Part shown: piece by piece, positions 1 to 64,000 of the stretch | How the letters are laid out: each line of letters starts with the position of its first letter | How positions within the stretch are numbered: position 1 is the stretch's first letter | Source: a virus | Taxonomy: Duplodnaviria; Caudoviricetes | Virus record (IMG/VR): IMGVR_UViG_3300037418_002116 | DNA length: 64,000 nucleotides | Reading direction: 5' to 3' (one strand) | Made by a program: the position numbers and the translations under genes | The notes under the pieces: generated by a model | Told to the model about the DNA's origin: nothing | Databases searched by the model: none | The model's input: the letters and a program-made list of their open reading frames with translations, nothing else

Positions 1-559
1 CCTGTGAGACATAAGGAAGATGCCATTCGCCCGGCTTCAACAGCTTTGGTGTCGAATCGGCACGGGCTTCGATGATCTTCTTTGCCAATAGCTCGATTTC
101 GGGTTGGGCATCCTCATGATCCCGCAATCCGTCGAAATTGGCCCAATGTGTGGAGGAAAGAAGAGCGTCAACATACATGAACGGTTCAATAATGCGACCG
201 GCCCATTGCTTGTGGAGTCCAAGCTCGAAAAGCTTCGCTGCATAAAGAGCGGCGGATTTAGAAGCCGCTAACCAAAGATTCAAAGCTTCGGCGGCATCTT
301 CGTCGGTCATAGGTTCCGACGACTGCATTCCCGGCTTATTCTTCTGCCATTTAAGCGGCACAACCGGATTATCGAGAACTTCCTGAATCAGTTTTTTGGT
401 AGGAACAGCCCGAGTGGAGCGGGCATTTCGTGAAAATTGTCTATGAGTATTGAATTCCGCCAAAATGAAGCGGGGAAATCTTAATTGAAGAGTGGTAAGT
501 CGAATGCCTTCGTCTGAAATGCTATCTTCGATGACTTGTGCTGAAATTTCCGTTTGCAA
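1..559 (-). CDS. thyX: Flavin-dependent thymidylate synthase, 5' part (runs off window; absent from ORF track)
   Basis: Manual translation from TTG at 559 is open to the window edge: MQTEISAQVIEDS...FNTHRQFSRNARSTRAVP...GLHKQWAGRIIEPF...AQPEI...GEWHLPY (phage ThyX motifs). Confidence 0.88.
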   Translation of the reverse strand, partial: MQTEISAQVIEDSISDEGIRLTTLQLRFPRFILAEFNTHRQFSRNARSTRAVPTKKLIQEVLDNPVVPLKWQKNKPGMQSSEPMTDEDAAEALNLWLAASKSAALYAAKLFELGLHKQWAGRIIEPFMYVDALLSSTHWANFDGLRDHEDAQPEIELLAKKIIEARADSTPKLLKPGEWHLPYVSQ

Positions 560-1589
560 CTTCTAATTTTTTCCAGTCTGTAAGTTTTAATTTTAGGGTC
601 ATGCCACGGAAAGTATTATCATCAATAAATTTCTTCACCTTTTCAGGGGCAATTATACCATCTTGAATGTTCGCATTGAAGTCTTTCTTCAAAGCTCTAT
701 TCGACGGCCAAACGAACATCGGAAAACCAGCATCAGCGGTTTTATCGATGCGTTTTATCAGTTCTTTATTTCGGGGCTGATTATCAAAAATGATAACAGT
801 CTGTTCCTTCGGTATGATTTGACTCACTTTGGAGAAATCGGCACCGGAAACCGCAATTGCATTGTCCATAAACATGGAATCGATTGCGCCTTCGAACGTA
901 TAGACTGTCTGTCCCACGTTAATGCGTTCAAGATTGAAAATCAGCGGTTCATCGTCTGATTTTCGAAGCATAATATAACGGAGAGGGGAAGGCTTGATTG
1001 CACGTGCAGTGACGCCAACCAATTCCTTCTGCCTATTGTATATAGGAATTACGATTCTTGGTTCATTACCAAATTTCGTATCATCATACCGGCCCGGAAA
1101 CAGGCTCGCTATGGATTTCATGTCTTCTGTATAGAAGAGACGATCAAACCAGATAAATGGTATCTTACGAGATTTCAGATACCGATAAGCCTCATGACGC
1201 TCGTCAAGCCTCGAAACCTTCGTTGCCAGACGATCTATGGCGTTGGTTTGCAGAGAAAAGAAGGCTTCTTTGGCCTCCACTTCCTCTGCCACCGCTATGT
1301 CCTGTGCCTCTTGTTCCTGTCTATCACGGAACCGCTCGAAACGGTATTCTCGATACAGAATCGGGTTCACATGTTCCAAAAACGTGCCAAAATGCATACC
1401 AGCGCCGCAATTATGGCAGGCATACTTGTATTTTTGGCCTCTTAGGTAGATATATCCTCTAGCACGGCGTCTATTGGTTGTGGAATCACCGCATATGGGA
1501 CAACTCATCTCCCATACATTATTTTGTTTTTTCTTGAAATTTCTTACGGATGAAGAAAGTAGAGCGATATATTTTTGTTCAATCCACAT
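522..1589 (-). CDS. 61: DNA primase (T4 gp61-like)
   Basis: Zn finger CPICGDS..RRARG..CHNCG; TOPRIM FEGAIDSMF and KDFN. Confidence 0.95.
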   Translation of the reverse strand: MWIEQKYIALLSSSVRNFKKKQNNVWEMSCPICGDSTTNRRRARGYIYLRGQKYKYACHNCGAGMHFGTFLEHVNPILYREYRFERFRDRQEQEAQDIAVAEEVEAKEAFFSLQTNAIDRLATKVSRLDERHEAYRYLKSRKIPFIWFDRLFYTEDMKSIASLFPGRYDDTKFGNEPRIVIPIYNRQKELVGVTARAIKPSPLRYIMLRKSDDEPLIFNLERINVGQTVYTFEGAIDSMFMDNAIAVSGADFSKVSQIIPKEQTVIIFDNQPRNKELIKRIDKTADAGFPMFVWPSNRALKKDFNANIQDGIIAPEKVKKFIDDNTFRGMTLKLKLTDWKKLEVANGNFSTSHRR

Positions 1590-1598
1590 TATCAGTAG

Positions 1599-1627
1599 AT
1601 AGTACCAACTCTATATCAAAATGTCAA
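1599..1627 (-). promoter_or_regulatory. Host sigma70-type promoter for primase
   Basis: TTGACA-N17-TACTAT. Confidence 0.7.
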
Positions 1628-1634
1628 CCAAAAA

Positions 1635-2840
1635 TCAAACCGGTTCGTAAATTTTTATCCAATCGAGAATCATATCGCATGGGAAAACTGTATTCGTTGT
1701 AGGTGAACCCGGCCATGAGCCGCCCATAGCAATATTCAATAGAATATACCAAGACTGTCCCGGCGATCTATTTTCCATAACGGCAGTTTTAACACCATCG
1801 AAATCAAAAATTATTTCTTCGTCCGTTACGGTAATTCCATATACGTGGAAATTGGTCAAATCTGTAACATTTGGAATACCTAGCAAACGAATATCCAAAG
1901 GATAGCCAAGAGCTTGATTTGCACCCGTGGTCGAAGTCCAATGTTGTGTCGAATAATATGTCCAAGCATTGGCGTTCGAATTTATCGGCCATTCCATCAT
2001 ATCGATTTCAGGTGGCCACGCACCATTAGTCGGCATTAGCCAAAACGCTGGCCACGCACCACGCTTCCCAAGCACTGGCATAGCCAAACGGCATTCGACA
2101 CGATCACCGGGCGAGATGTTGCGAAGCTTCTTTGTCGTGATCATGGAAGCCGTATAGTTCCATGAACGATTGTCGTATGTAATTGGCGTCGTCAATTTTT
2201 CCGAGCGCAACACACGCTTTCCATCAACAATAGGGAATGGATTCGTGCCGGGATAAAGAACCGGATCGGCATATAGACCCAATTCCTTGTTGCCGTCTTG
2301 TGTGCGCCCATGGGCCGGTCTGGATTGCCAACATGGGGTTCCATCTGGCAGCAAACCCGAGTCGCTGAATTGAAACCCGTTGATGAAATCGCTTTGGAAA
2401 ACCAGCTTGTAACCGCTTGCCACGGTCTGTTGTGGGTCTTGGCTGAAATTAATCCATCCGCTCGACTTGGCTATGATAGCGCCAGTAACCGCTTTCAGAT
2501 AGATTTCAATTGTATTACCTACAATATTGTTACCTCTAAGTTGGATAACAATTTCTTTTTCGGTTTTATCGCCCGGTTGGAAAACATAGGTGCCGGATGC
2601 AGCAATGTAATTTGTGCCTTGATTTGTACCGGTGCCATTTCTTGTTTGAAATGAGCCTATTACTGTATCACGGGGTTCGCCAGAAAGACTTAGTTTAAGT
2701 CTAGCTTCCGTTGCGTTTGGAAGCACAGTAACATCGGACAGGATAATTTGGATTGGAGCGACCGATTTGGTCAGAAAGTCCATCAATCTTGGATTAATAT
2801 CTATTAGTTTACGAGCGTCTGTGGTTGCGAGACGTGTCAT
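1635..2840 (-). CDS. Glycoside hydrolase family 16 (ExsH/laminarinase-like) with N-terminal Calx-beta-like domain
   Basis: GAWPAFWLMP..GAWPPEIDMME catalytic ExDxxE; C-terminal YILLNIAMGGSWPG..DWIKIY; N-terminal NYIAASGTYVFQPGDKTEKEI. Confidence 0.85.
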   Translation of the reverse strand: MTRLATTDARKLIDINPRLMDFLTKSVAPIQIILSDVTVLPNATEARLKLSLSGEPRDTVIGSFQTRNGTGTNQGTNYIAASGTYVFQPGDKTEKEIVIQLRGNNIVGNTIEIYLKAVTGAIIAKSSGWINFSQDPQQTVASGYKLVFQSDFINGFQFSDSGLLPDGTPCWQSRPAHGRTQDGNKELGLYADPVLYPGTNPFPIVDGKRVLRSEKLTTPITYDNRSWNYTASMITTKKLRNISPGDRVECRLAMPVLGKRGAWPAFWLMPTNGAWPPEIDMMEWPINSNANAWTYYSTQHWTSTTGANQALGYPLDIRLLGIPNVTDLTNFHVYGITVTDEEIIFDFDGVKTAVMENRSPGQSWYILLNIAMGGSWPGSPTTNTVFPCDMILDWIKIYEPV

Positions 2841-2900
2841 ATAGAAATCCTTCTGATGGTGGCTATCCGATATTTATCATCTAGGATATTTCAGAAGATT
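2841..2900 (-). promoter_or_regulatory. RBS-sequestering leader hairpin with late promoter in its loop
   Basis: AATCTTCTGA (2900-2891) pairs with TCAGAAGGATT, which holds the SD; GATAAATA at 2878-2871 lies between the arms. Confidence 0.55.
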
Positions 2901-2976
2901 TGGTGGAGCCAGTCGGAATCGAACCGACAACCTTTACCTTGCAAGGGTACTGCTCTCCCAATTGAGCTATGGCCCC
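2901..2976 (-). tRNA. tRNA-Ala(UGC)
   Basis: GGGGCCA/TGGCTCC acceptor with G3:U70, CT-TGC-AA loop, TTCGATT T loop, encoded CCA. Confidence 0.93.
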
Positions 2977-2982
2977 AAATCA

Positions 2983-3019
2983 TTGACAGTTGGTAACACA
3001 TATTTATACCAACTGTCAA
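2983..3019. repeat. Perfect 13-bp inverted repeat with late promoter TATAAATA (minus strand)
   Basis: TTGACAGTTGGTA-N11-TACCAACTGTCAA; TATAAATA at 3008-3001. Confidence 0.8.
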
Positions 3020-3026
3020 GCGGAAA

Positions 3027-3164
3027 TCAATTTTCCGAATTAATAACCACTTCTTCGATGACCACTACCTTGTGTGCAGCAATATAATTAGAAATATTGT
3101 ACAACCCAATCGCTAGAAGAATACCAGCGATAGCGACATACACCGGTTTTGCGATGATCTTCAT
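3027..3164 (-). CDS. Small membrane protein (45 aa)
   Basis: Manual translation MKIIAKPVCVAIAGILLAIGLYN...; one hydrophobic segment. Confidence 0.55.
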   Translation of the reverse strand: MKIIAKPVYVAIAGILLAIGLYNISNYIAAHKVVVIEEVVINSEN

Positions 3165-3167
3165 GTT

Positions 3168-3383
3168 TTATTTCATCAACCCTTGAAAGAATAGTTTGAT
3201 AGAATCCCAAAACACGAATAGGGAAATGAACCCGCCAATAGCAACCAAGATAACATTACGGAAATATTGGCCAAGCCATCCAAGAGCTTCCTGTTTTCTA
3301 ATCATGTCACGCATGATTTCATAGTCTTTTCGAGGAAGTTTTACATCAATAATTTCATCATCTTTGTTAAGATCGTCTGCCAT
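3168..3383 (-). CDS. Small membrane protein in lysis cluster
   Basis: 71 aa with one C-terminal TM segment. Confidence 0.6.
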   Translation of the reverse strand: MADDLNKDDEIIDVKLPRKDYEIMRDMIRKQEALGWLGQYFRNVILVAIGGFISLFVFWDSIKLFFQGLMK

Positions 3384-3395
3384 TTAATGCCCCCT

Positions 3396-3731
3396 TTATT
3401 TCTTTTTTAGTTCTTGTGGTGTTGGTGGTTTTATTCCTTCTAACTGTTGATCACGGAACCGTATAGCGTCTCCCAAAAATCCATGTCTCTTTGCACAGAT
3501 AAGAAGGCTTTCCCTGTCAACACTCCAATAATATTCCACTTCCGCCCTTGTCAAAATTCTTTCGGGTATCTTAACTGGCAAATTGCATTTAGCGAGAAGA
3601 GACGAATCGATCCCATTAAGGATTGGATGTCCCGGTCTTAGATCGACCGGACCTTGTGGCCCGGAACAATCAGTAGCGCCCATGCAGGCGAGCGCTGAAA
3701 TTGCTATTCCGAATACTGTTGCTATTTTCAT
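3396..3731 (-). CDS. o-spanin (Rz1-like lipoprotein)
   Basis: Signal peptide with Cys, Pro-rich, W.VDRESLLICAKRH; abuts i-spanin. Confidence 0.7.
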   Translation of the reverse strand: MKIATVFGIAISALACMGATDCSGPQGPVDLRPGHPILNGIDSSLLAKCNLPVKIPERILTRAEVEYYWSVDRESLLICAKRHGFLGDAIRFRDQQLEGIKPPTPQELKKK

Positions 3732-4084
3732 TATCGTATTCCGTTTAGTCTTTTTGCAGCATCAGCGGACAAGCCCGGTTCGTTTGCATCCGGAGCCGCC
3801 AAGGCCAACAATCTGTTACGTTCTCTCAATTCAGCAATTTGCTTTTCGGCTTGATCAAGCTGGTCGGCAAATTGTTTCTGTTGTTCTTCCGCCGCTCTAT
3901 TAGCAGCAATTTGGCGGTTCATTTCTTCCGTGGCTTTCTTTTCGAGACTCAATGTCAATTCAGAAATCTTCAAATCAGCACGGGTATTTGCATAATCGTA
4001 ACCAACACTATATGATTTTACGATTGCAAGACCGAAGATTACGGCACCGGCTACGGGTGCAACCCAACTTGGTAATCCAAACAT
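3731..4084 (-). CDS. i-spanin (Rz-like)
   Basis: N-terminal TM then coiled coil; likely start MFGLPSW at 4084. Confidence 0.7.
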   Translation of the reverse strand: MFGLPSWVAPVAGAVIFGLAIVKSYSVGYDYANTRADLKISELTLSLEKKATEEMNRQIAANRAAEEQQKQFADQLDQAEKQIAELRERNRLLALAAPDANEPGLSADAAKRLNGIR

Positions 4085-4085
4085 T

Positions 4086-4475
4086 TTATTCTGTATCCCC
4101 TTTACTATTCGCTCTACCATCCGGAATTTGACTTGTTGAACCATCTTCACTTGTGGAGTCCGTTACGGACGTTTCTTCCAAGCTTGATTCCGAGCCCAAA
4201 GTTTCATTCTGCCGGTTCAAAGCCGACATGTAATTCTTATCATCCCATGCCGCACCAAATACGTATTGACCAAGCAAAGCCACACCGCCTGCTATGAGAG
4301 CGATAGATACTTGTTGGTACAAGACAGTATCTTTATTCAGAAATATAATCCAAGATACCCAAACGAGAATAGCGATTAAGGCCAAATCTAGCCTTAATCG
4401 CCTCTTAGCCCAAGGTCTTGGGGTAATTTTCTCTAAAGAGGCTCTTTTGTTCTTATTTTTTTGATTTAGAGCCAT
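4086..4475 (-). CDS. Putative holin
   Basis: Basic N-terminus, two TM segments, hydrophilic tail; upstream of spanins; TAAATA motifs at 4506-4511 and 4523-4528. Confidence 0.5.
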   Translation of the reverse strand: MALNQKNKNKRASLEKITPRPWAKRRLRLDLALIAILVWVSWIIFLNKDTVLYQQVSIALIAGGVALLGQYVFGAAWDDKNYMSALNRQNETLGSESSLEETSVTDSTSEDGSTSQIPDGRANSKGDTE

Positions 4476-4532
4476 AATACCAATTCCTATTACTACTTTA
4501 TGTAGTATTTAGAAAATTGGTGTATTTAAGTG

Positions 4533-4931
4533 TTATCTCACTACAAGAGCGGGATCAGGAGACATGAAATTCTTTTTACGCATAACAGTCTTGGCTACAA
4601 TTTCCATCATTCTTTTTACTGGATTCCATTTGAATACAATTGGAGAATTCACGTCTGTAGACATATCTTTCAACACAGCTTCCGAGCTTGGTTTCATGAA
4701 CTTCATCTTTTGACCAAATTTTTCAAAAGAAAGTTTGAAAAGACGGTTCAATTCAGCAAGAGTAATCTGTGTTTTGTTGCGAGCATCGTTCACACGTTCC
4801 CAAAAATGTTTGGTGAAACTCACGTCCATATTCAGCGTGTTGAAGAACTTATCAAGATAATGTTCCAACGATTTCAAGGCATCCCATGAAATTGGCGCTG
4901 CTTGTTCTGTCAAATATTGTTTGAAACTCAT
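4533..4931 (-). CDS. Putative internal head protein
   Basis: N-terminus MSFKQYLTE resembles the T4 capsid-targeting sequence. Confidence 0.55.
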   Translation of the reverse strand: MSFKQYLTEQAAPISWDALKSLEHYLDKFFNTLNMDVSFTKHFWERVNDARNKTQITLAELNRLFKLSFEKFGQKMKFMKPSSEAVLKDMSTDVNSPIVFKWNPVKRMMEIVAKTVMRKKNFMSPDPALVVR

Positions 4932-4933
4932 TT

Positions 4934-5320
4934 TTAATACCCGTGTCTCTGTCTGCCTTTTTCATCGGTCCAATGGATGTTTGCGGCTGGCCTTGGTCTG
5001 TTCTGCATCGCTTCATGTTCTTCCGGACGCATACGCTTTGGCATACCACGGCGAAGTACTTCACTTTCCAATTCATCACGACGTTTGCGTGTGTCATCGG
5101 TATGGTGATGTTCTGGAATGTTGTTGTGCTTTTGATATTCGGATTTCAACAAATCTCTGGCCATGGTGCGAACCGGACCATGTTTGTCCCGAGACGTGAA
5201 ACCATGTCTGACGAAATCCGTCTTAGGGGCGGTTGGTTTTGCCGGTTCAGGAGCGGGCGCTGGTGCGGGCTTGCGCTTGAACGGGTTCCATTCTGCTAGA
5301 TATTCCTTGAATGATTCCAT
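4934..5320 (-). CDS. Putative internal head protein
   Basis: N-terminus MESFKEYLAE; highly charged. Confidence 0.55.
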   Translation of the reverse strand: MESFKEYLAEWNPFKRKPAPAPAPEPAKPTAPKTDFVRHGFTSRDKHGPVRTMARDLLKSEYQKHNNIPEHHHTDDTRKRRDELESEVLRRGMPKRMRPEEHEAMQNRPRPAANIHWTDEKGRQRHGY

Positions 5321-5821
5321 CTATATGATCCTTTGTGTCATTGCGCTCATCGACATGCGACGACGCAACATGTTCTTTTTTACCTTCTTCGGATTTGCAG
5401 GCGGATTGTCATCCAACCCGGCCATTGCCGATGCATCACCAACTGAATTCGTAGGAGCGTCTTCCGTCAACATAGCTTGCGCTTCCTCGAAATAGGTCTG
5501 CATTTTTTCCCACAAAATATCGTCATCGTCTGGGTCTAGCTCTTCCCCTTCACGCAAAAGCATGATAGCGGCGGCATAGGAGGCGATACGGGACTTTCCG
5601 CCCGGAACCTTCCCCAATAGTTTCTTCAAATTCAAAAGCAGAAGATCATACATTTTAAATGATCGATTCTGCACTTCCGTTCTTTGTTTCTTCGGAACAA
5701 TAATGTCGCCATTGGCGTTTATAACGCCAGTTTTGAAAGCATTCCACTTTTTGAAAGGCGTGACTAAACGTCTAATGAAAGAATACAATAGAACAGAGTC
5801 GAAAACGCCAAGCGATGCCAT
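5321..5821 (-). CDS. Conserved T4-like hypothetical, probably virion protein
   Basis: YSFIRRLVTPFKKWNAFKTGVINANG motif recognised from T4-like phages. Confidence 0.55.
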   Translation of the reverse strand: MASLGVFDSVLLYSFIRRLVTPFKKWNAFKTGVINANGDIIVPKKQRTEVQNRSFKMYDLLLLNLKKLLGKVPGGKSRIASYAAAIMLLREGEELDPDDDDILWEKMQTYFEEAQAMLTEDAPTNSVGDASAMAGLDDNPPANPKKVKKNMLRRRMSMSAMTQRII

Positions 5822-6015
5822 TATTTTGGTTTCCTTTTAGAAACAACAAATTTCTTATTTGGTTCATCTTTATGAAATATAGCCAACCATTGTTCTTTAG
5901 TTTCTGGTGTTACTTCCCTTTCCACTTTCCACAAACCAGAAATTGGGTTCAAACTCCAAATATATTGTTTGTCGCCAACTTGTTCTAACAACGCTCTTAT
6001 CTTTGTGTCTTTCAT
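5821..6015 (-). CDS. Hypothetical protein
   Basis: 64 aa with coupled start/stop overlaps. Confidence 0.55.
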   Translation of the reverse strand: MKDTKIRALLEQVGDKQYIWSLNPISGLWKVEREVTPETKEQWLAIFHKDEPNKKFVVSKRKPK

Positions 6016-6407
6016 TTCAATCTTTCCTCTTCCATTCTTCTAAGTGCTTTGACCACGCCATGATTAATCACAATTTCCTTTGTCTCAATAATTATTTCAT
6101 TGATAAAGACCATCTCTGGCAAATAACCAAGATACATCAGAAATGGCGCTAAGCAATCATGATATTCTGCTAGTTTATAGAATAAAAGTCTGGTACAAGC
6201 CTTTGGTTCAAAGACATTGTAGAGAACGACAAGATGATTGATTATCAATCGTTCTCTTAGTACACCTTTGTTCTTGTATGCATAAAACAGCTTTTTCAAA
6301 TACTTTATTCTATTCAAATCTTCCAAAAATTCCTCTGGCGAGAGACAGTTTGGATTGTCATAAAATTTGGCCGCATAAAATGCGAAATTAGGTTCGTTCA
6401 AAATCAT
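6012..6407 (-). CDS. Conserved T4-like hypothetical
   Basis: YAAKFYDNPNC..EEFLEDLNRIKYLKKL..ERLIINHLVVLYNVF. Confidence 0.7.
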   Translation of the reverse strand: MILNEPNFAFYAAKFYDNPNCLSPEEFLEDLNRIKYLKKLFYAYKNKGVLRERLIINHLVVLYNVFEPKACTRLLFYKLAEYHDCLAPFLMYLGYLPEMVFINEIIIETKEIVINHGVVKALRRMEEERLK

Positions 6408-7130
6408 TTACTTGTTGCGCTCATTCCCGATTGCGTCACCATAGGCAGTCAAGAGTTTCAGCACAGTTTTCAGTGGCAAATCGATAACCAATGTGGACAT
6501 CTGGATATTTGGGTCGGCTAGGACCGCAAAAAGCCATCTATGGTGTCCGTCAATGATAAAATCATCAGAACTGGATATCATGAAACTATTTTCCACCAGA
6601 TTCTTGAACTGTTCTGGTGTATAACGAAGTCCGAATGATATCGCCTTGTCGAGATAGATTTGCTTCTGAATTGGCTTTAGGCGTCCGGCTGCTTTGCGTT
6701 CAGCGTAAACCTTCACCACGTCATCGGAAACTTTTCCATCACGAAAACCATTTGTCAAAAATCTTTGCGCTTGCGCTCCGGATAATCCTTGCGGAAAAGG
6801 ATTCTCTGGATTGGTTCCCTTTGCGAAAGGTGCCTTAACGTCCAAAGCGCCTCGTGTGAGGCGCTGTTGAAGCATGTAGGCATCGACACGGCGGATAACC
6901 GGCATGTCCTTTCGTTGGGTCGATCCGAGCTTAGCCATGTTCTGTGCGAACTTGAAATTTCTGGTGAAGTTCGGAAGCGCCATTTTTGGTGACTTTGTGT
7001 GATCATGATGATAAATGTGGTTCAACAGTTGCACGGCTTGTGGCAGTGGAGTTGACACTATCTCAAACTGGCCCGCTTCCTCTCCGGGCATTTTCTTTGT
7101 ATATTCCAATAGAAACTGCTTGAAACTCAA
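6408..7130 (-). CDS. ParB/Srx-fold protein with capsid-targeting-like N-terminus
   Basis: MSFKQFLLE start; SSDDFIIDGHHRW motif. Confidence 0.65.
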   Translation of the reverse strand: MSFKQFLLEYTKKMPGEEAGQFEIVSTPLPQAVQLLNHIYHHDHTKSPKMALPNFTRNFKFAQNMAKLGSTQRKDMPVIRRVDAYMLQQRLTRGALDVKAPFAKGTNPENPFPQGLSGAQAQRFLTNGFRDGKVSDDVVKVYAERKAAGRLKPIQKQIYLDKAISFGLRYTPEQFKNLVENSFMISSSDDFIIDGHHRWLFAVLADPNIQMSTLVIDLPLKTVLKLLTAYGDAIGNERNK

Positions 7131-7140
7131 AGTAAATTCC

Positions 7141-7554
7141 TTAAAACGAAGCGAGTGCTACTCTCTTGATACTATTAGTTGTGTTGTTTGATACTCTTAT
7201 ATATAAGTAATTGTCATCATAGAACAATTTACCAGCAACGATACTTGTTACAGAAGAGTTAGAAGGTGTCAGTTGTTGTTGAATAACAATACCATTTGAT
7301 GAAATTGTTGTCGAACCTAGAGTCGATGGTCCTGAAACTGTCAACTTCTGTGCTGATGTGTTTGCAAGATTCGTCTGACCAGTAACCGTCAACACCTGTG
7401 AAATATTGGTGTTGCATGGAACACTGCCAAACAGAGTGTTCAAAGACATCTGTTTGCCAGTCGGCGTTCCTGTGGTATCAACGATAACGTAAATTACATT
7501 AAGGCCATATGCAGTCGTAGCTGTTTCTAGTTCTGTTACTTTCTTGCTTGGCAT
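7141..7554 (-). CDS. Virion structural protein (fiber/decoration-like)
   Basis: Ser/Thr-rich; MPSKKVTEL start; GKLFYDDNYLYI..KRVAL end. Confidence 0.55.
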   Translation of the reverse strand: MPSKKVTELETATTAYGLNVIYVIVDTTGTPTGKQMSLNTLFGSVPCNTNISQVLTVTGQTNLANTSAQKLTVSGPSTLGSTTISSNGIVIQQQLTPSNSSVTSIVAGKLFYDDNYLYIRVSNNTTNSIKRVALASF

Positions 7555-9441
7555 TTAGCATTCCTTCTTCTTCATCATAGCTCTAGCCAAAGCTAAACCT
7601 CTTTCACGCTTTCCAATGGTCTTGGTTGCATTCTTTCTGGCCTTGTCATCGTCAAGATAATCTGCACCACCACGATCAATGTGTGCATTTGCCTTTGAGC
7701 GCCAAGCTCTATCACCGTACTTTGTCAATGTATCGGCTGACAATTCATCAAGACGTTCTTCTTTCAGTCTATCCTTTTTATTCAAAGCTCTTTCCGCAGC
7801 ATCCATACCATTATTTCTATTTTTAAACTTGCGTTCCAATCTAGCGGTTTTGTCAGAAGGAATACCCCAATCTCTATCAACTTGTCTTGACTTGTTCAAA
7901 TCAGGTTCAATTGAGTGAGTTTCTTTTTGAGATTTTCTAATGTAACGGCCAAGTGTAGACGCATTCAGTTCATCAATCTGTTCTACTTCCTCTTTCATTC
8001 CCAAATGCTTCTTAAGACCTTTCCAAATAGTAGATTTTGGTTTTTCATTCACTCCATCTGTAACAGGTTCACCAAATTGTAGATTAGCGTCTTTATCCAA
8101 ACCGACAGTATAAACTTTCTTGACATGAAAATTTCTACCCTTATCTACAGCTTGATAGTGTTCTCTTGCGGCCTTTGCGGCTGCGACGTGATCGGCTTTA
8201 CCATTAATTTCAATGATTTGCTTCTTACGTTCACCCTTGGCATTATCGTATTCAAGATGAACGTTATGACGATTGCGACTTACATCTTCATTCAAAGATT
8301 CACGCAAACCGCCACGTTCCCAACCGTCGTTGTACTTGTTCCAACGTTCCAAATGACGATCTAGCTGGCCTTTCGTATCGCCATGACCGGGAGCCAAGAT
8401 GCCATTCGTCTGCTTGTGGCGAGAATGATAGGTATCGGCAGCACCCTTCTGTTGCCAGACATGAACCTTGCCACCAGTCTTTGGATGTTCATAGTTGTGC
8501 GAAGGGAAATCATGATCACGACCACCAAGGCTCTTTTCTGTGTGTGAGCCCTTGTACACGTACCCGTGCTTTGCAAGAACCTTATTGAACTTGTGCTTTG
8601 GTTCGGTTTCTTCGTTCAAATGTTCCACTTCTTCTTTGTGAAGAATCTTCTGTAGAACGGCACCAGCCACACGCTTTCCAGCGGCCTTGGAACCATATTC
8701 CTTGGCAGCTTTCGCAGCGACTTTCTTGAAGTTCAGACCGGGTTTGCCGATATCTTCACCCTTTTTGAATTCGTCAAGCTGTTCAACAGATTCAGCGAGC
8801 TTCGAAACGATGGAAGCTACTTTCTTGTGTGGAACGACATGACCACGATAGTTTTCCATTGCAGCACGAACACCGTTTGTCACCAAACGATACTTTTTGC
8901 CGCCATGGGAAATCACATGTTCAGACCATCCATCACGACGCTTGTTGGTAGCACCGGCATGAATTTTCTTTAGGTATTCGTGCGAACCTTCCTCGAAAAG
9001 AGATAGTTCACTTTCAAGGCGTTCTACCTTTTCTTCCAAAGATTCCTTACGGGCTGGACGCCATAGGCGCTTGCCTTGGTTTGTGAGAACACCAGCAATC
9101 GAGTCGGTTGACTCGTTGATGATCAAAGGCTTTTCTTCGACCTTGTTCAGGCGAACGGTTGAAGCGATTTCCTTTAGCGTCTTCTGTGGAGCCTTCGATT
9201 CAACAATCACCGGAGCGACTGGTTTCTTCTCTTCAACGATTTCCCATGGCTGTCTTTTTGGTGTCAAAGCAGACGCCACACCAGAAATATCCTTGACGGT
9301 TTCGTTCGATGGTTCCTGATAGGCAGCAAGGCGAGCGGCAAGATTTTCGCTAATCACCGGATCATCCTTCTTAGGACGTGCAGTTTCCAAAAGCCCTTTC
9401 TTAAGGGCTTCTGCCAATTTATCTTTGCCTCTATAATTCAT
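7555..9441 (-). CDS. Large head-core/internal protein with repeats
   Basis: Lys/Glu/His-rich; EEVEQ(L/I)DEL repeats shared with the core proteins at 52703-54228. Confidence 0.55.
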   Translation of the reverse strand: MNYRGKDKLAEALKKGLLETARPKKDDPVISENLAARLAAYQEPSNETVKDISGVASALTPKRQPWEIVEEKKPVAPVIVESKAPQKTLKEIASTVRLNKVEEKPLIINESTDSIAGVLTNQGKRLWRPARKESLEEKVERLESELSLFEEGSHEYLKKIHAGATNKRRDGWSEHVISHGGKKYRLVTNGVRAAMENYRGHVVPHKKVASIVSKLAESVEQLDEFKKGEDIGKPGLNFKKVAAKAAKEYGSKAAGKRVAGAVLQKILHKEEVEHLNEETEPKHKFNKVLAKHGYVYKGSHTEKSLGGRDHDFPSHNYEHPKTGGKVHVWQQKGAADTYHSRHKQTNGILAPGHGDTKGQLDRHLERWNKYNDGWERGGLRESLNEDVSRNRHNVHLEYDNAKGERKKQIIEINGKADHVAAAKAAREHYQAVDKGRNFHVKKVYTVGLDKDANLQFGEPVTDGVNEKPKSTIWKGLKKHLGMKEEVEQIDELNASTLGRYIRKSQKETHSIEPDLNKSRQVDRDWGIPSDKTARLERKFKNRNNGMDAAERALNKKDRLKEERLDELSADTLTKYGDRAWRSKANAHIDRGGADYLDDDKARKNATKTIGKRERGLALARAMMKKKEC

Positions 9442-9453
9442 TTGATGCCTTCC

Positions 9454-10071
9454 TTAGACGATTGTAAACGTCGAAAGTGTGTTAGAAACTGTGGCTGAAA
9501 TGTTTGTGTTAACGGTTTCGGTTGTTCCCGAGAACGTACTATAAACTTTTGCCTGTGCAGTGTTTGAAAGATTCTGTGCCTGAATTTTATATGTACCGGC
9601 TGTTGCCACCTTGAACTTGAATACCAATGTGTTGTTTGCATTGGTGATCGAAGCCTTGTTGGTGTTCGATGTAGCAACCACGTTGTTACCGCCAGCGGTG
9701 TTGGCCACTGTCAAACGGAGTGGTGATGCCGAAGAAGCGATAGAAAGTTCTTCTGTGTAAACAACGTAAACAAAGTTAACCTGATTTCGCTTAAGTGCTG
9801 TACCACCAGTGTTGTTCGCAACATATACCTGTGCGACACGTGGCTTACCCATCGTCACTTCACTTGGAAGATTTCCAAGAGCAATGAGCGGTTCGTACTT
9901 ATTTCTAACGTTACCGTGAACGTCTGTGTATGTGATTCTGCGAGTCCAACCGTATTTGGTTGCGACGATATTTCTCTTTTGGTCCTGTGCAACATAAAGT
10001 GGCACCTTACCTGATTTATTCCAAAGTGACATGTAATTGATTCCCTTTTCGTTTTTGAAACTACTCGACAT
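9454..10071 (-). CDS. Virion structural protein (decoration/Ig-like)
   Basis: MSLW..ATKYGW; Thr/Asn-rich beta-type C-terminus; late promoter upstream; alternative start 10032. Confidence 0.55.
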   Translation of the reverse strand: MSSSFKNEKGINYMSLWNKSGKVPLYVAQDQKRNIVATKYGWTRRITYTDVHGNVRNKYEPLIALGNLPSEVTMGKPRVAQVYVANNTGGTALKRNQVNFVYVVYTEELSIASSASPLRLTVANTAGGNNVVATSNTNKASITNANNTLVFKFKVATAGTYKIQAQNLSNTAQAKVYSTFSGTTETVNTNISATVSNTLSTFTIV

Positions 10072-10085
10072 GATATAGACCCCAA

Positions 10086-10133
10086 TATTTATAAAATTCG
10101 GGTATTGACACGAGACAGGGAAACGACCATATT
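10086..10133. promoter_or_regulatory. Divergent promoters: late TATAAATA (minus) and sigma70-type (plus)
   Basis: TATAAATA at 10093-10086; TTGACA(10105)-N17-CATATT(10128). Confidence 0.7.
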
Positions 10134-10156
10134 AGAATAAATGAGAGATTATATGA

Positions 10157-10846
10157 ATGAAGTTGTATCACGGGACGAATGAGACGGTTGCCAGAAAGGC
10201 AATGATCGAAGGGCTCAAGCCCCGTTCGATGACCAAAACTTCAAACTGGAATCATACGGTCATGTCCAACAAAGACATGATCTATCTCACCGACACATAT
10301 CCGCTCTATTTCGCTCTATGCGCAATTCAGGGGAAAGAGCGGGCGGCGGTGATCGAAATTGATACGGATTTGCTTCTTCCGTGGAATTTCATGCCGGATG
10401 AAGATTTTCTAGAGCAAGCGACTCGGCATGTTCCCGATGATCCTAAGACAGATTGGGACATGAAAAAGCGCAATCGCTGGTATCGTGCAAGAATGCAACA
10501 GTACGCCACATATTGGCAGGACTCGCTATCGAAGCTTGGAACGTGCGCATATCACGGTATAATCCCGGCACATGCAATCACTCGGGTAGCTTTTATCGAC
10601 TCAAAGAAACAATTGGCGCTGGCCATGCGGGGAATGGACCCTTCCATTTCTCTTATCAATTTCGGCTTTTGCGCAAAGGATTACCAATCTCTCATTCCAT
10701 GGGTGTTCGACGGCACGTATGCGCCGACTGAACGTGATGGAATGTTGATGCAACTTGGCGTACCTTCCACCAAGGATGTTTTAGAAAAGGAAGGGAGAGA
10801 GGGGATTTCAATCGAAACTCCCAATTTACAAAAGGAAAAAGTATGA
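10157..10846 (+). CDS. ADP-ribosyltransferase-fold protein
   Basis: LYHGT....GLKP...IYLT...FA pattern of HYE-clade ART/KptA-like folds. Confidence 0.55.
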   Translation: MKLYHGTNETVARKAMIEGLKPRSMTKTSNWNHTVMSNKDMIYLTDTYPLYFALCAIQGKERAAVIEIDTDLLLPWNFMPDEDFLEQATRHVPDDPKTDWDMKKRNRWYRARMQQYATYWQDSLSKLGTCAYHGIIPAHAITRVAFIDSKKQLALAMRGMDPSISLINFGFCAKDYQSLIPWVFDGTYAPTERDGMLMQLGVPSTKDVLEKEGREGISIETPNLQKEKV

Positions 10847-11562
10847 GCATGAGAAATTTTGGATTGGCCATGGCAGCAATGGCGCTGCTATCGGCGGGAC
10901 ACGCATATGCGGCTGATGCCGTAGTCGAACAGCCGGTCGTGGCCACGACCTATGATTGGTCTGGCTTCTATGTGTTGGGCGAAGGTGGCTATGGTTGGGG
11001 CAACTCGGATCATGAACACCTGAACGTGAACACGTTCGGCGGGCCGGGCGGAACTTATTCCAATGATGGAAATGGTTTCGTCGGCGGTGTGGCTGTCGGC
11101 TACAACGTGGCGTTCACCAACGGTTTCGTCGTCGGCATCGAAGCCGCTCTTCGTTCCGGTCAAAAGCTGGACGACGGCGGGGAATTCGAGATTTACAATA
11201 ACTCGACCACGACCAAATCGAAGTATGTCGCTTCGGTCGCCGGGCGGGCTGGTTACGCATTCGGCAGCTTCCTCCCTTATGTCAAGGCGGGATGGGCTGG
11301 TGCGGACGTGGAGTCGACTCAGAATTATCATCCGGGCGGCACCCCCACAACGTGGAGCGACTCGAAGTTCATGAATGGCTATGTGGTCGGCGCTGGCCTC
11401 GATTATGCTGTCACCGACAACATCTTCGTTGGCGTCGAATACGCCTATATGAATTTTGGCAAGAAAACGTTCAACGGCCTCGACTCCAATGGAACCTTGA
11501 CCCAGATTTCCGGTAATTTGCGGGAACAAAGCGTCATGGCCCGCATTGGTATGAAGTTCTAG
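10843..11562 (+). CDS. Outer-membrane beta-barrel protein, Omp25/Omp31/RopB family
   Basis: Signal peptide AYA-AD; YDWSGFYV.GEGGYGWG; GYVVGAGLDYAVTDNI; C-terminal Phe. Confidence 0.9.
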   Translation: MSMRNFGLAMAAMALLSAGHAYAADAVVEQPVVATTYDWSGFYVLGEGGYGWGNSDHEHLNVNTFGGPGGTYSNDGNGFVGGVAVGYNVAFTNGFVVGIEAALRSGQKLDDGGEFEIYNNSTTTKSKYVASVAGRAGYAFGSFLPYVKAGWAGADVESTQNYHPGGTPTTWSDSKFMNGYVVGAGLDYAVTDNIFVGVEYAYMNFGKKTFNGLDSNGTLTQISGNLREQSVMARIGMKF

Positions 11563-11643
11563 GGTTCAGGCAACGCCTTGGAACGAATGACCGTCCGGTG
11601 ATATAATGGGCCTCCCTCCCCCCCTATAATCACCGGACGGTTA
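11563..11643 (+). ncRNA. Structured 3' UTR / candidate sRNA with C-rich loop
   Basis: GTTC-AGGC/GCCT-GAAC hairpin, then CCGTCCGGTGAT/ATCACCGGACGG stem enclosing GGGCCTCCCTCCCCCCC. Confidence 0.4.
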
Positions 11644-11649
11644 TAAAAG

Positions 11650-11675
11650 AAAAGGGGCTCTAGAGCCCCTTTTTT
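11650..11675. terminator. Bidirectional intrinsic terminator
   Basis: AAAAGGGGCTCTAGAGCCCCTTTTTT between convergent genes. Confidence 0.85.
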
Positions 11676-11842
11676 CGTATCGTCATAACCTTTTCAACCA
11701 AGTCTTTGACAGACGGATGGATGACCACCGTGTCGGGTTTGGTTTGAACCAAATCCTGTTTGTCTTCCTTGGAAAAGTCTTTGAACGATTGTTCCTTGTC
11801 TGACTTTTCCTTTGCTGGCTGGTATGGCTTGTTTCCGAACAT
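11660..11842 (-). CDS. Hypothetical protein
   Basis: 60 aa; SD and TAAATA (11872-11867) upstream. Confidence 0.55.
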   Translation of the reverse strand: MFGNKPYQPAKEKSDKEQSFKDFSKEDKQDLVQTKPDTVVIHPSVKDLVEKVMTIRKKGL

Positions 11843-11869
11843 TCCGAATTCCCTTACTGTTTCATATAT

Positions 11870-13075
11870 TTAGTGAAACAGCTTGTTCATCGATTCTTCG
11901 TCCGGTGCCGGAAGCTTCTGGCCATTGGAAAGCGTCACGTTCGTAAAGCGAGTCGGGTATTGGAAGAACGGCGTTCCAAGGTGAGAAACCTTGTAGATCG
12001 TCTGACTGTACACCGTGAAGCGAGCGCCATCCTTGAAGGTCACCAGCAATTCGTTTTCCAGATGACCACCATTCAGACGATTATAGACGATCTTGATATC
12101 ATCCATATTCTGCTTTTTGTCCACAATCGCACCAAGCTTAGCGGTGTTCTTGGTGACGAAGCCTTCAAGAATTAGATTAACCGTGCGAACGGCATCGGCA
12201 TGACAAATTTCCTTCCAATTCGCCTTCATCTTGGCGTGTGGAACTGGCGAGTTGAAATCAACGCAATCCTGAACAAGTTGTCCCGAACCATTGGGAGCCG
12301 CCATCCACCATGCCTGCCCATGAGACTTAGTTCGACTCTTGGCAGAGGCGGTAGCAGAAGCGATGATCGCAGATTCATCTTCATGCATCCTGCGGAAGCG
12401 CTTGCGGCTTTCCACTTCCTTATCGATCATGTTCTTTTCCATGATCGCAGTGAGCTTGTCAACGTTGTCAAATGCCCACGTCACTTGCTTGATGTTGCGT
12501 TCTTCGAAAAGCTTCTCATATGTCGGGCGAACTTGCTCCACCAGCTTGCGGAGAATGTCAGCCATGCGCTTGGCAGCGCCATGGGAAACCATGGCCTGAA
12601 ACTGTGCCTTGGCAGCTTCCTTCTTTTCATCCGGCTTGCGGCCCGATTTGATATAGCCCTTAAGCTCTTTCTGCATGTCAGGGAATCCCTGCATACCGGC
12701 CAGAATGGCATATCCCTCGGGGAACACATTCTTGTATGGCGCAATTTCCTTGAAGGTCTTTTTGATGCCTACCGGACTTTTGTTGGCATAATAGATATCG
12801 TTGTATTTCTGACGCTCTTCGCTTCCGTGCGGAAAAGCGAGATAGACATCATTGATCGTCTTCTTCAACGCTTCTTCCAGCCCACGGGATAAACCGTAGG
12901 AGTAATGATCCTTGTATTCAGCGTTGTAAATTTCCTTGTTTTCAATGCCCTTCTGAAAAGCATCGATAGCGGCAAGGTAACGATCCCTGCTACGGCCTTC
13001 AAGATATTCGGCTGGTTTGCGGAACGCATTCCAGTCATATCCGGCTTGTTCGACTAGGAAAGATTTGAAACTCAT
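11870..13075 (-). CDS. Putative internal head protein, unknown function
   Basis: 401 aa; MSFKSFLVE start. Confidence 0.6.
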   Translation of the reverse strand: MSFKSFLVEQAGYDWNAFRKPAEYLEGRSRDRYLAAIDAFQKGIENKEIYNAEYKDHYSYGLSRGLEEALKKTINDVYLAFPHGSEERQKYNDIYYANKSPVGIKKTFKEIAPYKNVFPEGYAILAGMQGFPDMQKELKGYIKSGRKPDEKKEAAKAQFQAMVSHGAAKRMADILRKLVEQVRPTYEKLFEERNIKQVTWAFDNVDKLTAIMEKNMIDKEVESRKRFRRMHEDESAIIASATASAKSRTKSHGQAWWMAAPNGSGQLVQDCVDFNSPVPHAKMKANWKEICHADAVRTVNLILEGFVTKNTAKLGAIVDKKQNMDDIKIVYNRLNGGHLENELLVTFKDGARFTVYSQTIYKVSHLGTPFFQYPTRFTNVTLSNGQKLPAPDEESMNKLFH

Positions 13076-13077
13076 TT

Positions 13078-13566
13078 TTACCCCTTTTGATTCTTGACCA
13101 CAATGGTATCGACCGTCACCTTGAAATCAGGAAGGCTCACTTTGCTAAGCACGGGCTTTCCCTTGTAGCTGTAGCTCACTGAAAGATGCGGTTTCCATTC
13201 CGGCCATGAGTCCTTAAGGCCCGTTGTCTCGTATATCTTCCTTATATTAACAAGTTCGTTGGTTTTGTCAATGAGAATTGTCGGCACATTCTTTTCTTGG
13301 CCCAAAAGTTCGAACCGCTGGAATTTCAGTTCGATAGGGTCAATAGGGAACGTGCCGTTAGCTACGTATTTTTTGTTATCTGAATAGAATACTGTGATGT
13401 GAAAATCGAATTCGTCAGGATCAATTTCTTCCCCTGCAAATGATGTGGTAATATTAAATCCGGAAGCAATACACCATTCTCTCATTTTCTTTTGAGAGTC
13501 TTCCGAAAGTATCAAGGAAACGTATTTTTTATTATAGTTGTCTAGGAAATGTTTAAAAGATAACAA
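13078..13566 (-). CDS. acb1: 2H phosphoesterase, Acb1/gp57B-like anti-CBASS nuclease
   Basis: FHITVFYS and WKPHLSVSY parallel T4 57B HSTICYS and TPHITLSY; YVSLILSEDS near N-terminus; 162 aa. Confidence 0.78.
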   Translation of the reverse strand: MLSFKHFLDNYNKKYVSLILSEDSQKKMREWCIASGFNITTSFAGEEIDPDEFDFHITVFYSDNKKYVANGTFPIDPIELKFQRFELLGQEKNVPTILIDKTNELVNIRKIYETTGLKDSWPEWKPHLSVSYSYKGKPVLSKVSLPDFKVTVDTIVVKNQKG

Positions 13567-13570
13567 AAAA

Positions 13571-13936
13571 TTATGTTGCTTTCTCGGAGTCTACCATCTT
13601 GACGTGAGGGAAACCGCCGTGTTGTTTGCCAAGCTTGATCGCTTCTCCCTTATCGTCATGTGATCCGAGAACCTTACCGGTTCCACAATGCACAATGCGA
13701 TAGCGGTTCAACATAGTTTCGTCACGTTCCATAACAAGTTCCTCTTTGAAGAGTTTACCTAGAGCTTGCTCTTTCTTTCGCTCTTGGTGGGTGTCAAGAT
13801 TGGTTTGAAGGAAATCCATGTGATTTTTCAAACCTTTAATCTGTCGCTTCAATGATTCAATTTTTGGATCATTCGAACCGACTGCCTTGTTTTCTGACAA
13901 GACTTTCTGCACAACTTTCGTGAAATCGAATGCCAT
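13571..13936 (-). CDS. Hypothetical coiled-coil protein
   Basis: Likely start MAFDF at 13936. Confidence 0.55.
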   Translation of the reverse strand: MAFDFTKVVQKVLSENKAVGSNDPKIESLKRQIKGLKNHMDFLQTNLDTHQERKKEQALGKLFKEELVMERDETMLNRYRIVHCGTGKVLGSHDDKGEAIKLGKQHGGFPHVKMVDSEKAT

Positions 13937-13955
13937 TTTAGAGTCCTTTTTGACT

Positions 13956-14495
13956 CTATTTAGCAAATTTCAGATTGTTGAATAGATATTCGTGAGTATC
14001 GTCTGATATCGTAATGGGTAGACCAGCCCTGAACATTTCTTCATTGTCTTCTTTGGCCCATTTTCGCATCATGGTTGAGGACAGAGTTTCAATGAATTCA
14101 CCATCCTGCTTTCGAGCGCCACCGGATATCACGGAAAGTTTGAGCGGCAAGGGTGATTCAGCCGCATAGATCGGGAGCATCCTTTGGAAATCCGCCAATC
14201 GATCTTCACCGATGACCATCACCGCAGACTCATACTCGGAATCGATGATGAAACTGATTACATCACAGAAGCGTCGAAAGATGAATGTCATCTCCCCGAA
14301 TGCCTCTCTAAGCACCTTTAATTTTTCGTCGGTCGGCAGCGGATACCCCTTCGATTCCGAAGAGAACACATATCCGTCACAGTCATTCTCGATAGCCAAC
14401 TGATGAACCAAATCGACAATTTTCTGATGACCCCTGTGTGGAGGTTGAAATTTTCCCCACGTGAAAAAGAGCTTAGACAAAATCGGGAACCTCAA
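13956..14495 (-). CDS. HIGH-family nucleotidyltransferase (cytidylyl/adenylyltransferase-like)
   Basis: WGKFQPPHRGH; VIGEDR; LSSTMMR. Confidence 0.85.
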   Translation of the reverse strand: MRFPILSKLFFTWGKFQPPHRGHQKIVDLVHQLAIENDCDGYVFSSESKGYPLPTDEKLKVLREAFGEMTFIFRRFCDVISFIIDSEYESAVMVIGEDRLADFQRMLPIYAAESPLPLKLSVISGGARKQDGEFIETLSSTMMRKWAKEDNEEMFRAGLPITISDDTHEYLFNNLKFAK

Positions 14496-15252
14496 TCCAA
14501 TATTTGATTTCCATCGGGATATCGAGCTTGGCCGAAGTCAATGTTTCCGTTGTCTCTTTGAGGATTGCCAAATACGTTTTTCGATCATCCTTTTCCCTAT
14601 AGAAGTGACGGAAAATTTCCTCATGAAGCGTCTCGAATGAATCGAGCTTGGCCATTGTCACATTCGGAAGAAACTGTTTGACGATTTCAAGGAAATTAAA
14701 AGACAAGGGAAGACGGTCGATTGTCGTGTACCGTTGTGCGGTCTTGGTCTTTTTTTGGACCAGATACACAAGCCCTTCGAACAAATCCAAATGCTTGCGT
14801 GTCCGGATATATCGGTCATTGCCAAGATTAAATTCCTTGGCCGTCAAAGTTTTGATCATCGACATGATCAAAATATTGCGATGGGCACTCTTATATTTCG
14901 AAGTCTTCGAAGAATGATAAACATCGACTGAATAAGTAATGTCCTTCGATTGCATGAAATCGACTTGGTGCCAATTGTCTGTGTATGGTGAGTATACACA
15001 GACTGAATAGCACTGGCTTGTGATCTTTTTAGTCACAAACATATCTGTCAAAAAGCGAACAAAAGCCGCCCATTGCATATTGTCTGCTTCGAAAACAAAA
15101 TCAAGATCGTTGTATTCTTCTTTTACAAGATTAGAAGAACCGACGACACGCATCTTGATCAAATCTGGAATATGTTTAGAAAGTTCTGTATAAAAATCCT
15201 GAATATGTTCGGATTTCAGAGGAACAGTTTCCTCAAAGACGTTGCCGCCCAT
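14473..15252 (-). CDS. Pol-beta-like nucleotidyltransferase
   Basis: MGGNVF start; VGSS....YNDLDF; QVDFM. Confidence 0.65.
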   Translation of the reverse strand: MGGNVFEETVPLKSEHIQDFYTELSKHIPDLIKMRVVGSSNLVKEEYNDLDFVFEADNMQWAAFVRFLTDMFVTKKITSQCYSVCVYSPYTDNWHQVDFMQSKDITYSVDVYHSSKTSKYKSAHRNILIMSMIKTLTAKEFNLGNDRYIRTRKHLDLFEGLVYLVQKKTKTAQRYTTIDRLPLSFNFLEIVKQFLPNVTMAKLDSFETLHEEIFRHFYREKDDRKTYLAILKETTETLTSAKLDIPMEIKYWIEVPDFV

Positions 15253-16157
15253 TAGCGTTCTCTATTGAAGTTTCTTGCGGAAAATTTAATTCTGTTGACC
15301 AACTTAACCAATCTATCACCCGTGTCAACAACGATTCCTTCATCCGTTTCATTTTTTTCTGGTACAATATCGGAAGAGTAGGTTATAGAATCCAACAAAT
15401 CATCCTTAAAACGAGCTATCTGTTTGTAAAAGCTGATTACTCTTTCCCACTCATTCATATAAGTGGAAATATGGCGCTGAATTTTCTCATTTGGCGCAGC
15501 GTCATAGAAATCTGCCACGTTCAGATTGAAATGACCGGCCCGCACACAGGAATTCGCATATTTCTTGAATGCATCCTTTTGGGCGCTGGTGAGCCCGTCC
15601 GTGTTGTCCACTTCCGGAGGGACGGCAGACCGATAACTGACGTTCGGATTGGTATCGAACATGACCATGTGGAAGGTATTTTCCAACCAACTGTCTCGAT
15701 AATTATGTGGTTTGCCGTCCAGCGTATGCATGGCCACGCCGAGTGTCACATCCTCACGACCACCTTTGTAGGCATAGCGAACCGTATTCGGTTGGAATGT
15801 CATGTTGGTTCGGTCAATATCGGCACAGAACATAAGATCGCCACCAAGAATTTGACCTTTCATGAGTGGTTCGCAATCATGAAATACCAAAAGCAGGAGC
15901 GCCATCTTGGTTGCCAAGGATCGATCCGTGATCTTGTCATAGACTTCCTGTGGCGAGTGGTAAAGCTCTTGATTTTTCTTTAGGAACCCATTTTTGAATG
16001 CAATCCATGACCCTTGGCTATCTCTTCCGAGAACAAAGGATGGGTTTCCATCATATTTCAGAGAAATCGGGTATGTCTTGCGAACGATACCATTTAGAAT
16101 CGCATTCACATTAACGCCATTCTCAAAAATCAAATCTTCAAGGTGACAGATTCTCAT
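15252..16157 (-). CDS. ATP-dependent ligase-like nucleotidyltransferase (DUF6267-like)
   Basis: HLEDL; KYDG (motif I), GDLMF (III), DEGIVV (IV), VKLVNR (V); no obvious OB domain. Confidence 0.6.
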   Translation of the reverse strand: MRICHLEDLIFENGVNVNAILNGIVRKTYPISLKYDGNPSFVLGRDSQGSWIAFKNGFLKKNQELYHSPQEVYDKITDRSLATKMALLLLVFHDCEPLMKGQILGGDLMFCADIDRTNMTFQPNTVRYAYKGGREDVTLGVAMHTLDGKPHNYRDSWLENTFHMVMFDTNPNVSYRSAVPPEVDNTDGLTSAQKDAFKKYANSCVRAGHFNLNVADFYDAAPNEKIQRHISTYMNEWERVISFYKQIARFKDDLLDSITYSSDIVPEKNETDEGIVVDTGDRLVKLVNRIKFSARNFNRER

Positions 16158-16330
16158 ACCCTACCACACGTGCAGAACAAACCGGGAGTTGAACAACCGT
16201 GTTCGTAACCATTATTGTATGCGGCTTCCCATGCTTTTTCAGCCACTTCCTTGAAGGCGAGACGAAGTGCGCCGCCGACATTAGAGAAAGCAGCTTCATA
16301 ATGTTCTTGCCACCATTCTTCAAATGTCAT
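16154..16330 (-). CDS. Hypothetical protein
   Basis: Likely start MTFEEWW at 16330. Confidence 0.55.
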   Translation of the reverse strand: MTFEEWWQEHYEAAFSNVGGALRLAFKEVAEKAWEAAYNNGYEHGCSTPGLFCTCGRV

Positions 16331-16952
16331 CTTCACCATCCATATAATGAGAAATTTTGGGCAAATCCGTATTGTATGATGAATCGTTTGCAGATTTCTG
16401 AAAAAATTCATGTAGATAGGGATCGGAAGCCAACACCTTTTCCATTTTGTTCGTGACAATCTCATGGATTGCAGGAAGGCTTAGCGTAGCTTCCGTTTCC
16501 CACGGGAGCATGGCGTACAATTCATACTGCTTGTCTTTGTGCAATCTAACCAATGAAGACAAAGGCATGTAGAAGTGATCTTCCCAATAAACGGCATTCG
16601 CCGCTCTGTCGATTCGGAAACCATCTTCCAAGTATTGCTTGACGTGCACAAGTTCATGGGAAAGGGTAGAAACCATTGTCTTCAAATCGCTGGAATATAT
16701 CACGATATTGAAGCGACCTTTCATATATTGGTCAGTGAACCCATTGGTTTCCTTGTACAAGGCATCCGTTTTGCTTTTCAAAAAGATGTGGACAATTACA
16801 TTTTCGTGTTTGTCCTGCAAAATGGTTTCAAGAAACAATCGAGTGTAACAAATCAATCCGTCTTGCTGTAGTGGAGTACAAGATTCGGGATCACATAAAT
16901 CTGTAACTGTTATCAAGCAGTCAATTCCAGTAGAACGAAAGCTGGTGTCCAT
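16320..16952 (-). CDS. HExxH zinc metallopeptidase
   Basis: LSHELVHVKQY..PWETEA; true start may be near 16916. Confidence 0.7.
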   Translation of the reverse strand: MDTSFRSTGIDCLITVTDLCDPESCTPLQQDGLICYTRLFLETILQDKHENVIVHIFLKSKTDALYKETNGFTDQYMKGRFNIVIYSSDLKTMVSTLSHELVHVKQYLEDGFRIDRAANAVYWEDHFYMPLSSLVRLHKDKQYELYAMLPWETEATLSLPAIHEIVTNKMEKVLASDPYLHEFFQKSANDSSYNTDLPKISHYMDGEDDI

Positions 16953-17089
16953 CCCTCAAATCCAATCCCGTCTTTCAAACGACGGTAAAAACTATTTGCT
17001 TCGTCATGAGTTTTGAAAGACTTCATCAAATTACCGGAAGCAATTTCGATAACATCAAAGGTATTTTTCTGTTTTTGAAGCTTGTACAT
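16913..17089 (-). CDS. Small conserved T4-like protein
   Basis: Manual translation MYKLQKQ...LKDGIGFEGWTPAF. Confidence 0.6.
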   Translation of the reverse strand: MYKLQKQKNTFDVIEIASGNLMKSFKTHDEANSFYRRLKDGIGFEGWTPAFVLLELTA

Positions 17090-17090
17090 T

Positions 17091-17363
17091 TCAATCCTTT
17101 GTCATGTAAGTTGGTATCATTTCATGCTTGGTGCAGTTTTTGCCGCAAGAATGTTCCCAAGATGTCGTCACTGTTCTGTCTGAACATCGGACAAAATAAA
17201 CACGTTCGCCGCCATCTTTGAAACGATAGACAGAGCAACCATCGATAACAGCGATCATGCCGCCTTCGATTTCGACGTTGCCCGTGTCCTTCCTTTCGAT
17301 GAAATCCGCACCGCAGCCGGTTAACAGAAGAATTGAAAATGCAATGAGTAGTTTCTTGATCAT
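17091..17363 (-). CDS. Lipoprotein
   Basis: MIKKLLIAFSILLLTGC lipobox; DGCSVYRFKDG. Confidence 0.7.
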   Translation of the reverse strand: MIKKLLIAFSILLLTGCGADFIERKDTGNVEIEGGMIAVIDGCSVYRFKDGGERVYFVRCSDRTVTTSWEHSCGKNCTKHEMIPTYMTKD

Positions 17364-17533
17364 ATGGTTTCTTCCCAACTTACGATGGCAGAGTATTTTC
17401 GATCTTCCGGTATCATAGTCATGTGGGCTTTCTTCACTCTTAGAAGTTCATACTTGACATTGTTCATAGAGAGGGTTCGAAGAAGTTCAGTCAAATTAGG
17501 GTCGTTCGGTTTGAAAATTCGTGTGCAGTACAT
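17360..17533 (-). CDS. Hypothetical protein (57 aa)
   Basis: Manual ORF MYCTRIFK... filling the gap with coupled ends. Confidence 0.5.
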   Translation of the reverse strand: MYCTRIFKPNDPNLTELLRTLSMNNVKYELLRVKKAHMTMIPEDRKYSAIVSWEETI

Positions 17534-17536
17534 ATC

Positions 17537-18937
17537 TTACTTAAAGTTTAGGTTACTGAATTTTTGTAATGTTTGGCCGGGCTTTTGTGGAGCCGCTGTA
17601 TTGGCCACTTTGGAGGTTGGCGGCGATATCGCCTCTTGGATTCCCTGTAGGGGATCATCCAAATCATAATATCGCATCTTTGGAATATCGACGCCAACGA
17701 AGAACATTGGAATATTGTTCTTATGATCATAGCGAGATTTCAATTGCTTGATTAGCAAAAGATTCTGCTTGGCTAAATCTTCTGTCGAGATAAGCGCAGC
17801 CACAAAGTCAGCCGTAAAATTGATGCCAAAAGCTTCGGATGTATCATCGATATCCGGATTCGAATTTGCGTGACCGCCACGGTTAAACTGTGATGCCGAC
17901 ACAATCGGCACGTTCATTTCAACACCAAGGCCCCGCAATTCTTCGGAAATGGCCTTGTAATAGGTGTTGGTGTTCGATATCTGTCCTGCTTTGAAACGAG
18001 TAGATATCAAAATGTTCAGATAGTCAACATAAATTATGTCCGGAACGAAATGTTTTTTCAGGAGAAGTTCATTCAACAAACTTCTAATATGCGTTACGGA
18101 AGCCGACGACGTTGGATATTCCTTGATAACAAGGCGTCCGTGTGTTTTCTTTTTGGCACGGGCGATTCTATCGTCAAAGTAGCTCTTTGAAATCGTTTGA
18201 AGATTCTTGATTTCAATATCGAGGACGTTAGCGTCGATACGCTTGGCGATTTCCTCTTCCTTCATTTCGGCAGTAATATAAAGAACATTCTTGCCGTCTA
18301 TGAGATTGTTCGCAGCCATGTTGCACATGGCCAGCGACTTACCGACGTTCGTTCCCGCCAAAAGCAGATTGAGCGTCTTTTTCGAGAAACCGCCGTTGGT
18401 CACCTTGTCGAGGTAGGCGATGCCGGTAGAGATTTTTTCCTCTTTTCGGTTATAATATTCGTATCGGTCGTCGGCATTCTCGAAATAGTCGTGACCAATG
18501 GTCGTGTCGAAGCCAACCGCCAAGGCTGATGACAGGATATCGGGAATCGCACCCTTGGCCTTATCCTTACTCTTCCCTTCATAGATCGAAATTGCCTCAT
18601 GCAGAGCAATTTCTAGAGCCCGGTCCTTACAAAATTTTTCGGTTGTGGTTAGAAGCCATTCGATTTCCGGAGCCTTGATTTCCTCTTTGACCGTGTTCAT
18701 CACCGTGTCGATATCGGAAAATGTGTCCTCCACAATCGTATTGTCATTCGACATTTCGATCATGAGAGCTTCGACGGTCGGCGGATTGTTGTAATTTTCG
18801 ACGTAGTTTTTGATATGGTGAAAGATCGTTTGTTCACCTTTTGAGACGAAGTATTCCGTTTTCAGGAATGGGGTTACTCGTCTCATGTAATCATCATTAT
18901 CAATCAGACTTTTGATGATGATTTCTGATACTTGCAA
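17537..18937 (-). CDS. 41: Replicative helicase (gp41)
   Basis: AGTNVGKS Walker A; VDYLNI; SASQFNR; SEAFG. Confidence 0.95.
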   Translation of the reverse strand: MQVSEIIIKSLIDNDDYMRRVTPFLKTEYFVSKGEQTIFHHIKNYVENYNNPPTVEALMIEMSNDNTIVEDTFSDIDTVMNTVKEEIKAPEIEWLLTTTEKFCKDRALEIALHEAISIYEGKSKDKAKGAIPDILSSALAVGFDTTIGHDYFENADDRYEYYNRKEEKISTGIAYLDKVTNGGFSKKTLNLLLAGTNVGKSLAMCNMAANNLIDGKNVLYITAEMKEEEIAKRIDANVLDIEIKNLQTISKSYFDDRIARAKKKTHGRLVIKEYPTSSASVTHIRSLLNELLLKKHFVPDIIYVDYLNILISTRFKAGQISNTNTYYKAISEELRGLGVEMNVPIVSASQFNRGGHANSNPDIDDTSEAFGINFTADFVAALISTEDLAKQNLLLIKQLKSRYDHKNNIPMFFVGVDIPKMRYYDLDDPLQGIQEAISPPTSKVANTAAPQKPGQTLQKFSNLNFK

Positions 18938-18976
18938 ATTGTTACCTTCTTTTTATTATTTTTAGACAAATAGAAT

Positions 18977-18998
18977 CCCTACCGGTTGCCCGGTAGGG
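18977..18998 (-). terminator. Stable hairpin between uvsX and 41 (terminator or stabiliser)
   Basis: CCCTACCGG-GCAA-CCGGTAGGG; weak U tract. Confidence 0.5.
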
Positions 18999-19030
18999 TT
19001 AAAACATTTAAATGTTTGGGAAAACGCAGC

Positions 19031-20119
19031 TTATTCGGCTGAATTGTTTTCCAATGTATCATCTTCTTCGGATGCTGTCAAGTCCATTTCTTGTGAAGAT
19101 GAACCAAGACTAAAGTAAGCTTTAGCAGCTACTTCAAGCTTTTCAAGAATATCCTGTGTGAAATACTTAGCAGGGTCTTCATTGATATGCTTTTCAAAAT
19201 GCTTTGAACCATCCGGCATTTGATATTGTGTGGAAACTTTCTTGATAATACCGGAAGATGCCGCCAATGGCAGCAAACCGTAATAGCGATCCACACCCTT
19301 TTGGAAGTGGAGCTTGATTGCGATCTTGCGGCCTTCACGGGAGAATCGGGACTTCTGCACGTTCACATGGATGATATTGCCATCATGAACGGTCACGTCC
19401 TTACCACCGATCTTGACCTTTTCGGTATCCTTTTCCTTGGTCAAACCAAGGATGGTCGATGCAGCGTATTCCAGACCGCCACCACCAGCCATTTTCTGTG
19501 GTGCACCATAGCTCATAATGTCGGTATATGAGTGAGCGCATACGAACATTGGGATGTTCAGCTTACCAAGCTTCTGTGTCGCCGTGCGGAACAGTGAGCG
19601 AACGCCTTGCTGCTTGGTCATGTCACGCACATCTTTGCCGTTCAGGCCATCCGTGTCTTCCTTGATCGATGGCAACATGCCAAGCGAATCGAGAACCATG
19701 ATCACACGCTGGCGTTTGTCTTCCGGCAGAGTGCCATAGGCATCCAAAAATTTGAGCGCCTTGGTCTTGAATTCTTCGATGGTTGCCGGTTGCTGAATGA
19801 ACACACGGTCGGGATCGATATCACGACGGAGCAAGAAATCTTCGTCAATGGCAAATTCGGTATCGAAAAAGAGAGCCTGTGCAATCGGATCACTCTGCAA
19901 AAGAGCTTTGACGGCTGACATGGCCAAGTAGGTCTTGCCTACACCCGCCTTTGAGTGGACGGCGGTAATTCTGTTGTTTGGAATGCCGCCCCATATGGAT
20001 GTTGAAACAGCGGCGTTTAGGATGTATGAACCGGTATCGAGAAATCCGGTAGTGACGACTGGACCAGAATATTCGGGGTCAGCCTCTTGAATAAGCTTAA
20101 GAAAGGACTTGTCCTTCAA
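19031..20119 (-). CDS. uvsX: RecA-like recombinase
   Basis: DTGSYILN; SKAGVGKT; DTEF; LDSLG; GGGGLEYAAS; KSRF. Confidence 0.93.
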   Translation of the reverse strand: MKDKSFLKLIQEADPEYSGPVVTTGFLDTGSYILNAAVSTSIWGGIPNNRITAVHSKAGVGKTYLAMSAVKALLQSDPIAQALFFDTEFAIDEDFLLRRDIDPDRVFIQQPATIEEFKTKALKFLDAYGTLPEDKRQRVIMVLDSLGMLPSIKEDTDGLNGKDVRDMTKQQGVRSLFRTATQKLGKLNIPMFVCAHSYTDIMSYGAPQKMAGGGGLEYAASTILGLTKEKDTEKVKIGGKDVTVHDGNIIHVNVQKSRFSREGRKIAIKLHFQKGVDRYYGLLPLAASSGIIKKVSTQYQMPDGSKHFEKHINEDPAKYFTQDILEKLEVAAKAYFSLGSSSQEMDLTASEEDDTLENNSAE

Positions 20120-20239
20120 ATGTATTACCTCTTAGTTGTATCGTGTGGTGAAATGTCGTTAATTTTACGTCGCCCATTTCTGTGAAGCGACATAAGTATT
20201 TAGACACTACGACCAACTAAGAGGTTTAGTCAGAATCCT

Positions 20240-20662
20240 TTATTTACTTAGTAGTTCTTTCTCTTTCTCTAAGAGTTCTAACCATAGTTCTTTCAGAGCG
20301 AAATAAGCGTTCAACTCACATTCATATCGAACGACGTTATACAGTTCTTCTTCGATAGGAATTCCATACAATTCTTTGATTCGTTCTTCTGGTGGACGCA
20401 GAGACTCTATAGCCATAGAACGTGCCACATAGGCTCTATATCCAGCTTCTAAATCTTTTCTTGGGTTATCCAATTCATTTACGATTCCACCATCATACAT
20501 GTAATTTTCGAGTAGATTCTTATCAGAATTCATCTCTTCTATAGGTCTATCTTTGTATGCGGTAATATCGGCAAAAAGCCTATCGTAATCCCATCTGTTC
20601 ACCTTGTCAGTGCCAGAAATTCCTTGATCTTCTTTTCCAATGTCTCTGTTCTGTTCGGCCAA
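20240..20662 (-). CDS. Hypothetical protein
   Basis: 140 aa ORF; coupled GTG start at 20602 is plausible. Confidence 0.55.
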   Translation of the reverse strand: MAEQNRDIGKEDQGISGTDKVNRWDYDRLFADITAYKDRPIEEMNSDKNLLENYMYDGGIVNELDNPRKDLEAGYRAYVARSMAIESLRPPEERIKELYGIPIEEELYNVVRYECELNAYFALKELWLELLEKEKELLSK

Positions 20663-20862
20663 TAGATATAGTCATCCTTCCCGGTTGAATGAAGATTGGC
20701 GAGCAAAGGCATCACCAATTCTTCAATCTTTTTTAAACGATCTTTGTATTCTTCAATAGTCACTGTTTGTTCCTCCACCACACTCTTTTGCGTGGTGGAG
20801 AAACCGAAATCGTTCTGTGTAGAGTAATCTTTGATTATGGAATTGATATCCGAAACAGCCAT
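20599..20862 (-). CDS. Conserved T4-like hypothetical
   Basis: DFGF..PLLANL..YIYWPNR. Confidence 0.65.
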   Translation of the reverse strand: MAVSDINSIIKDYSTQNDFGFSTTQKSVVEEQTVTIEEYKDRLKKIEELVMPLLANLHSTGKDDYIYWPNRTETLEKKIKEFLALTR

Positions 20863-23393
20863 TAAACCCAGAGTCCTTCCAATGTACTAATCTCTTCCTC
20901 TCGCCAGCCAATGACCTTGTTCATTGTTTGCACCGGACCCAAGAAAGTCTTTTCAAATTGTACGTCATAATCTATATATTCGTCCAAACCCAATTCCGGA
21001 GGAAGAGAGCGTGGCGCACAGATGACGTTTTCACCAATTGGGTTCGGTAGTTTCAAATAGCACTGCTTGATCTTTTCGCCTTCGAAGATAGGTTCGACTT
21101 CCAAAAGACCGTGCTTGGCCACGTAATGATTGTACAGAAGCGCACCACGCACGTGCATGGGCACCGCAACACCCTTTGTTCGGTTGTAAATGAAGGTTCT
21201 ATCACCATACTTATCCAAGCCCTTACAACCCTTGGGAGCCGCAACCTCTTCAAAAGGCAGAGTGTAGAATTCTTCCCTAACTTTTTTGACGAAATCACGC
21301 ATGGTGGCTTCGTCTTTTTTCAGAACAATCTCATAGTATGCTTTGAGCTTGTTTCTACAAAATTCCGGAGTGGTTGTCTTGACGCCTTCCAATCCGGTGA
21401 TTTCAATAGAAGGCTTGTCGTATTTGATCTTTTCGTTAGCCAGAACGTGATAAAGATATCTCTTCTTCGCCTGAATAACCATCGTATCGCAGATTTTCTC
21501 TTGCTTCATGAAGAGCTTATCTTGATACGAATTCATCATTTTGCCGACTTCCTTGAAGGCGACATCCAACGCAATCTTTTGGATTTTTTCTTCTGCAAAT
21601 TTGATAAGGAAATCTACAATTTTATCCTTATCGGTTAAGCCAAGCTTTTGGATGAACGGATCAAAATTCACAATGCAAGAGTCGGTATCGGAAGCGATAA
21701 CCCAATCCAGATCGAAACCCGTGATTTTGTTCATGTAACCATTAATCGCTCTTTCAGCGGCCTTAATGATCATTTGACCAAATTTGGTGATCGACTCCGC
21801 AATGCGAAGGTCATAGAAGCGGAACCCCTTGTTTCCGGACGCTCCATACAAAGCATTGATCGAAATTTTCTTGTTCTGTTGAAACACGTCGTATTTCAGA
21901 ACTTCACTTTCAAGCTTGGCAATCAGCGCCTTGTCTTTTACAGCCTTGGCGTGTTGTAGATCGTCCTTTGCCTTGTTCATGAGCTTCTTATATTTTTGAC
22001 GATCATCAAAGAAGCTTTGGACGATTTCAACCATGAAGGACGTGAAATTTCTGGTGAATGTCACACCAGATGCCGACATGGAGAGATTGTTCTGTTTTAA
22101 ATACTCTTCGTAGCCATGCGATTGTCCTAGAAGCAGAGCGTCGAGCGACACGTCCAGTGTGTCACGGATGGTATCCGGGCCGATGTTCGCTTGTAGGTAG
22201 ATCGATGGATACAGGGACGTGATATCGAAGCCCATGACCCATTTGTGGCGCTTGGGTTCGGGTTCCTTGACCAGAGCGCCCATGAACTGGCCTTCGTCGC
22301 CAGTCTCTTCAATTTTGGTAATCGGAACGATAATGTCACGATCTTTGAGATATCCATAGATGATGGAATCCCAAAGCTTCGTCGGCATGAAACATTCAGA
22401 CATATTGATCTTGGCAGAATATGCCATATTGTAGATCAATCGCAAAATGTTCAACTTACTTTCCATTCGTTGAACAAGATTGGCGTCTTTGATGTTGTAC
22501 TCATAGAAAAGTTGTGGATTCTGTTCATACAGTCCGGCGAGCGAACCATATGCCTTGTAATCCACCTTCTTTTCACCAAGAACGACATGCGCAACGGTAT
22601 CGAGCTTGTTATCGTCTGGATTTAGGTGTGGAGGACGGAACTTTTTGAAGGAAAGCAGATAATCAAGATCGATGATACCATAGATATCAAAAATTTCGAT
22701 TTCCTTGCCACGATAGGATTTGATGTTTCGTGGTTTGATGATTCCCCATGGCGACAAACGCTTCGCCCAACTCCAACCAAGCACCGCTGTTATGCGTCGA
22801 ATCATGTAGGGCAAGTCGAAGGCGGTCGTATTCCAGCCGGACACGGCGTCCAAGGCGAGCTTTTCCCACACCTTGACGAAGTGCCGAAGCATCTCGTATT
22901 CATTCTCAAACCAGAAAAACGTCGTGCCATCCGGAGCCTTGAAATCCTTCATGCCCCAGAGATACGTTTTGTCGCCAACCACCAGACCGATTGCGGTCAC
23001 TTCCTTGGTCGCTTGGCCTTCTTCCGAGTGCCCGCCTCTCGAATCGGTTTCGATATCGATAAAGCCGGTCTTAATCAGACTGTCGTCATAATCGATTTCA
23101 TCGGGAAACTCTTCATGGATGAAGGCATTAACCCAATTCTGTTGTCCATAAACTTGGAAATTTGCAGCGGCTTCGAAATTTTTCAGGAAATCTCGGGCCT
23201 TGCCAATCGATGCAAATTTGATTGGAGCAAGGGATACACCATGGTATGATTTCCGAATGGCGTTTTCTGCTTTGGAAGGCGTATAGAGAGTTGGCTGATA
23301 TTTCAGGCGCTTCTTAAATGGTTTGCCGTCTCTATAGCCACGAACAAGAATGTCATCGAACTGCTGTTCGACTTTCGTATAGAACGTTGAAAT
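20862..23393 (-). CDS. 43: Family B DNA polymerase (gp43), proposed ATT start
   Basis: DITSLYPS, YGASGN, SDTDS, KKRY; frame open 131 codons upstream of the track start and includes exonuclease DIETD; GGAG-N7-ATT at 23393. Confidence 0.93.
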   Translation of the reverse strand: MSTFYTKVEQQFDDILVRGYRDGKPFKKRLKYQPTLYTPSKAENAIRKSYHGVSLAPIKFASIGKARDFLKNFEAAANFQVYGQQNWVNAFIHEEFPDEIDYDDSLIKTGFIDIETDSRGGHSEEGQATKEVTAIGLVVGDKTYLWGMKDFKAPDGTTFFWFENEYEMLRHFVKVWEKLALDAVSGWNTTAFDLPYMIRRITAVLGWSWAKRLSPWGIIKPRNIKSYRGKEIEIFDIYGIIDLDYLLSFKKFRPPHLNPDDNKLDTVAHVVLGEKKVDYKAYGSLAGLYEQNPQLFYEYNIKDANLVQRMESKLNILRLIYNMAYSAKINMSECFMPTKLWDSIIYGYLKDRDIIVPITKIEETGDEGQFMGALVKEPEPKRHKWVMGFDITSLYPSIYLQANIGPDTIRDTLDVSLDALLLGQSHGYEEYLKQNNLSMSASGVTFTRNFTSFMVEIVQSFFDDRQKYKKLMNKAKDDLQHAKAVKDKALIAKLESEVLKYDVFQQNKKISINALYGASGNKGFRFYDLRIAESITKFGQMIIKAAERAINGYMNKITGFDLDWVIASDTDSCIVNFDPFIQKLGLTDKDKIVDFLIKFAEEKIQKIALDVAFKEVGKMMNSYQDKLFMKQEKICDTMVIQAKKRYLYHVLANEKIKYDKPSIEITGLEGVKTTTPEFCRNKLKAYYEIVLKKDEATMRDFVKKVREEFYTLPFEEVAAPKGCKGLDKYGDRTFIYNRTKGVAVPMHVRGALLYNHYVAKHGLLEVEPIFEGEKIKQCYLKLPNPIGENVICAPRSLPPELGLDEYIDYDVQFEKTFLGPVQTMNKVIGWREEEISTLEGLWV

Positions 23394-23417
23394 ATGGGGA
23401 CTCCGAATGAATGGTCT

Positions 23418-23487
23418 ATTATATAGAATCTCGCTCTTCGAGTCAAGCGAAACAATCTATTGACTTCTGTATGATTTTGATTATATT
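23418..23487. promoter_or_regulatory. Divergent sigma70-type promoters
   Basis: Minus: TTGACT(23446)-N17-TATAAT(23423); plus: TTGACT(23460)-N16-TATATT. Confidence 0.75.
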
Positions 23488-23510
23488 AATTATGAATATG
23501 GAGAGAGAAC

Positions 23511-23711
23511 ATGGATGTAATGTTGATGGATGATGCAAGGCGCATAGCTCTTGCTGCCGTGGAAGTGAAGTCGGCCAAAGCCTTTCGACAAGCATTGATC
23601 ATGCTTGGCAAGGAAGGCGGCGAACCGGCCATGGCCCAACTTGCCGCAATCAAACTGGCCTTGAAGGAAAAGGACTATTCCTTGGCCGAATCAATCGGAA
23701 ATCGATCATGA
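23511..23711 (+). CDS. Hypothetical early protein
   Basis: GGAG SD; 66 aa. Confidence 0.6.
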   Translation: MDVMLMDDARRIALAAVEVKSAKAFRQALIMLGKEGGEPAMAQLAAIKLALKEKDYSLAESIGNRS

Positions 23712-24109
23712 AACGCAATGATGTGGTAATGATCGCCAAGCCAGATTTATACCGACTCTATGGGCGCATCGTGCGCATCATTGACGATAAGGCTTTGTGG
23801 ATATGTTGCGGTTTACACATCCATCTCACACCAATTTCAATGCTCGAAAAGGTCGATTATGTCGGCACGTGGGAGTGGTGCCACAGTGATGAAGTGGTCA
23901 ACTATTATCACAAAGATAAGGATGGTTACCCCACGTCATGGGTTCCCCGTTGGTCACGTCCACCGCATTTCCAGTACATGCCTACTTTGCGCAAGCTGAA
24001 ACAGATGGCTTCCCGCTATCACAAACGCAATGTCTGGAAAACACCACTCGATTATGAATTTCTAACGAAAGAGGATCAGGATGAAAACAGTGACGGAGAG
24101 GCAGATTGA
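23708..24109 (+). CDS. Hypothetical protein
   Basis: ATGA overlap; 133 aa. Confidence 0.6.
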   Translation: MKRNDVVMIAKPDLYRLYGRIVRIIDDKALWICCGLHIHLTPISMLEKVDYVGTWEWCHSDEVVNYYHKDKDGYPTSWVPRWSRPPHFQYMPTLRKLKQMASRYHKRNVWKTPLDYEFLTKEDQDENSDGEAD

Positions 24110-24248
24110 AAAGGCACTCGAATGGATGAAGAATCATCCGGAAAAGGGTTCATCCGTCTCTGAACGGGCACAACAAGCCTCTTGGCGCTTTCATGTCGAT
24201 CAAATAGACCTATTGGAAGCATGGAGAATTAAGAACGGGGGCAGTTAG
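24081..24248 (+). CDS. Hypothetical protein (55 aa)
   Basis: GAGG SD; MKTVTERQIEKALEW... Confidence 0.5.
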   Translation: MKTVTERQIEKALEWMKNHPEKGSSVSERAQQASWRFHVDQIDLLEAWRIKNGGS

Positions 24249-24262
24249 CCCCCGTCTTTTTT
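24235..24262. terminator. Intrinsic terminator
   Basis: ACGGGGGC-AGTTA-GCCCCCGT-CTTTTTT between convergent genes. Confidence 0.75.
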
Positions 24263-24264
24263 CG

Positions 24265-24360
24265 TCACTGTGTGTCGGTCGGTGTCGTGTCGACATACTT
24301 TTTGTAGGCCCAATAGCCCACGGCGACAACGGCGACAAGGATTACGATATCCCAAAGCAT
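24265..24360 (-). CDS. Small membrane peptide (31 aa)
   Basis: GAAGGA SD; MLWDIVILVAVVAVGYWAYKKY. Confidence 0.55.
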   Translation of the reverse strand: MLWDIVILVAVVAVGYWAYKKYVDTTPTDTQ

Positions 24361-24377
24361 ATTTGCATTTCCTTCGT

Positions 24378-24791
24378 TTAGAGGTTAAGTACTTTCTTGA
24401 CATCAGCCGGTCGGTATAGGTCCGACTTCATGACTTTGCCAAACTCGTTATAAACGGGCTTGCCATCTTTATCGAGTTTGGACATGTTGGAAGAATGAAC
24501 TTCCTCAAATACCTTGTCGATATCGATTCCAAAATCAACAGCCATTCCATAGCAGACATATAATAGGTCTGCAAGCTCTTTCGCAAGGGCAGAAATGTTA
24601 ATTTCTTCTGCATCTAATGTGTTGAGATATGGGTCGATTTCAGCCATCAATTCTTTGTATTCTTCCGCTATCAGCCTCTTTCGAAGCACTACAGACGAGT
24701 ATGCAGGAATTGTGGGCGTATCATTTTTTAGAAGGTTGAAAACTTCATGGAACTGCCTAACTTGTTCGAAATTGGTCAAGCGGCTTCCCAA
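24378..24791 (-). CDS. MazG/PRA-PH-like nucleotide pyrophosphohydrolase
   Basis: LIAEEYKEL..KELADLLYVCYG..VHSSNMSK..GKVMKS. Confidence 0.85.
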   Translation of the reverse strand: MGSRLTNFEQVRQFHEVFNLLKNDTPTIPAYSSVVLRKRLIAEEYKELMAEIDPYLNTLDAEEINISALAKELADLLYVCYGMAVDFGIDIDKVFEEVHSSNMSKLDKDGKPVYNEFGKVMKSDLYRPADVKKVLNL

Positions 24792-24976
24792 TACAATTCT
24801 TCGTCTTCCTGAATTGCTTCAAGCGGCGAATAATCTTCGTTATAGTAATCATCCCAATGTTCGGGAGCGCCATAACGAGCGATGGTTTCTGCCGAAAGGC
24901 CATAGACAGCTTCCATAATTTCATGGAGTTCAGTCAGCCAATTGGCGAAATCGTTTGTGTGGAGGGTCGTGGTCAT
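24776..24976 (-). CDS. Hypothetical protein
   Basis: 66 aa acidic; coupled ends. Confidence 0.55.
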   Translation of the reverse strand: MTTTLHTNDFANWLTELHEIMEAVYGLSAETIARYGAPEHWDDYYNEDYSPLEAIQEDEELYWEAA

Positions 24977-25425
24977 TGTGTAGTCACCTGTTTTGATTTT
25001 CCGATTGTATATTTTGCCGTCAAGGTCCAGTCCTTCTTTTCTTTGTAGGAAATAACCTTGATCTTCCCAAGCGGGCAGACCGGCTCTTTTGTCTTTTCGG
25101 GCTCAACGATCTTGATCAATCCCCATTGTGCCAAGAGGTTGGCAATCGCATTGCGACGGGCTAGATCGTCTTCCGAGAAATTCGTTGGCTTTCCATCCAA
25201 CAAGAACATTTCCTTGAAATGAACCAAGGCGTATTTTCCCTGCTTATGCAGGATGTGGCAGGATTGAAACAACTCTTTCTTGGTAGAGGAAGCGGAAGCT
25301 ACGCCGATTCTGGTAAGAGTTTCTTTTACTTTCAAAAAGTTATCCGGTTCCGGAAGTTCAATCCACACAAAATTTTCAGTTACATTACTGTAATCTTTTT
25401 GTTCTGGTACATTCTCTGTAGTCAA
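24973..25425 (-). CDS. regA: Translational repressor RegA
   Basis: FLKVKETLTRIGVAS..LFQSCHILHKQGKYALVHFKEMFLLDG. Confidence 0.95.
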   Translation of the reverse strand: MTTENVPEQKDYSNVTENFVWIELPEPDNFLKVKETLTRIGVASASSTKKELFQSCHILHKQGKYALVHFKEMFLLDGKPTNFSEDDLARRNAIANLLAQWGLIKIVEPEKTKEPVCPLGKIKVISYKEKKDWTLTAKYTIGKSKQVTTQ

Positions 25426-25435
25426 TAGTATTTCC

Positions 25436-25810
25436 TTATTTCGCTCCCCCTTGGTCGAGGGAATCCATTAAATTTTTCAATTCAGTTTCAGTCAATATAT
25501 CCATAATTTCCACCGCCCTATCATAGCGAATGCCAAGCTTTTGTGCCAAAAGGACGGTATCAGCGTCTCTTTGCGGCTTGACCCACTTACTAAACCGACG
25601 TTTCTTAGACGTGGCATAATAAAGGAATTCATAATGTTGTTTTGCAGAAATTTCCGGGCACATGTTCAACTCGTTAGCGAGGAATATCGTGTCGGGAAAA
25701 AATGAGAAAGCCTTGTTGATAATGTACTCTGAATAATCCTTTTTGTCAATATCTTCGTTGAAGGAATATTCCTTGTCGTTGATGCTCTTGACGAAATCCC
25801 AAGGGTTCAT
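25436..25810 (-). CDS. 62: Clamp loader small subunit (gp62)
   Basis: MNPWDFVKSIN..YIINKAFS..KRRFSKW; position after gp44. Confidence 0.85.
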   Translation of the reverse strand: MNPWDFVKSINDKEYSFNEDIDKKDYSEYIINKAFSFFPDTIFLANELNMCPEISAKQHYEFLYYATSKKRRFSKWVKPQRDADTVLLAQKLGIRYDRAVEIMDILTETELKNLMDSLDQGGAK

Positions 25811-26742
25811 TATGCGTAGCAATCCGCCATTATTTCTGTCAGCATCGCAGCCGTGTTGATTTCACGGTTCGATACGAACGCATTCTGGTAATCATACTTT
25901 GAAAGAATGAGAATCAGATATGGGATTTTTTCCGGTTGGATGGAAGCTGGAATCTGATTGTACAAGTCTTGGATGAACAATGAGAAATCCAGATCGGCAT
26001 TTTCCGCTACCCATGTGCGCATATCCTGAAACTTCTGTGATTTCAGAATCTTGATCACGTCGGCGGCACTCGACTTTTGCGAGAGGATACCGGCATCAAT
26101 AGGTCCAGTCTTGGCATATTTTTGAAGCTGATTGATCGTCTTGCGAAGATCAGGGAAGTTTTTGTTGACAAGGCCAGCGACCGCCTTGATATCGTGCTGA
26201 ACGTTTTCCGCCACCAGAATGTCACGAATGCGACGAACAGCGCCTTTCAGAAGCTCGGGCTTTTCATCAGCCGGAAAGACGAAATCCACCGTAGCGCAAC
26301 GGCTCTTCAACGGATCGATGATCCGATTTGAAAAGTTGCAAGTCAGAATGAAACCACAATTCACGGAATATTCTTCCATGAAGTTTCGCAGCGCCGGTTG
26401 GAACGAATTCGGGTTCAAATAATCCGCTTCGTCAAGGATCACGACCTTGCGGGAGTCACCGAAAACCGAAATGGTGGAGGCGAACTGCAAAATGTCGTTT
26501 CGCAGTGTGTCGATGCCGTTCGACATAGAGCCGTTGATAACGGTATAGTCGATACCCATTTCTTGGCACATCGCCTTGGCAACCGTCGTCTTGCCTGTAC
26601 CGGATGGGCCGGTAAGCAGCAAATCCAACATTTCTCCCGAGGCAACGATTCCGGCAAATTCTTTTTTGATATGAGTAGGCAACACGCAATCTTCAATGCG
26701 TGTTGGACGGTACTTTTCCGTCCACTTTACTTGATTAAGCAA
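25810..26742 (-). CDS. 44: Clamp loader large subunit (gp44)
   Basis: WTEKYRP; GPSGTGKTT; ILDEAD; SRC. Confidence 0.95.
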   Translation of the reverse strand: MLNQVKWTEKYRPTRIEDCVLPTHIKKEFAGIVASGEMLDLLLTGPSGTGKTTVAKAMCQEMGIDYTVINGSMSNGIDTLRNDILQFASTISVFGDSRKVVILDEADYLNPNSFQPALRNFMEEYSVNCGFILTCNFSNRIIDPLKSRCATVDFVFPADEKPELLKGAVRRIRDILVAENVQHDIKAVAGLVNKNFPDLRKTINQLQKYAKTGPIDAGILSQKSSAADVIKILKSQKFQDMRTWVAENADLDFSLFIQDLYNQIPASIQPEKIPYLILILSKYDYQNAFVSNREINTAAMLTEIMADCYA

Positions 26743-27429
26743 TTATATTTCTCCGGAATTATTCGCTTCACATGGAATGATGTATGTCAAATCCATATTC
26801 TTGGACTTGAACGTCAATAGTTTGTTTTTGGAGATAGCCACATCGTATGAGTGCATCAAAATTTTTAAATTTTCGACCTTCACCACATACCGAAATTTTT
26901 GATCGGACTCGCCAATCTTATAGCTCATGCCATCCTGTAGCCCGGCCTTTGCCGCCGCACCTTCCTTCATGTTCACGGTCTTGACATAGATTGACTCGCC
27001 ATCAGCTTCGATGGAAAGCTCTTCATGCGAGTAAAGGCTTACCGCCTTCATGATCGTTTTGAGATTTTCAGCCGTGAATTCGAACGAATAGATCGTCTCT
27101 AGGACGTTTAGATTTTTATCCTTTGGTGGCCAGACAAAGAGGGAAGGATTGCAGTAGCGATACGTCGCTTTGTGCGAACCTTCCTCGATTGTCACTTTGG
27201 TATCGTCAAATGATAGATCAGGGTCTTTGAAAAGAGATAGAATGCCAAGGAACATGGGCAAATTATAAACGCCGCAGTCCTTTGGGAATTCCTCTTTCAC
27301 ATTCGCTTCCGCATACACCACGTTCAATGGCGTGATGATGCGTTGGCGATGACCGGCAAGAAACATGATGGATTGGTTGATAGTCGAAAAATTCTGTAGA
27401 ATTTCCACAGTTTCTTTAGATATTTTCAA
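26743..27429 (-). CDS. 45: Sliding clamp (gp45)
   Basis: MKISKETVEILQNFSTINQSI..GVYNLPMFL. Confidence 0.92.
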   Translation of the reverse strand: MKISKETVEILQNFSTINQSIMFLAGHRQRIITPLNVVYAEANVKEEFPKDCGVYNLPMFLGILSLFKDPDLSFDDTKVTIEEGSHKATYRYCNPSLFVWPPKDKNLNVLETIYSFEFTAENLKTIMKAVSLYSHEELSIEADGESIYVKTVNMKEGAAAKAGLQDGMSYKIGESDQKFRYVVKVENLKILMHSYDVAISKNKLLTFKSKNMDLTYIIPCEANNSGEI

Positions 27430-27432
27430 TAC

Positions 27433-27936
27433 TTACTTCTTTTCCAATGAAAAATGATATAGAATGACCAGATAATGGATGGCCTTTAAAATGTCTTTTG
27501 GATTATGACCTTCCTTTTTACCATATCTTGCGGTATATTTCAAGACATTTCCTTTGAGGAAATCATATGAATCCGAATTTGCCATGATGAAATCGAGCGC
27601 CTGAATGCCGTCTTTCTCGGAATAGTGTCCAGCATACGTCGAATCGATATATGCTTTTGCCTTTTCAAGGATTGCAGATTCATTGAACTTGTAACGAACC
27701 GCTGGAATACTCATTTGGGTAATGGAAATTGTTCCATCCATCGGAATGCCACCGAAAGTCGCATTAGGAGCGCCAGAGGTCGTTGGTGCATATGGATAAC
27801 TTGCGGTAGGTGGCAAATTCGGATAGATACCAGTTCCCAACGGAGCGCCAGCGGTTGTAGCATGGGTAGAGAACGACGACAGGGTGTTTGAATTGCCCGG
27901 AACAGTTTCTAGTTCGGTTATTTTACTTTCTGCCAT
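27433..27936 (-). CDS. DUF3310/SaV-like protein
   Basis: YIDSTYAGHY..GNVLKYTARYGKKEG..DILKAIHY. Confidence 0.7.
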   Translation of the reverse strand: MAESKITELETVPGNSNTLSSFSTHATTAGAPLGTGIYPNLPPTASYPYAPTTSGAPNATFGGIPMDGTISITQMSIPAVRYKFNESAILEKAKAYIDSTYAGHYSEKDGIQALDFIMANSDSYDFLKGNVLKYTARYGKKEGHNPKDILKAIHYLVILYHFSLEKK

Positions 27937-28781
27937 TACTTCAACCCCTTCACTTCGTTCTTGTCGGCGGTTGGGCTCATGCCCGTGGCCGCAACGGCAG
28001 GAAGGTTACCAACGAATTTGGTTGTTCCGATGTGATGAACTTGCATCCATGGGCAAAGCGTGACGTTGATACCCATGGCACGGGATTCCTGACAGAAGAA
28101 ATAATCTTCCGAAAGATGCCGTTCATTGATGATAGGGTCTTGGAAATAAGCCATGATCCTACGGTCACCGTCAAAGTTCTTCGAACGGACATGATCCGGC
28201 TTGTAGAGATATTGCGGACGCTGGTCATTCCACACTTCAAAGATGGAGCGATTAATCAGCATGAAGCCAGTTCCGATTTCCAACACGTCAATCGGTTCAT
28301 CGATCTTGTATTCGCCATCCTTGGCAGGATTGAACACAAAGTCGCCAGCATAGTTTTCTAGGACAAATGGGTTCTTTTCGGCATAGCCGAGTTCAACAGC
28401 CCGCTTGACCTTTTCCCAAGCAATAGATTTCTTTGGATAAGCAGCGCCTATGATACCCTTCGAAGGGTCGTTCTGGGTGATTTGGAGCATCCCAAAAACG
28501 TCCATAGGGCTGAATTCAATGTCCGAATCGATGAACAGCAAATCCGTAAAGCCAGATCGCATGAATTCATCAGCGCTATAATTTCTCGCTCTTGTAATGA
28601 GCGATTCATTGAATAGTGCGAAAAAGGTATTCTTGATACCATATTGGGTAAGCATACCCGTCAAATCGAGGACGGATTTCATATAGAAACCCGAATTGTT
28701 TCCGCCATACATTGGCGTGGCGATAAAGACGGAACGTTCTTTTGATAGTGTTTCTACATCTATATTAATTTTAGTATTCAT
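27936..28781 (-). CDS. GT-A fold glycosyltransferase-like protein
   Basis: FIATPMYGG; ESLITRARN; LFIDSDI (DxD); GTGFMLI; SEDYFFC. Confidence 0.75.
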   Translation of the reverse strand: MNTKINIDVETLSKERSVFIATPMYGGNNSGFYMKSVLDLTGMLTQYGIKNTFFALFNESLITRARNYSADEFMRSGFTDLLFIDSDIEFSPMDVFGMLQITQNDPSKGIIGAAYPKKSIAWEKVKRAVELGYAEKNPFVLENYAGDFVFNPAKDGEYKIDEPIDVLEIGTGFMLINRSIFEVWNDQRPQYLYKPDHVRSKNFDGDRRIMAYFQDPIINERHLSEDYFFCQESRAMGINVTLCPWMQVHHIGTTKFVGNLPAVAATGMSPTADKNEVKGLK

Positions 28782-28793
28782 TAATTCCCTTGG

Positions 28794-29684
28794 TTACCAT
28801 GCGTTCCATGAACCTAGTACATCTTTTCCATCCTCACTTTTTCCATCATCTATAGTTCCTTCGATTGCATCAAATCTTATTTTGAATGTATCTAAGAAAC
28901 CGTCTCGGGTGCCTGCATCAAAGCGGCTAAAGCAAATGCTTACTGCCTTATCGATATCTTTCCAGATACCGACTGCTTTGATAATCTGTACAAGTCGTCT
29001 TGTTGAAATCGTATGCTCTATCATCCCATTTTCATAGGATTTGCGGGCGTCACCGGCAAATTCGACAAGAGCTTTGATTAGATTGGCTGTATTCTCGATA
29101 TTATAATGTTTTGCAACATTTGTCAATATCTTTTTTTCGGTTTCTTTGTCCGGATACGAACATTCGAATGTGGAAGGGAAGCGCTCTAGGAAAGCTTCAT
29201 TCAGAACTTGTGTTCCGACGAATGAGCCCGAGGCATCACCGGTTCCTTTCGTATTGGCAGTCGCAAAAATCTGAAAACCGGGCTTGGGCACAACCCATTC
29301 GCCGGTCTTCTTCATAAGGTATCCCTCGCCTTCAAGGATGCTCTGTAGACACATAATCAGCATCGGGGATGCCAAGTCCACTTCGTCAAGCAGAAGCACT
29401 CCACCAGCCTCCATTGCCGCCAGAACCGGCCCTTTCTCGACAACGGTGTTACCGTCTTTCAAGCGCATACCGCCGATCATATCGTCTTCATTGGTTTCGA
29501 AGGTGATATTCAACCGGTAATATTCTCGCTTGGCGGTAGCACATATGTGCTTGATCATTTCCGTTTTGCCGCAACCGGACAGTCCTGTCAGCATACAGGG
29601 ATAGAAGTAGCCAGATTTCAGAAGTGTGGCCACATCGTCATAAACCCCAAATGGAATGAAAAGAGGATCGACTTTAGGTATCAA
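28794..29684 (-). CDS. MoxR/CobS-like AAA+ ATPase
   Basis: GLSGCGKT; LLLDEVD; ATANTKG; NEAFLERF; STRRL. Confidence 0.9.
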   Translation of the reverse strand: MIPKVDPLFIPFGVYDDVATLLKSGYFYPCMLTGLSGCGKTEMIKHICATAKREYYRLNITFETNEDDMIGGMRLKDGNTVVEKGPVLAAMEAGGVLLLDEVDLASPMLIMCLQSILEGEGYLMKKTGEWVVPKPGFQIFATANTKGTGDASGSFVGTQVLNEAFLERFPSTFECSYPDKETEKKILTNVAKHYNIENTANLIKALVEFAGDARKSYENGMIEHTISTRRLVQIIKAVGIWKDIDKAVSICFSRFDAGTRDGFLDTFKIRFDAIEGTIDDGKSEDGKDVLGSWNAW

Positions 29685-31360
29685 ATTGAACCACCAAAAA
29701 CAGACATTTTTTCTGTAATGTCATCAATAAAAATCTTAGGATTATTCTTCATTAAGTCTCTGCCAATGAAGAATGCACCAGTGCACGTATCGGTTTTCCT
29801 ATACTCATATTCGCCGCCATTTCCAATATGATAAACCCACACATTGGAACCGGTTCGATGGCGAAGAATTTTCATAAGCGGTCCTACAGAATTTCTATAA
29901 CCAAGATAATTTTCGCACATGTCAACCATGAAATTCGATTTTTTGTCGGTGTAATTGTCGGCATAAATCGTGTCTGTGCAACCTCCGTCCGTGATGAAGA
30001 TCGTATTCATGATATCGATCCGGTTCCTCTCCATAAAATCCAGAACCATTGTTTTGGCATAGTGGATTGTGGAGCTTAGTGGAGTTGATGATTCCGGCGT
30101 CCTGTTTTTCAGTCGCAATGCCCTCGAAAGAATTTTCGAAGCGGGATCAGCCGACGAAAGCAAAGGAACCAAACCAAAATCGCATTCAATAAGTTCACAT
30201 GTATGCGGTGAATCCTGAAATCCGTAAGCTTCGAATGGCATCGACAACTGCTTACAGAACATCGTCAAAAGGTACAGATGTTCCACAACATTCTCCCATA
30301 CTCCCTTCATGGAGCCGGACATATCCACATAGATGACAAATCCGTGATTTTTCTGTCGATCTACAATCGTGCGGCGAAGCATCACATCATCGTTGTATCG
30401 GTAAGTATGCAGCTTTAATGGGTCCAGCATACCAGTATCAGCCATCAAATTTCTGGCATACAGCCGGGCATTCTTTTTCCTCTGAAATACCGAAACCATC
30501 CGATTAATAAGTTGTTTGGCTGGCATGACCGTATCTTCCGGAAGCTCTTCTTCAAACGAATAAGCCTTGGTCAACACACGGTTAAAATCAGAATCCGGAA
30601 CCACGACATGGCCACGATTATACCACTGGTTTTGTGGAGTACTTTCGATAACCGCTATCTTGATACCAAGTTTTTCAAGAGCTTGAAGGGTCTTGACTTG
30701 GCATTTCTTTCCTTCGCCTTCACCACCAAAAACACCGACTTGTAGAACAATCTCAACATCAGATGTTTTTTCTTCTTCCGGTAACTTCTTAAAGAAATCA
30801 TCGGCAATCTGTTTGATTTCGTCAAACGTCTTGGCAGCGTTTGTTCTATCTATCCATATTTGTTCATCTGATGTGAACCGCAATTCATATGGATTGCCAA
30901 TTGGCATTGTCTTGAAATACAGATTGAGCCGGTCAATGAGCGACATAGCTTGCGCCGCTACCAGATCACCTTGCAATCGCCAAAGATCAAGCTCATAGAT
31001 CAATTCATGAATGCCTTCCGCATACCATTTTTTCATGGCGACATAGCGTTGTGGCATCAACCGATCAATTCTCGCATCCTCGAAAACGTTCAGGATATCT
31101 CGATAGACGGCACGACTGTTTTTTGGACGACTACGAATCGCATTAAGCCATTCTTCGGCAGGCGTGAAGATCGCATGAGAAATCTCATGACAAAGAAGAA
31201 ACCGCTGCAATTGACGGGAGCCATCCCATGCCGGAAGGTATAGGACTCTGGCTTCAAGATCAAAGCAGGCGGTTTCTAGGGAGGCGTCTATCGAAACCCT
31301 AATGTTTTCCTTGGCAAGTATATTAGAGAAAACATTAGCATACTCAATAGAAAATTTCAT
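29681..31360 (-). CDS. CobT-like vWA protein with N-terminal HExxH domain
   Basis: CHEISHAIFT; NVFEDARI; MIDAS VDMSGSM..STPL..FITDG. Confidence 0.8.
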   Translation of the reverse strand: MKFSIEYANVFSNILAKENIRVSIDASLETACFDLEARVLYLPAWDGSRQLQRFLLCHEISHAIFTPAEEWLNAIRSRPKNSRAVYRDILNVFEDARIDRLMPQRYVAMKKWYAEGIHELIYELDLWRLQGDLVAAQAMSLIDRLNLYFKTMPIGNPYELRFTSDEQIWIDRTNAAKTFDEIKQIADDFFKKLPEEEKTSDVEIVLQVGVFGGEGEGKKCQVKTLQALEKLGIKIAVIESTPQNQWYNRGHVVVPDSDFNRVLTKAYSFEEELPEDTVMPAKQLINRMVSVFQRKKNARLYARNLMADTGMLDPLKLHTYRYNDDVMLRRTIVDRQKNHGFVIYVDMSGSMKGVWENVVEHLYLLTMFCKQLSMPFEAYGFQDSPHTCELIECDFGLVPLLSSADPASKILSRALRLKNRTPESSTPLSSTIHYAKTMVLDFMERNRIDIMNTIFITDGGCTDTIYADNYTDKKSNFMVDMCENYLGYRNSVGPLMKILRHRTGSNVWVYHIGNGGEYEYRKTDTCTGAFFIGRDLMKNNPKIFIDDITEKMSVFGGSI

Positions 31361-31737
31361 ATGGCGTTTTTAAAGTCTTCCAAAAATGATTTCAATTTAA
31401 CAATGCGGGCGACACGTTCTTTGCGAGCAAGAAGCTCATTCTCTACTTTTAAAAGGGCTTCTTGACGTTCCATATCAAGTATGGCTGTCTGCATTACGAA
31501 ATCATGGAAATCTTGATCAAGTTTAATTCTATTTGAGTGGAAAGTCTTACCACCTGTCCCCAATCCGAGTTTGAAACAATGACTTCCTTCGGATACGGTA
31601 ACACTAATATCTTTTCCATAGTGTACCGTAGCATATCCACTATAGTAGTCAGTACTAGTCACATGATGACGAATACAAGTATTAACTAGCTCTTCATAGA
31701 TTTTCTGATGTTCAATATCAGCTTCTTCTCTGGTCAT
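31357..31737 (-). CDS. Hypothetical protein
   Basis: 126 aa; coupled overlaps. Confidence 0.55.
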   Translation of the reverse strand: MTREEADIEHQKIYEELVNTCIRHHVTSTDYYSGYATVHYGKDISVTVSEGSHCFKLGLGTGGKTFHSNRIKLDQDFHDFVMQTAILDMERQEALLKVENELLARKERVARIVKLKSFLEDFKNAI

Positions 31738-32273
31738 TTACGGAGTCCCATTAGTTTGTTTGTGGAATAGGTGATGCCAGTACGCTTAGCGCACTTCTTC
31801 ACCATCATGTCGATTTTCAGTTTGGAAAAACCAGCAAAGAATGGCTTGCCATCGATATGGCACATTTCGTGCTGGATAATGCGAGCGGTCAAACCGGAAA
31901 GTGTGGACTCTTTCTCGTCACCGTCAATGTTCTGATATTGTACCGTGATTGTCTTGTGTCGCTCCACCTTGGCGATAAGGCCGGGAAAGCTCAAACATCC
32001 TTCATCCATTCCTTCCTTTTCGGAAGAAACTGAAACGATCTTTGGATTGAACATCGGCATTATCGATCCGGAATCACGACCGTTGCCGAACACAAACACG
32101 GCCCACGGGAGCCCGACTTGATTGGCCGATAGACCATAGCCCTTCATTTCCGAAAGAAGCTGTTTCAGCGTTTCGAATGTCTCTTGGGCATTTTGTGTTT
32201 CGAAGTCAAAAGGGATGGTCGGGGTGTACAGGATAGGGTTGTCGGAAGCGACAAGTTCAAGCTTTTCAGTCAC
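31734..32273 (-). CDS. def: Peptide deformylase
   Basis: GYGLSANQVG; EGCLSFP; QHEMCH. Confidence 0.93.
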   Translation of the reverse strand: MTEKLELVASDNPILYTPTIPFDFETQNAQETFETLKQLLSEMKGYGLSANQVGLPWAVFVFGNGRDSGSIMPMFNPKIVSVSSEKEGMDEGCLSFPGLIAKVERHKTITVQYQNIDGDEKESTLSGLTARIIQHEMCHIDGKPFFAGFSKLKIDMMVKKCAKRTGITYSTNKLMGLRK

Positions 32274-32443
32274 TCTTTGTATCTTTCAATGGCCCGGATA
32301 GCAGCACGGGCTTCGTCTTTGAATTCTTTCCAAAGTTCACATTTTGTAGAATCTTCGGAATCGCAAATCAGGCACAATCGCTTGTTGATAGTTTTGCCAG
32401 CCGCAAGGCATATCTCACGGCTGACTGATTCCACTTTCGACAT
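32270..32443 (-). CDS. Hypothetical Cys-containing protein (57 aa)
   Basis: Manual ORF MSKVESVSREICLAAG... Confidence 0.5.
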   Translation of the reverse strand: MSKVESVSREICLAAGKTINKRLCLICDSEDSTKCELWKEFKDEARAAIRAIERYKE

Positions 32444-33206
32444 GACGATATTTTTCCTCGATCCGGAGCGGATTGCTGCGAACCATGCGTGTCCGGATGA
32501 CCGGTTTCGTAGGATGATGTTCGAAAGGAATAGTCGCCAATTCGTTAATTGTCAACATCCTTTCTTCCGTAATCCGTGAAATTTCGGTGCCAACTCGGAA
32601 ACAGGCAGCATGTTCTTCAAAGAAATCTATGCCAAATGCCTTTATCATCTCCAATTTCTCTCTTGTGTTCTTACCCATGAGTTTGGAGTGGCCAAAGAGG
32701 TAATGCGCCGCCGATTGTACAGAATTTTTGAAGGCGTCTTGTTGACGCCAAAGGATCATATTGTTAGCTTCATCCATCGTCGGAACGTTGATGATTCTAC
32801 AATCGAACGACGGTATCGTTTTGGGTTCCTCTCCAAAATAAGCACAATATGAAAGGGTAAATTTGGCAGCGCACATAGCGGCCAACACAGAAGCGAGTTT
32901 CTGAATTTTACCATCGAACATGAATTGGCTTGGGCCTTCACACGGTTCCCAAATCAATGAAATTTCGTCCGATTGCGTGTACCCGAGTAGAGCCTTGGTT
33001 TCGTAGGCCAGATATTCGGTCGTGTCCTGCATACAAGCAGACATGTCACGGTCGAACGGACGCTTCATTCGTCTGGTAAAGCTGGAAAACGAGCGGCCAT
33101 CCAAACGGGCATAGATCGGGAGAGAGGTATCCAGTTTCTGTTCAGTGAAGACCTTTTCGTAGGTCTTCATGCGGTCACCGAAGTTGTCGTGGTGTTTTGT
33201 ACTCAT
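32415..33206 (-). CDS. Thg1-like 3'-5' nucleotidyltransferase
   Basis: ARLDGRSFSSFT..PFD; YTQSDEISL; FDCR; WRQQDAFKNS. Confidence 0.92.
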   Translation of the reverse strand: MSTKHHDNFGDRMKTYEKVFTEQKLDTSLPIYARLDGRSFSSFTRRMKRPFDRDMSACMQDTTEYLAYETKALLGYTQSDEISLIWEPCEGPSQFMFDGKIQKLASVLAAMCAAKFTLSYCAYFGEEPKTIPSFDCRIINVPTMDEANNMILWRQQDAFKNSVQSAAHYLFGHSKLMGKNTREKLEMIKAFGIDFFEEHAACFRVGTEISRITEERMLTINELATIPFEHHPTKPVIRTRMVRSNPLRIEEKYRHVESGISQP

Positions 33207-33405
33207 TACTTACATATTTGTAGAAATTATCGATTTCAGTATTGGAATCGCTTGCTGTTAGAATTAGTTGAGAAACCATGCGGCCTTTGAAATATACATC
33301 TTTAGAAAGGTACACATGAATGAATTCAACGCCGTCGAAGTCAGTACCGATGGTTGTATTCGGAAATGAAGCGGCTTTGACTTTACATTCAACGAATGTC
33401 GGCAT
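33175..33405 (-). CDS. Hypothetical protein
   Basis: TGATG-coupled start MPTFVECK at 33405. Confidence 0.55.
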   Translation of the reverse strand: MPTFVECKVKAASFPNTTIGTDFDGVEFIHVYLSKDVYFKGRMVSQLILTASDSNTEIDNFYKYVSNEYKTPRQLR

Positions 33406-34388
33406 CACGTATATGTTCTTTCCCGTTTTGTTGGCCAAAGAGGATAGTTTACGTGTTTGTAATGGCGGTCATAATAATCATCGCCATAATAAGAATGAGC
33501 ATTCTTCCATTCTTTATGGAACATATCATTGATTTCCTCTTGAGTCAAGCTGAAACTATTCTGTTCATCTTTCGTTTTGTGGAAGAAGTATTTTCTATCA
33601 CCATAGGGAAGTTCTGGCAGAGGTTCCGGATTTGGAGTTATAACAGCTTTATCGCTAAGCTTTCGTGCAAATGAATACACACGATAATTTGGATCGTGTG
33701 TAAACTGTGTTACAAACACCAAATATGGTTTTGCGTTTTGCTCAATAGTATAATATGTTACTCTCGTATCTTTATATCCATAAGAGTAATAGTTTTTCTT
33801 TTGTTTGCCATCCGGGTCGCTGTGATCGATTTGTTCGCAGCTTGCCGAAGAAACATAAAATGTTCCGATGTAGCGACCGCTAACCGCTGGCGACTCAACC
33901 ATATCACCGACTTCCAGTTGCTTACGCTCTACCGGATTAAGGAACTTGACGTATCTTTCATCTGATATAGAGATCAGATGATTGATAGCGCCGATACGGC
34001 CCCAAAGATATTGGCCTTGGAATTCGCCCTTCAAAACATCTTGGGTCTGTAACAATTGTGAGAGATTGTGTGCGGTGATTTCAAGTTGGAAGCCACGGGG
34101 ATCATTGATCCTGAACCATTTGTTCGACGTTTCATATCGAGTGACAGAGTGATCGAACTTGAAGCCGGTAATAGGCGTGTTCTCTATCTGGATTGCCGGA
34201 AGGCGTTTGTCCAGTTCCGGGTTTTTTGCATAATAGTAATCTTGGTTCTTGCCGGACCAATGATCGACTGTCTCTTTGCGCTTCTGTGCGGCGGCATCGG
34301 TTCCGTCCGGAACTGCAAACCCGAGAATATCACCACCATCATTCCTACGACCGACATAGAGTGTTTTAGGAAAATTTGTAATTTCCAT
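33405..34388 (-). CDS. Conserved phage hypothetical protein
   Basis: 327 aa; INDPRGFQLEIT..NL..G..LWGR motif. Confidence 0.65.
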   Translation of the reverse strand: MEITNFPKTLYVGRRNDGGDILGFAVPDGTDAAAQKRKETVDHWSGKNQDYYYAKNPELDKRLPAIQIENTPITGFKFDHSVTRYETSNKWFRINDPRGFQLEITAHNLSQLLQTQDVLKGEFQGQYLWGRIGAINHLISISDERYVKFLNPVERKQLEVGDMVESPAVSGRYIGTFYVSSASCEQIDHSDPDGKQKKNYYSYGYKDTRVTYYTIEQNAKPYLVFVTQFTHDPNYRVYSFARKLSDKAVITPNPEPLPELPYGDRKYFFHKTKDEQNSFSLTQEEINDMFHKEWKNAHSYYGDDYYDRHYKHVNYPLWPTKRERTYT

Positions 34389-34405
34389 TATTGTCCTTAG
34401 ACATG

Positions 34406-34430
34406 AAAAAGCAGCCCATGGAAGGGCTGC
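34406..34430 (-). terminator. Intrinsic terminator after the permuted tRNA-like RNA
   Basis: GCAGCCC-TTCCAT-GGGCTGC-TTTTT. Confidence 0.8.
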
Positions 34431-34457
34431 ATAAAAAATAAAATAGAAGGAGGATTT

Positions 34458-34544
34458 AAGTGGGGCGTCCTTACCAGACTAGACGACACCGTTCATAGCG
34501 TTGTGAACAGCGGCAGGATTCGAACCATACGTTTCCCCAGACTT
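34458..34544 (-). ncRNA. Circularly permuted tRNA-like RNA (YrlA/Y RNA-like)
   Basis: Order: TGGGG, T arm (GG-TTCGAAT-CC), acceptor-like stem closed by a loop, D arm (GTCTAGTCTGGTAAGGAC), CCCCA; own promoter and terminator. Confidence 0.72.
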
Positions 34545-34546
34545 TA

Positions 34547-34575
34547 TATATACGACATTTTCAAAGAAATGTCAA
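34547..34575 (-). promoter_or_regulatory. Sigma70-type promoter for the tRNA-like RNA
   Basis: TTGACA-N17-TATATA. Confidence 0.72.
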
Positions 34576-36288
34576 CTAAAATGTTTCAACGGTTGAAAAA
34601 TTTCCTTTTTTCACCACTTTCATAACCCGGTCGAAATTATCCACCATATTTTCACGATGGGAAATGACTATGATATTCGTTTCCTCGCCCATGGAGCGCA
34701 GGATTTCGAATACGTACTTGATACCATCTTCGTCCAAAGAGGAATCACCAACTTCGTCCAGAATCAGCAAATTGGTAGCCATCGAATTTTTCTTTCGGGC
34801 GATCTGCCTCCAAGCGAAAAGAATAGCCAAATCAATACGTTGCTTTTCACCTTCCGAGAAATTTTCATAAGAGAAATCGTCCCGGTAACGGGATTTGATA
34901 GACTCCTGAAAATTTTCGTCCAGATTGAAGCTCACATAAAAATCCATGGCCGAAAGATACTCATTAATAAGCTCATTCATATAAGGAATATATCGCTGCA
35001 CGATAGCGGTTTTTAGACCGTTGTCTTTCAGCATGAGCGCCGCCACGTTTTCGACTTCCCGCTCATTCATGAGTTTCTGTTTCGTGTTGAAATATTCCGT
35101 TACCAGCTTCCGGGCCTTTTTGAGGTTAGCCTTGGTGGTTTCCTCTTGGGTCGCATCCGAGTCATCAACCAAATCAGATTCGAGCTTGGTGATGAATTTG
35201 TTGTTGATGTGGACAGAGGATTGAAGCTCTGAAATCTTGCGGTTGGTCCGGTCGAGAGCATCGATGACCGCACCCTTTTTTTCAAGGTGTTCCGCAATCT
35301 GAATGAGCTTGGCCTTTTCCAGTTTGATCGTCTCTTCTAGAGGCGTATATGAAGTCGTGTGCGTATGGATTTCTTCGGCCTTAAACGTGCCGTCGATGCT
35401 CTGTTTGCATGTCGGGCAGTGATCGTTCTTTTCATAGAAGGCAACCCGGTTTTTATGCTCCCGCACCTTCTGTTCCATGGTCTGGGTGAACGACTCAATC
35501 GTCTTCTGCTTTTCGATAAGCTTGGCAAATTTGGCCTTCTTATCGTCAAGCGTTTCCTTTTCGGTCAAAAGCGTTTCAATCTGCTTTTGACTTACTTCAT
35601 TTTCTCCAAGCAGCCGGTCAATCTCTGAACGGGCACGATCCTTTCTATCCTGCTTCTGTCTATTGATCGATTCAAGAAAATCTTCATTCATCTTGACTTT
35701 CTCTTGTTCGATCTTCAAGAGCCCTTCGACTTCTTTCAGATGCTCTCGATTTTCCTCTTGCTGTTCCTTGAGCAAGGAATTCATGCGAGAGAATACAGAG
35801 ATATCAAGCAGGTCTTCAATGATTTCACGACGCTGTTGCGCCGTCAAACGCATAAACGGAACATAGTTGTTCGATCCGAGTACGACAATCTGTTTGAAAG
35901 AATTGAAGTTCAGGTTCAGCACATTTTCTTCAATGTACTTCTGATAATCCTTTGACGATGCAGACTGATTTATCAGAGTGCCGTCCATATAGATTTCAAA
36001 CACCGCTGGCTTAATACCACGACGGATCATGTAGGTTTTACCCTTCGTCTCGAATTCAATTTCGACCAAAAGGTTTTTGCCATTGATGGAGTTCACCAAT
36101 TGTGGCTTATTGATTTTGCGAAAGTCCTTTCCGAACAACGCAAACGTCAGCGCCGAAATCATGGTCGATTTACCAGCGCCGTTTTGCCCAATGATGAGTG
36201 TTCTCGGATGTGAACTTAGGTCTATTTCGACGGGATCATTACCCGTTGCTAGAAAATTCTTGTAGAGTAGACGTTTAAAAATTACCAA
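34576..36288 (-). CDS. 46: Recombination endonuclease ATPase subunit (gp46)
   Basis: GQNGAGKST; zinc hook CPTC; FSEGEKQRID; LDEVGD. Confidence 0.95.
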   Translation of the reverse strand: MVIFKRLLYKNFLATGNDPVEIDLSSHPRTLIIGQNGAGKSTMISALTFALFGKDFRKINKPQLVNSINGKNLLVEIEFETKGKTYMIRRGIKPAVFEIYMDGTLINQSASSKDYQKYIEENVLNLNFNSFKQIVVLGSNNYVPFMRLTAQQRREIIEDLLDISVFSRMNSLLKEQQEENREHLKEVEGLLKIEQEKVKMNEDFLESINRQKQDRKDRARSEIDRLLGENEVSQKQIETLLTEKETLDDKKAKFAKLIEKQKTIESFTQTMEQKVREHKNRVAFYEKNDHCPTCKQSIDGTFKAEEIHTHTTSYTPLEETIKLEKAKLIQIAEHLEKKGAVIDALDRTNRKISELQSSVHINNKFITKLESDLVDDSDATQEETTKANLKKARKLVTEYFNTKQKLMNEREVENVAALMLKDNGLKTAIVQRYIPYMNELINEYLSAMDFYVSFNLDENFQESIKSRYRDDFSYENFSEGEKQRIDLAILFAWRQIARKKNSMATNLLILDEVGDSSLDEDGIKYVFEILRSMGEETNIIVISHRENMVDNFDRVMKVVKKGNFSTVETF

Positions 36289-36297
36289 ATACTAGTC

Positions 36298-36579
36298 CTA
36301 AGCGTGTTCTTCAATCCATGTCATGTAATAGTTTCGCAATTCGTTGTACAAACCAGCATAATGTTCTGGAAAAGGCATTTCTGGAAATATTCTATGAACG
36401 AGACACAAGACAACCCATGACGGATTATCCATCAATAGTTCATAGATATGTATTCTTGCGTTTTCATCTGTCACAAGAGATTCGAATAGAGGATGGAGTT
36501 TCCAAGTTCTTGGATTTGAGTGGTATTTTACATCCTTATGAATCTTGTCGAGGACAGATTTGTATTCTTCAAATGTCAT
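36298..36579 (-). CDS. Hypothetical protein
   Basis: 93 aa between 47 and 46. Confidence 0.55.
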   Translation of the reverse strand: MTFEEYKSVLDKIHKDVKYHSNPRTWKLHPLFESLVTDENARIHIYELLMDNPSWVVLCLVHRIFPEMPFPEHYAGLYNELRNYYMTWIEEHA

Positions 36580-37634
36580 AATTCAAGCTCATTTGCTTTT
36601 TGATACAGATTCGTGAACAGACCCAAAAGCTTATCCTTTCGGACGGTCAGCTTTTGATCCGAGTTCTGAATGTATCGGGTAATAAAGGTAAGAGTATCTT
36701 CGATTTCGAAGTTGCCTTCTTCCTGACTGGTTTCAGCCCGGAATAAAGGTTCTTCTACCACTATGACGTTGGCGGCGTTGGTCTTGTTCAGCCTGTCCAG
36801 ATACTTTTCGAAGTTAACTGGATTAGTCTTGTTCTTGACCACAACTTTGATGTAGGAATTGTCGATAACAGATGTATCGAGTTCCTGTTCGCCCATTGAG
36901 TCATCATAGCTCAATTTCTTGAACAGCTTATACGGATTTTCGATAAAGTCAATAGTCAATGTTTCTGTATCGAGAACATGGAAGCCTTTGGCCACGTCGT
37001 GATCGGCCCACGTCATTTCATATGGCGTTCCAAGGTACATGATGCCGTTGGAATACGATTTGAAATGAAAATGGCCAGAGAACACAGACAGATAGGCATC
37101 GAAAATCGAACGGTTCAAGCCATGTTCAGCCGGACGGCCACGCAACATTTCATAACCTTGAATTTCAAGGTGACCCATGATGATTTTGGCATGAGCTTGT
37201 TCGATCATTTCCATGGTGAGCGCCTGATTTTCAGGAGTAATCCATGGAATCATCAGAATTTTTAGATCACCAAACGTTTCATAAGTCGGCTCGGAATAGA
37301 TCGTGAAATTGTAGTCCTTCAAAAGCAGCATTGGCGAATTGACGGCCAACGTATTCCGGAAAAACGAAGAGTGGTTTCCGAGAATGATGCGAAGGTCGAT
37401 GTCCCGCTCTGCGATCTTGTCGAAATACATTTCCCGTGTCATTTGGAGCGTCTGGAAATTGACGTATTTCCGACGATCAAACGTGTCACCAAGATCAATC
37501 ACGGTTTTGATACCGTGATTGTCCAGATATGGAAAAAAGATATCGTCATAGAACTTTTTGTGATAATTCAGAAGCACCAAGGAATCATTGCGGACGCCGA
37601 AGTGCTGGTCTGTGATTAAAGCGATCTTACTCAT
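36576..37634 (-). CDS. 47: Recombination endonuclease nuclease subunit (gp47)
   Basis: TDQHFG; LGDTFD; GNH; SGHFH. Confidence 0.95.
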   Translation of the reverse strand: MSKIALITDQHFGVRNDSLVLLNYHKKFYDDIFFPYLDNHGIKTVIDLGDTFDRRKYVNFQTLQMTREMYFDKIAERDIDLRIILGNHSSFFRNTLAVNSPMLLLKDYNFTIYSEPTYETFGDLKILMIPWITPENQALTMEMIEQAHAKIIMGHLEIQGYEMLRGRPAEHGLNRSIFDAYLSVFSGHFHFKSYSNGIMYLGTPYEMTWADHDVAKGFHVLDTETLTIDFIENPYKLFKKLSYDDSMGEQELDTSVIDNSYIKVVVKNKTNPVNFEKYLDRLNKTNAANVIVVEEPLFRAETSQEEGNFEIEDTLTFITRYIQNSDQKLTVRKDKLLGLFTNLYQKANELEL

Positions 37635-37815
37635 TCGAGAATGTTTTTTCCCACATGGTAATTTCTTTTGGATATTCAGTCCTCAATTCGTTTATCAGCT
37701 TGAAATATCTCTTTTGTTCTTTACTTCCAATTTTTGTTCTAGCAGCATCATGATGTTTGAAAAGCAAATCGACATAGACCAAACCAATGGCTTGTGATAA
37801 ATTATCATTCATCAT
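37627..37815 (-). CDS. Hypothetical protein
   Basis: 62 aa; coupled ends. Confidence 0.5.
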   Translation of the reverse strand: MMNDNLSQAIGLVYVDLLFKHHDAARTKIGSKEQKRYFKLINELRTEYPKEITMWEKTFSNE

Positions 37816-38365
37816 CTTTTTTCTTTGTCACCTTCTTTTTCTTCTTCTCTACCGAAGCTTCGAACTTTTCAACGAACAAGTTCATGTTCTCACGGGCACC
37901 ATCAGAATATTTCACCATGCTATTGTTACCGCCTTCCGTGCCGGATTGAGTTTCCGACGTGCCAAGAAAGATTTCAGTATTTTCAATAGATTTGAATTTG
38001 GTGTACAAATACTTCTTCTCTTTCTCGATACGACGCAAAAACGCATACCAAGAAATCTGGGTGAAATAAGAGAATGGAGAGGTTGATTTTTCGGGGTCGA
38101 AGTTGTCAATATATTGGATGCAATTAATGATGGCATCCGAGACAAGTTCATCACGGAAAGGATACTTCTGAAATTGATGTAGGTGAGATAGCTTTTCTGC
38201 AATATCCCACAAGCACTTTCCAATGTAATCATTGACTGGTGGCTTTGGTTTGCCTTGTTCCTTGGCAATCTTGACCGCAGTCGCATATTTCGTCATTTCA
38301 GTGTAAAACTTTTTGTTATCTACATAATGTTCCGCTGTTTCTTTGTTGTTCTTCTTAGATTTCAA
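37805..38365 (-). CDS. 55: Late sigma factor (gp55)
   Basis: HYVDNKKF..YIGKC..FRDELVSDA..NFDPEKS..FSYFTQISWYAFLRRIEKEKK. Confidence 0.95.
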   Translation of the reverse strand: MKSKKNNKETAEHYVDNKKFYTEMTKYATAVKIAKEQGKPKPPVNDYIGKCLWDIAEKLSHLHQFQKYPFRDELVSDAIINCIQYIDNFDPEKSTSPFSYFTQISWYAFLRRIEKEKKYLYTKFKSIENTEIFLGTSETQSGTEGGNNSMVKYSDGARENMNLFVEKFEASVEKKKKKVTKKKDDE

Positions 38366-38733
38366 TGTAAATGTTTACTCTTCTCTTTCTGTTGTTCCTT
38401 CAATCTATCATGATAATCAGCCAGCAAGTCGTATGCATCGGCGGTTTTGTTTGCGTATAGGGTTCCAAGAATGGCGTTCGGCACAACTTTGAATAAGATG
38501 TCTGTCTTTTCTATTGTCACCATTTGATCGATACCGTAGGGAATAGCCGGTTGAATCGACATTCCCATTTGCTCCCCGGTATCGACAATTATTATATCCA
38601 TAACAGAGGACAGAAGAAGATGTGTTTCATCCTCTGCATCTCTTGTTCCCATTATGGTTTCGCCACTTTTAAGACGAATATATAGGATTCGTCTTAGATT
38701 TTTGTCGGAAGCTTGGCTTTGTATATTTTGTAT
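38362..38733 (-). CDS. Conserved uvsW-55 intergenic protein, proposed non-canonical start
   Basis: IRLKSGETIMG motif extends upstream of the first ATG (38652); AAGGAAGG-N6-ATA at 38733. Confidence 0.55.
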   Translation of the reverse strand: MQNIQSQASDKNLRRILYIRLKSGETIMGTRDAEDETHLLLSSVMDIIIVDTGEQMGMSIQPAIPYGIDQMVTIEKTDILFKVVPNAILGTLYANKTADAYDLLADYHDRLKEQQKEKSKHLH

Positions 38734-40184
38734 TTTAAACCTTCCTTGGCATAGATTTTAAGCCGCTTTTCAAGGTGAGTATATGTATGATTCTTACGGT
38801 CGTTATGGCGAAAGTCATCCGCCAAATCGAACAATGTCACATGATCCTTTTCCTGACCACGGCGAAGGCCACGGCCAATGGATTGGAGATTACGAACTTT
38901 TGATTTGCTTGGGAAAGCGAAAATCATATAATCGAGGTTCACAATGTTAATGCCACGACTATACGTTCCATATGAAGCGACGATAATATTGTTTCGTGAC
39001 GCTTCTGTGTCTTCTCTGATTACTTCACGGTCGGCAACCGACACATCCCCGTAAACAAAATGAATATTCTTGTTTTTATCGTTTCTTTCCAGTATTTTAT
39101 CATACAATATTTTGCCATGTTTGTCAACATAATTGTAAAATACAAGAACATTGCCCGGCAAAGATTGTGCCAAGTTTGCAATGAAATTATTGCGTTCTTC
39201 GTTTGCTATAAGGAAAGCTACTTCTGTCTTGTACTCCTTATTTGCCTTCTTTGCGAAGTGTTGACGCACTTCATCTTCATAGCTGAATACAATCACTTTT
39301 AGGGTAAGATCGGAAGAGAACTTGCGATCTATCATTTCCCGTGTGCGGATGAACTGTTTGATCGGGCCGAACAGACCGGTCAATACCAGTTCGTGTAAAT
39401 CGACTTCATCAATCGTACCGGTGAACCCGAGGCGAACGGAGGCGTCCAGAACATCCATGATTTTCCGGATCGAAGCGCCCTTGGCTTCATGGGCTTCGTC
39501 CACCAACACGGCGTCATAGCCTTGAAACCAGCGCTTGGTTTGGTTGATGGCCGATTGCCACGTCGTGATAACGATATCGTTCAGATTGGTTTTCTGGAAA
39601 CCTTCATAGACACGGGAGCATTCATCCTGAACATTCCAGCTATCGTCCAGACTTGAATAATATGCAAAATCCTTGTACATTTGTTCCACCAGAGCTTTCG
39701 ATGGAACAATGAGCATTGTTTTACATTTGAAATATCGTATCAGAGAGTAGATGGCGAGCGACTTGCCGCTGTTCACGGCAGAAAGCGCCAGCATCCGTTT
39801 TTCACGGATTGCGTGTGCGATGGTCGCAAGCTGATAGTCTCGGGCTTCGATGCCTTCCGGCAATTTCAGGGTTTTAAGAAAATCTTCGGCTTCTTTGATC
39901 GAAAACGGTGCGTTCGAATCATCGAAGTGAACATCGCATTGATATCCTCGCTCTTCACAGAATACCTTGACATGGTTCAGGAGCCCGTAATAGAGCGTCT
40001 TGTCCTGAAATTTGTATAATCGAATTTTTCCATCCCAAATCTTCGCTTTGAATTTTGGACTGTGCACCGCATTGGGTGCCATAAACGTGAAAAATTCCCA
40101 AAGTTCTTTCTCTACCGCCGTCGTACTTCTGATTTTTATGTACGTGTTATTGTGATGGTAGACATCTACTATAGTATTGATAAT
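38694..40184 (-). CDS. uvsW: UvsW helicase, proposed ATT start
   Basis: WDGKIRL; NSGKS; DEAH; GRGLR; open frame upstream of ATG 40082 aligns with the T4 UvsW N-terminus. Confidence 0.92.
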   Translation of the reverse strand: MINTIVDVYHHNNTYIKIRSTTAVEKELWEFFTFMAPNAVHSPKFKAKIWDGKIRLYKFQDKTLYYGLLNHVKVFCEERGYQCDVHFDDSNAPFSIKEAEDFLKTLKLPEGIEARDYQLATIAHAIREKRMLALSAVNSGKSLAIYSLIRYFKCKTMLIVPSKALVEQMYKDFAYYSSLDDSWNVQDECSRVYEGFQKTNLNDIVITTWQSAINQTKRWFQGYDAVLVDEAHEAKGASIRKIMDVLDASVRLGFTGTIDEVDLHELVLTGLFGPIKQFIRTREMIDRKFSSDLTLKVIVFSYEDEVRQHFAKKANKEYKTEVAFLIANEERNNFIANLAQSLPGNVLVFYNYVDKHGKILYDKILERNDKNKNIHFVYGDVSVADREVIREDTEASRNNIIVASYGTYSRGINIVNLDYMIFAFPSKSKVRNLQSIGRGLRRGQEKDHVTLFDLADDFRHNDRKNHTYTHLEKRLKIYAKEGLKYKIYKAKLPTKI

Positions 40185-40627
40185 TACATTCCTGAATAAT
40201 ATTTTTTCATTTCAATCCAGTTGGCAATATCTTTTGTTCTATTCCAACGGATATAATCAATGACTTCTTTGCAATATAAAACGATATCTTCTTCTTTTTC
40301 TAAACGGTCCATGAGAGACTGATACATGGGATCAGCTTTAGCCATCTTTTCCGCTTGATCTTTCGTTTTCGCAATTAGCGGACTTTTGGCTGTTCTCTTC
40401 AATTCTTCAAGATATATGCCTTGAAGGTAATAACCCTCTAACCAAAACTGGACAGTTTCTTTTTTACGGAGTAGAGAACGATATATGTTTTTATGGGCAT
40501 GAAGATAGTTCAAATATTTTCTGTGAATCATCTGGCCACTGGCAGAGTCTTCAAGCATCCCATTTGGGTCATCATATCTAATGATCGAATCTTTAGCGTA
40601 TTCCGTTTGTATTTCTTCTAGTGTCAA
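40184..40627 (-). CDS. uvsY: Recombination mediator
   Basis: MTLEEIQTEYAKDSII..HRKYL..IANWIEMKKYYSGM; synteny. Confidence 0.8.
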   Translation of the reverse strand: MTLEEIQTEYAKDSIIRYDDPNGMLEDSASGQMIHRKYLNYLHAHKNIYRSLLRKKETVQFWLEGYYLQGIYLEELKRTAKSPLIAKTKDQAEKMAKADPMYQSLMDRLEKEEDIVLYCKEVIDYIRWNRTKDIANWIEMKKYYSGM

Positions 40628-40651
40628 CAGTATTTCCTATGTTTATATCCA

Positions 40652-40680
40652 AATATACATGAAAAATGAGTACAAGTCAA
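40652..40680 (-). promoter_or_regulatory. Sigma70-type promoter for uvsY
   Basis: TTGACT-N17-TATATT. Confidence 0.75.
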
Positions 40681-40689
40681 ATCTTGTCA

Positions 40690-40902
40690 AGTCTTTTCTC
40701 GAAAAAAGATTCATTGCGGAATCAAACACTTAGTTATATTTTGGGTATATTGCAACAAATCGTGATTTGACTCTGGTTTCCGGGTGTATTATCGTCTGTC
40801 CTTATGAACATAGAGTCTTCTAATGAATCTATAATAACACAACTGGATAAGCCTTCGGCTATCGAACGTAGTTCGATTGTCTAGTGATTCATTAATGAAT
40901 CT
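40690..40902. other. AT-rich non-coding region with GATTCATT repeats and hairpins (origin candidate)
   Basis: GATTCATT at 40708, reverse copy at 40822, palindrome GATTCATTAATGAATC at 40886-40901; small hairpins at 40850-40877. Confidence 0.4.
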
Positions 40903-41442
40903 TTATATAAACTCATACCAATCATATTTGAATCCGACTGTAGCTGACACAGTACCTTTCTCGGTTGTGTCCATATCGATTCCAGTCAAACTAATGGGCA
41001 TCATGTTACGGAACGTGATATTGATGTTTGGATTCGAAGAGTTCGTTAGAGAGAATAAAGTACCATCAGATGTTACATTGTAACGTTCTGTAACATTCAA
41101 TCTCTTTGCTTCAAAATCTTTGAACTGGTCTGTATTTTGTGGAGCGGTGATACCCACCATCCAATTAAATATTTCCTTGTAGTTTGTTAAATCTTCCGAT
41201 ACACGGAATGATAGAATCAAGTCCTCATAGTACAACTTAGTTGCACCAACGGAAAAATAGTTCAATGGATTGTGGATGACCTTTGGGTCAAAAGAAATTC
41301 CGGGTAGATTCGCACGGAAACAGAAAAATTCTACATTCTTGGCTTCATGAAGCACGAATTTGAATTTATCGACATAAAGCGGATTGACGTTTATGGGTAC
41401 AATCGGTGGACGTTCGATATCAGCCATTTTTTCTGTTGACAT
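40903..41442 (-). CDS. 3: Tail tube terminator / sheath stabiliser (gp3)
   Basis: FKFVL..VEFFC..ANLPGI..YEDLILSFRVSEDLTNYKEIFNWM; TATAAATA at 41479-41472. Confidence 0.85.
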   Translation of the reverse strand: MSTEKMADIERPPIVPINVNPLYVDKFKFVLHEAKNVEFFCFRANLPGISFDPKVIHNPLNYFSVGATKLYYEDLILSFRVSEDLTNYKEIFNWMVGITAPQNTDQFKDFEAKRLNVTERYNVTSDGTLFSLTNSSNPNINITFRNMMPISLTGIDMDTTEKGTVSATVGFKYDWYEFI

Positions 41443-41492
41443 TCCTAAAAAATTCGGTATGAGTGTGAATGTATTTATAAGGAAAGTGACCG

Positions 41493-41663
41493 ATGAAGAC
41501 CGGCGATACCGTTAAGGTTCTGACCTCCCTCACAATGCCCGACGAAAAGGGTAGAGTGAGGGAGATTACGAATCAGGGTCGTGTTGTTGTAGAATTCTCG
41601 GGAAGCCGGGTTGGTTTCTACACTTTAGGGCAGGACGAGTTCGAAATTATCGAATCAGCCTAA
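41493..41663 (+). CDS. Small SH3/KOW-like protein (56 aa)
   Basis: AAGGA SD; MKTGDTVKV..GRV..VVVEF. Confidence 0.55.
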   Translation: MKTGDTVKVLTSLTMPDEKGRVREITNQGRVVVEFSGSRVGFYTLGQDEFEIIESA

Positions 41664-41670
41664 ATAGAAA

Positions 41671-41748
41671 GCCCATGTAGGCCAATCGGTTAGAGTCGGC
41701 GGACTTAAAATCCGTACAGTGTGGGTTCGAATCCCACCATGGGCACCA
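41671..41748 (+). tRNA. tRNA-Leu(UAA) with short variable region
   Basis: GCCCATG/CATGGGC; GCGGA-CTTAAAA-TCCGT; 5-nt variable region; CCA; TAAATA at 41661. Confidence 0.88.
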
Positions 41749-41762
41749 AAACAGGAATAGTT

Positions 41763-41978
41763 ATGAAAATATTCATTTCGTGCAAACATTCCGATATGCT
41801 GGATATGCAAATCGAGGATGAAGACGGGAACTTGATTTTGGAACACCAAGGTTATGGACCAAACATCGGTTCTTTATCTGGTGGAGATTATCTAAGTCTG
41901 GTGATCGATAACGACACTGGAAAAATAATCGATTGGAAACCAATTACCCAAGACGAAATTGAGAACTTCGATGAGTGA
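41763..41978 (+). CDS. Hypothetical protein
   Basis: Start MKIFISCKHSD. Confidence 0.6.
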   Translation: MKIFISCKHSDMLDMQIEDEDGNLILEHQGYGPNIGSLSGGDYLSLVIDNDTGKIIDWKPITQDEIENFDE

Positions 41979-42207
41979 TGAAGACGATTCACGTGACCAA
42001 CATCGCCGGAAAATGATGGCGTTTGTGGCCAGTGGTGACACGCCAGATGTGGACGGTCGCAATCTGGGTAACGCTCTCTACACGATGGGCGAACTTGGAT
42101 TGTTTGCAGATGACGTGGATTCGGTTTCGACCGAACAAGCCATTCGCATATATAAACTGATTTCGGCGGTCATGTTAAATGGCTTCCCGAACGATTTGAA
42201 AATGTAA
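41971..42207 (+). CDS. Hypothetical protein
   Basis: Start MSDEDD; 78 aa. Confidence 0.55.
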   Translation: MSDEDDSRDQHRRKMMAFVASGDTPDVDGRNLGNALYTMGELGLFADDVDSVSTEQAIRIYKLISAVMLNGFPNDLKM

Positions 42208-42210
42208 TAA

Positions 42211-42287
42211 CGGCGGTTCGTACAGCGGCCTAGTACCCCCTGCTCATAACAGGTGCAACGCCGGTTCGAATCCGGCACCGCCAACCA
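42211..42287 (+). tRNA. tRNA-Met(CAU) with C1:A72 mismatch
   Basis: CGGCGGT/ACCGCCA; CT-CAT-AA loop; GCCGG-TTCGAAT-CCGGC; CCA. Confidence 0.88.
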
Positions 42288-42288
42288 A

Positions 42289-42385
42289 ATTCCTCCGTTA
42301 CGGGCATGTACCGTCACTTGGAGTCCCCTATATTTCGCCGGTCGGATAGGGCACCGTTCAATTCGGGAAACGGAGGAGTCGACCA
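42289..42385 (+). ncRNA. Structured tRNA-like RNA candidate
   Basis: 11-bp closing stem, internal hairpins, CCG-TTCAATT-CGG T-loop-like arm, ends ACCA. Confidence 0.42.
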
Positions 42386-42400
42386 TTCAACAAGGGAAAT

Positions 42401-42730
42401 ATGAACACATCTCCATGGGGGAATCCTGCCCCTATCGAAATTCAGGATGAAGCCGACACACCTTTTTATTTCGAAGTCGGCTCGGAAGATGATAAGTTTG
42501 ATTTTGTTTGCACTTCCGCTGATTTGAAAGATATGGTAATTGCGAGTGTGCTTCCATACATGGCGCTTTCGAAGCTTTCTGCCAGTGACATCCTCATTTT
42601 CACATATCGAGAAGAGATAGACGAAATCGCAATCAATCCGGAAATTCCGGCTGGTTATTTCCGTTTGTTTCACGTCGGTAGCAAAACAGACTTCAAAGAA
42701 TTCAAAATTCACGAAAAAAAGGTTGTATAA
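42401..42730 (+). CDS. Hypothetical protein
   Basis: 109 aa; AAGGGA SD. Confidence 0.6.
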   Translation: MNTSPWGNPAPIEIQDEADTPFYFEVGSEDDKFDFVCTSADLKDMVIASVLPYMALSKLSASDILIFTYREEIDEIAINPEIPAGYFRLFHVGSKTDFKEFKIHEKKVV

Positions 42731-42921
42731 TGGAAAAAGTTGTGACATATAGAGAAATTGTGGTTGATGGGGAGACTCATTTGCCTACATATACAAGAAC
42801 CGTTTGGGAAGAGCCTTATTATGAACATGGCGATTCTTTTAACGGTCGTGCGCTACCGGTTCTGGTAGCAGCCGGTACGATTGCTGCATTGATTTCTTTG
42901 TTCCTCATTGCGGTTGTCTAA
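42730..42921 (+). CDS. Small membrane protein
   Basis: TAATG coupling; C-terminal TM. Confidence 0.55.
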   Translation: MEKVVTYREIVVDGETHLPTYTRTVWEEPYYEHGDSFNGRALPVLVAAGTIAALISLFLIAVV

Positions 42922-42926
42922 AATAT

Positions 42927-43003
42927 TGGAACGTAGCTTAGCCCGGTAAAGCCCTCAACTGATAATTGAGAGATCAGTGGTTCGAATCCACTCGTTCCAA
43001 CCA
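42927..43003 (+). tRNA. tRNA-Ile(GAU)
   Basis: TGGAACG/CGTTCCA; CTCAA-CTGATAA-TTGAG; CCA. Confidence 0.92.
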
Positions 43004-43022
43004 AACATTTAAATATCACTCA

Positions 43023-43051
43023 TTGACATTCCCATATAAGTCCAATATGTT
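43023..43051 (+). promoter_or_regulatory. Sigma70-type promoter
   Basis: TTGACA-N17-TATGTT. Confidence 0.7.
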
Positions 43052-43084
43052 TCGAAAAATTAACCGAAACCAAAGGATTCGCAT

Positions 43085-43900
43085 ATGGAAGCCGAAACGC
43101 TTATTGAGCCGGTCGATTATTTCGCAGATATAAAGAACAAGTTGATTGAAGCCAAGAAAGACGATCTGGCCAAGCAAGTCGGCGTTCTGCAATCACAAAT
43201 CCTTCTAGCGAAGGAAATCGGCCAAACTGCCTTCCTCCACAAATTGTCCTTTGCCTATAGGACAATCGAACGTGAAATTCAAGCCATCGCTGGCGGATGG
43301 AATCATTATGTCCTCGAAAAGGACATCAAAACTTTCATCGACAAGGTGACGCCAAAGCACTCCGTCAAAATCATCGAATTGGAACGGTTCCCACGGGCAA
43401 TTCCGGTCACTGTGCTGGAAAAAATTAAAGTCGCCCAAGCAGCGAAAATTTTCGATAATTTCGTTGTGGTATTCACCGATTTCACCGGCATGACGAATGA
43501 GACGGTGCAGACGGAAGCTGAAAAGGCCGTTGTCGCTCGAAACAAAGACCCGATTGTATTCGGCTATTTTACATCGCCGGAATCGGGCATCCGCTATGAC
43601 AAGTTCTATTTCATAGACGACTGGATCGATGAATATTGCGATCTTGACTATTCCAAGATGATCGAAAAAATGACCGCTCTTGGAATCCAAAATCCAGACA
43701 GAGAATTGGCCATCGATCCGATCATGGTTTCCAACATCGTGGAATCGGTCATGAACGATATGATTGAAAAGGCCAAGCCACGTTGGGACAGAGACAATGG
43801 TGGAGTGACCGTTGTGGAGCGTCCGGTTGCACAGAAGGTTTCATTCTTTCAGAAGGTGAAAAACTTCATCGTTGAGAACGGCAAAATTGGTGCTGACTGA
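43085..43900 (+). CDS. Conserved phage hypothetical protein
   Basis: 271 aa; VVFTDF..DPIVFG..FYFIDDWIDEYCDL. Confidence 0.7.
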   Translation: MEAETLIEPVDYFADIKNKLIEAKKDDLAKQVGVLQSQILLAKEIGQTAFLHKLSFAYRTIEREIQAIAGGWNHYVLEKDIKTFIDKVTPKHSVKIIELERFPRAIPVTVLEKIKVAQAAKIFDNFVVVFTDFTGMTNETVQTEAEKAVVARNKDPIVFGYFTSPESGIRYDKFYFIDDWIDEYCDLDYSKMIEKMTALGIQNPDRELAIDPIMVSNIVESVMNDMIEKAKPRWDRDNGGVTVVERPVAQKVSFFQKVKNFIVENGKIGAD

Positions 43901-44394
43901 TGGCTGACAATCTCCCTAGCGAAATCGATCTTACATTGGGTCGGGAATTTTCAACGGATTTCCACGACAAATTTGAATCCGTGCGCCGGTATATCAATTT
44001 CGTCAAGGATGGCGGCGAATTTTGGGAATTCAACAACACCAGATTTCGTTCTTTGACACTAGAAGCCATCTATGGGGATTTTACGCCTCACCCGTGGACA
44101 GAGACAATTTTTCAGAAAGACATATGGAAAGCCGAGGAAGATCAAAACCAATGGCTTTCCACCTACAAAAAATTCTTTGGTTCTTTGCCAGCGTTAGCGC
44201 CGGGAGAGATGGCGGTCGAAGAAATCTATCATTACGAATTGTATGATGGAAACAATTGTGAATATTGCGATCGTCATATTGACTTGTTAAGAAAAAGCAA
44301 GTATCATGGAATGTGTAATTTCTGTTCAGAAGCAGAAGACTATAGACGAGTCGGCTTCTTTGCGGAAGCAGTGTCGGAATTTCCGCTGGAATAG
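43900..44394 (+). CDS. Hypothetical protein with C-terminal CxxC..CxxC
   Basis: CEYC..CNFC. Confidence 0.6.
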   Translation: MADNLPSEIDLTLGREFSTDFHDKFESVRRYINFVKDGGEFWEFNNTRFRSLTLEAIYGDFTPHPWTETIFQKDIWKAEEDQNQWLSTYKKFFGSLPALAPGEMAVEEIYHYELYDGNNCEYCDRHIDLLRKSKYHGMCNFCSEAEDYRRVGFFAEAVSEFPLE

Positions 44395-44418
44395 CGTGAA
44401 TTAGGTAAGGACTATAGA

Positions 44419-44829
44419 ATGGTAAGAGACAAAGCAGCTTCGTTCACCAAACTGTGTGGCAAACGAACGGCCCAAATCGTTAAGGAAGTGAATACGTTTG
44501 GAAATCTTTCCAACCCCTACAATTATGCATTCACCAAAGAGGCTGTTGATAAAGCCTTCGCAGAAATCAAGGCGGCTGTTGCTGATGCGGAAGCAAGATT
44601 CGCAAAAGGTTTGAGGGACCAACCGCTTGTTGGGACCGGTCGTCGGAAACAGACGGCTGTAGCAGAAACCACACCTGTGCAAAAGCGTTCCGAGGAACCG
44701 TCCGGTTCATCTGAATTGGCTGAAACCACTGTGTCGCTGGTGGACGAAGCATCCAAACAAGCACAACGTGAAGAAATGGAACGTATCGAGAAGGAAGACG
44801 TACCCGCCTTTCTGAAAAAGAAAGCTTAA
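44419..44829 (+). CDS. Hypothetical protein
   Basis: 136 aa; SD upstream, terminator downstream. Confidence 0.6.
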   Translation: MVRDKAASFTKLCGKRTAQIVKEVNTFGNLSNPYNYAFTKEAVDKAFAEIKAAVADAEARFAKGLRDQPLVGTGRRKQTAVAETTPVQKRSEEPSGSSELAETTVSLVDEASKQAQREEMERIEKEDVPAFLKKKA

Positions 44830-44868
44830 TGCACGACCACGCTATTTCTTAGATTCGCATACATTTCG

Positions 44869-44906
44869 AGGGGTTCACTGGCAAAAGCTGGTGAGCCCCT
44901 TTTTTT
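44869..44906 (+). terminator. Intrinsic terminator
   Basis: AGGGGTTCAC..GTGAGCCCC-TTTTTTT. Confidence 0.8.
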
Positions 44907-44948
44907 CATAAATAAAAGAATAATAACTCCAAATAAGGGAACCAATAT

Positions 44949-45686
44949 TTGTTCAAATTTATAAAGGTAATTGGGGTTATTGCCTCGATTGCTGTCCTCT
45001 CAACTGCTTGCATATCTTACAAATATCATCATAATTCAATTAGTATTGTGCAAAACGACACGAATACCGTGATGATTGGCAATAAAATGTCCAAAAAAAA
45101 TCCAAAGACAAATGAAATGGAAGAAGGAACCGCCGCTGGCGCTGGCGTTCTTATTGATTCCACACATGTTATAACCGTCATGCATTTGCTTGACGAAGAT
45201 GGTTCGGCACCAGATATCACCATCACTACAAAAGATGGCAGAGAAATCCATGCTACTGTTATCGATACCGATAAAATCAACGATTTGATGGTATTGAAAC
45301 TCGATTCCTCTGTATCTGTCGATGTAACCACTCGATTCTCTTGTGTCAAGCCTACAGAGCTTGGTCGTTCTATCTATACCATCGGCCAACCAAATGGTTG
45401 GGAAAGAATGGTGACATTTGGATGGCTTTCTGTAGTCCAAATTCCAGATGGAAAAGATCATCCACATATTCCACAATGGATTGCCAATTTGGCCGCATTT
45501 CACGGTAATTCTGGTGGAGGAACCTTTGACAACATCACCGGTGCTGTCATCGGCATCACAGATGCAATTGCCTACTGGCGTGATGAATTCGGAACACATC
45601 CCGGCCCACTCACGCTGATGGTCGATCCGGCTGCAATGTGCGGAATCATGGCCAAAAATAATATCGATTTTAAGAAATCGAAATAA
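44949..45686 (+). CDS. Trypsin-like serine protease with N-terminal signal
   Basis: His (VITVMHL), Asp (NDLMVL), Ser (GNSGGG); TAAATA at 44909. Confidence 0.85.
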   Translation: MFKFIKVIGVIASIAVLSTACISYKYHHNSISIVQNDTNTVMIGNKMSKKNPKTNEMEEGTAAGAGVLIDSTHVITVMHLLDEDGSAPDITITTKDGREIHATVIDTDKINDLMVLKLDSSVSVDVTTRFSCVKPTELGRSIYTIGQPNGWERMVTFGWLSVVQIPDGKDHPHIPQWIANLAAFHGNSGGGTFDNITGAVIGITDAIAYWRDEFGTHPGPLTLMVDPAAMCGIMAKNNIDFKKSK

Positions 45687-45698
45687 TTAAAATTTCTG

Positions 45699-45727
45699 TT
45701 GACTCCCTCCAAAGAGTGATCTATATA
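45699..45727 (+). promoter_or_regulatory. Sigma70-type promoter, rhizobial consensus
   Basis: GTTGAC-N18-CTATAT (TTGACT-N17-TATATA). Confidence 0.75.
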
Positions 45728-45756
45728 TAGGTTAGGTTTTGAGAGGGAGTTAAGGA

Positions 45757-45948
45757 ATGTATCTCGCACCTGTGGTTGTTTCCAAAAACGAACACAATGT
45801 GTACAAGGTGGAATTCGAAACCGGTAATCGCCTTCGTTCTCTGGTCGATGACGGTTCGGATCGACTGAATCAGGCGGAAGCCCGCTCGCTGGTTCGCATT
45901 CTGGAAAACGCCGGTCACCAAGCTGTCTGGCTTGTGGAAGGCGAATAG
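45757..45948 (+). CDS. Hypothetical early protein
   Basis: 63 aa; AAGGA SD. Confidence 0.6.
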   Translation: MYLAPVVVSKNEHNVYKVEFETGNRLRSLVDDGSDRLNQAEARSLVRILENAGHQAVWLVEGE

Positions 45949-46027
45949 GACAAGGATTTCAACAATGACCAAGAAAGACCCACGTTTCTCCGTCGATTAA
46001 GCTGGTTTAGCTTAATGGAGAAACAAT

Positions 46028-46579
46028 ATGACCATCACTGTCAAAGCCTATAATGGACAGGCTTGGACCTTCGATTCTATTGACGACGCTGTTGTCAAGA
46101 TCAATCGTTCTTACCCTATCGAAAAGCTTTCCCGTGGCGTTCTTAGCTATTGGGTACAGTCGAACGTTTTTGGCCGTGGATTCAGCTTCGGCAATGGCGA
46201 CGATGTGGTTTTCTATGACGAATACGATCTTCGCATTCCTGTGTGGAAGGTCAAGGAAGCTTTCTATAACCTTCCCGAGGAAGTTCGGGAGACTAAATAT
46301 TATTACTGGCGCTCTCCGAAGGCTCATGCCAAGCCGGAACATTTTCGAAAATATTCTGTTCCGTACACTGGCGTCCGTCACTGGCGGCGTGGCGGTCGCC
46401 GTATTCGCACGTTGCAACAGTTGAAGGCCGAAGAAGCTTTGGCGTTGGATGAAGAGGCAATCGAACACAATGTCAAGCCCCGTAAAAAATATATCCCCAA
46501 TGATCGTGACGATCACATCGTCTATGTCCCTCGCACAAAAAACTGGAAAAAGTTTCGTAAAAGTCAATGGAAGGCTTGA
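46028..46579 (+). CDS. Hypothetical basic protein
   Basis: 183 aa; GGAG SD; Arg/Lys-rich C-terminus. Confidence 0.65.
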   Translation: MTITVKAYNGQAWTFDSIDDAVVKINRSYPIEKLSRGVLSYWVQSNVFGRGFSFGNGDDVVFYDEYDLRIPVWKVKEAFYNLPEEVRETKYYYWRSPKAHAKPEHFRKYSVPYTGVRHWRRGGRRIRTLQQLKAEEALALDEEAIEHNVKPRKKYIPNDRDDHIVYVPRTKNWKKFRKSQWKA

Positions 46580-46720
46580 CGGGAAAAACGAATCCTTTAC
46601 AAGGGTTCTCGTCGGTGTTCCTTCCCCGCCACCCCCCGTGCCCGAGGGCACCGATGCAGTGACGTTAGTACCGTTGTTCAAACGATTGGAACACGTCACT
46701 GCCCTGAATTCAAGGTGACT
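46579..46720 (+). ncRNA. GC-rich multi-hairpin intergenic RNA candidate
   Basis: GAATCCTT/AAGGGTTC; TCGGTG/CACCGA around a C-rich loop; GCAGTGACGT/ACGTCACTGC. Confidence 0.45.
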
Positions 46721-46721
46721 C

Positions 46722-46892
46722 ATGACGGATGTACAAATCGCTGAACTTCTGAAAACCAGAAAAGGTAGAATTTTCTTCTACATCTGGTATGCGATTGCAT
46801 TCGTGTATGAATACCGGTTGAGAATACTCTTGACTCTGGCTATGATAGTCAGTATCAGTGTGTTCTGTTATCTGTGTGAGAATTATTGGTGA
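46722..46892 (+). CDS. Small membrane protein (56 aa)
   Basis: AAGGTGA SD; two hydrophobic stretches. Confidence 0.5.
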   Translation: MTDVQIAELLKTRKGRIFFYIWYAIAFVYEYRLRILLTLAMIVSISVFCYLCENYW

Positions 46893-46993
46893 TGGGAGTA
46901 TTTAACACTATCATCAATTTTCTCAATGAACATTGGGTTTTGGCTTTCATCATTTGGGCATCGCTCTTATGGATAGCAAAACCTATCTGGTAA
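46892..46993 (+). CDS. Small membrane peptide (33 aa)
   Basis: TGATG coupling; MGVFNTIINFLNEHWVLAFIIW. Confidence 0.45.
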   Translation: MGVFNTIINFLNEHWVLAFIIWASLLWIAKPIW

Positions 46994-47106
46994 CCCGGCA
47001 TTTCTGAAACGATAGGAAATGCAACACGGTCGATTGGTTTTTGAGGGTACGCCCGGCCACCAAGAGATTACTAATTGATTCGTGAGGGGATAGAAAAGGT
47101 CGGGCA

Positions 47107-47310
47107 ATGAAATTTTCCATGCGCCATAAAATATTTGAGAATACGATTCGAGAATTTGACGAAAATACCGCACCAGATTGGTTGACGAGCAAGAATACGG
47201 TCAAAGGCTCGACTATGGATGATCGTTGGTTCTGGAATGAGCATGTTTTGACTTTGGAAATTGGTGAGACAGTTCACACCGACTTTCAGGAAATCACAAG
47301 AATCGAATGA
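47107..47310 (+). CDS. Hypothetical protein
   Basis: 67 aa. Confidence 0.55.
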   Translation: MKFSMRHKIFENTIREFDENTAPDWLTSKNTVKGSTMDDRWFWNEHVLTLEIGETVHTDFQEITRIE

Positions 47311-47624
47311 CCTACAAGCTGTTTTTGGATGATGAACGAAATCCTGTCACACCTATTGATTGGAAAATTGCCCGGTCCTTCGAAGAAGCTTGTCGGCTTT
47401 TTGAAGAGTTCGGAGCGCCATCATTCATCAGCTTTGACCATGATCTTGGACAATCGCTTAGCGGTTTCGACTTCGCCAAATGGATTGTGGATAAGGATCA
47501 AGATCAAAACTTCCTGACAGAGGATTTCGATTATTACGTTCATTCCCAAAACCCTATTGGGAAACAGAACATCGAAGGACTCTTGAATTCTTATTTGAGG
47601 CAGAAGTTCGATGATAAATTTTGA
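47307..47624 (+). CDS. Cyclic-phosphate-processing receiver domain protein
   Basis: LFLDDER; ISFDHDLG; HSQNPIG. Confidence 0.8.
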   Translation: MTYKLFLDDERNPVTPIDWKIARSFEEACRLFEEFGAPSFISFDHDLGQSLSGFDFAKWIVDKDQDQNFLTEDFDYYVHSQNPIGKQNIEGLLNSYLRQKFDDKF

Positions 47625-47778
47625 GAAGTGTAAGCCTGATTGCCCCGAATGCGGCGGCAATGGTTTTATTGGTGGAGATACGCAATCTCTATGGGCTTGT
47701 ACAATTGCAGTGAGGCGACATCGAAAAGCGATTGATGCCGAAATGAAAAAGGGAGCCCAAAAGCTCCCCAATTCTTAG
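47611..47778 (+). CDS. Small Cys-rich protein
   Basis: Manual ORF MINFEKCKPDCPECGGNG. Confidence 0.45.
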   Translation: MINFEKCKPDCPECGGNGFIGGDTQSLWACTIAVRRHRKAIDAEMKKGAQKLPNS

Positions 47779-47906
47779 TTAGCTGGCTGTGAGCTATTGC
47801 CACCGGCATGGTCGCCAACGGCAGGAACATCAACTGGACCATTGCCACAAGCGGCAACAGATACACCAACGATTACAAGCATAATTGCTGCGATTACAGT
47901 TTTCAT
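47775..47906 (-). CDS. Small late lipoprotein (43 aa)
   Basis: MKTVIAAIMLVIVGVSVAAC lipobox; GAGG SD; TATAAATA at 47962-47955. Confidence 0.65.
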   Translation of the reverse strand: MKTVIAAIMLVIVGVSVAACGNGPVDVPAVGDHAGGNSSQPAN

Positions 47907-47983
47907 CTAAGTTTACCCTCTTTGGTTGTGTTGTGACGATCTATTCGTCTGTTCTATTTATAAAAAATGTTAAGCGAGAAAAT

Positions 47984-48223
47984 ATGACTTTGTATAGTGT
48001 TCTCATTCGTGCAACGAATGATCCCGATAAAGTAAAGCTTTTTGTCTTTGATTTTGAACCTTCAAAAGAAACTATAGAAAAAGCATTGGATGAATGCGAA
48101 CTGGTGTTTGGCAAAAATCTAACTGGCTATAGTTTTAGCGGTACACTAATTAAGCGTAGTGACACAGACGAACCGCCAGAGATTAAGTTCTTTGATGGTT
48201 TCAACAAGTTTAATCGATCTTGA
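47984..48223 (+). CDS. Hypothetical protein
   Basis: Start MTLYSVLIR. Confidence 0.5.
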   Translation: MTLYSVLIRATNDPDKVKLFVFDFEPSKETIEKALDECELVFGKNLTGYSFSGTLIKRSDTDEPPEIKFFDGFNKFNRS

Positions 48224-48929
48224 CGGCTTTGTAGCCTTTGGAATGGCCATAGGTAATTAGATTGCCGTGTCTTACGCCATTGGCTTTGCTCCATGCTGTA
48301 AGATTGGTTATTTCCTCTTGGCGTCCATCTGGATATGTGACAAGCCATTTTGAAGCCATAGATTTGGAAATTTTATTTTTCCATTCTTCCGAGTGCTTTT
48401 TGCCTCGATTGGCTTCATGCATCTTGGCGGCATTTTCTCGATTAGTATCAATGCGAGTGGCAGCGGATTCACGCAACTTTTCTTTGGTTTCATTCGACAT
48501 TGCCTTACCCTTATTCCAAGGGACGTAATCTTTCTTCGCTTCACGCATTTTCTGCTTGGCTTCCTCTGTGTGTTTCTTACCATAGAATGGATTATCTGGA
48601 CCGGAGAATGAAGGCGGGCGACAATCGATAAGATGGTTCAAAAGGATACCGTGATAATCATAATTCAGACGCCCATATGTTTGAATTAATTCAGCTTCTA
48701 TATCATATGCGGTGCTTTCTTCAAGATTATCATGAAGAATTTTTATTTCTGGGTCTTTGCCGTATAGCTTTCGAATCTTGGCTATTCTGCCGTTCAGTCG
48801 TTTGTTATGGCAATACTCTGGTTTGTCAGTCAGATGTTGTTTGTATCGGTTTCCGGTCCCTTTGCCGATGTATAATGGTCTATCGGAGTTCGGATCGATT
48901 ATAGCGTATACGTAATATTTGTTTGTCAT
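48210..48929 (-). mobile_element. Free-standing GIY-YIG homing endonuclease with NUMOD3 repeats
   Basis: YYVYAIID..LYIGKGTGNR; NPFYGKKHTEEAKQKM; TAAATA at 48960-48955. Confidence 0.85.
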
Positions 48930-48964
48930 AGGGTTCCTTGTGGATTACTATGACTATTTAGCTC

Positions 48965-48994
48965 AAAAATAAAGGGAACCGGAGTTCCCTTTAT
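48965..48994 (-). terminator. Terminator after gp23
   Basis: ATAAAGGGAAC-TCCG-GTTCCCTTTAT-TTTT. Confidence 0.85.
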
Positions 48995-49017
48995 GATTTT
49001 CTGTGTTAAACTTAGTT

Positions 49018-50388
49018 TTACACAAGATTTTTTACGACAAAACCACGATAGTAGCTGTTTTTCTTGTTTACGTGAATTGCGCCGTCCGCAGCCGAAGTAG
49101 CGAATGGGTGAGCAACCATACCGTAACGTGTCTTGAAGCCGATCTTAGGCTGGAAAGTATCCTGACCAACTGCACGGTACATCTGTAGAGGGATGTATGG
49201 GCAGTAGAACATACCGGCGTCGAATGACGAAGTACCCTTGTAACCAACTACGGCAATCTGGTTGCCCGCAGAAGAGTTTGCATATGGATCAATGTAAACC
49301 TTGTACTGGCCGAATAGAGTACCAGCGAAGGTGTTACCTGTGTCGTCAACTTCAAGAGTTTCCTTCTGCATTGCCGACTGGTAGTCGAGATAGCCAGCCA
49401 TACGGAAGGCAGATGCTACGTCAGAAGAGCAGAGAACGAAGTTACCCTTACCACGACGGGTTGCCTTGGCAATAGCGTTAGCTTCACGTTCAATCTGGAA
49501 TAGAAGACCCTTGAACTTTTCAACCATCCAACGACCGTTCGAGTCAACGTCCAAGTCGTAATAACCAGCGGTTGCTACGTTGTCCTGTGCACCGATTGTG
49601 GCAGTTGCATAGATCGAACGAATAACTTGACGGTTGATTTCGGCAAGAATTTCTGATGACAGAATGTTTGACAATTCTGTTTCAGCGTCCAAACCGTGCA
49701 CGGCCTTCAAGTCCTGTGCAAGTTCGTGTGAGTATTCAGCCTTCAAAGCACGGGACATTGCTGTTACCGAAATCTTTTCGATGCTGAATGACATTTCTTG
49801 GAACGCATTCTTTGAACCGTCGCCAAGAGCTTCGGCAGCGTTACGTGTCATACCAGTTGCGAAGGTGTAGGCAGTGTTACCAGTTGTGATCAACAACGTT
49901 GGGTCTGTACCTGTCTGAACACCACCAACGGCGGTTACAGAGGCAGTGTTACCAGCCGCAGAAGCAGACCAGTTAGTCTGTGGTTCATTGAAGAGAGCTT
50001 CTGTACCTGTCTGATTCTGGTAGCGAGAACGCAACGCAAAGATCAAACCGGTTGGAAGTGTCATTGGCTGAACGCCGCACAGATCGTAAGCGATCAAGTT
50101 TGGCATCGAACGACGGATCAACGAAATCAACACAGGGTCATAAGTATCGATAGCACCGTCAGATGCGTTCGATGACGAATTACCCATAGAGTTTGTTGGA
50201 GCCGCTTCAAGCAAGTAAGTCAAAGACTGAGTCTTGTCACGGGCAACCGTTTCCATGTTTGCCTTCAACTGGTTTTCCAGAAGAATCGCAACAGTCGAAC
50301 GACGATGCGAATCTCTGATCTTTGGAAGGTCTTCATGGTCAAGGACCGGAGCCCACTTTTCCATCAATGTATTGATATCGTATTCCAT
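49018..50388 (-). CDS. 23: Major capsid protein (gp23)
   Basis: LISLIRRSMPNLIAYDLCGVQPM..SRALKAEYS..FYCPYIPL..FQPKIGFKTRYG. Confidence 0.98.
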   Translation of the reverse strand: MEYDINTLMEKWAPVLDHEDLPKIRDSHRRSTVAILLENQLKANMETVARDKTQSLTYLLEAAPTNSMGNSSSNASDGAIDTYDPVLISLIRRSMPNLIAYDLCGVQPMTLPTGLIFALRSRYQNQTGTEALFNEPQTNWSASAAGNTASVTAVGGVQTGTDPTLLITTGNTAYTFATGMTRNAAEALGDGSKNAFQEMSFSIEKISVTAMSRALKAEYSHELAQDLKAVHGLDAETELSNILSSEILAEINRQVIRSIYATATIGAQDNVATAGYYDLDVDSNGRWMVEKFKGLLFQIEREANAIAKATRRGKGNFVLCSSDVASAFRMAGYLDYQSAMQKETLEVDDTGNTFAGTLFGQYKVYIDPYANSSAGNQIAVVGYKGTSSFDAGMFYCPYIPLQMYRAVGQDTFQPKIGFKTRYGMVAHPFATSAADGAIHVNKKNSYYRGFVVKNLV

Positions 50389-50433
50389 TTTTACTTTAAT
50401 CTCCTGTTAGGAATTCTTTAATATATTTAGCAA

Positions 50434-51693
50434 TTAGCGATTTTTACGAAGATTCTTGGTCATCATAGAAGCAATTGCCTGTCCAACTGGATTTACATCC
50501 TTAGCTGTCGAAGCATCTACTTCTTCTGTAATAACAACTGGTTCATCGTCGGCGTCGATAGAAGTCTTCTTTACATCCTTAGCGAAGTAAGATTCTTTCA
50601 AGTCTTTAATCTGACTTACGAAGTCTTCTTCATCTTCGAATTCGATGCCTTCTGCGAGCATAACTAGACGTTCTTTCTGATTTGCAGAAAGACCATCTAC
50701 ATGTTCCATCACCAATGCAGTTTTCTTTGATTCATTAAGTTCGTTTGCGAGAGCAACGTTCTTATTGATTTCTTCGTCAAGAGAAGCTTCAAGTGTTCCA
50801 ACACGGGAAACAAGTTCTTCAACAATGTCTACTTTGTCATCTGGGATTTCAATGTAGTGTTCTTCGAAGAGATTCTTCAAACCAACTAGGAATGATTCAG
50901 CGATTTCTGTACGAACGTTCGACTGAATTTCAACCTTATTTTCTTCAAGCCATTCAGAAACAACCTTATCAAGGTAGTCGTCCATCTTTTCTACAAGATT
51001 TTCAACGAATACTTCCTGATCCTTTTCATTCTGTTCAAGAATCTGGTCCACTACTTCCGAAATAACTTCGTTAGCAGCCGCAATAACAGCGGTTTCGAAA
51101 ATGTTCTTTGTCTTTTCCTTGAACGATTCAGTCAAATCTTCCTTGCCGAGCAAAGCAGCAAGGTGTTCAGAGATATCCAAGTCTTCCTTGGTTACCTTAC
51201 GAACTTTGATATCGACTTCCTGACCGCCCTTGTCGTCATCGCTCGAATCGTCGTCTGAATCATCTGAGTCAGAGTCGTCATCGCCACCAGCGGCATCGGC
51301 AGGCTTCTTAAGCTTGGTGATCTTACCGGCGTTGTTGTCGTCGGCCTGATTGTCGTTGTCGTCATCAACATCATCGTTCATGTCTTCATCGGCAGCTTCA
51401 CCAATGACAGAAGCCTTATCCTTCTGCTTGAACTTCTTATGGTTGATGTCTTTCTGATTGTCGTTCTTGGCCTTATCAATGCCAGCTTCGATCTTCGAAT
51501 TGTCGGCAGAGACGTTATCAACGTCGCCGGGAAGGTCTGGACCGGTCTTCTTAAGGTCTTTCTTCGTAGGAACGTTCTTACGCTTGTCGAAAACAACGTC
51601 TGGAACTTCCGAAGTTTTGTCGTCTGACTTGAACGCTTCTTCAAGAGCCTTTTCTTTTACTGACTTTTTGATTTCATTCAAAAGCTTTGACAT
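50434..51693 (-). CDS. 22: Prohead scaffold/core protein (gp22)
   Basis: Acidic; FKEKTKNIFETAV; LKNLFEEHYIEIP. Confidence 0.92.
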   Translation of the reverse strand: MSKLLNEIKKSVKEKALEEAFKSDDKTSEVPDVVFDKRKNVPTKKDLKKTGPDLPGDVDNVSADNSKIEAGIDKAKNDNQKDINHKKFKQKDKASVIGEAADEDMNDDVDDDNDNQADDNNAGKITKLKKPADAAGGDDDSDSDDSDDDSSDDDKGGQEVDIKVRKVTKEDLDISEHLAALLGKEDLTESFKEKTKNIFETAVIAAANEVISEVVDQILEQNEKDQEVFVENLVEKMDDYLDKVVSEWLEENKVEIQSNVRTEIAESFLVGLKNLFEEHYIEIPDDKVDIVEELVSRVGTLEASLDEEINKNVALANELNESKKTALVMEHVDGLSANQKERLVMLAEGIEFEDEEDFVSQIKDLKESYFAKDVKKTSIDADDEPVVITEEVDASTAKDVNPVGQAIASMMTKNLRKNR

Positions 51694-51762
51694 GTTAACT
51701 GTATTCTCCTAGAGAGTTATAATTTCTTGTTTTATTTAGCAAATGGAGTATTTTGACAGTTA

Positions 51763-52404
51763 TTATGCCAAATACTTACGGAACGCTTTTAGGAACTGCG
51801 CTTCACGCAATTCTCTATCTTTCACGCTCTTTACAATCTCGATTTCTTCTACAAGTTGTTCTTTCTTGCGCCATTCTAGACCGTCGAAAATCCATTCGAC
51901 GTTTTCAACTAGAGACTCAACGAAACAACCCGGTCCCGATGGTTCAGCCACGATATCGACTGTCATCAATTTGAAATCCGGCTGAACAACCTTCATGCCG
52001 TTCGATTCTTTGATCGAACCAAGGCCACGGCTGGACACACCAAGGCGAATACCTTCGTCCAAAAAGGTCTTTGCGATCTTGCCGCATGGGGTATCGAGAA
52101 TCTTAGCTTTACCGAAAACAACGTTTTCGTTCATGCTCAAAGCAGTGATGATGTGAGATACACGGTCGAGATTGAGCGTTGGATTGGATGGATGGCCAAG
52201 TTCGCCCATGGCACGGTTTTCAGAGATAATCTGTGAATAACGGCCCAATTCATTTTCAAGAACAGAGCGGGGATAAACACGCTTGTTTCCATTCAAAGTT
52301 TCAGCAACCATGAATGGACCTTTGATAAAGTATTGCTTGATACCGTTCTTTTCTTCTGTCAGAAATTCAATTTGTTCGTCAAGTTCTTCTGTAAGTAGAA
52401 ACAT
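51763..52404 (-). CDS. 21: Prohead protease (gp21)
   Basis: NGNKRVYP; GELGHP; GVSSRGLGS. Confidence 0.96.
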   Translation of the reverse strand: MFLLTEELDEQIEFLTEEKNGIKQYFIKGPFMVAETLNGNKRVYPRSVLENELGRYSQIISENRAMGELGHPSNPTLNLDRVSHIITALSMNENVVFGKAKILDTPCGKIAKTFLDEGIRLGVSSRGLGSIKESNGMKVVQPDFKLMTVDIVAEPSGPGCFVESLVENVEWIFDGLEWRKKEQLVEEIEIVKSVKDRELREAQFLKAFRKYLA

Positions 52405-52409
52405 TCTTT

Positions 52410-52703
52410 TTATTGTTTAACCTCTTTTGTAGGCTTTTTCTTTTTGAAGCGGTCAAAAAGACCTTTCTTCTTTTCTTTTGGGAGAGAGGCTACTTTCTGG
52501 CCAAGTGCGTAGTTCTGTGAACCATGCCAATTAGTCAAATCCTGCCAATCCTGTTTAAAGCCTTCATTGAATACAGACTGTGCAGCAATTGCGTTCACAT
52601 CTTCTGCAATCTGTTCCAAAGCTTTTTCTTCAAGCTTAGATTTGATGGATTCCACAAAACTTGTTGGGGAACCTTCGTAAAGCTTCAATAGTTCATTTTT
52701 CAT
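52410..52703 (-). CDS. Prohead core protein (gp67/68-like position)
   Basis: TAATG-coupled start MKNELLKLYE; lies between 20 and 21. Confidence 0.6.
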   Translation of the reverse strand: MKNELLKLYEGSPTSFVESIKSKLEEKALEQIAEDVNAIAAQSVFNEGFKQDWQDLTNWHGSQNYALGQKVASLPKEKKKGLFDRFKKKKPTKEVKQ

Positions 52704-53404
52704 TAGTGACCCTTTACGTGTTTGTCCCATTCGGTTTCTTTTGGGGTGGCCTTCATAATCATGCTCTTCCATGAACGTTCTTTGTCAGCCACAGTACGGC
52801 GCTTTTTATTCACAACGAAGGTCGTGAACGATTTGCCGTTCTTTCCACCACGTGTGGTCGAGATAGTATGAGCGCCCATGTCTTCTTTGACGGGCTCTAC
52901 TTCTTCCTTCGTCAACTTATCGACGGCTTTACGAATGCCTTTGTCACGCTTCGCAGCAGTCTTTTCGTATTCAGCCGCTCTTGAAGCAGTGTAATCTATA
53001 TTCTTTTTGGAATGACCTTCATCTCTCTGAATACGTTCATCACGACGAGCATTAAACCCAAGAGTATGATTCATTGTAGAATTGTCATGTGCAGACTTGA
53101 CATATCTTCCAAGTCTTTCCTTGGAAATTTCGTCAAGCTGTTCTACTTCTTCTGAAAGATCGCCTTTAAGTTTCTTGATCTTTTCAGGCTTTTTATTAGT
53201 AATTTTGTCCTGAATTTTTGCGTTATCAGTAGCAACTACGTTTTCGTCTCTGTCTGCCTGTGCACTTTCTTCAAATACTTCCGGAGCGACTTCTGTAGCT
53301 ACGGATTCACAAATACTATTAGCCTTTTCGGCCAACTTTGCTCTGATGTCATCAAAGAATTTTGTAGGTGAGCCTTCCATAAGGCTAATAAGTGATTTCT
53401 TCAT
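52703..53404 (-). CDS. Prohead core protein with repeat module
   Basis: EEVEQLDEISKERLGRY..KAVDKLTKEE. Confidence 0.65.
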   Translation of the reverse strand: MKKSLISLMEGSPTKFFDDIRAKLAEKANSICESVATEVAPEVFEESAQADRDENVVATDNAKIQDKITNKKPEKIKKLKGDLSEEVEQLDEISKERLGRYVKSAHDNSTMNHTLGFNARRDERIQRDEGHSKKNIDYTASRAAEYEKTAAKRDKGIRKAVDKLTKEEVEPVKEDMGAHTISTTRGGKNGKSFTTFVVNKKRRTVADKERSWKSMIMKATPKETEWDKHVKGH

Positions 53405-53409
53405 TGTTA

Positions 53410-54228
53410 TTAATCCTTTGATAGTTTCTTTTTTCTAGCAAGAGTGTTAAGCCCTCTTACTCTATTATAAAACTTCTTATTATTGTTTTGACTTTTACCG
53501 TCATAGGCCAATATTTGACCTTCTGCATCGCCTTTATATTTTGACAATTTTTCCTGTGACAATTCTTCCAAAGGTTCGATTTCTTCTTTGGTAAGTTTGT
53601 CTACAGCTTTCGCCATGTTCTGACGACGCTTCCAAGATTTTTCAAAAAATTTGTCTGCCAGCTTGGAGTCTTTTTCGCCTTGCTGGTAGTTGGCGTAATT
53701 CTTGTTCTTGATTTCGTCTCTAACTCTATTGGCACGGTCACCATAACGTCCGGTTGCCGCAGATTTAGTTGCCAAATCATGGGAAGCTTTCTTTAAATAC
53801 GAACCAAGAGTAGCCTTTGAGAGTTCTTCCAAAGGTTCTACAGCTTCGGAACGAAGCGCACGTTCATTGGTTGTGTATGTCTTGCCGACAAAGTTTGTAT
53901 TTTTGCCAGACTTTGAAGCAGCGAAGTCGTTCAACTGATTGTAGGCGTCACGATCATCTGGACGCTTAATATTTTTGATACGAGCGTCGTTTCTCTTCTT
54001 TGGCTTCGTAGGAGCGCCAGTCAATTCGTCTGTATCGTCTTCAATATCCACATTATCGAGATGCTGTTTCATCATTGCCTTGTGACCGGGGGTCATTTCA
54101 GCAAGTAGCGCTTCCGACAAATCAACGACCAAATCGGCAACGACCGATTCCGCCTTTTCGGAGATAGACTCCGTTAGAGGGGTGAAATCACCCTTCAACA
54201 AATCAAGAATGTTTTGTTTCTTAAGCAT
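53410..54228 (-). CDS. Prohead core protein with repeat module
   Basis: VEPLEELSKATLGSY; IEPLEELSQEKLSKY; TAAATA at 54257-54252. Confidence 0.65.
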   Translation of the reverse strand: MLKKQNILDLLKGDFTPLTESISEKAESVVADLVVDLSEALLAEMTPGHKAMMKQHLDNVDIEDDTDELTGAPTKPKKRNDARIKNIKRPDDRDAYNQLNDFAASKSGKNTNFVGKTYTTNERALRSEAVEPLEELSKATLGSYLKKASHDLATKSAATGRYGDRANRVRDEIKNKNYANYQQGEKDSKLADKFFEKSWKRRQNMAKAVDKLTKEEIEPLEELSQEKLSKYKGDAEGQILAYDGKSQNNNKKFYNRVRGLNTLARKKKLSKD

Positions 54229-54271
54229 TTAGGTATCCTATATTGTTCAAATATTTATGAAAAATAGGATT

Positions 54272-55966
54272 TTAGCTAAACCACTTCTGTTTTGGGTTAG
54301 CGTTATCCTCTTTGTCGTCATCATCTTGATCCTGTCCCGGCATTCCACCAGCATCTTGACCGGATGGAGCGCCAAATTGGTCACCACCGGGCATTCCGCC
54401 CATGCCACCGCCCATAGGATCACCGAAACCGCCACCATCCATACCCATGCCGCCGCCGAAGCCGGACATCTGGTACTCGGGTTCTTCATCGATTTCTTTC
54501 TTGATTTGAATCCATTCTTCTTCTGACATATGCAGAACGTTTGTACGGACCCAAGTCTGTGAATAAAATTTTCCAATGTATGGTTCGATATCACGCAAGT
54601 TTGAAATACGAGCCTGCATGATTTCGCCTTCTTTCAACTCTGTGAAGAAGTTATTTTCATTCCATACAATGAGAATGTCGTCTTTGTACTTGTCCCATTC
54701 TGTAGAAGTCAAAACCGACTTCAAAATCAATTGATCGCCAAGAATATCAAGAAATACTTCTGCGAAACGTGAACGAAGACGATTTACGAAATCCGAAAAC
54801 TTCACTTCGTCACGAGAGATTTCTGATGGACGGCCAATATTGAAACCACCTTCGGAATCGAGGCGACCGATTGGCACTTCCAAGGCTTCGTAAAGCTTCT
54901 TTTTGAAGTACTCAACGTCGGTAATCTGGCCAAGATTTTCACCGGCTGGCAATGTTTCAACCGTCGTGCCCTTACCGTCACGTTGTGGGAACCAAAAGTC
55001 TTCCAACATCGTGGCAATACGCTTGTCGTCTGAAACCTGTCCTGTTTCCGGATCGAATTTCAGTTTCTTATTGTGCTTGCGCATGATTTCAGCCACATAT
55101 TGTTCGGCTTTCATCTTAGGCAAGTTGCCAACTTCGATATTGAAAATTCTTCTTTCTGGCGCACGGGCAATACGATAGATCACCACGGCATCTTCCATCA
55201 TGCGAAGCGTGTTATACGCCTTGATCGCCTTATGGAGATTTGAGAGGATCATTGTATTGTCATTGTTACGAATACCCGAGTGAACATAGGTAATCGAGTT
55301 CGGTGAAATCGGAATACCTTGTGGGTTCTTACGATTGACACCGGAACCATTGTACACAAAGTATTCAATATATTTCTTGTTTACTTCCAAGCTGTTTGTG
55401 ATGATGTTAGCATAGCTTGGGATTCGCTTATTGTTTTTGATAAGCTCTTTTACTTTTTTGATCTTTCGAGGATCGACATTACGAAGTTCAAAGATACCGT
55501 TGGCTGGATTTTGTTCATCGATCATCTTATGATAGTAGATACGACCATCCACATACCATTGACGGAAAATATGATAGCAATCTTTCTTGAAGTTCATCAT
55601 CTTCAAGATGGCATCGAATTCTTTCTTGATTGCGTGGCGAGTGTTTTCCCCGATATCGATCTTCTGTGTGTCGATATCGACCGGGCCGGTTGGTGAGGCA
55701 TAGTCGAAGGCTTCATTGATAATGTCCTGAATCGCCTTATCGACTTCCTGTTGTTCAGAAAGTAGTCTATATTTTGTGATAAGAGCGGCTTCATCAACAG
55801 TAGAATTGTCGAGAGCAACGCCATAATTGTAGAAGCCCGATGCATTGGAACCGATTTCCAATGCACCGTCGTTATCCGATTTTTCGATAACTTGAAGGGT
55901 TGACGCCTCACGAATTTTACGTTCTTCGTCAACGCCTTTATTAAGCTTATAGCCAAAAAATCTCAT
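54272..55966 (-). CDS. 20: Portal protein (gp20)
   Basis: WYVDGRIYY; RMMEDAVVIYRIARAPERRIF; EDFWFP; RDEVKF. Confidence 0.97.
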   Translation of the reverse strand: MRFFGYKLNKGVDEERKIREASTLQVIEKSDNDGALEIGSNASGFYNYGVALDNSTVDEAALITKYRLLSEQQEVDKAIQDIINEAFDYASPTGPVDIDTQKIDIGENTRHAIKKEFDAILKMMNFKKDCYHIFRQWYVDGRIYYHKMIDEQNPANGIFELRNVDPRKIKKVKELIKNNKRIPSYANIITNSLEVNKKYIEYFVYNGSGVNRKNPQGIPISPNSITYVHSGIRNNDNTMILSNLHKAIKAYNTLRMMEDAVVIYRIARAPERRIFNIEVGNLPKMKAEQYVAEIMRKHNKKLKFDPETGQVSDDKRIATMLEDFWFPQRDGKGTTVETLPAGENLGQITDVEYFKKKLYEALEVPIGRLDSEGGFNIGRPSEISRDEVKFSDFVNRLRSRFAEVFLDILGDQLILKSVLTSTEWDKYKDDILIVWNENNFFTELKEGEIMQARISNLRDIEPYIGKFYSQTWVRTNVLHMSEEEWIQIKKEIDEEPEYQMSGFGGGMGMDGGGFGDPMGGGMGGMPGGDQFGAPSGQDAGGMPGQDQDDDDKEDNANPKQKWFS

Positions 55967-56008
55967 GATACCCTTTTCTATTTAACTATATTGAATATAT
56001 AGCTAATT

Positions 56009-56569
56009 TTAGATATCAGTACCGCCAGCGAAGCCAGTTGTGCTTTGATCACCAGAGGTCCAGTAGTCAACGGAGAAGGAAACTGGATAGCTGATAACGT
56101 CATCCTGTCCCCAATCCATGCCGATAGAACCGACAGAAATAGGCCAAATACCGTTGAACTTGTATTCACGAAGAACGTTGCCGTTCTGTGAGTAAAGAGT
56201 TACGTCGGCAATCGACTTGTAGAGCGACTGTTCAGAAGTTGGGAGTCTTCTAATGTTGCCAATTGGTGAGTTGATTGAGTTTACCCATTCTTCCATTGCA
56301 TTACGGATCAAGTGATCTTCATCACCAATGATAGTAACTTCCCAATCGGAATAGTTCTGGGTTACACCAGCAACTTTGATCGCACGGCCAAAATAAGAAA
56401 CCGAAATTGGGTTCGTATCTTTCTGTGGAACGTTTGTCGCACGGCAGAGGAATGGCAGAACTGAGTCAGCCTGTCCGTTTACCGGGTTGGTGATTTTCAC
56501 CTGAAAAAGGTTCGTTCTTGCGCCACCGTAACGAAGAGCCGAACGAAATGAATTGATGTTAAAAGCCAT
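56009..56569 (-). CDS. 19: Tail tube protein (gp19)
   Basis: GGARTNLFQV..YFGRAIKVAG..EDHLIRNAMEEW; TATAAATA at 56609-56602. Confidence 0.95.
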   Translation of the reverse strand: MAFNINSFRSALRYGGARTNLFQVKITNPVNGQADSVLPFLCRATNVPQKDTNPISVSYFGRAIKVAGVTQNYSDWEVTIIGDEDHLIRNAMEEWVNSINSPIGNIRRLPTSEQSLYKSIADVTLYSQNGNVLREYKFNGIWPISVGSIGMDWGQDDVISYPVSFSVDYWTSGDQSTTGFAGGTDI

Positions 56570-56621
56570 GGTTAAACTCCAAGTTTCTTATTATTTTCTT
56601 ATATTTATAAGGGTATAGACG

Positions 56622-56652
56622 AAAAAAGGCTGGCATCTTTCGACACCAGCCC
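56622..56652 (-). terminator. Terminator after gp18
   Basis: GGCTGG..TCGAAAGA..CCAGCC-TTTTTT. Confidence 0.75.
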
Positions 56653-56708
56653 AAAGTTATTAGTCTACATTCTTCTTATTGTTGTAAGTATTTATGATAA
56701 TCAAAAGA

Positions 56709-58628
56709 TTACTCACCAAACTTACCTACGATTTCTTCGAATGCAACACCGGTACGGGTAGCGATGAAGTTCAAGCGAATGAATTCAGCTACACGTGCTG
56801 GCTTGATATAAATGTCACCTACCAATTCGTTGCGGTCGATAACTTCCGGAGTGTTGTTTGTTTCGTCGCAAACAACTTTGAAGTCATAGATACCACGACG
56901 GCCCTGAATATCACGCAAGAATGGTTCAACCATGTTGCGGAACTGTGCACGTGTGAATTCATCGTTGAATTCAAACAACTGGTAACGTGATGCCTTCGCA
57001 ATCGCCTTTTCGAGAACGATGAACAGACGACGGACGTTGATGCGGTCGAAAGCCGATGGCTTCGAAAGCAAGGTCTTCTGTCCGAAGAGAACCGTTCCAT
57101 CACCGGGGAATGTTGCCACCGGATTGATGTTGTTCTTGTAGAGCGTGTCACGGTCTGCTTGACGTGGATTCCAAGCGAGCTTGATCACGTTCTTGATCTG
57201 GCCACGGTTGAAACCGGCAGCGGCCCACCAAGGATCACGGTCTGTGTCGGTCTTAACGTGCAGACCGGCAATGTCACCGTTCATTGGAACGTAGCGGTAC
57301 AAATCGTTGTAACGATCATACTGCCATTTCCAGTTGTTATCGAGAGCCGCATATGAAGTAACAGGTAGAGTATTTCTGTATGTTACGATATCTGTAGCTT
57401 CGTCGCCCTTGTTGTTAACGGCATAGGCACGTGGTGGAGACAAGAACGCAACGCAATCAAGACGAACTTCACAGATATTGTTGATGATATATGTCGCCAA
57501 AGTCTGTGTAGCATCCGAACCAATAAGGATCGAAACTTCAACATCTTCCGGAGAAGCAAACAATGAATAACCACGAATCTTTTCAGAGTTTCCGATAGTT
57601 GTTCCATCAGAACCATGATCAAGCGAGTTATCGATTGGCAAAGTACCAGTCACAAAGGTTGTGGTTGATGCTTGGCTACCAGCGTTTGTCAAAGATGAAG
57701 GATGACCGGCCCAACGGATGTAGTCAGACTGTTGATTGATCACTTCCTTGTAATATGAAGTCGCACCATTGTCATACTTGGCATCAGCCGCCTTCGATAC
57801 TTTCTGGTATACTTCAAGAACTTCGCCACGCTGATTTGTCCATAGACCATCTTCGTCAACAACAACGATATGCATTTCGTCGGCAGAACCACCAAGGTTA
57901 GCAACGTAGTCGGAAGTACCCGGAGCGTTGTCAACTACAGTGTAGAATTCCCAACGACGCACGGCTGTTTGAGCCGTGCCACCAGCAAGGTGACGTGAAT
58001 CGAGAACCAACGAAGTTGTGTTGGAAATTGTTGCAACAGAGTGTGTTTCACCATTGATAACCAAAAGATCACCAACAACAAGTTGAGTGGTGAAGCTTGT
58101 TCCTGAACCGGTAACTGTTGTTGTGTTTGCAGTAACAGAAACCGTACCAGTCAAAGTAGACTGATAAGCAGATGCAGAAGGGCAAACAGATACTTTCAAA
58201 GAGTTACCCATTGCGCCAGCGAACTTAGCAATCCATGGGCCTGTATTGAAAGATGTTTGAAGATTTCCGGTATCGTATGAAGATGAATATTCATCATCGT
58301 TACGAACAAGAAAGCCCGCCGTACCGGCAGAAGCATTGGTTGCTCTTAGAGCGGTATTGGCGTTGTTGTCGTTAACAACACGAACAACCCAAAGATTGTT
58401 TGCGTATGCCAAGAAATTAGCAGCCGAGAACCAATCGTTGGCTACGGTATTATTTGGCTTCCAGAATGTATCAACAAGTTCTTGTTCAGAATCGATACTG
58501 ACAAGCTGATCTACTGGCCCCCACTGAAACGCACCGGCCAAACCACCTTCCGTAGTCGAAACCGCAGGAATAATGTTGGTTGTGTCGAATTCTTTTACGT
58601 ACACACCGGCTGATAAATAGAATGGCAT
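56709..58628 (-). CDS. 18: Tail sheath protein (gp18)
   Basis: SAGVYVKEFD; FQWGP; WWAAAGFNRG; DRINVRRLF; TAAATA at 58674-58669. Confidence 0.97.
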   Translation of the reverse strand: MPFYLSAGVYVKEFDTTNIIPAVSTTEGGLAGAFQWGPVDQLVSIDSEQELVDTFWKPNNTVANDWFSAANFLAYANNLWVVRVVNDNNANTALRATNASAGTAGFLVRNDDEYSSSYDTGNLQTSFNTGPWIAKFAGAMGNSLKVSVCPSASAYQSTLTGTVSVTANTTTVTGSGTSFTTQLVVGDLLVINGETHSVATISNTTSLVLDSRHLAGGTAQTAVRRWEFYTVVDNAPGTSDYVANLGGSADEMHIVVVDEDGLWTNQRGEVLEVYQKVSKAADAKYDNGATSYYKEVINQQSDYIRWAGHPSSLTNAGSQASTTTFVTGTLPIDNSLDHGSDGTTIGNSEKIRGYSLFASPEDVEVSILIGSDATQTLATYIINNICEVRLDCVAFLSPPRAYAVNNKGDEATDIVTYRNTLPVTSYAALDNNWKWQYDRYNDLYRYVPMNGDIAGLHVKTDTDRDPWWAAAGFNRGQIKNVIKLAWNPRQADRDTLYKNNINPVATFPGDGTVLFGQKTLLSKPSAFDRINVRRLFIVLEKAIAKASRYQLFEFNDEFTRAQFRNMVEPFLRDIQGRRGIYDFKVVCDETNNTPEVIDRNELVGDIYIKPARVAEFIRLNFIATRTGVAFEEIVGKFGE

Positions 58629-58720
58629 TGGGTAAATACTCCCTTATTATTATTGTTTTATGCAGGAGTATTTAGGAAACGGCCCTTTTTAACTTAATTT
58701 TGACCTAAAAATGGTCAATT

Positions 58721-59032
58721 ATGACCATTGGGGACATTATGGTAGATACTTCAAATCCGTTTTTTGGAAAAAAACATACCGCCGCTTCCCGCAAAAAAAT
58801 TAAAGAAAATCATGTCGGCATGACCGGCAAAAAACATTCCCCAGAAACGAAAGAAAAAATGTCAACGGCACACACGGGCCGGAATTGGGTTTACAAAGGA
58901 ATGGTCACCAAATCTATTCCGAGTGAAGAACTGGATTCCTATCTCGAAAGCGGTTGGTTGAGAGGCAGAGCTATCGATAAAAGAGGATCGAAGAGCTACA
59001 TGCTGAAATTTTTGTTCGAAAATTCCCCTTGA
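58721..59032 (+). pseudogene. NUMOD3-only homing endonuclease remnant
   Basis: NPFFGKKHT..; GMTGKKHSPETKEKMS; no GIY-YIG or HNH catalytic domain. Confidence 0.6.
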
Positions 59033-59057
59033 CATTCATTCATATAACCGATATATT
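59029..59057 (+). promoter_or_regulatory. Sigma70-type promoter
   Basis: TTGACA-N17-TATATT. Confidence 0.78.
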
Positions 59058-59092
59058 AACGTCATAGTCATTGGATTATGAAAGGATTGTGA

Positions 59093-59302
59093 ATGGCTGA
59101 TAAAGGCAACCGGGTTCAGATGGCGCAAATTGTTGCGTTCGCCAACTTTCCCGATTTGAAGCGCTTTCCCGATGAAAACCATATCGTGGTGCGCAAAGAG
59201 TTGAAGCGCAACTTCGGGAACCTCAAGGACCAGTACGAAATGGCAATCGCCAAGCTGGCCACTGAACAGCGCCCTATTCCCATTTCTCTCCCGATGGCTT
59301 AA
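59093..59302 (+). CDS. Hypothetical early protein
   Basis: 69 aa; AAGGA SD. Confidence 0.6.
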   Translation: MADKGNRVQMAQIVAFANFPDLKRFPDENHIVVRKELKRNFGNLKDQYEMAIAKLATEQRPIPISLPMA

Positions 59303-59341
59303 AACCCAAACGGGCCTGTAGGTCCATCAAAGGAGTCGAAC

Positions 59342-59710
59342 ATGGCCGAAGATGAAAAGCCGGATAACATGGACTATTATGTTGTCCGTGGTGGAATGTC
59401 GTGGGGTAAGGATGAAAGCCTTCAAACGGCTTTCTTCAATTGGTTCAAAAATGAACGACCGGCGAGGGATGTTAAGGTGGTCATCCACCAAGTTGCCCAA
59501 AGCGCCACAGTCGATGACTTCGGTCGTTTGAACTGGTTTACCAAAGATGGCGAGCCCGTCAAATTGGGTGAAGTCACCGTCACCAAGAAACTCATCGAAC
59601 GATACAATGCCGTCATGACTGATATTGACGAGCTTCTGGTGCCCGTCGAAGATAATTTCGATTGGGATTTGGCGATGCGGGTTAAGGAGGAATCTCATGA
59701 AAAAGCTTGA
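59342..59710 (+). CDS. Hypothetical protein
   Basis: 122 aa; AAGGAG SD. Confidence 0.65.
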   Translation: MAEDEKPDNMDYYVVRGGMSWGKDESLQTAFFNWFKNERPARDVKVVIHQVAQSATVDDFGRLNWFTKDGEPVKLGEVTVTKKLIERYNAVMTDIDELLVPVEDNFDWDLAMRVKEESHEKA

Positions 59711-59873
59711 ACCAAAGGTTGGCGATGTGGTCGCTTTCAACATGTTGCCGGATGCCGCATGGTTCGACGTGCTGGCAATCAATGGCTTCATCATGACCGT
59801 CCGTGAACACGGCACGGATTATGCTGAACAGCGCATCGACAAGGGCGGCGTAAAGCAGATTCGTAAGCCATGA
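59697..59873 (+). CDS. Small SH3-like protein
   Basis: GAGG SD; MKKLEPKVGDVV. Confidence 0.55.
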   Translation: MKKLEPKVGDVVAFNMLPDAAWFDVLAINGFIMTVREHGTDYAEQRIDKGGVKQIRKP

Positions 59874-60235
59874 GAACCTATTATGTTTCGGCTTTGGATT
59901 TAACGACCGACGAAGTTCAGCTATATTCCTTCCCCACGCCTCAATATGGGGATAGCCCAGACAAGATCGATGGTGTAGGATTTTACCGCACCATCGTTTC
60001 CCTAAACGCTTTCTTCCATGGTGGCAGTTCTCATTATCGAAACTGGACCGACAAGCGTTTGTTCTCCCTCAAAACAGAACGGGAAGTTGAGTTTGAAAGG
60101 GAAAGAGGACGACTCGAAGGTGGTCCTACCATTCCTTTTTCGAGTCTTTTCGCTTTCTATCGACACATTGGTTACGACTACAAAGCCAAAAAATACACGA
60201 CCGGCGAAAAGCTCCATCCATATTCTAAATTTTGA
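59870..60235 (+). CDS. Hypothetical protein
   Basis: 121 aa; ATGA overlap. Confidence 0.6.
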   Translation: MRTYYVSALDLTTDEVQLYSFPTPQYGDSPDKIDGVGFYRTIVSLNAFFHGGSSHYRNWTDKRLFSLKTEREVEFERERGRLEGGPTIPFSSLFAFYRHIGYDYKAKKYTTGEKLHPYSKF

Positions 60236-60264
60236 TTGACAAAAAGATTCCAATGTGGTACATA
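60236..60264 (+). promoter_or_regulatory. Sigma70-type promoter
   Basis: TTGACA-N17-TACATA. Confidence 0.6.
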
Positions 60265-60296
60265 TTGGATATCTGCAATCTTAATTAAGGAAATTT

Positions 60297-60824
60297 ATGG
60301 ATTATTTGTTTTGGGGATTAATGCTAATCCCATTTGCGTTTGCTGTTGCAGCTAGTGAATATGAGTCCATCGTCGCTGGCCTTGTCTCAATCGTTCTTGC
60401 TGCCGCTTTCTTTTATATCTTCACGGACTACAATCCGCTTCCTTGGATTGTCGCCAACCCCGGAACCGCTGCGATCTACACCGGTTTATATTTTGTGACC
60501 GGTGCGATATATTCCGTCGTGAAATGGCTGTATGTCGTGAACACATCGACGAACAGAATCAAAACGGATTTCGAGAGGTTCAAACTCAATAATCGTGATG
60601 ATACCTCAATCGAAGCCTTCAAAAAATCCGAATACAATAGCCTGAAAGTCTTGAAGAACAAGGCTCGAATCATGGGCTGGCTTGTCTGGTGGGTTCCGTC
60701 TCTCTTCTGGACTGTTACCCATGATCTTTTCCGCAAAATTTGGGATCACATTTACAATATGTTCTCCGGTTTGTACGAAAAGATCGTTTCTCGCAAGATC
60801 GATTCTACGCTGAAAGATTTCTAA
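60297..60824 (+). CDS. Multi-pass membrane protein
   Basis: Three N-terminal hydrophobic segments plus a C-terminal WLVWWVP segment. Confidence 0.7.
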   Translation: MDYLFWGLMLIPFAFAVAASEYESIVAGLVSIVLAAAFFYIFTDYNPLPWIVANPGTAAIYTGLYFVTGAIYSVVKWLYVVNTSTNRIKTDFERFKLNNRDDTSIEAFKKSEYNSLKVLKNKARIMGWLVWWVPSLFWTVTHDLFRKIWDHIYNMFSGLYEKIVSRKIDSTLKDF

Positions 60825-60833
60825 TTTTTCTGC

Positions 60834-60862
60834 TTGACTCTTAAAAGCGAATAGATTATACA
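60834..60862 (+). promoter_or_regulatory. Promoter for tmRNA
   Basis: CTTGACT-N17-TATACA. Confidence 0.7.
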
Positions 60863-60867
60863 TATAC

Positions 60868-61195
60868 TCGTTGTGATGAAGACGACTGAAAGGTATTCAG
60901 GACTCGGGGGCGGAACCCGACTAGTCCACCACAACCAGATAGAGGGACGAAAGCCCGGCCAATAACACGGCGTCGTATGATGGCTGGCGTTCTATCTGGT
61001 TATGATGGGCTAGAAACAGGATCGACTGGTACGTAATAGGAAGTTGGAGCAACCGGCATTGTACCGCCGTTATCGGGCTAAACACAATAAGAGACAACGA
61101 TAACTTCGTTCCTCTGGCAATCGCTGCCTAATCAGCAGTAGCCAATGAGTTTTGGCGGTTGAACTTGGAAACAGAATCAACCGCCGCTTCTATTT
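60868..61195 (+). ncRNA. ssrA: Circularly permuted two-piece tmRNA
   Basis: Acceptor piece ends TCGGG-GGCGGAA-CCCGA-CTAGTCC-ACCA (60931); coding piece starts GGGCTAG (61007) with G3:U70; tag DNDNFVPLAIAA-stop at 61093-61131. Confidence 0.93.
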
Positions 61196-61207
61196 TCAGG
61201 AAAAAAT

Positions 61208-61522
61208 TTGAGTAGAATATTAACCAACGGCGCACTTGTGCCGGAAGACAATTCCCATACAGAAATCAATCCGGTCACAGGTCAACAAAAGGCTTATGTG
61301 ATTCTCTCGGAAGACGAACGGGCCAAGGGCTTCGTTCGCCCGCTTCGCAGAAGCTACAAACACACAGTGTGTGGAACCGAAACCACGATGGGTCAAGCCA
61401 TCGCTGAAACCTACGCTCGTAATCCGAAATTTTATTCTGCCACCTTCTGTTGTCAGTGCAAAACACATAAGCCTCTAAACGAATTTCATTGGTCCGGTAC
61501 AACGGAAATTGTTGGATCATGA
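61208..61522 (+). CDS. Hypothetical Zn-binding protein
   Basis: HTVCG..FCCQC; TTG start. Confidence 0.65.
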   Translation: MSRILTNGALVPEDNSHTEINPVTGQQKAYVILSEDERAKGFVRPLRRSYKHTVCGTETTMGQAIAETYARNPKFYSATFCCQCKTHKPLNEFHWSGTTEIVGS

Positions 61523-61743
61523 AAAAAGATTTAGACCCAGATTTTTGGGATGACTTCGTTTTCTTGGCCCAATCCTTTGCTTCGATCATGCAAGGCGATG
61601 TTTATGACCATCGCATAAATGGCGCATATGCCATCATGAAAAAATATGGATTGGACGAATACGGATGTCCACCGGAAGACGAAGAAGACGACACGCCAGT
61701 TCCTATGATTCCGGCTAAGAAGCCGAAACAGGCGTTGGATTGA
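61519..61743 (+). CDS. Hypothetical acidic protein
   Basis: ATGA-coupled start MKKDLDP. Confidence 0.55.
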   Translation: MKKDLDPDFWDDFVFLAQSFASIMQGDVYDHRINGAYAIMKKYGLDEYGCPPEDEEDDTPVPMIPAKKPKQALD

Positions 61744-61970
61744 GCGACTTCCTAAATGACTTCGAATCGTTATTCGGAGTCCCTGATAAGCCGAAGCGAG
61801 ACTTCACCAAAGAAGTCCAGACAACCCAAGCAAATCCAGATGCCAAAAAGCTGATAACCATTCGGCTTGATCGGGATATTATAGCTTATTTTCAACAGCA
61901 AGGCGAAGGGTATCAAACCCGTATCAATAATGCCTTGCGGGAATTTATGAATCAACGATTAAAGAAATAA
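61740..61970 (+). CDS. brnA: BrnA-family antitoxin (ribbon-helix-helix), orphan
   Basis: KLITIRLDRDIIAYFQQQGEGYQTRINNALREF. Confidence 0.85.
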   Translation: MSDFLNDFESLFGVPDKPKRDFTKEVQTTQANPDAKKLITIRLDRDIIAYFQQQGEGYQTRINNALREFMNQRLKK

Positions 61971-62359
61971 TGCGTGTAGTCAGTGAGGAAGAGTTCTCTC
62001 AAACGCTTAGGGAACAGCTTTCAGACGATTCTTTTGATGAATTTGGTGTGGTGACCGGGCCGGGACGTTCCGGCGCTGTAGCAGCCGTGTATGCCTCGCA
62101 TTTCCTGCATATTCCATTCATCCCATACGGTGCCAATGCTCCCGTCCATCTTGGCCGATTGCTGATTATCGATACCGCTGAACAGACCGGCAAAACAATC
62201 CGCAAAGCATCACGTCGATATGAAAATGTGCCTCATTCCGTGCACACGCTTTACAAAGAGCCGCCAAGAGTTTGCTTTTGGTATGAAGCTCCAAAGCCAC
62301 AACATTATAAACACGAAAGATTAAATGAACAGCCTACCGAACATTCTGACCAAGGATAG
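61970..62359 (+). CDS. Type I phosphoribosyltransferase-fold protein
   Basis: VVTGPGRSGAVAAVYASH..LLIIDTAEQTGKTI (degenerate PRPP loop). Confidence 0.6.
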   Translation: MRVVSEEEFSQTLREQLSDDSFDEFGVVTGPGRSGAVAAVYASHFLHIPFIPYGANAPVHLGRLLIIDTAEQTGKTIRKASRRYENVPHSVHTLYKEPPRVCFWYEAPKPQHYKHERLNEQPTEHSDQG

Positions 62360-62561
62360 TTTTTCGAAGGAAGTTGAAAAATTTGTTCTGGAAACCGGTT
62401 CCGATTACATGGATGCCGTATTGCATATCTGTCAAGTGAGAGATATCGAGCCCGAGACAGCCGCCAAGCTTATAAACGCCAATGTCAAAGGTATGATCGA
62501 AAAGGAAGCCAGCGATCTAAACCTTTTGGAAGAGAAACCACAATCACTGGAATTTGAATGA
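62325..62561 (+). CDS. 33: Late transcription coactivator (gp33)
   Basis: FSKEVEK..YMDAVLH..EPETAAKLI..IEKEA..LNLL. Confidence 0.88.
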   Translation: MNSLPNILTKDSFSKEVEKFVLETGSDYMDAVLHICQVRDIEPETAAKLINANVKGMIEKEASDLNLLEEKPQSLEFE

Positions 62562-63163
62562 TTTCTCCCGAGCGAACGAAACAGATTTTTGTTGCTCTTC
62601 GTTTGCACTTCACCGGCTCATACGACTACATCAAATATCAAGGCAAGACTCGGACCGGACTAAAGCCAGCGGAAACATGGGCAGTCGAAAAGATCGCCTT
62701 CAAATTCCAGAACGAAGAAGCTATTAAAGATTTCTTTGTCGCCAATATGATCGACGGTTTTGTGAAGACCGGAAAAATAGGCTCATTCATCAATGCCTAT
62801 GCCAACAAAGATGCGACAGAAATTTATGAAAAATCGACAAATTGGTATAACGCCTCATACAATCTGACTTCGGATTTGAACAAGTTCGATGGTCTGAAAG
62901 ATTTGACCGTCTGTGTCGATGGCAATCATCCAAAAATTTTCCAAGCGGTTTTGGAAAATGAAATTTCGATTTTCACCATGGCTTGTGTGATGCTATTTTT
63001 AGGTGATCGAATTGTCGATTACTGGACTAAAAATTGTGATGATACAGTATTGTTTGGGGACTATATTCGATTTTTGAAGAAATATGTCCCGCTCATACCA
63101 AAAGATAATGAAAAGATAAAAGAAGCAATCAGTAGTTACAACTATAAACATAGGAATATATGA
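62558..63163 (+). CDS. 59: Helicase loader (gp59)
   Basis: FVALRLHFT.SYDYIKYQGK; DFFVAN; synteny 33-59-32. Confidence 0.88.
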   Translation: MISPERTKQIFVALRLHFTGSYDYIKYQGKTRTGLKPAETWAVEKIAFKFQNEEAIKDFFVANMIDGFVKTGKIGSFINAYANKDATEIYEKSTNWYNASYNLTSDLNKFDGLKDLTVCVDGNHPKIFQAVLENEISIFTMACVMLFLGDRIVDYWTKNCDDTVLFGDYIRFLKKYVPLIPKDNEKIKEAISSYNYKHRNI

Positions 63164-63429
63164 GAAAATCAAGAATTGAACGCCGTAACGAATGGCGTCT
63201 CGAAAATCGTAAGACCAATGGTGAATCGAACAAACCATGGATTTCGACTGTAGACCCACGCTATGAGCCGGTCGTTGTCAAGAGCAAGACATATGAAGCC
63301 AATGGCAAGCGTGAAGTTGCCCGCCGTCTAAAAGCACCAAAGGTCGTGCTGGATTACGAGATTGTCGGTGTATCTCCAATGAAGGCACCAAGTGGAGAAA
63401 TTTCTGCTTTGCGGGAAAAATTCTCATGA
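63160..63429 (+). CDS. Hypothetical basic protein
   Basis: 89 aa. Confidence 0.55.
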   Translation: MRKSRIERRNEWRLENRKTNGESNKPWISTVDPRYEPVVVKSKTYEANGKREVARRLKAPKVVLDYEIVGVSPMKAPSGEISALREKFS

Positions 63430-63764
63430 ACCTGAACGAATACGCTGAAATGTGTCATAAGGCGAATGCCAAGTGGTGGCCAGAAGACGTTCGAACCCGC
63501 AACAAGGGTGAAGCGATTGCGCTCATGCATTCCGAGCTTTCAGAAGCCTTGGAAGGTGAACGCAAGAACCTCATGGATGACAAGCTCCCGCACCGTAAAT
63601 GTGCCGAAGTCGAGTTTGCCGACACACTCATTCGAATTTTCGATTATTGCCACGCCTTCGGCTATGATTTGGAAGGTGCTTTTCAAGAGAAGATGGCATA
63701 CAACGCCATTCGGGAAGATCACAAACTAGAACAGAGAATGAAAGAAAACGGAAAGAAATTTTAA
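63426..63764 (+). CDS. MazG-like nucleotide pyrophosphohydrolase
   Basis: ALMHSELSEALEGERK..EVEFADTLIRIFD..KMAYNAIR. Confidence 0.85.
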   Translation: MNLNEYAEMCHKANAKWWPEDVRTRNKGEAIALMHSELSEALEGERKNLMDDKLPHRKCAEVEFADTLIRIFDYCHAFGYDLEGAFQEKMAYNAIREDHKLEQRMKENGKKF

Positions 63765-63770
63765 AATTTC

Positions 63771-63801
63771 TTGACTTTTCACTGTTCTTCTGGTATAAAT
63801 A
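63771..63801 (+). promoter_or_regulatory. Overlapping sigma70-type and late promoters for gp32
   Basis: TTGACT-N17-TATAAA; the -10 box is part of TATAAATA (63794-63801). Confidence 0.75.
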
Positions 63802-63902
63802 AAAGATATTATGTCTAGTGTGGTTAAGAAAAAGATATCAACAATACGTCAAAATTATTATGGATAACGTGGATATGACAAAATATAGGATAATAAGAAA
63901 AT

Positions 63903-64000
63903 ATGTCACTATCCCTTTCGGACTTGAAAAAGTCCTCGAAATCCCGTCTCGATAACCTAATCACAAAATCCCAAGCAAATTCCGAACAAGGCGCTAAAGA
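63903..64000 (+). CDS. 32: Single-stranded DNA-binding protein (gp32), 5' fragment
   Basis: MSLSLSDLKKSSKSRLDNL resembles gp32 N-termini; position after 33/59; AT-rich leader. Confidence 0.65.
   Translation, partial: MSLSLSDLKKSSKSRLDNLITKSQANSEQGAK

What the first reader, a model, noticed from the sequence alone, without database searches (positions are those of the whole stretch)
60834..61195. Phage-encoded circularly permuted two-piece tmRNA with its own tag
Seen: promoter; acceptor piece (~60868-60931) with the alphaproteobacterial-type GGCGGAA T loop and CCA; intervening segment closed by AACCAGATAG/CTATCTGGTT; coding piece from 61007 (GGGCTAG, Ala G3:U70); tag frame DNDNFVPLAIAA-stop; final hairpin GGCGGTTGA/TCAACCGCC. 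Known: permuted ssrA is typical of Alphaproteobacteria, whose tags start ANDN and end AA for ClpXP; most described phage tmRNAs are one-piece. The resume codon appears to be GAC rather than GCN (inferred by alignment). No smpB is in this window. Inference: the phage supplies ribosome rescue when host tRNA, mRNA or tmRNA is cleaved, and may redirect proteolysis.
Basis: partly seen in the sequence, partly recalled or inferred. Interest (0 to 1): 0.85.

Follow-up and report, generated by a model that had tools for sequence, protein, structure and literature searches.

The report
Two-piece tmRNA gene in soil phage
A T4-like phage from soil carries a complete, circularly permuted (two-piece) tmRNA gene for rescuing stalled ribosomes; the reading is correct, but such genes are already described in related marine phages, so this is a new member of a known kind.

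Summary
Rfam finds a full-length alphaproteobacterial-type permuted tmRNA at 60830-61185 (+): RF01849 126 bits, E 5e-34; RF04321 109 bits.

The window is a T4-like myovirus that occurs in soil and rhizosphere metagenomes. No smpB lies in the window.

The kind is not new:
- Two-piece tmRNAs were reported for Melnitz and pelagimyophages, directly upstream of the gp33 coactivator gene (PMC9004378).
- GenBank annotates "SsrA" in that position in Pelagibacter phage Mosig.
- The window has the same order, tmRNA then gp33 then gp59, as do 47 of 125 IMG/VR tmRNA loci.

The GAC (Asp) resume codon is probably real, because U and A lie at -5 and -4. It is not unique. It occurs in other phage copies and in the single native tmRNA of several alphaproteobacteria.

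ARAGORN misses this gene.

Rhizosphere RNA libraries hold a close variant of the coding piece, about 97% identical (two substitutions and three one-base indels in 152 nt). Within the tag it differs only by one silent change and one Ile-to-Val change.

Function is inferred, not shown. Earlier scan notes on other genomes also describe permuted tmRNAs.

The parts
60834..60862 (+). Sigma-70-type promoter-like site, TTGACT-17 nt-TATACA. It would start transcription near 60869-60870, the first base of the acceptor piece.
   Evidence: Read from the sequence. It aligns to the promoter-like 5' columns of RF01849. The consensus scan instead lists an overlapping TTAAAA-16-TATACT site at 60841-60868. Function is inferred.
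60870..60931 (+). Acceptor piece (62 nt). It holds the P2 strands GUUGU 60870-74, CGACU 60883-87 and UAU/CAG 60894-60900, the T arm 60904-60920 with loop GGCGGAA, the acceptor 3' strand 60921-27, discriminator A 60928 and the encoded CCA.
   Evidence: The RF04321 alignment starts at 60870. Cofolding recovers the T arm and acceptor stem.
60932..61006 (+). Intervening segment, removed on maturation. It is a long hairpin closed by a 10-bp stem, extended to 12 bp in the predicted fold.
   Evidence: Fold -29.2 kcal/mol, z -3.7. A related contig in run X19 has a different 81-nt sequence here, while both flanks are conserved. Intervening lengths range from 2 to 266 nt in 85 parsed tmRNA loci, 78 viral and 7 bacterial.
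61007..61092 (+). 5' part of the coding piece. It holds the acceptor 5' strand 61007-13 (G3 at 61009), the conserved AAACAGGAUCGAC 61014-26, the P2 strands 61026-31, 61042-46 and 61049-53, pseudoknot-1 stem 1 at 61054-57/61066-69, and the frame-setting U61088 A61089.
   Evidence: Rfam alignments with high posterior probability. The pairings were read. The 4-nt ruler rule for A86 comes from PMC2481249.
61093..61131 (+). Tag reading frame GAC...GCC followed by TAA. It encodes DNDNFVPLAIAA, so tagged proteins would end in A-DNDNFVPLAIAA.
   Evidence: Aligned to the GCA AAC GAC AAC frame of both Rfam models. Parsed by script. A relative in RNA libraries differs in the tag only by GCA>GCT (silent) and ATC>GTC (Ile to Val).
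61153..61196 (+). 3'-terminal hairpin of the coding piece: a 10-bp stem, the 14-nt loop ACUUGGAAACAGAA and a T-rich tail. It is a family-typical element and the probable terminator.
   Evidence: The loop motif YUGGNAACAGAA (N was A or C in every hit) was found in 35 of 127 tmRNA loci. In those listed it sits on a 5-10-bp stem whose sequence differs between most loci. Phage Mosig has the identical loop on an unrelated stem.
62325..63163 (+). Downstream context on the same strand: gp33 late-transcription coactivator (62325-62561) and gp59 helicase loader (62558-63163).
   Evidence: phrog_254 at 4.6e-18 and phrog_269 at 3e-20. The same order and strand occur in 47 of 125 IMG/VR tmRNA loci and in phage Mosig.

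Best explanation
This is a working ssrA gene of a lytic T4-like phage, of the alphaproteobacterial two-piece type.

Inferred pathway:
1. Host RNA polymerase transcribes a precursor of about 320 nt from an early-type promoter.
2. Host RNase P cuts 5' of G61007, and 3' trimming exposes the CCA at 60931. The 75-nt intervening hairpin is discarded.
3. The 62-nt acceptor piece and the coding piece of about 180 nt stay together through the 7-bp acceptor stem and three P2 helices.
4. Host AlaRS charges the RNA through G3:U70.
5. Host SmpB, since none is encoded nearby, brings it to ribosomes stalled on broken mRNAs.
6. Translation resumes at GAC 61093, four bases after A61089, adds A-DNDNFVPLAIAA and stops at UAA.
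7. The ...AIAA end sends the product to ClpXP-type proteolysis.

The gene belongs to a phage lineage of ssrA that sits upstream of gp33 and gp59 in T4-like phages of streamlined marine hosts. Here it appears in a soil phage. Its likely benefit is extra ribosome-recycling capacity while the phage degrades host mRNA.

Shown: the gene's identity, anatomy, synteny and phage setting. Inferred: processing, charging, use of host SmpB, the resume codon and the benefit.
For: - Two Rfam models match full length at E 5e-34 and E 2e-20.
- The acceptor stem with G3:U70, the T arm, the CCA and the inter-piece helices are all present.
- U and A lie at -5/-4 before GAC, as the A86 ruler requires.
- The family-typical 3' hairpin loop sits on a covarying stem.
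- Phage genes lie on both sides: sheath, portal, major capsid protein and DNA polymerase, and gp33 and gp59.
- The same tmRNA-gp33-gp59 order occurs in 47 of 125 IMG/VR loci, in Mosig and in Melnitz (PMC9004378).
- Its RF01849 score of 126 bits lies in the range of other phage copies (61-143 bits). Native bacterial copies score 193-295 bits.
- A variant about 97% identical sits in rhizosphere RNA libraries. Its tag changes are silent or conservative, and its intervening segment is unrelated.
- ARAGORN itself assigns DNDN tags to comparable genes.
Against: - There is no direct evidence of processing, alanylation or tagging.
- The RNA-library records are assembled contigs that run past the hairpin into unlike sequence. 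They could be read-through transcripts or DNA carry-over.
- ARAGORN does not call the gene.
- One P2 helix fits only after a 1-nt register shift from the model. Stem 2 of pseudoknot 1 could not be assigned.
- The minimum-energy cofold misses the proximal P2 pairs, and its energy is only 1.7 sd better than shuffles.
- The nearest isolated relatives, phiM12 and Ochrobactrum phage vB_OspM_OC, have no tmRNA, so the gene is dispensable in this group.
- The rest of the genome could not be searched for smpB.
Confidence: 0.8

Rival explanations
1. Same functional tmRNA, but translation resumes one codon later at AAC 61096. GAC would then act as the -1 triplet. The added peptide would be A-NDNFVPLAIAA, a canonical ANDN tag in which the charged alanine supplies the first A.
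For: A61092 also lies four bases before AAC 61096, so the A-ruler alone does not exclude this. The product would match the ANDN... start seen in nearly all other copies.
Against: Both Rfam models align GAC to the consensus GCA resume codon. The natural consensus is U-A at -5/-4. That fits U61088-A61089 before GAC, not G61091-A61092. The same UAA/CAA-N2-GAC spacing recurs in L002, L008 and the bacterial DNDN copies. ARAGORN also calls DNDN there.
Confidence: 0.12
2. A competitor rather than a helper. The phage RNA titrates host SmpB, AlaRS or EF-Tu, and so displaces the host tmRNA. This would block host quality control, or replace the host tag with one whose altered N-terminal part is handled differently by adaptors such as SspB.
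For: A phage RNA holding only the tRNA-like domain (DS6A) is reported to resemble molecules that inhibit tmRNA (PMC4131195; PMC11915505). No smpB is in the window. The first encoded residue is Asp instead of Ala. From my own knowledge, that position contributes to SspB and ClpA recognition in E. coli.
Against: A full tag frame with a stop codon, the ruler and an AA end is kept. It shows only silent or conservative change in a relative, which argues that the tag is translated. Free-living bacteria with normal SmpB use DNDN tags as their only tmRNA, so the Asp start is compatible with ordinary function.
Confidence: 0.06
3. A decaying or passenger copy with no role: an integration-site relic, a recent capture from a host, or host DNA mis-joined to a phage contig.
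For: tmRNA genes are common integration sites, and fragments of them occur in prophages (PMC9004378). The tmRNA on the provirus contig L006 may be such a host copy at an integration site (this is my inference and was not checked). Close isolates lack the gene.
Against: The gene is complete from promoter to terminator and lies between phage genes. The stretch 60300-62600 is held whole, or nearly so (share of sampled words 0.99-1.00), in six soil or rhizosphere runs that may include the window's own source. Parts of it occur in four more. Its position upstream of gp33 is conserved across dozens of T4-like contigs. It is only 53-59% identical to the seven bacterial copies compared, all of the DNDN or ADNDN type.
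Confidence: 0.02

Closest known systems
ssrA of Pelagibacter phage Mosig EXVC030M (MT647606.1, tmRNA feature 111467-111805) and of Methylophilales phage Melnitz (Buchholz et al. 2022, PMC9004378)
   Same: The host phage is a T4-like myovirus. The tmRNA is permuted and of the alpha type (Mosig scores 93.6 bits on RF04321). The gene lies on the same strand directly upstream of gp33, with gp59 further on. The 14-nt terminal loop ACUUGGAAACAGAA is identical. Mosig also has a non-Ala resume codon, GGC, giving the tag GEDNFALAA.
   Different: Those are marine phages of streamlined hosts with genomes of about 141 kb. This phage is from soil or rhizosphere. By earlier scan notes that I could not check, its genome exceeds 250 kb. 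Four small genes, including an orphan BrnA, lie between the tmRNA and gp33. No glutamine riboswitch was detected. The tag begins with Asp. No blastn-level similarity was found to any deposited phage.
Native two-piece tmRNA of Alphaproteobacteria (Caulobacter type; Rfam RF01849)
   Same: The gene order, G3:U70, the T loop type, the P2 helices, the N-D-N core and AA end of the tag, and the conserved 3' hairpin loop all agree. Some native copies also start with GAC: Paracoccaceae DNDNRAPVAVAA, Sphingomonas DNDNQALAIAA and a Mesorhizobium genome assembled from a metagenome (MAG). Each is the only copy in its genome.
   Different: This copy is carried by a lytic phage, with no smpB in the 64-kb window (the rest of the genome was not searched). 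It is much more diverged: 126 bits against 193-295 bits on RF01849, and 53-59% identity.
DNDN-tagged phage tmRNAs in IMG/VR: L002/L009, the former on a 455-kb jumbo-phage contig, and L008
   Same: They share the T loop GGCGGAA and the GAC resume codon (tags DNDNTVMALAA and DNDNQPVTALRIAA). L002/L009 are the closest sequences found, at 68% identity. No smpB was found in their contigs.
   Different: Their genomic context differs, with no gp33 downstream. Their intervening segments are much shorter or unrelated.
One-piece tmRNAs of mycobacteriophages (Bxz1 group) and Bacillus phage G
   Same: They are phage-encoded ssrA without smpB (PMC4131195).
   Different: They have the standard, unpermuted gene form and come from unrelated phage lineages and hosts.

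Membership tests
tmRNA, permuted two-piece form, alpha type (Rfam RF01849 / RF04321) | Full-length match above the curated gathering score of the family covariance models | tested here: met
   RF01849: 126.3 bits against 50, model positions 1-355. RF04321: 109.2 bits against 47, model positions 1-213.
tmRNA, permuted two-piece form, alpha type (Rfam RF01849 / RF04321) | tRNA-like domain: 7-bp acceptor stem with G3:U70, discriminator A, 3' CCA and a T arm | tested here: met
   61007-13 pairs with 60921-27, including G61009:U60925. A60928 is the discriminator, CCA is at 60929-31, and the T arm is 60904-20.
tmRNA, permuted two-piece form, alpha type (Rfam RF01849 / RF04321) | Circular permutation: the CCA-ending piece lies upstream of the piece that starts with the 5' acceptor strand, on one strand, with an intervening segment | tested here: met
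   60870-60931, then 75 nt, then 61007 onward.
tmRNA, permuted two-piece form, alpha type (Rfam RF01849 / RF04321) | Helices (P2) that hold the two pieces together | tested here: met
   60870-74 pairs with 61049-53, and 60894-96/60898-900 with 61026-31, in the RF04321 alignment. 60883-87 pairs with 61042-46 only after a 1-nt shift from the model, read from the sequence. The cofold recovers only the distal helix.
tmRNA, permuted two-piece form, alpha type (Rfam RF01849 / RF04321) | Tag frame with an upstream U/A ruler, an in-frame stop and a hydrophobic ...AA end | tested here: met
   U61088-A61089, GAC 61093 through GCC 61128, TAA, and the ending ...LAIAA.
tmRNA, permuted two-piece form, alpha type (Rfam RF01849 / RF04321) | Alanine (GCN) resume codon. 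This is usual but not defining. | tested here: not met
   GAC is aligned to the consensus GCA. The same variant occurs in single-copy native tmRNAs and other phage copies. Mosig uses GGC.
tmRNA, permuted two-piece form, alpha type (Rfam RF01849 / RF04321) | Pseudoknot 1 between P2 and the tag | tested here: inconclusive
   Stem 1 (61054-57/61066-69) is in the RF04321 alignment. I could not assign a convincing second stem by eye, and I ran no covariation test.
tmRNA, permuted two-piece form, alpha type (Rfam RF01849 / RF04321) | Conserved 3' hairpin with loop YUGGMAACAGAA | tested here: met
   The stem is 61153-62/61177-86 and the loop is ACUUGGAAACAGAA. The motif occurs in 35 of 127 loci on stems of differing sequence.
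tmRNA, permuted two-piece form, alpha type (Rfam RF01849 / RF04321) | Maturation into two RNAs, alanylation, SmpB binding and tagging of stalled peptides | not testable with these tools
   Only assembled contigs from RNA libraries were available, and these cannot show RNA ends.
ssrA locus of T4-like (Kyanoviridae-like) phages, Melnitz/Mosig type | T4-like myovirus genome | tested here: met
   PHROG hits for sheath, portal, major capsid protein, scaffold, DNA polymerase and helicases. The capsid protein is 60-64% identical to those of Kyanoviridae members.
ssrA locus of T4-like (Kyanoviridae-like) phages, Melnitz/Mosig type | tmRNA on the same strand upstream of gp33, followed by gp59 | tested here: met
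   tmRNA 60830-61185, gp33 62325-62561, gp59 62558-63163. The order matches Mosig and 47 IMG/VR loci. Four extra small ORFs are inserted here.
ssrA locus of T4-like (Kyanoviridae-like) phages, Melnitz/Mosig type | Glutamine riboswitch in the 3' domain, reported for Melnitz | tested here: not met
   No riboswitch family reached its gathering score anywhere in the window. I regard this as a Melnitz feature rather than one that defines the group; the paper's defining criteria were not checked.

The most novel reading that the evidence does not exclude
The Asp-first tag (A-DNDN...AIAA) is an adaptive variant. It keeps the ClpX-recognised C-terminus but changes the N-terminal part that adaptors and ClpA read. 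Proteins tagged by the phage RNA would then be routed or timed differently from host-tagged ones. Together with the conserved position just upstream of gp33, this would make phage ssrA part of the early-to-late takeover programme rather than a simple spare part.
Probability: 0.12. Interest if true: 0.55.

Novelty: new member of a known kind. Interest (0 to 1): 0.3.

Why it matters
It extends a phage ssrA lineage known from marine pelagimyophages and Melnitz to a large soil or rhizosphere T4-like phage. The conserved tmRNA-gp33-gp59 order suggests vertical inheritance within these phages rather than repeated capture from hosts.

It also shows a practical gap. ARAGORN misses this gene and about 38% of the comparable loci tested here, some of which are cut off by contig ends. 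ARAGORN-based censuses of phage tmRNAs therefore probably undercount them.

The Asp resume codon is a small natural variant that could be used to test how the first tag residues affect adaptor-dependent proteolysis. None of this overturns current understanding.

Tried and rejected
- **Whole-genome search.** Searching the window's own genome for a second tmRNA or smpB failed because no genome is held.
- **Deposited phages.** blastn of the gene against 50,697 phage records found nothing.
- **Nearest isolates.** By sheath DNA and capsid protein these are Sinorhizobium phage phiM12 and Ochrobactrum phage vB_OspM_OC. Neither has a tmRNA, so they give no comparison.
- **Sheath relatives in IMG/VR.** The best is 61% identical. 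None of the loci fetched around them carries the tmRNA signature. Most of these contigs are short.
- **Is the GAC resume codon phage-specific?** Rejected. One scan of 185,579 species genomes found it in native alphaproteobacterial tmRNAs.
- **BrnT toxin next to BrnA.** ORF 61489-61743 has the size and position of a BrnT but matches no Pfam or PHROG family even at E 10. A tmRNA/BrnT-BrnA module is not supported.
- **Expression.** Only Logan contigs were available. They show presence in RNA libraries but no RNA ends.
- **Three-way junction in the intervening segment.** An earlier scan note proposed one. The minimum-energy fold is a single long hairpin with internal loops.
- **Not attempted.** I ran no covariation test of pseudoknot 1 and built no tmRNA tree, because identities of 53-68% over about 180 nt are too low for a reliable tree.

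Full report
**1. The observation**

I read 60600-61500 and ran the detectors. Rfam gives two full-length matches on the + strand. RF01849 (alpha_tmRNA) covers 60830-61185 at 126.3 bits, E 4.8e-34. RF04321 (tmRNA_permuted) covers 60870-61131 at 109.2 bits, E 2.2e-20. ARAGORN reports four tRNAs in the window but no tmRNA (repeated).

- TTGACT-17-TATACA at 60834-60862.
- A 62-nt acceptor piece at 60870-60931, with T stem 60904-08/60916-20, T loop GGCGGAA, acceptor 3' strand 60921-27, discriminator A and CCA.
- A 75-nt intervening segment closed by a 10-bp stem. It folds at -29.2 kcal/mol, z -3.7.
- A coding piece starting at G61007, whose first seven bases pair with 60921-27 and give G3:U70.
- The frame GAC 61093 to GCC 61128 plus TAA, encoding DNDNFVPLAIAA.
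- A terminal hairpin at 61153-62/61177-86.

The RF04321 alignment adds the helices that join the two pieces: 60870-74 with 61049-53, and 60894-96/60898-900 with 61026-31. A third helix, 60883-87 with 61042-46, forms five pairs if shifted one base from the model. Cofolding the two pieces recovers the acceptor stem, the T arm and the distal helix, but not the proximal P2 pairs.

**2. What carries it**

PHROG searches identify T4-type genes: tail sheath, portal, major capsid protein, scaffold, DNA polymerase and helicases. A 258-bp stretch of the sheath gene is 82% identical to Sinorhizobium phage phiM12. The capsid protein is 64% identical to that of Ochrobactrum phage vB_OspM_OC and about 60% to cyanophage and pelagiphage Kyanoviridae.

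The stretch 60300-62600 occurs whole, or nearly so, in six soil or rhizosphere metagenome runs. These may include the window's own source. Parts of it occur in four more runs. The RNA gene is therefore phage-borne, and the phage is a soil phage.

An HMM built from five alphaproteobacterial SmpB proteins finds nothing in the six frames of the window (best E 0.86). The rest of the genome is not held.

**3. Is the kind new? No.**

- Buchholz et al. [quoted passage not shown] They count 53 two-piece forms among 133 unique phage tmRNAs. They find permuted tmRNAs in 17 of 47 Melnitz-like contigs.
- I confirmed this with tools. Pelagibacter phage Mosig has an RF04321 hit at 93.6 bits. GenBank annotates it as tmRNA "SsrA". 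It lies immediately upstream of the gp33 homologue, with a gp59-domain gene further on.
- In the window, gp33 (62325-62561, phrog_254) and gp59 (62558-63163, phrog_269) follow the tmRNA on the same strand.
Fourteen of fifteen sampled loci were confirmed by Rfam.
- In 47 of 125 such loci, gp33 lies downstream in the same orientation, often followed by gp59. Only 81 of the 125 have more than 1.8 kb of downstream sequence.

This is a conserved phage locus. The window's RF01849 score of 126 bits falls in the range of phage copies (61-143 bits). Native bacterial copies score far higher, 193-295 bits. The closest sequences found are viral (68% identity). The bacterial ones compared are 53-59% identical. 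The nearest isolates, phiM12 and vB_OspM_OC, lack a tmRNA, so the gene is common in this broad group but not universal.

**4. The resume codon**

Both Rfam models align GAC 61093-95 to the consensus GCA. In E. coli, A86 sets the frame four bases downstream, and U85 precedes it (PMC2481249). Here U61088 and A61089 stand at -5 and -4 from GAC. The viral copies show the same UAA-N2 spacing before their resume codon. I put about 0.8 on GAC. The alternative, AAC 61096, also has an A four bases before it.

The variant is not unique. Among the IMG/VR loci nearly all tags begin ANDN. However, L002/L009 (the former on a contig of 455 kb that CheckV rates as a complete jumbo phage) and L008 read DNDN. 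These three also share the GGCGGAA T loop.

One scan of 185,579 species genomes for the coding-piece anchor followed by GAC-AAY-GAY-AAY gave 67 stretches. Most are chance matches. Eight are permuted tmRNAs, and six of these are native copies with GAC at the resume position:
- two Paracoccaceae chromosomes,
- a Sphingomonas MAG,
- a Mesorhizobium MAG,
- two Pseudomonadota MAGs.

The other two are a phage contig binned into a MAG, and a Nitratireductor copy with a GCG codon before GAC. The five genomes that I searched each have this as their only alpha_tmRNA match, and each has an ordinary smpB. ARAGORN itself prints DNDN tags for five of these genes. Mosig's tag starts with GGC, Gly. An Asp start is therefore a rare but recurrent natural variant compatible with ordinary function.

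**5. The terminal hairpin**

This is more than a terminator. Its 14-nt loop is identical in Mosig, although the stems share no sequence. The motif YUGGNAACAGAA occurs in 35 of 127 loci, viral and bacterial. In those listed it sits on a 5-10-bp stem whose sequence differs between most loci. It also matches the conserved end of RF01849.

**6. Expression**

No RNA run holds the whole gene. Four rhizosphere metatranscriptome runs from two studies contain short contigs covering 61039-61190, with two substitutions and three single-base indels. One contig covers 60899-60937 and 60997-61180, with an unrelated 81-nt segment in between.

The two substitutions shared by three of these contigs fall inside the tag. 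They are GCA>GCT (silent) and ATC>GTC (Ile to Val). All four contigs carry a 1-nt deletion and a 1-nt insertion upstream of the resume codon that cancel each other.

Laid on 18 kb of the window, the same runs cover little besides the capsid and portal genes. There the identity is lower, about 85-93%. This fits an abundant RNA from a close relative and selection on the tag. The records are assembled contigs that continue past the hairpin, so they cannot show RNA ends or exclude DNA.

**7. Mechanism and rivals**

The best reading (0.8) is an ordinary two-piece tmRNA that uses host RNase P, AlaRS, SmpB and ClpXP, and supplies extra ribosome rescue during infection. The rivals are:
- resumption at AAC rather than GAC (0.12);
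- a competitor that displaces host tmRNA or changes how tagged proteins are handled (0.06);
- a passenger or relic (0.02).

A link to the neighbouring BrnA antitoxin (61740-61970; Pfam 5e-17) is not supported. The ORF before it matches no toxin family.

**8. Verdict**

The element is a new member of a known kind. The modest points of interest are the soil habitat, the conserved gp33-linked locus, the Asp resume codon and the ARAGORN blind spot.

Noticed in passing
window 61740-61970 (+): An orphan BrnA-family antitoxin gene (Pfam PF14384, 5e-17; phrog_4692) lies between the tmRNA and gp33. The ORF just upstream (61489-61743) overlaps its start by 4 nt and has BrnT-like size, but it matches no Pfam or PHROG family even at E 10.
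   Followed up: partly
window 58721-59032 (+): A 103-aa ORF with two NUMOD3 motifs (Pfam 2.4e-13) lies next to the tail sheath gene. It looks like a remnant or a DNA-binding-only piece of a homing endonuclease.
   Followed up: no
L010:8205-8376 (IMGVR_UViG_3300028797_003552): A viral contig that Rfam shows to carry more than 20 tRNA genes also has a 78.7-bit partial match to OLE RNA (RF01071, model positions 437-594). It has the GGCGGAA-type T-arm pattern, but no tmRNA reached the gathering score.
   Followed up: no
L155:1937-2709: A gp33-linked phage tmRNA whose Rfam matches span about 690-770 nt for models of 213-355 positions. This implies an insertion of several hundred bases inside the gene.
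   Followed up: no
L266 (JALOAT010000003.1) versus L009 (IMGVR_UViG_3300028603_002711): A contig of 144,978 bp filed in a 'Gammaproteobacteria' MAG has the same length and the same DNDNTVMALAA tmRNA as an IMG/VR phage contig. It is probably a phage contig binned into a bacterial genome.
   Followed up: partly
L229, L249 (Paracoccaceae chromosomes), L227, L213, L234, L238: These native alphaproteobacterial tmRNAs have GAC (Asp) at the resume position (tags DNDNRAPVAVAA, DNDNQALAIAA and others). In the five genomes searched (all but L238), this is the only tmRNA copy, and each also has a normal smpB.
   Followed up: yes
L286:2968-3306 (Pelagibacter phage Mosig, MT647606.1 111467-111805): The annotated SsrA of this phage appears to resume at GGC (tag GEDNFALAA). 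Its 14-nt terminal loop is identical to the window's, on an unrelated stem.
   Followed up: partly
window 2901-2976 (-), 41671-41748, 42211-42287, 42927-43003 (+): Four phage tRNA genes: Ala-TGC, Leu-TAA, Met-CAT and Ile-GAT. Rfam did not list the Met gene above its gathering score.
   Followed up: no
window 49057-50391 (-): The rhizosphere metatranscriptome runs hold many contigs 85-93% identical to the major capsid gene. Related T4-like phages therefore appear to be transcriptionally active in those soils.
   Followed up: no
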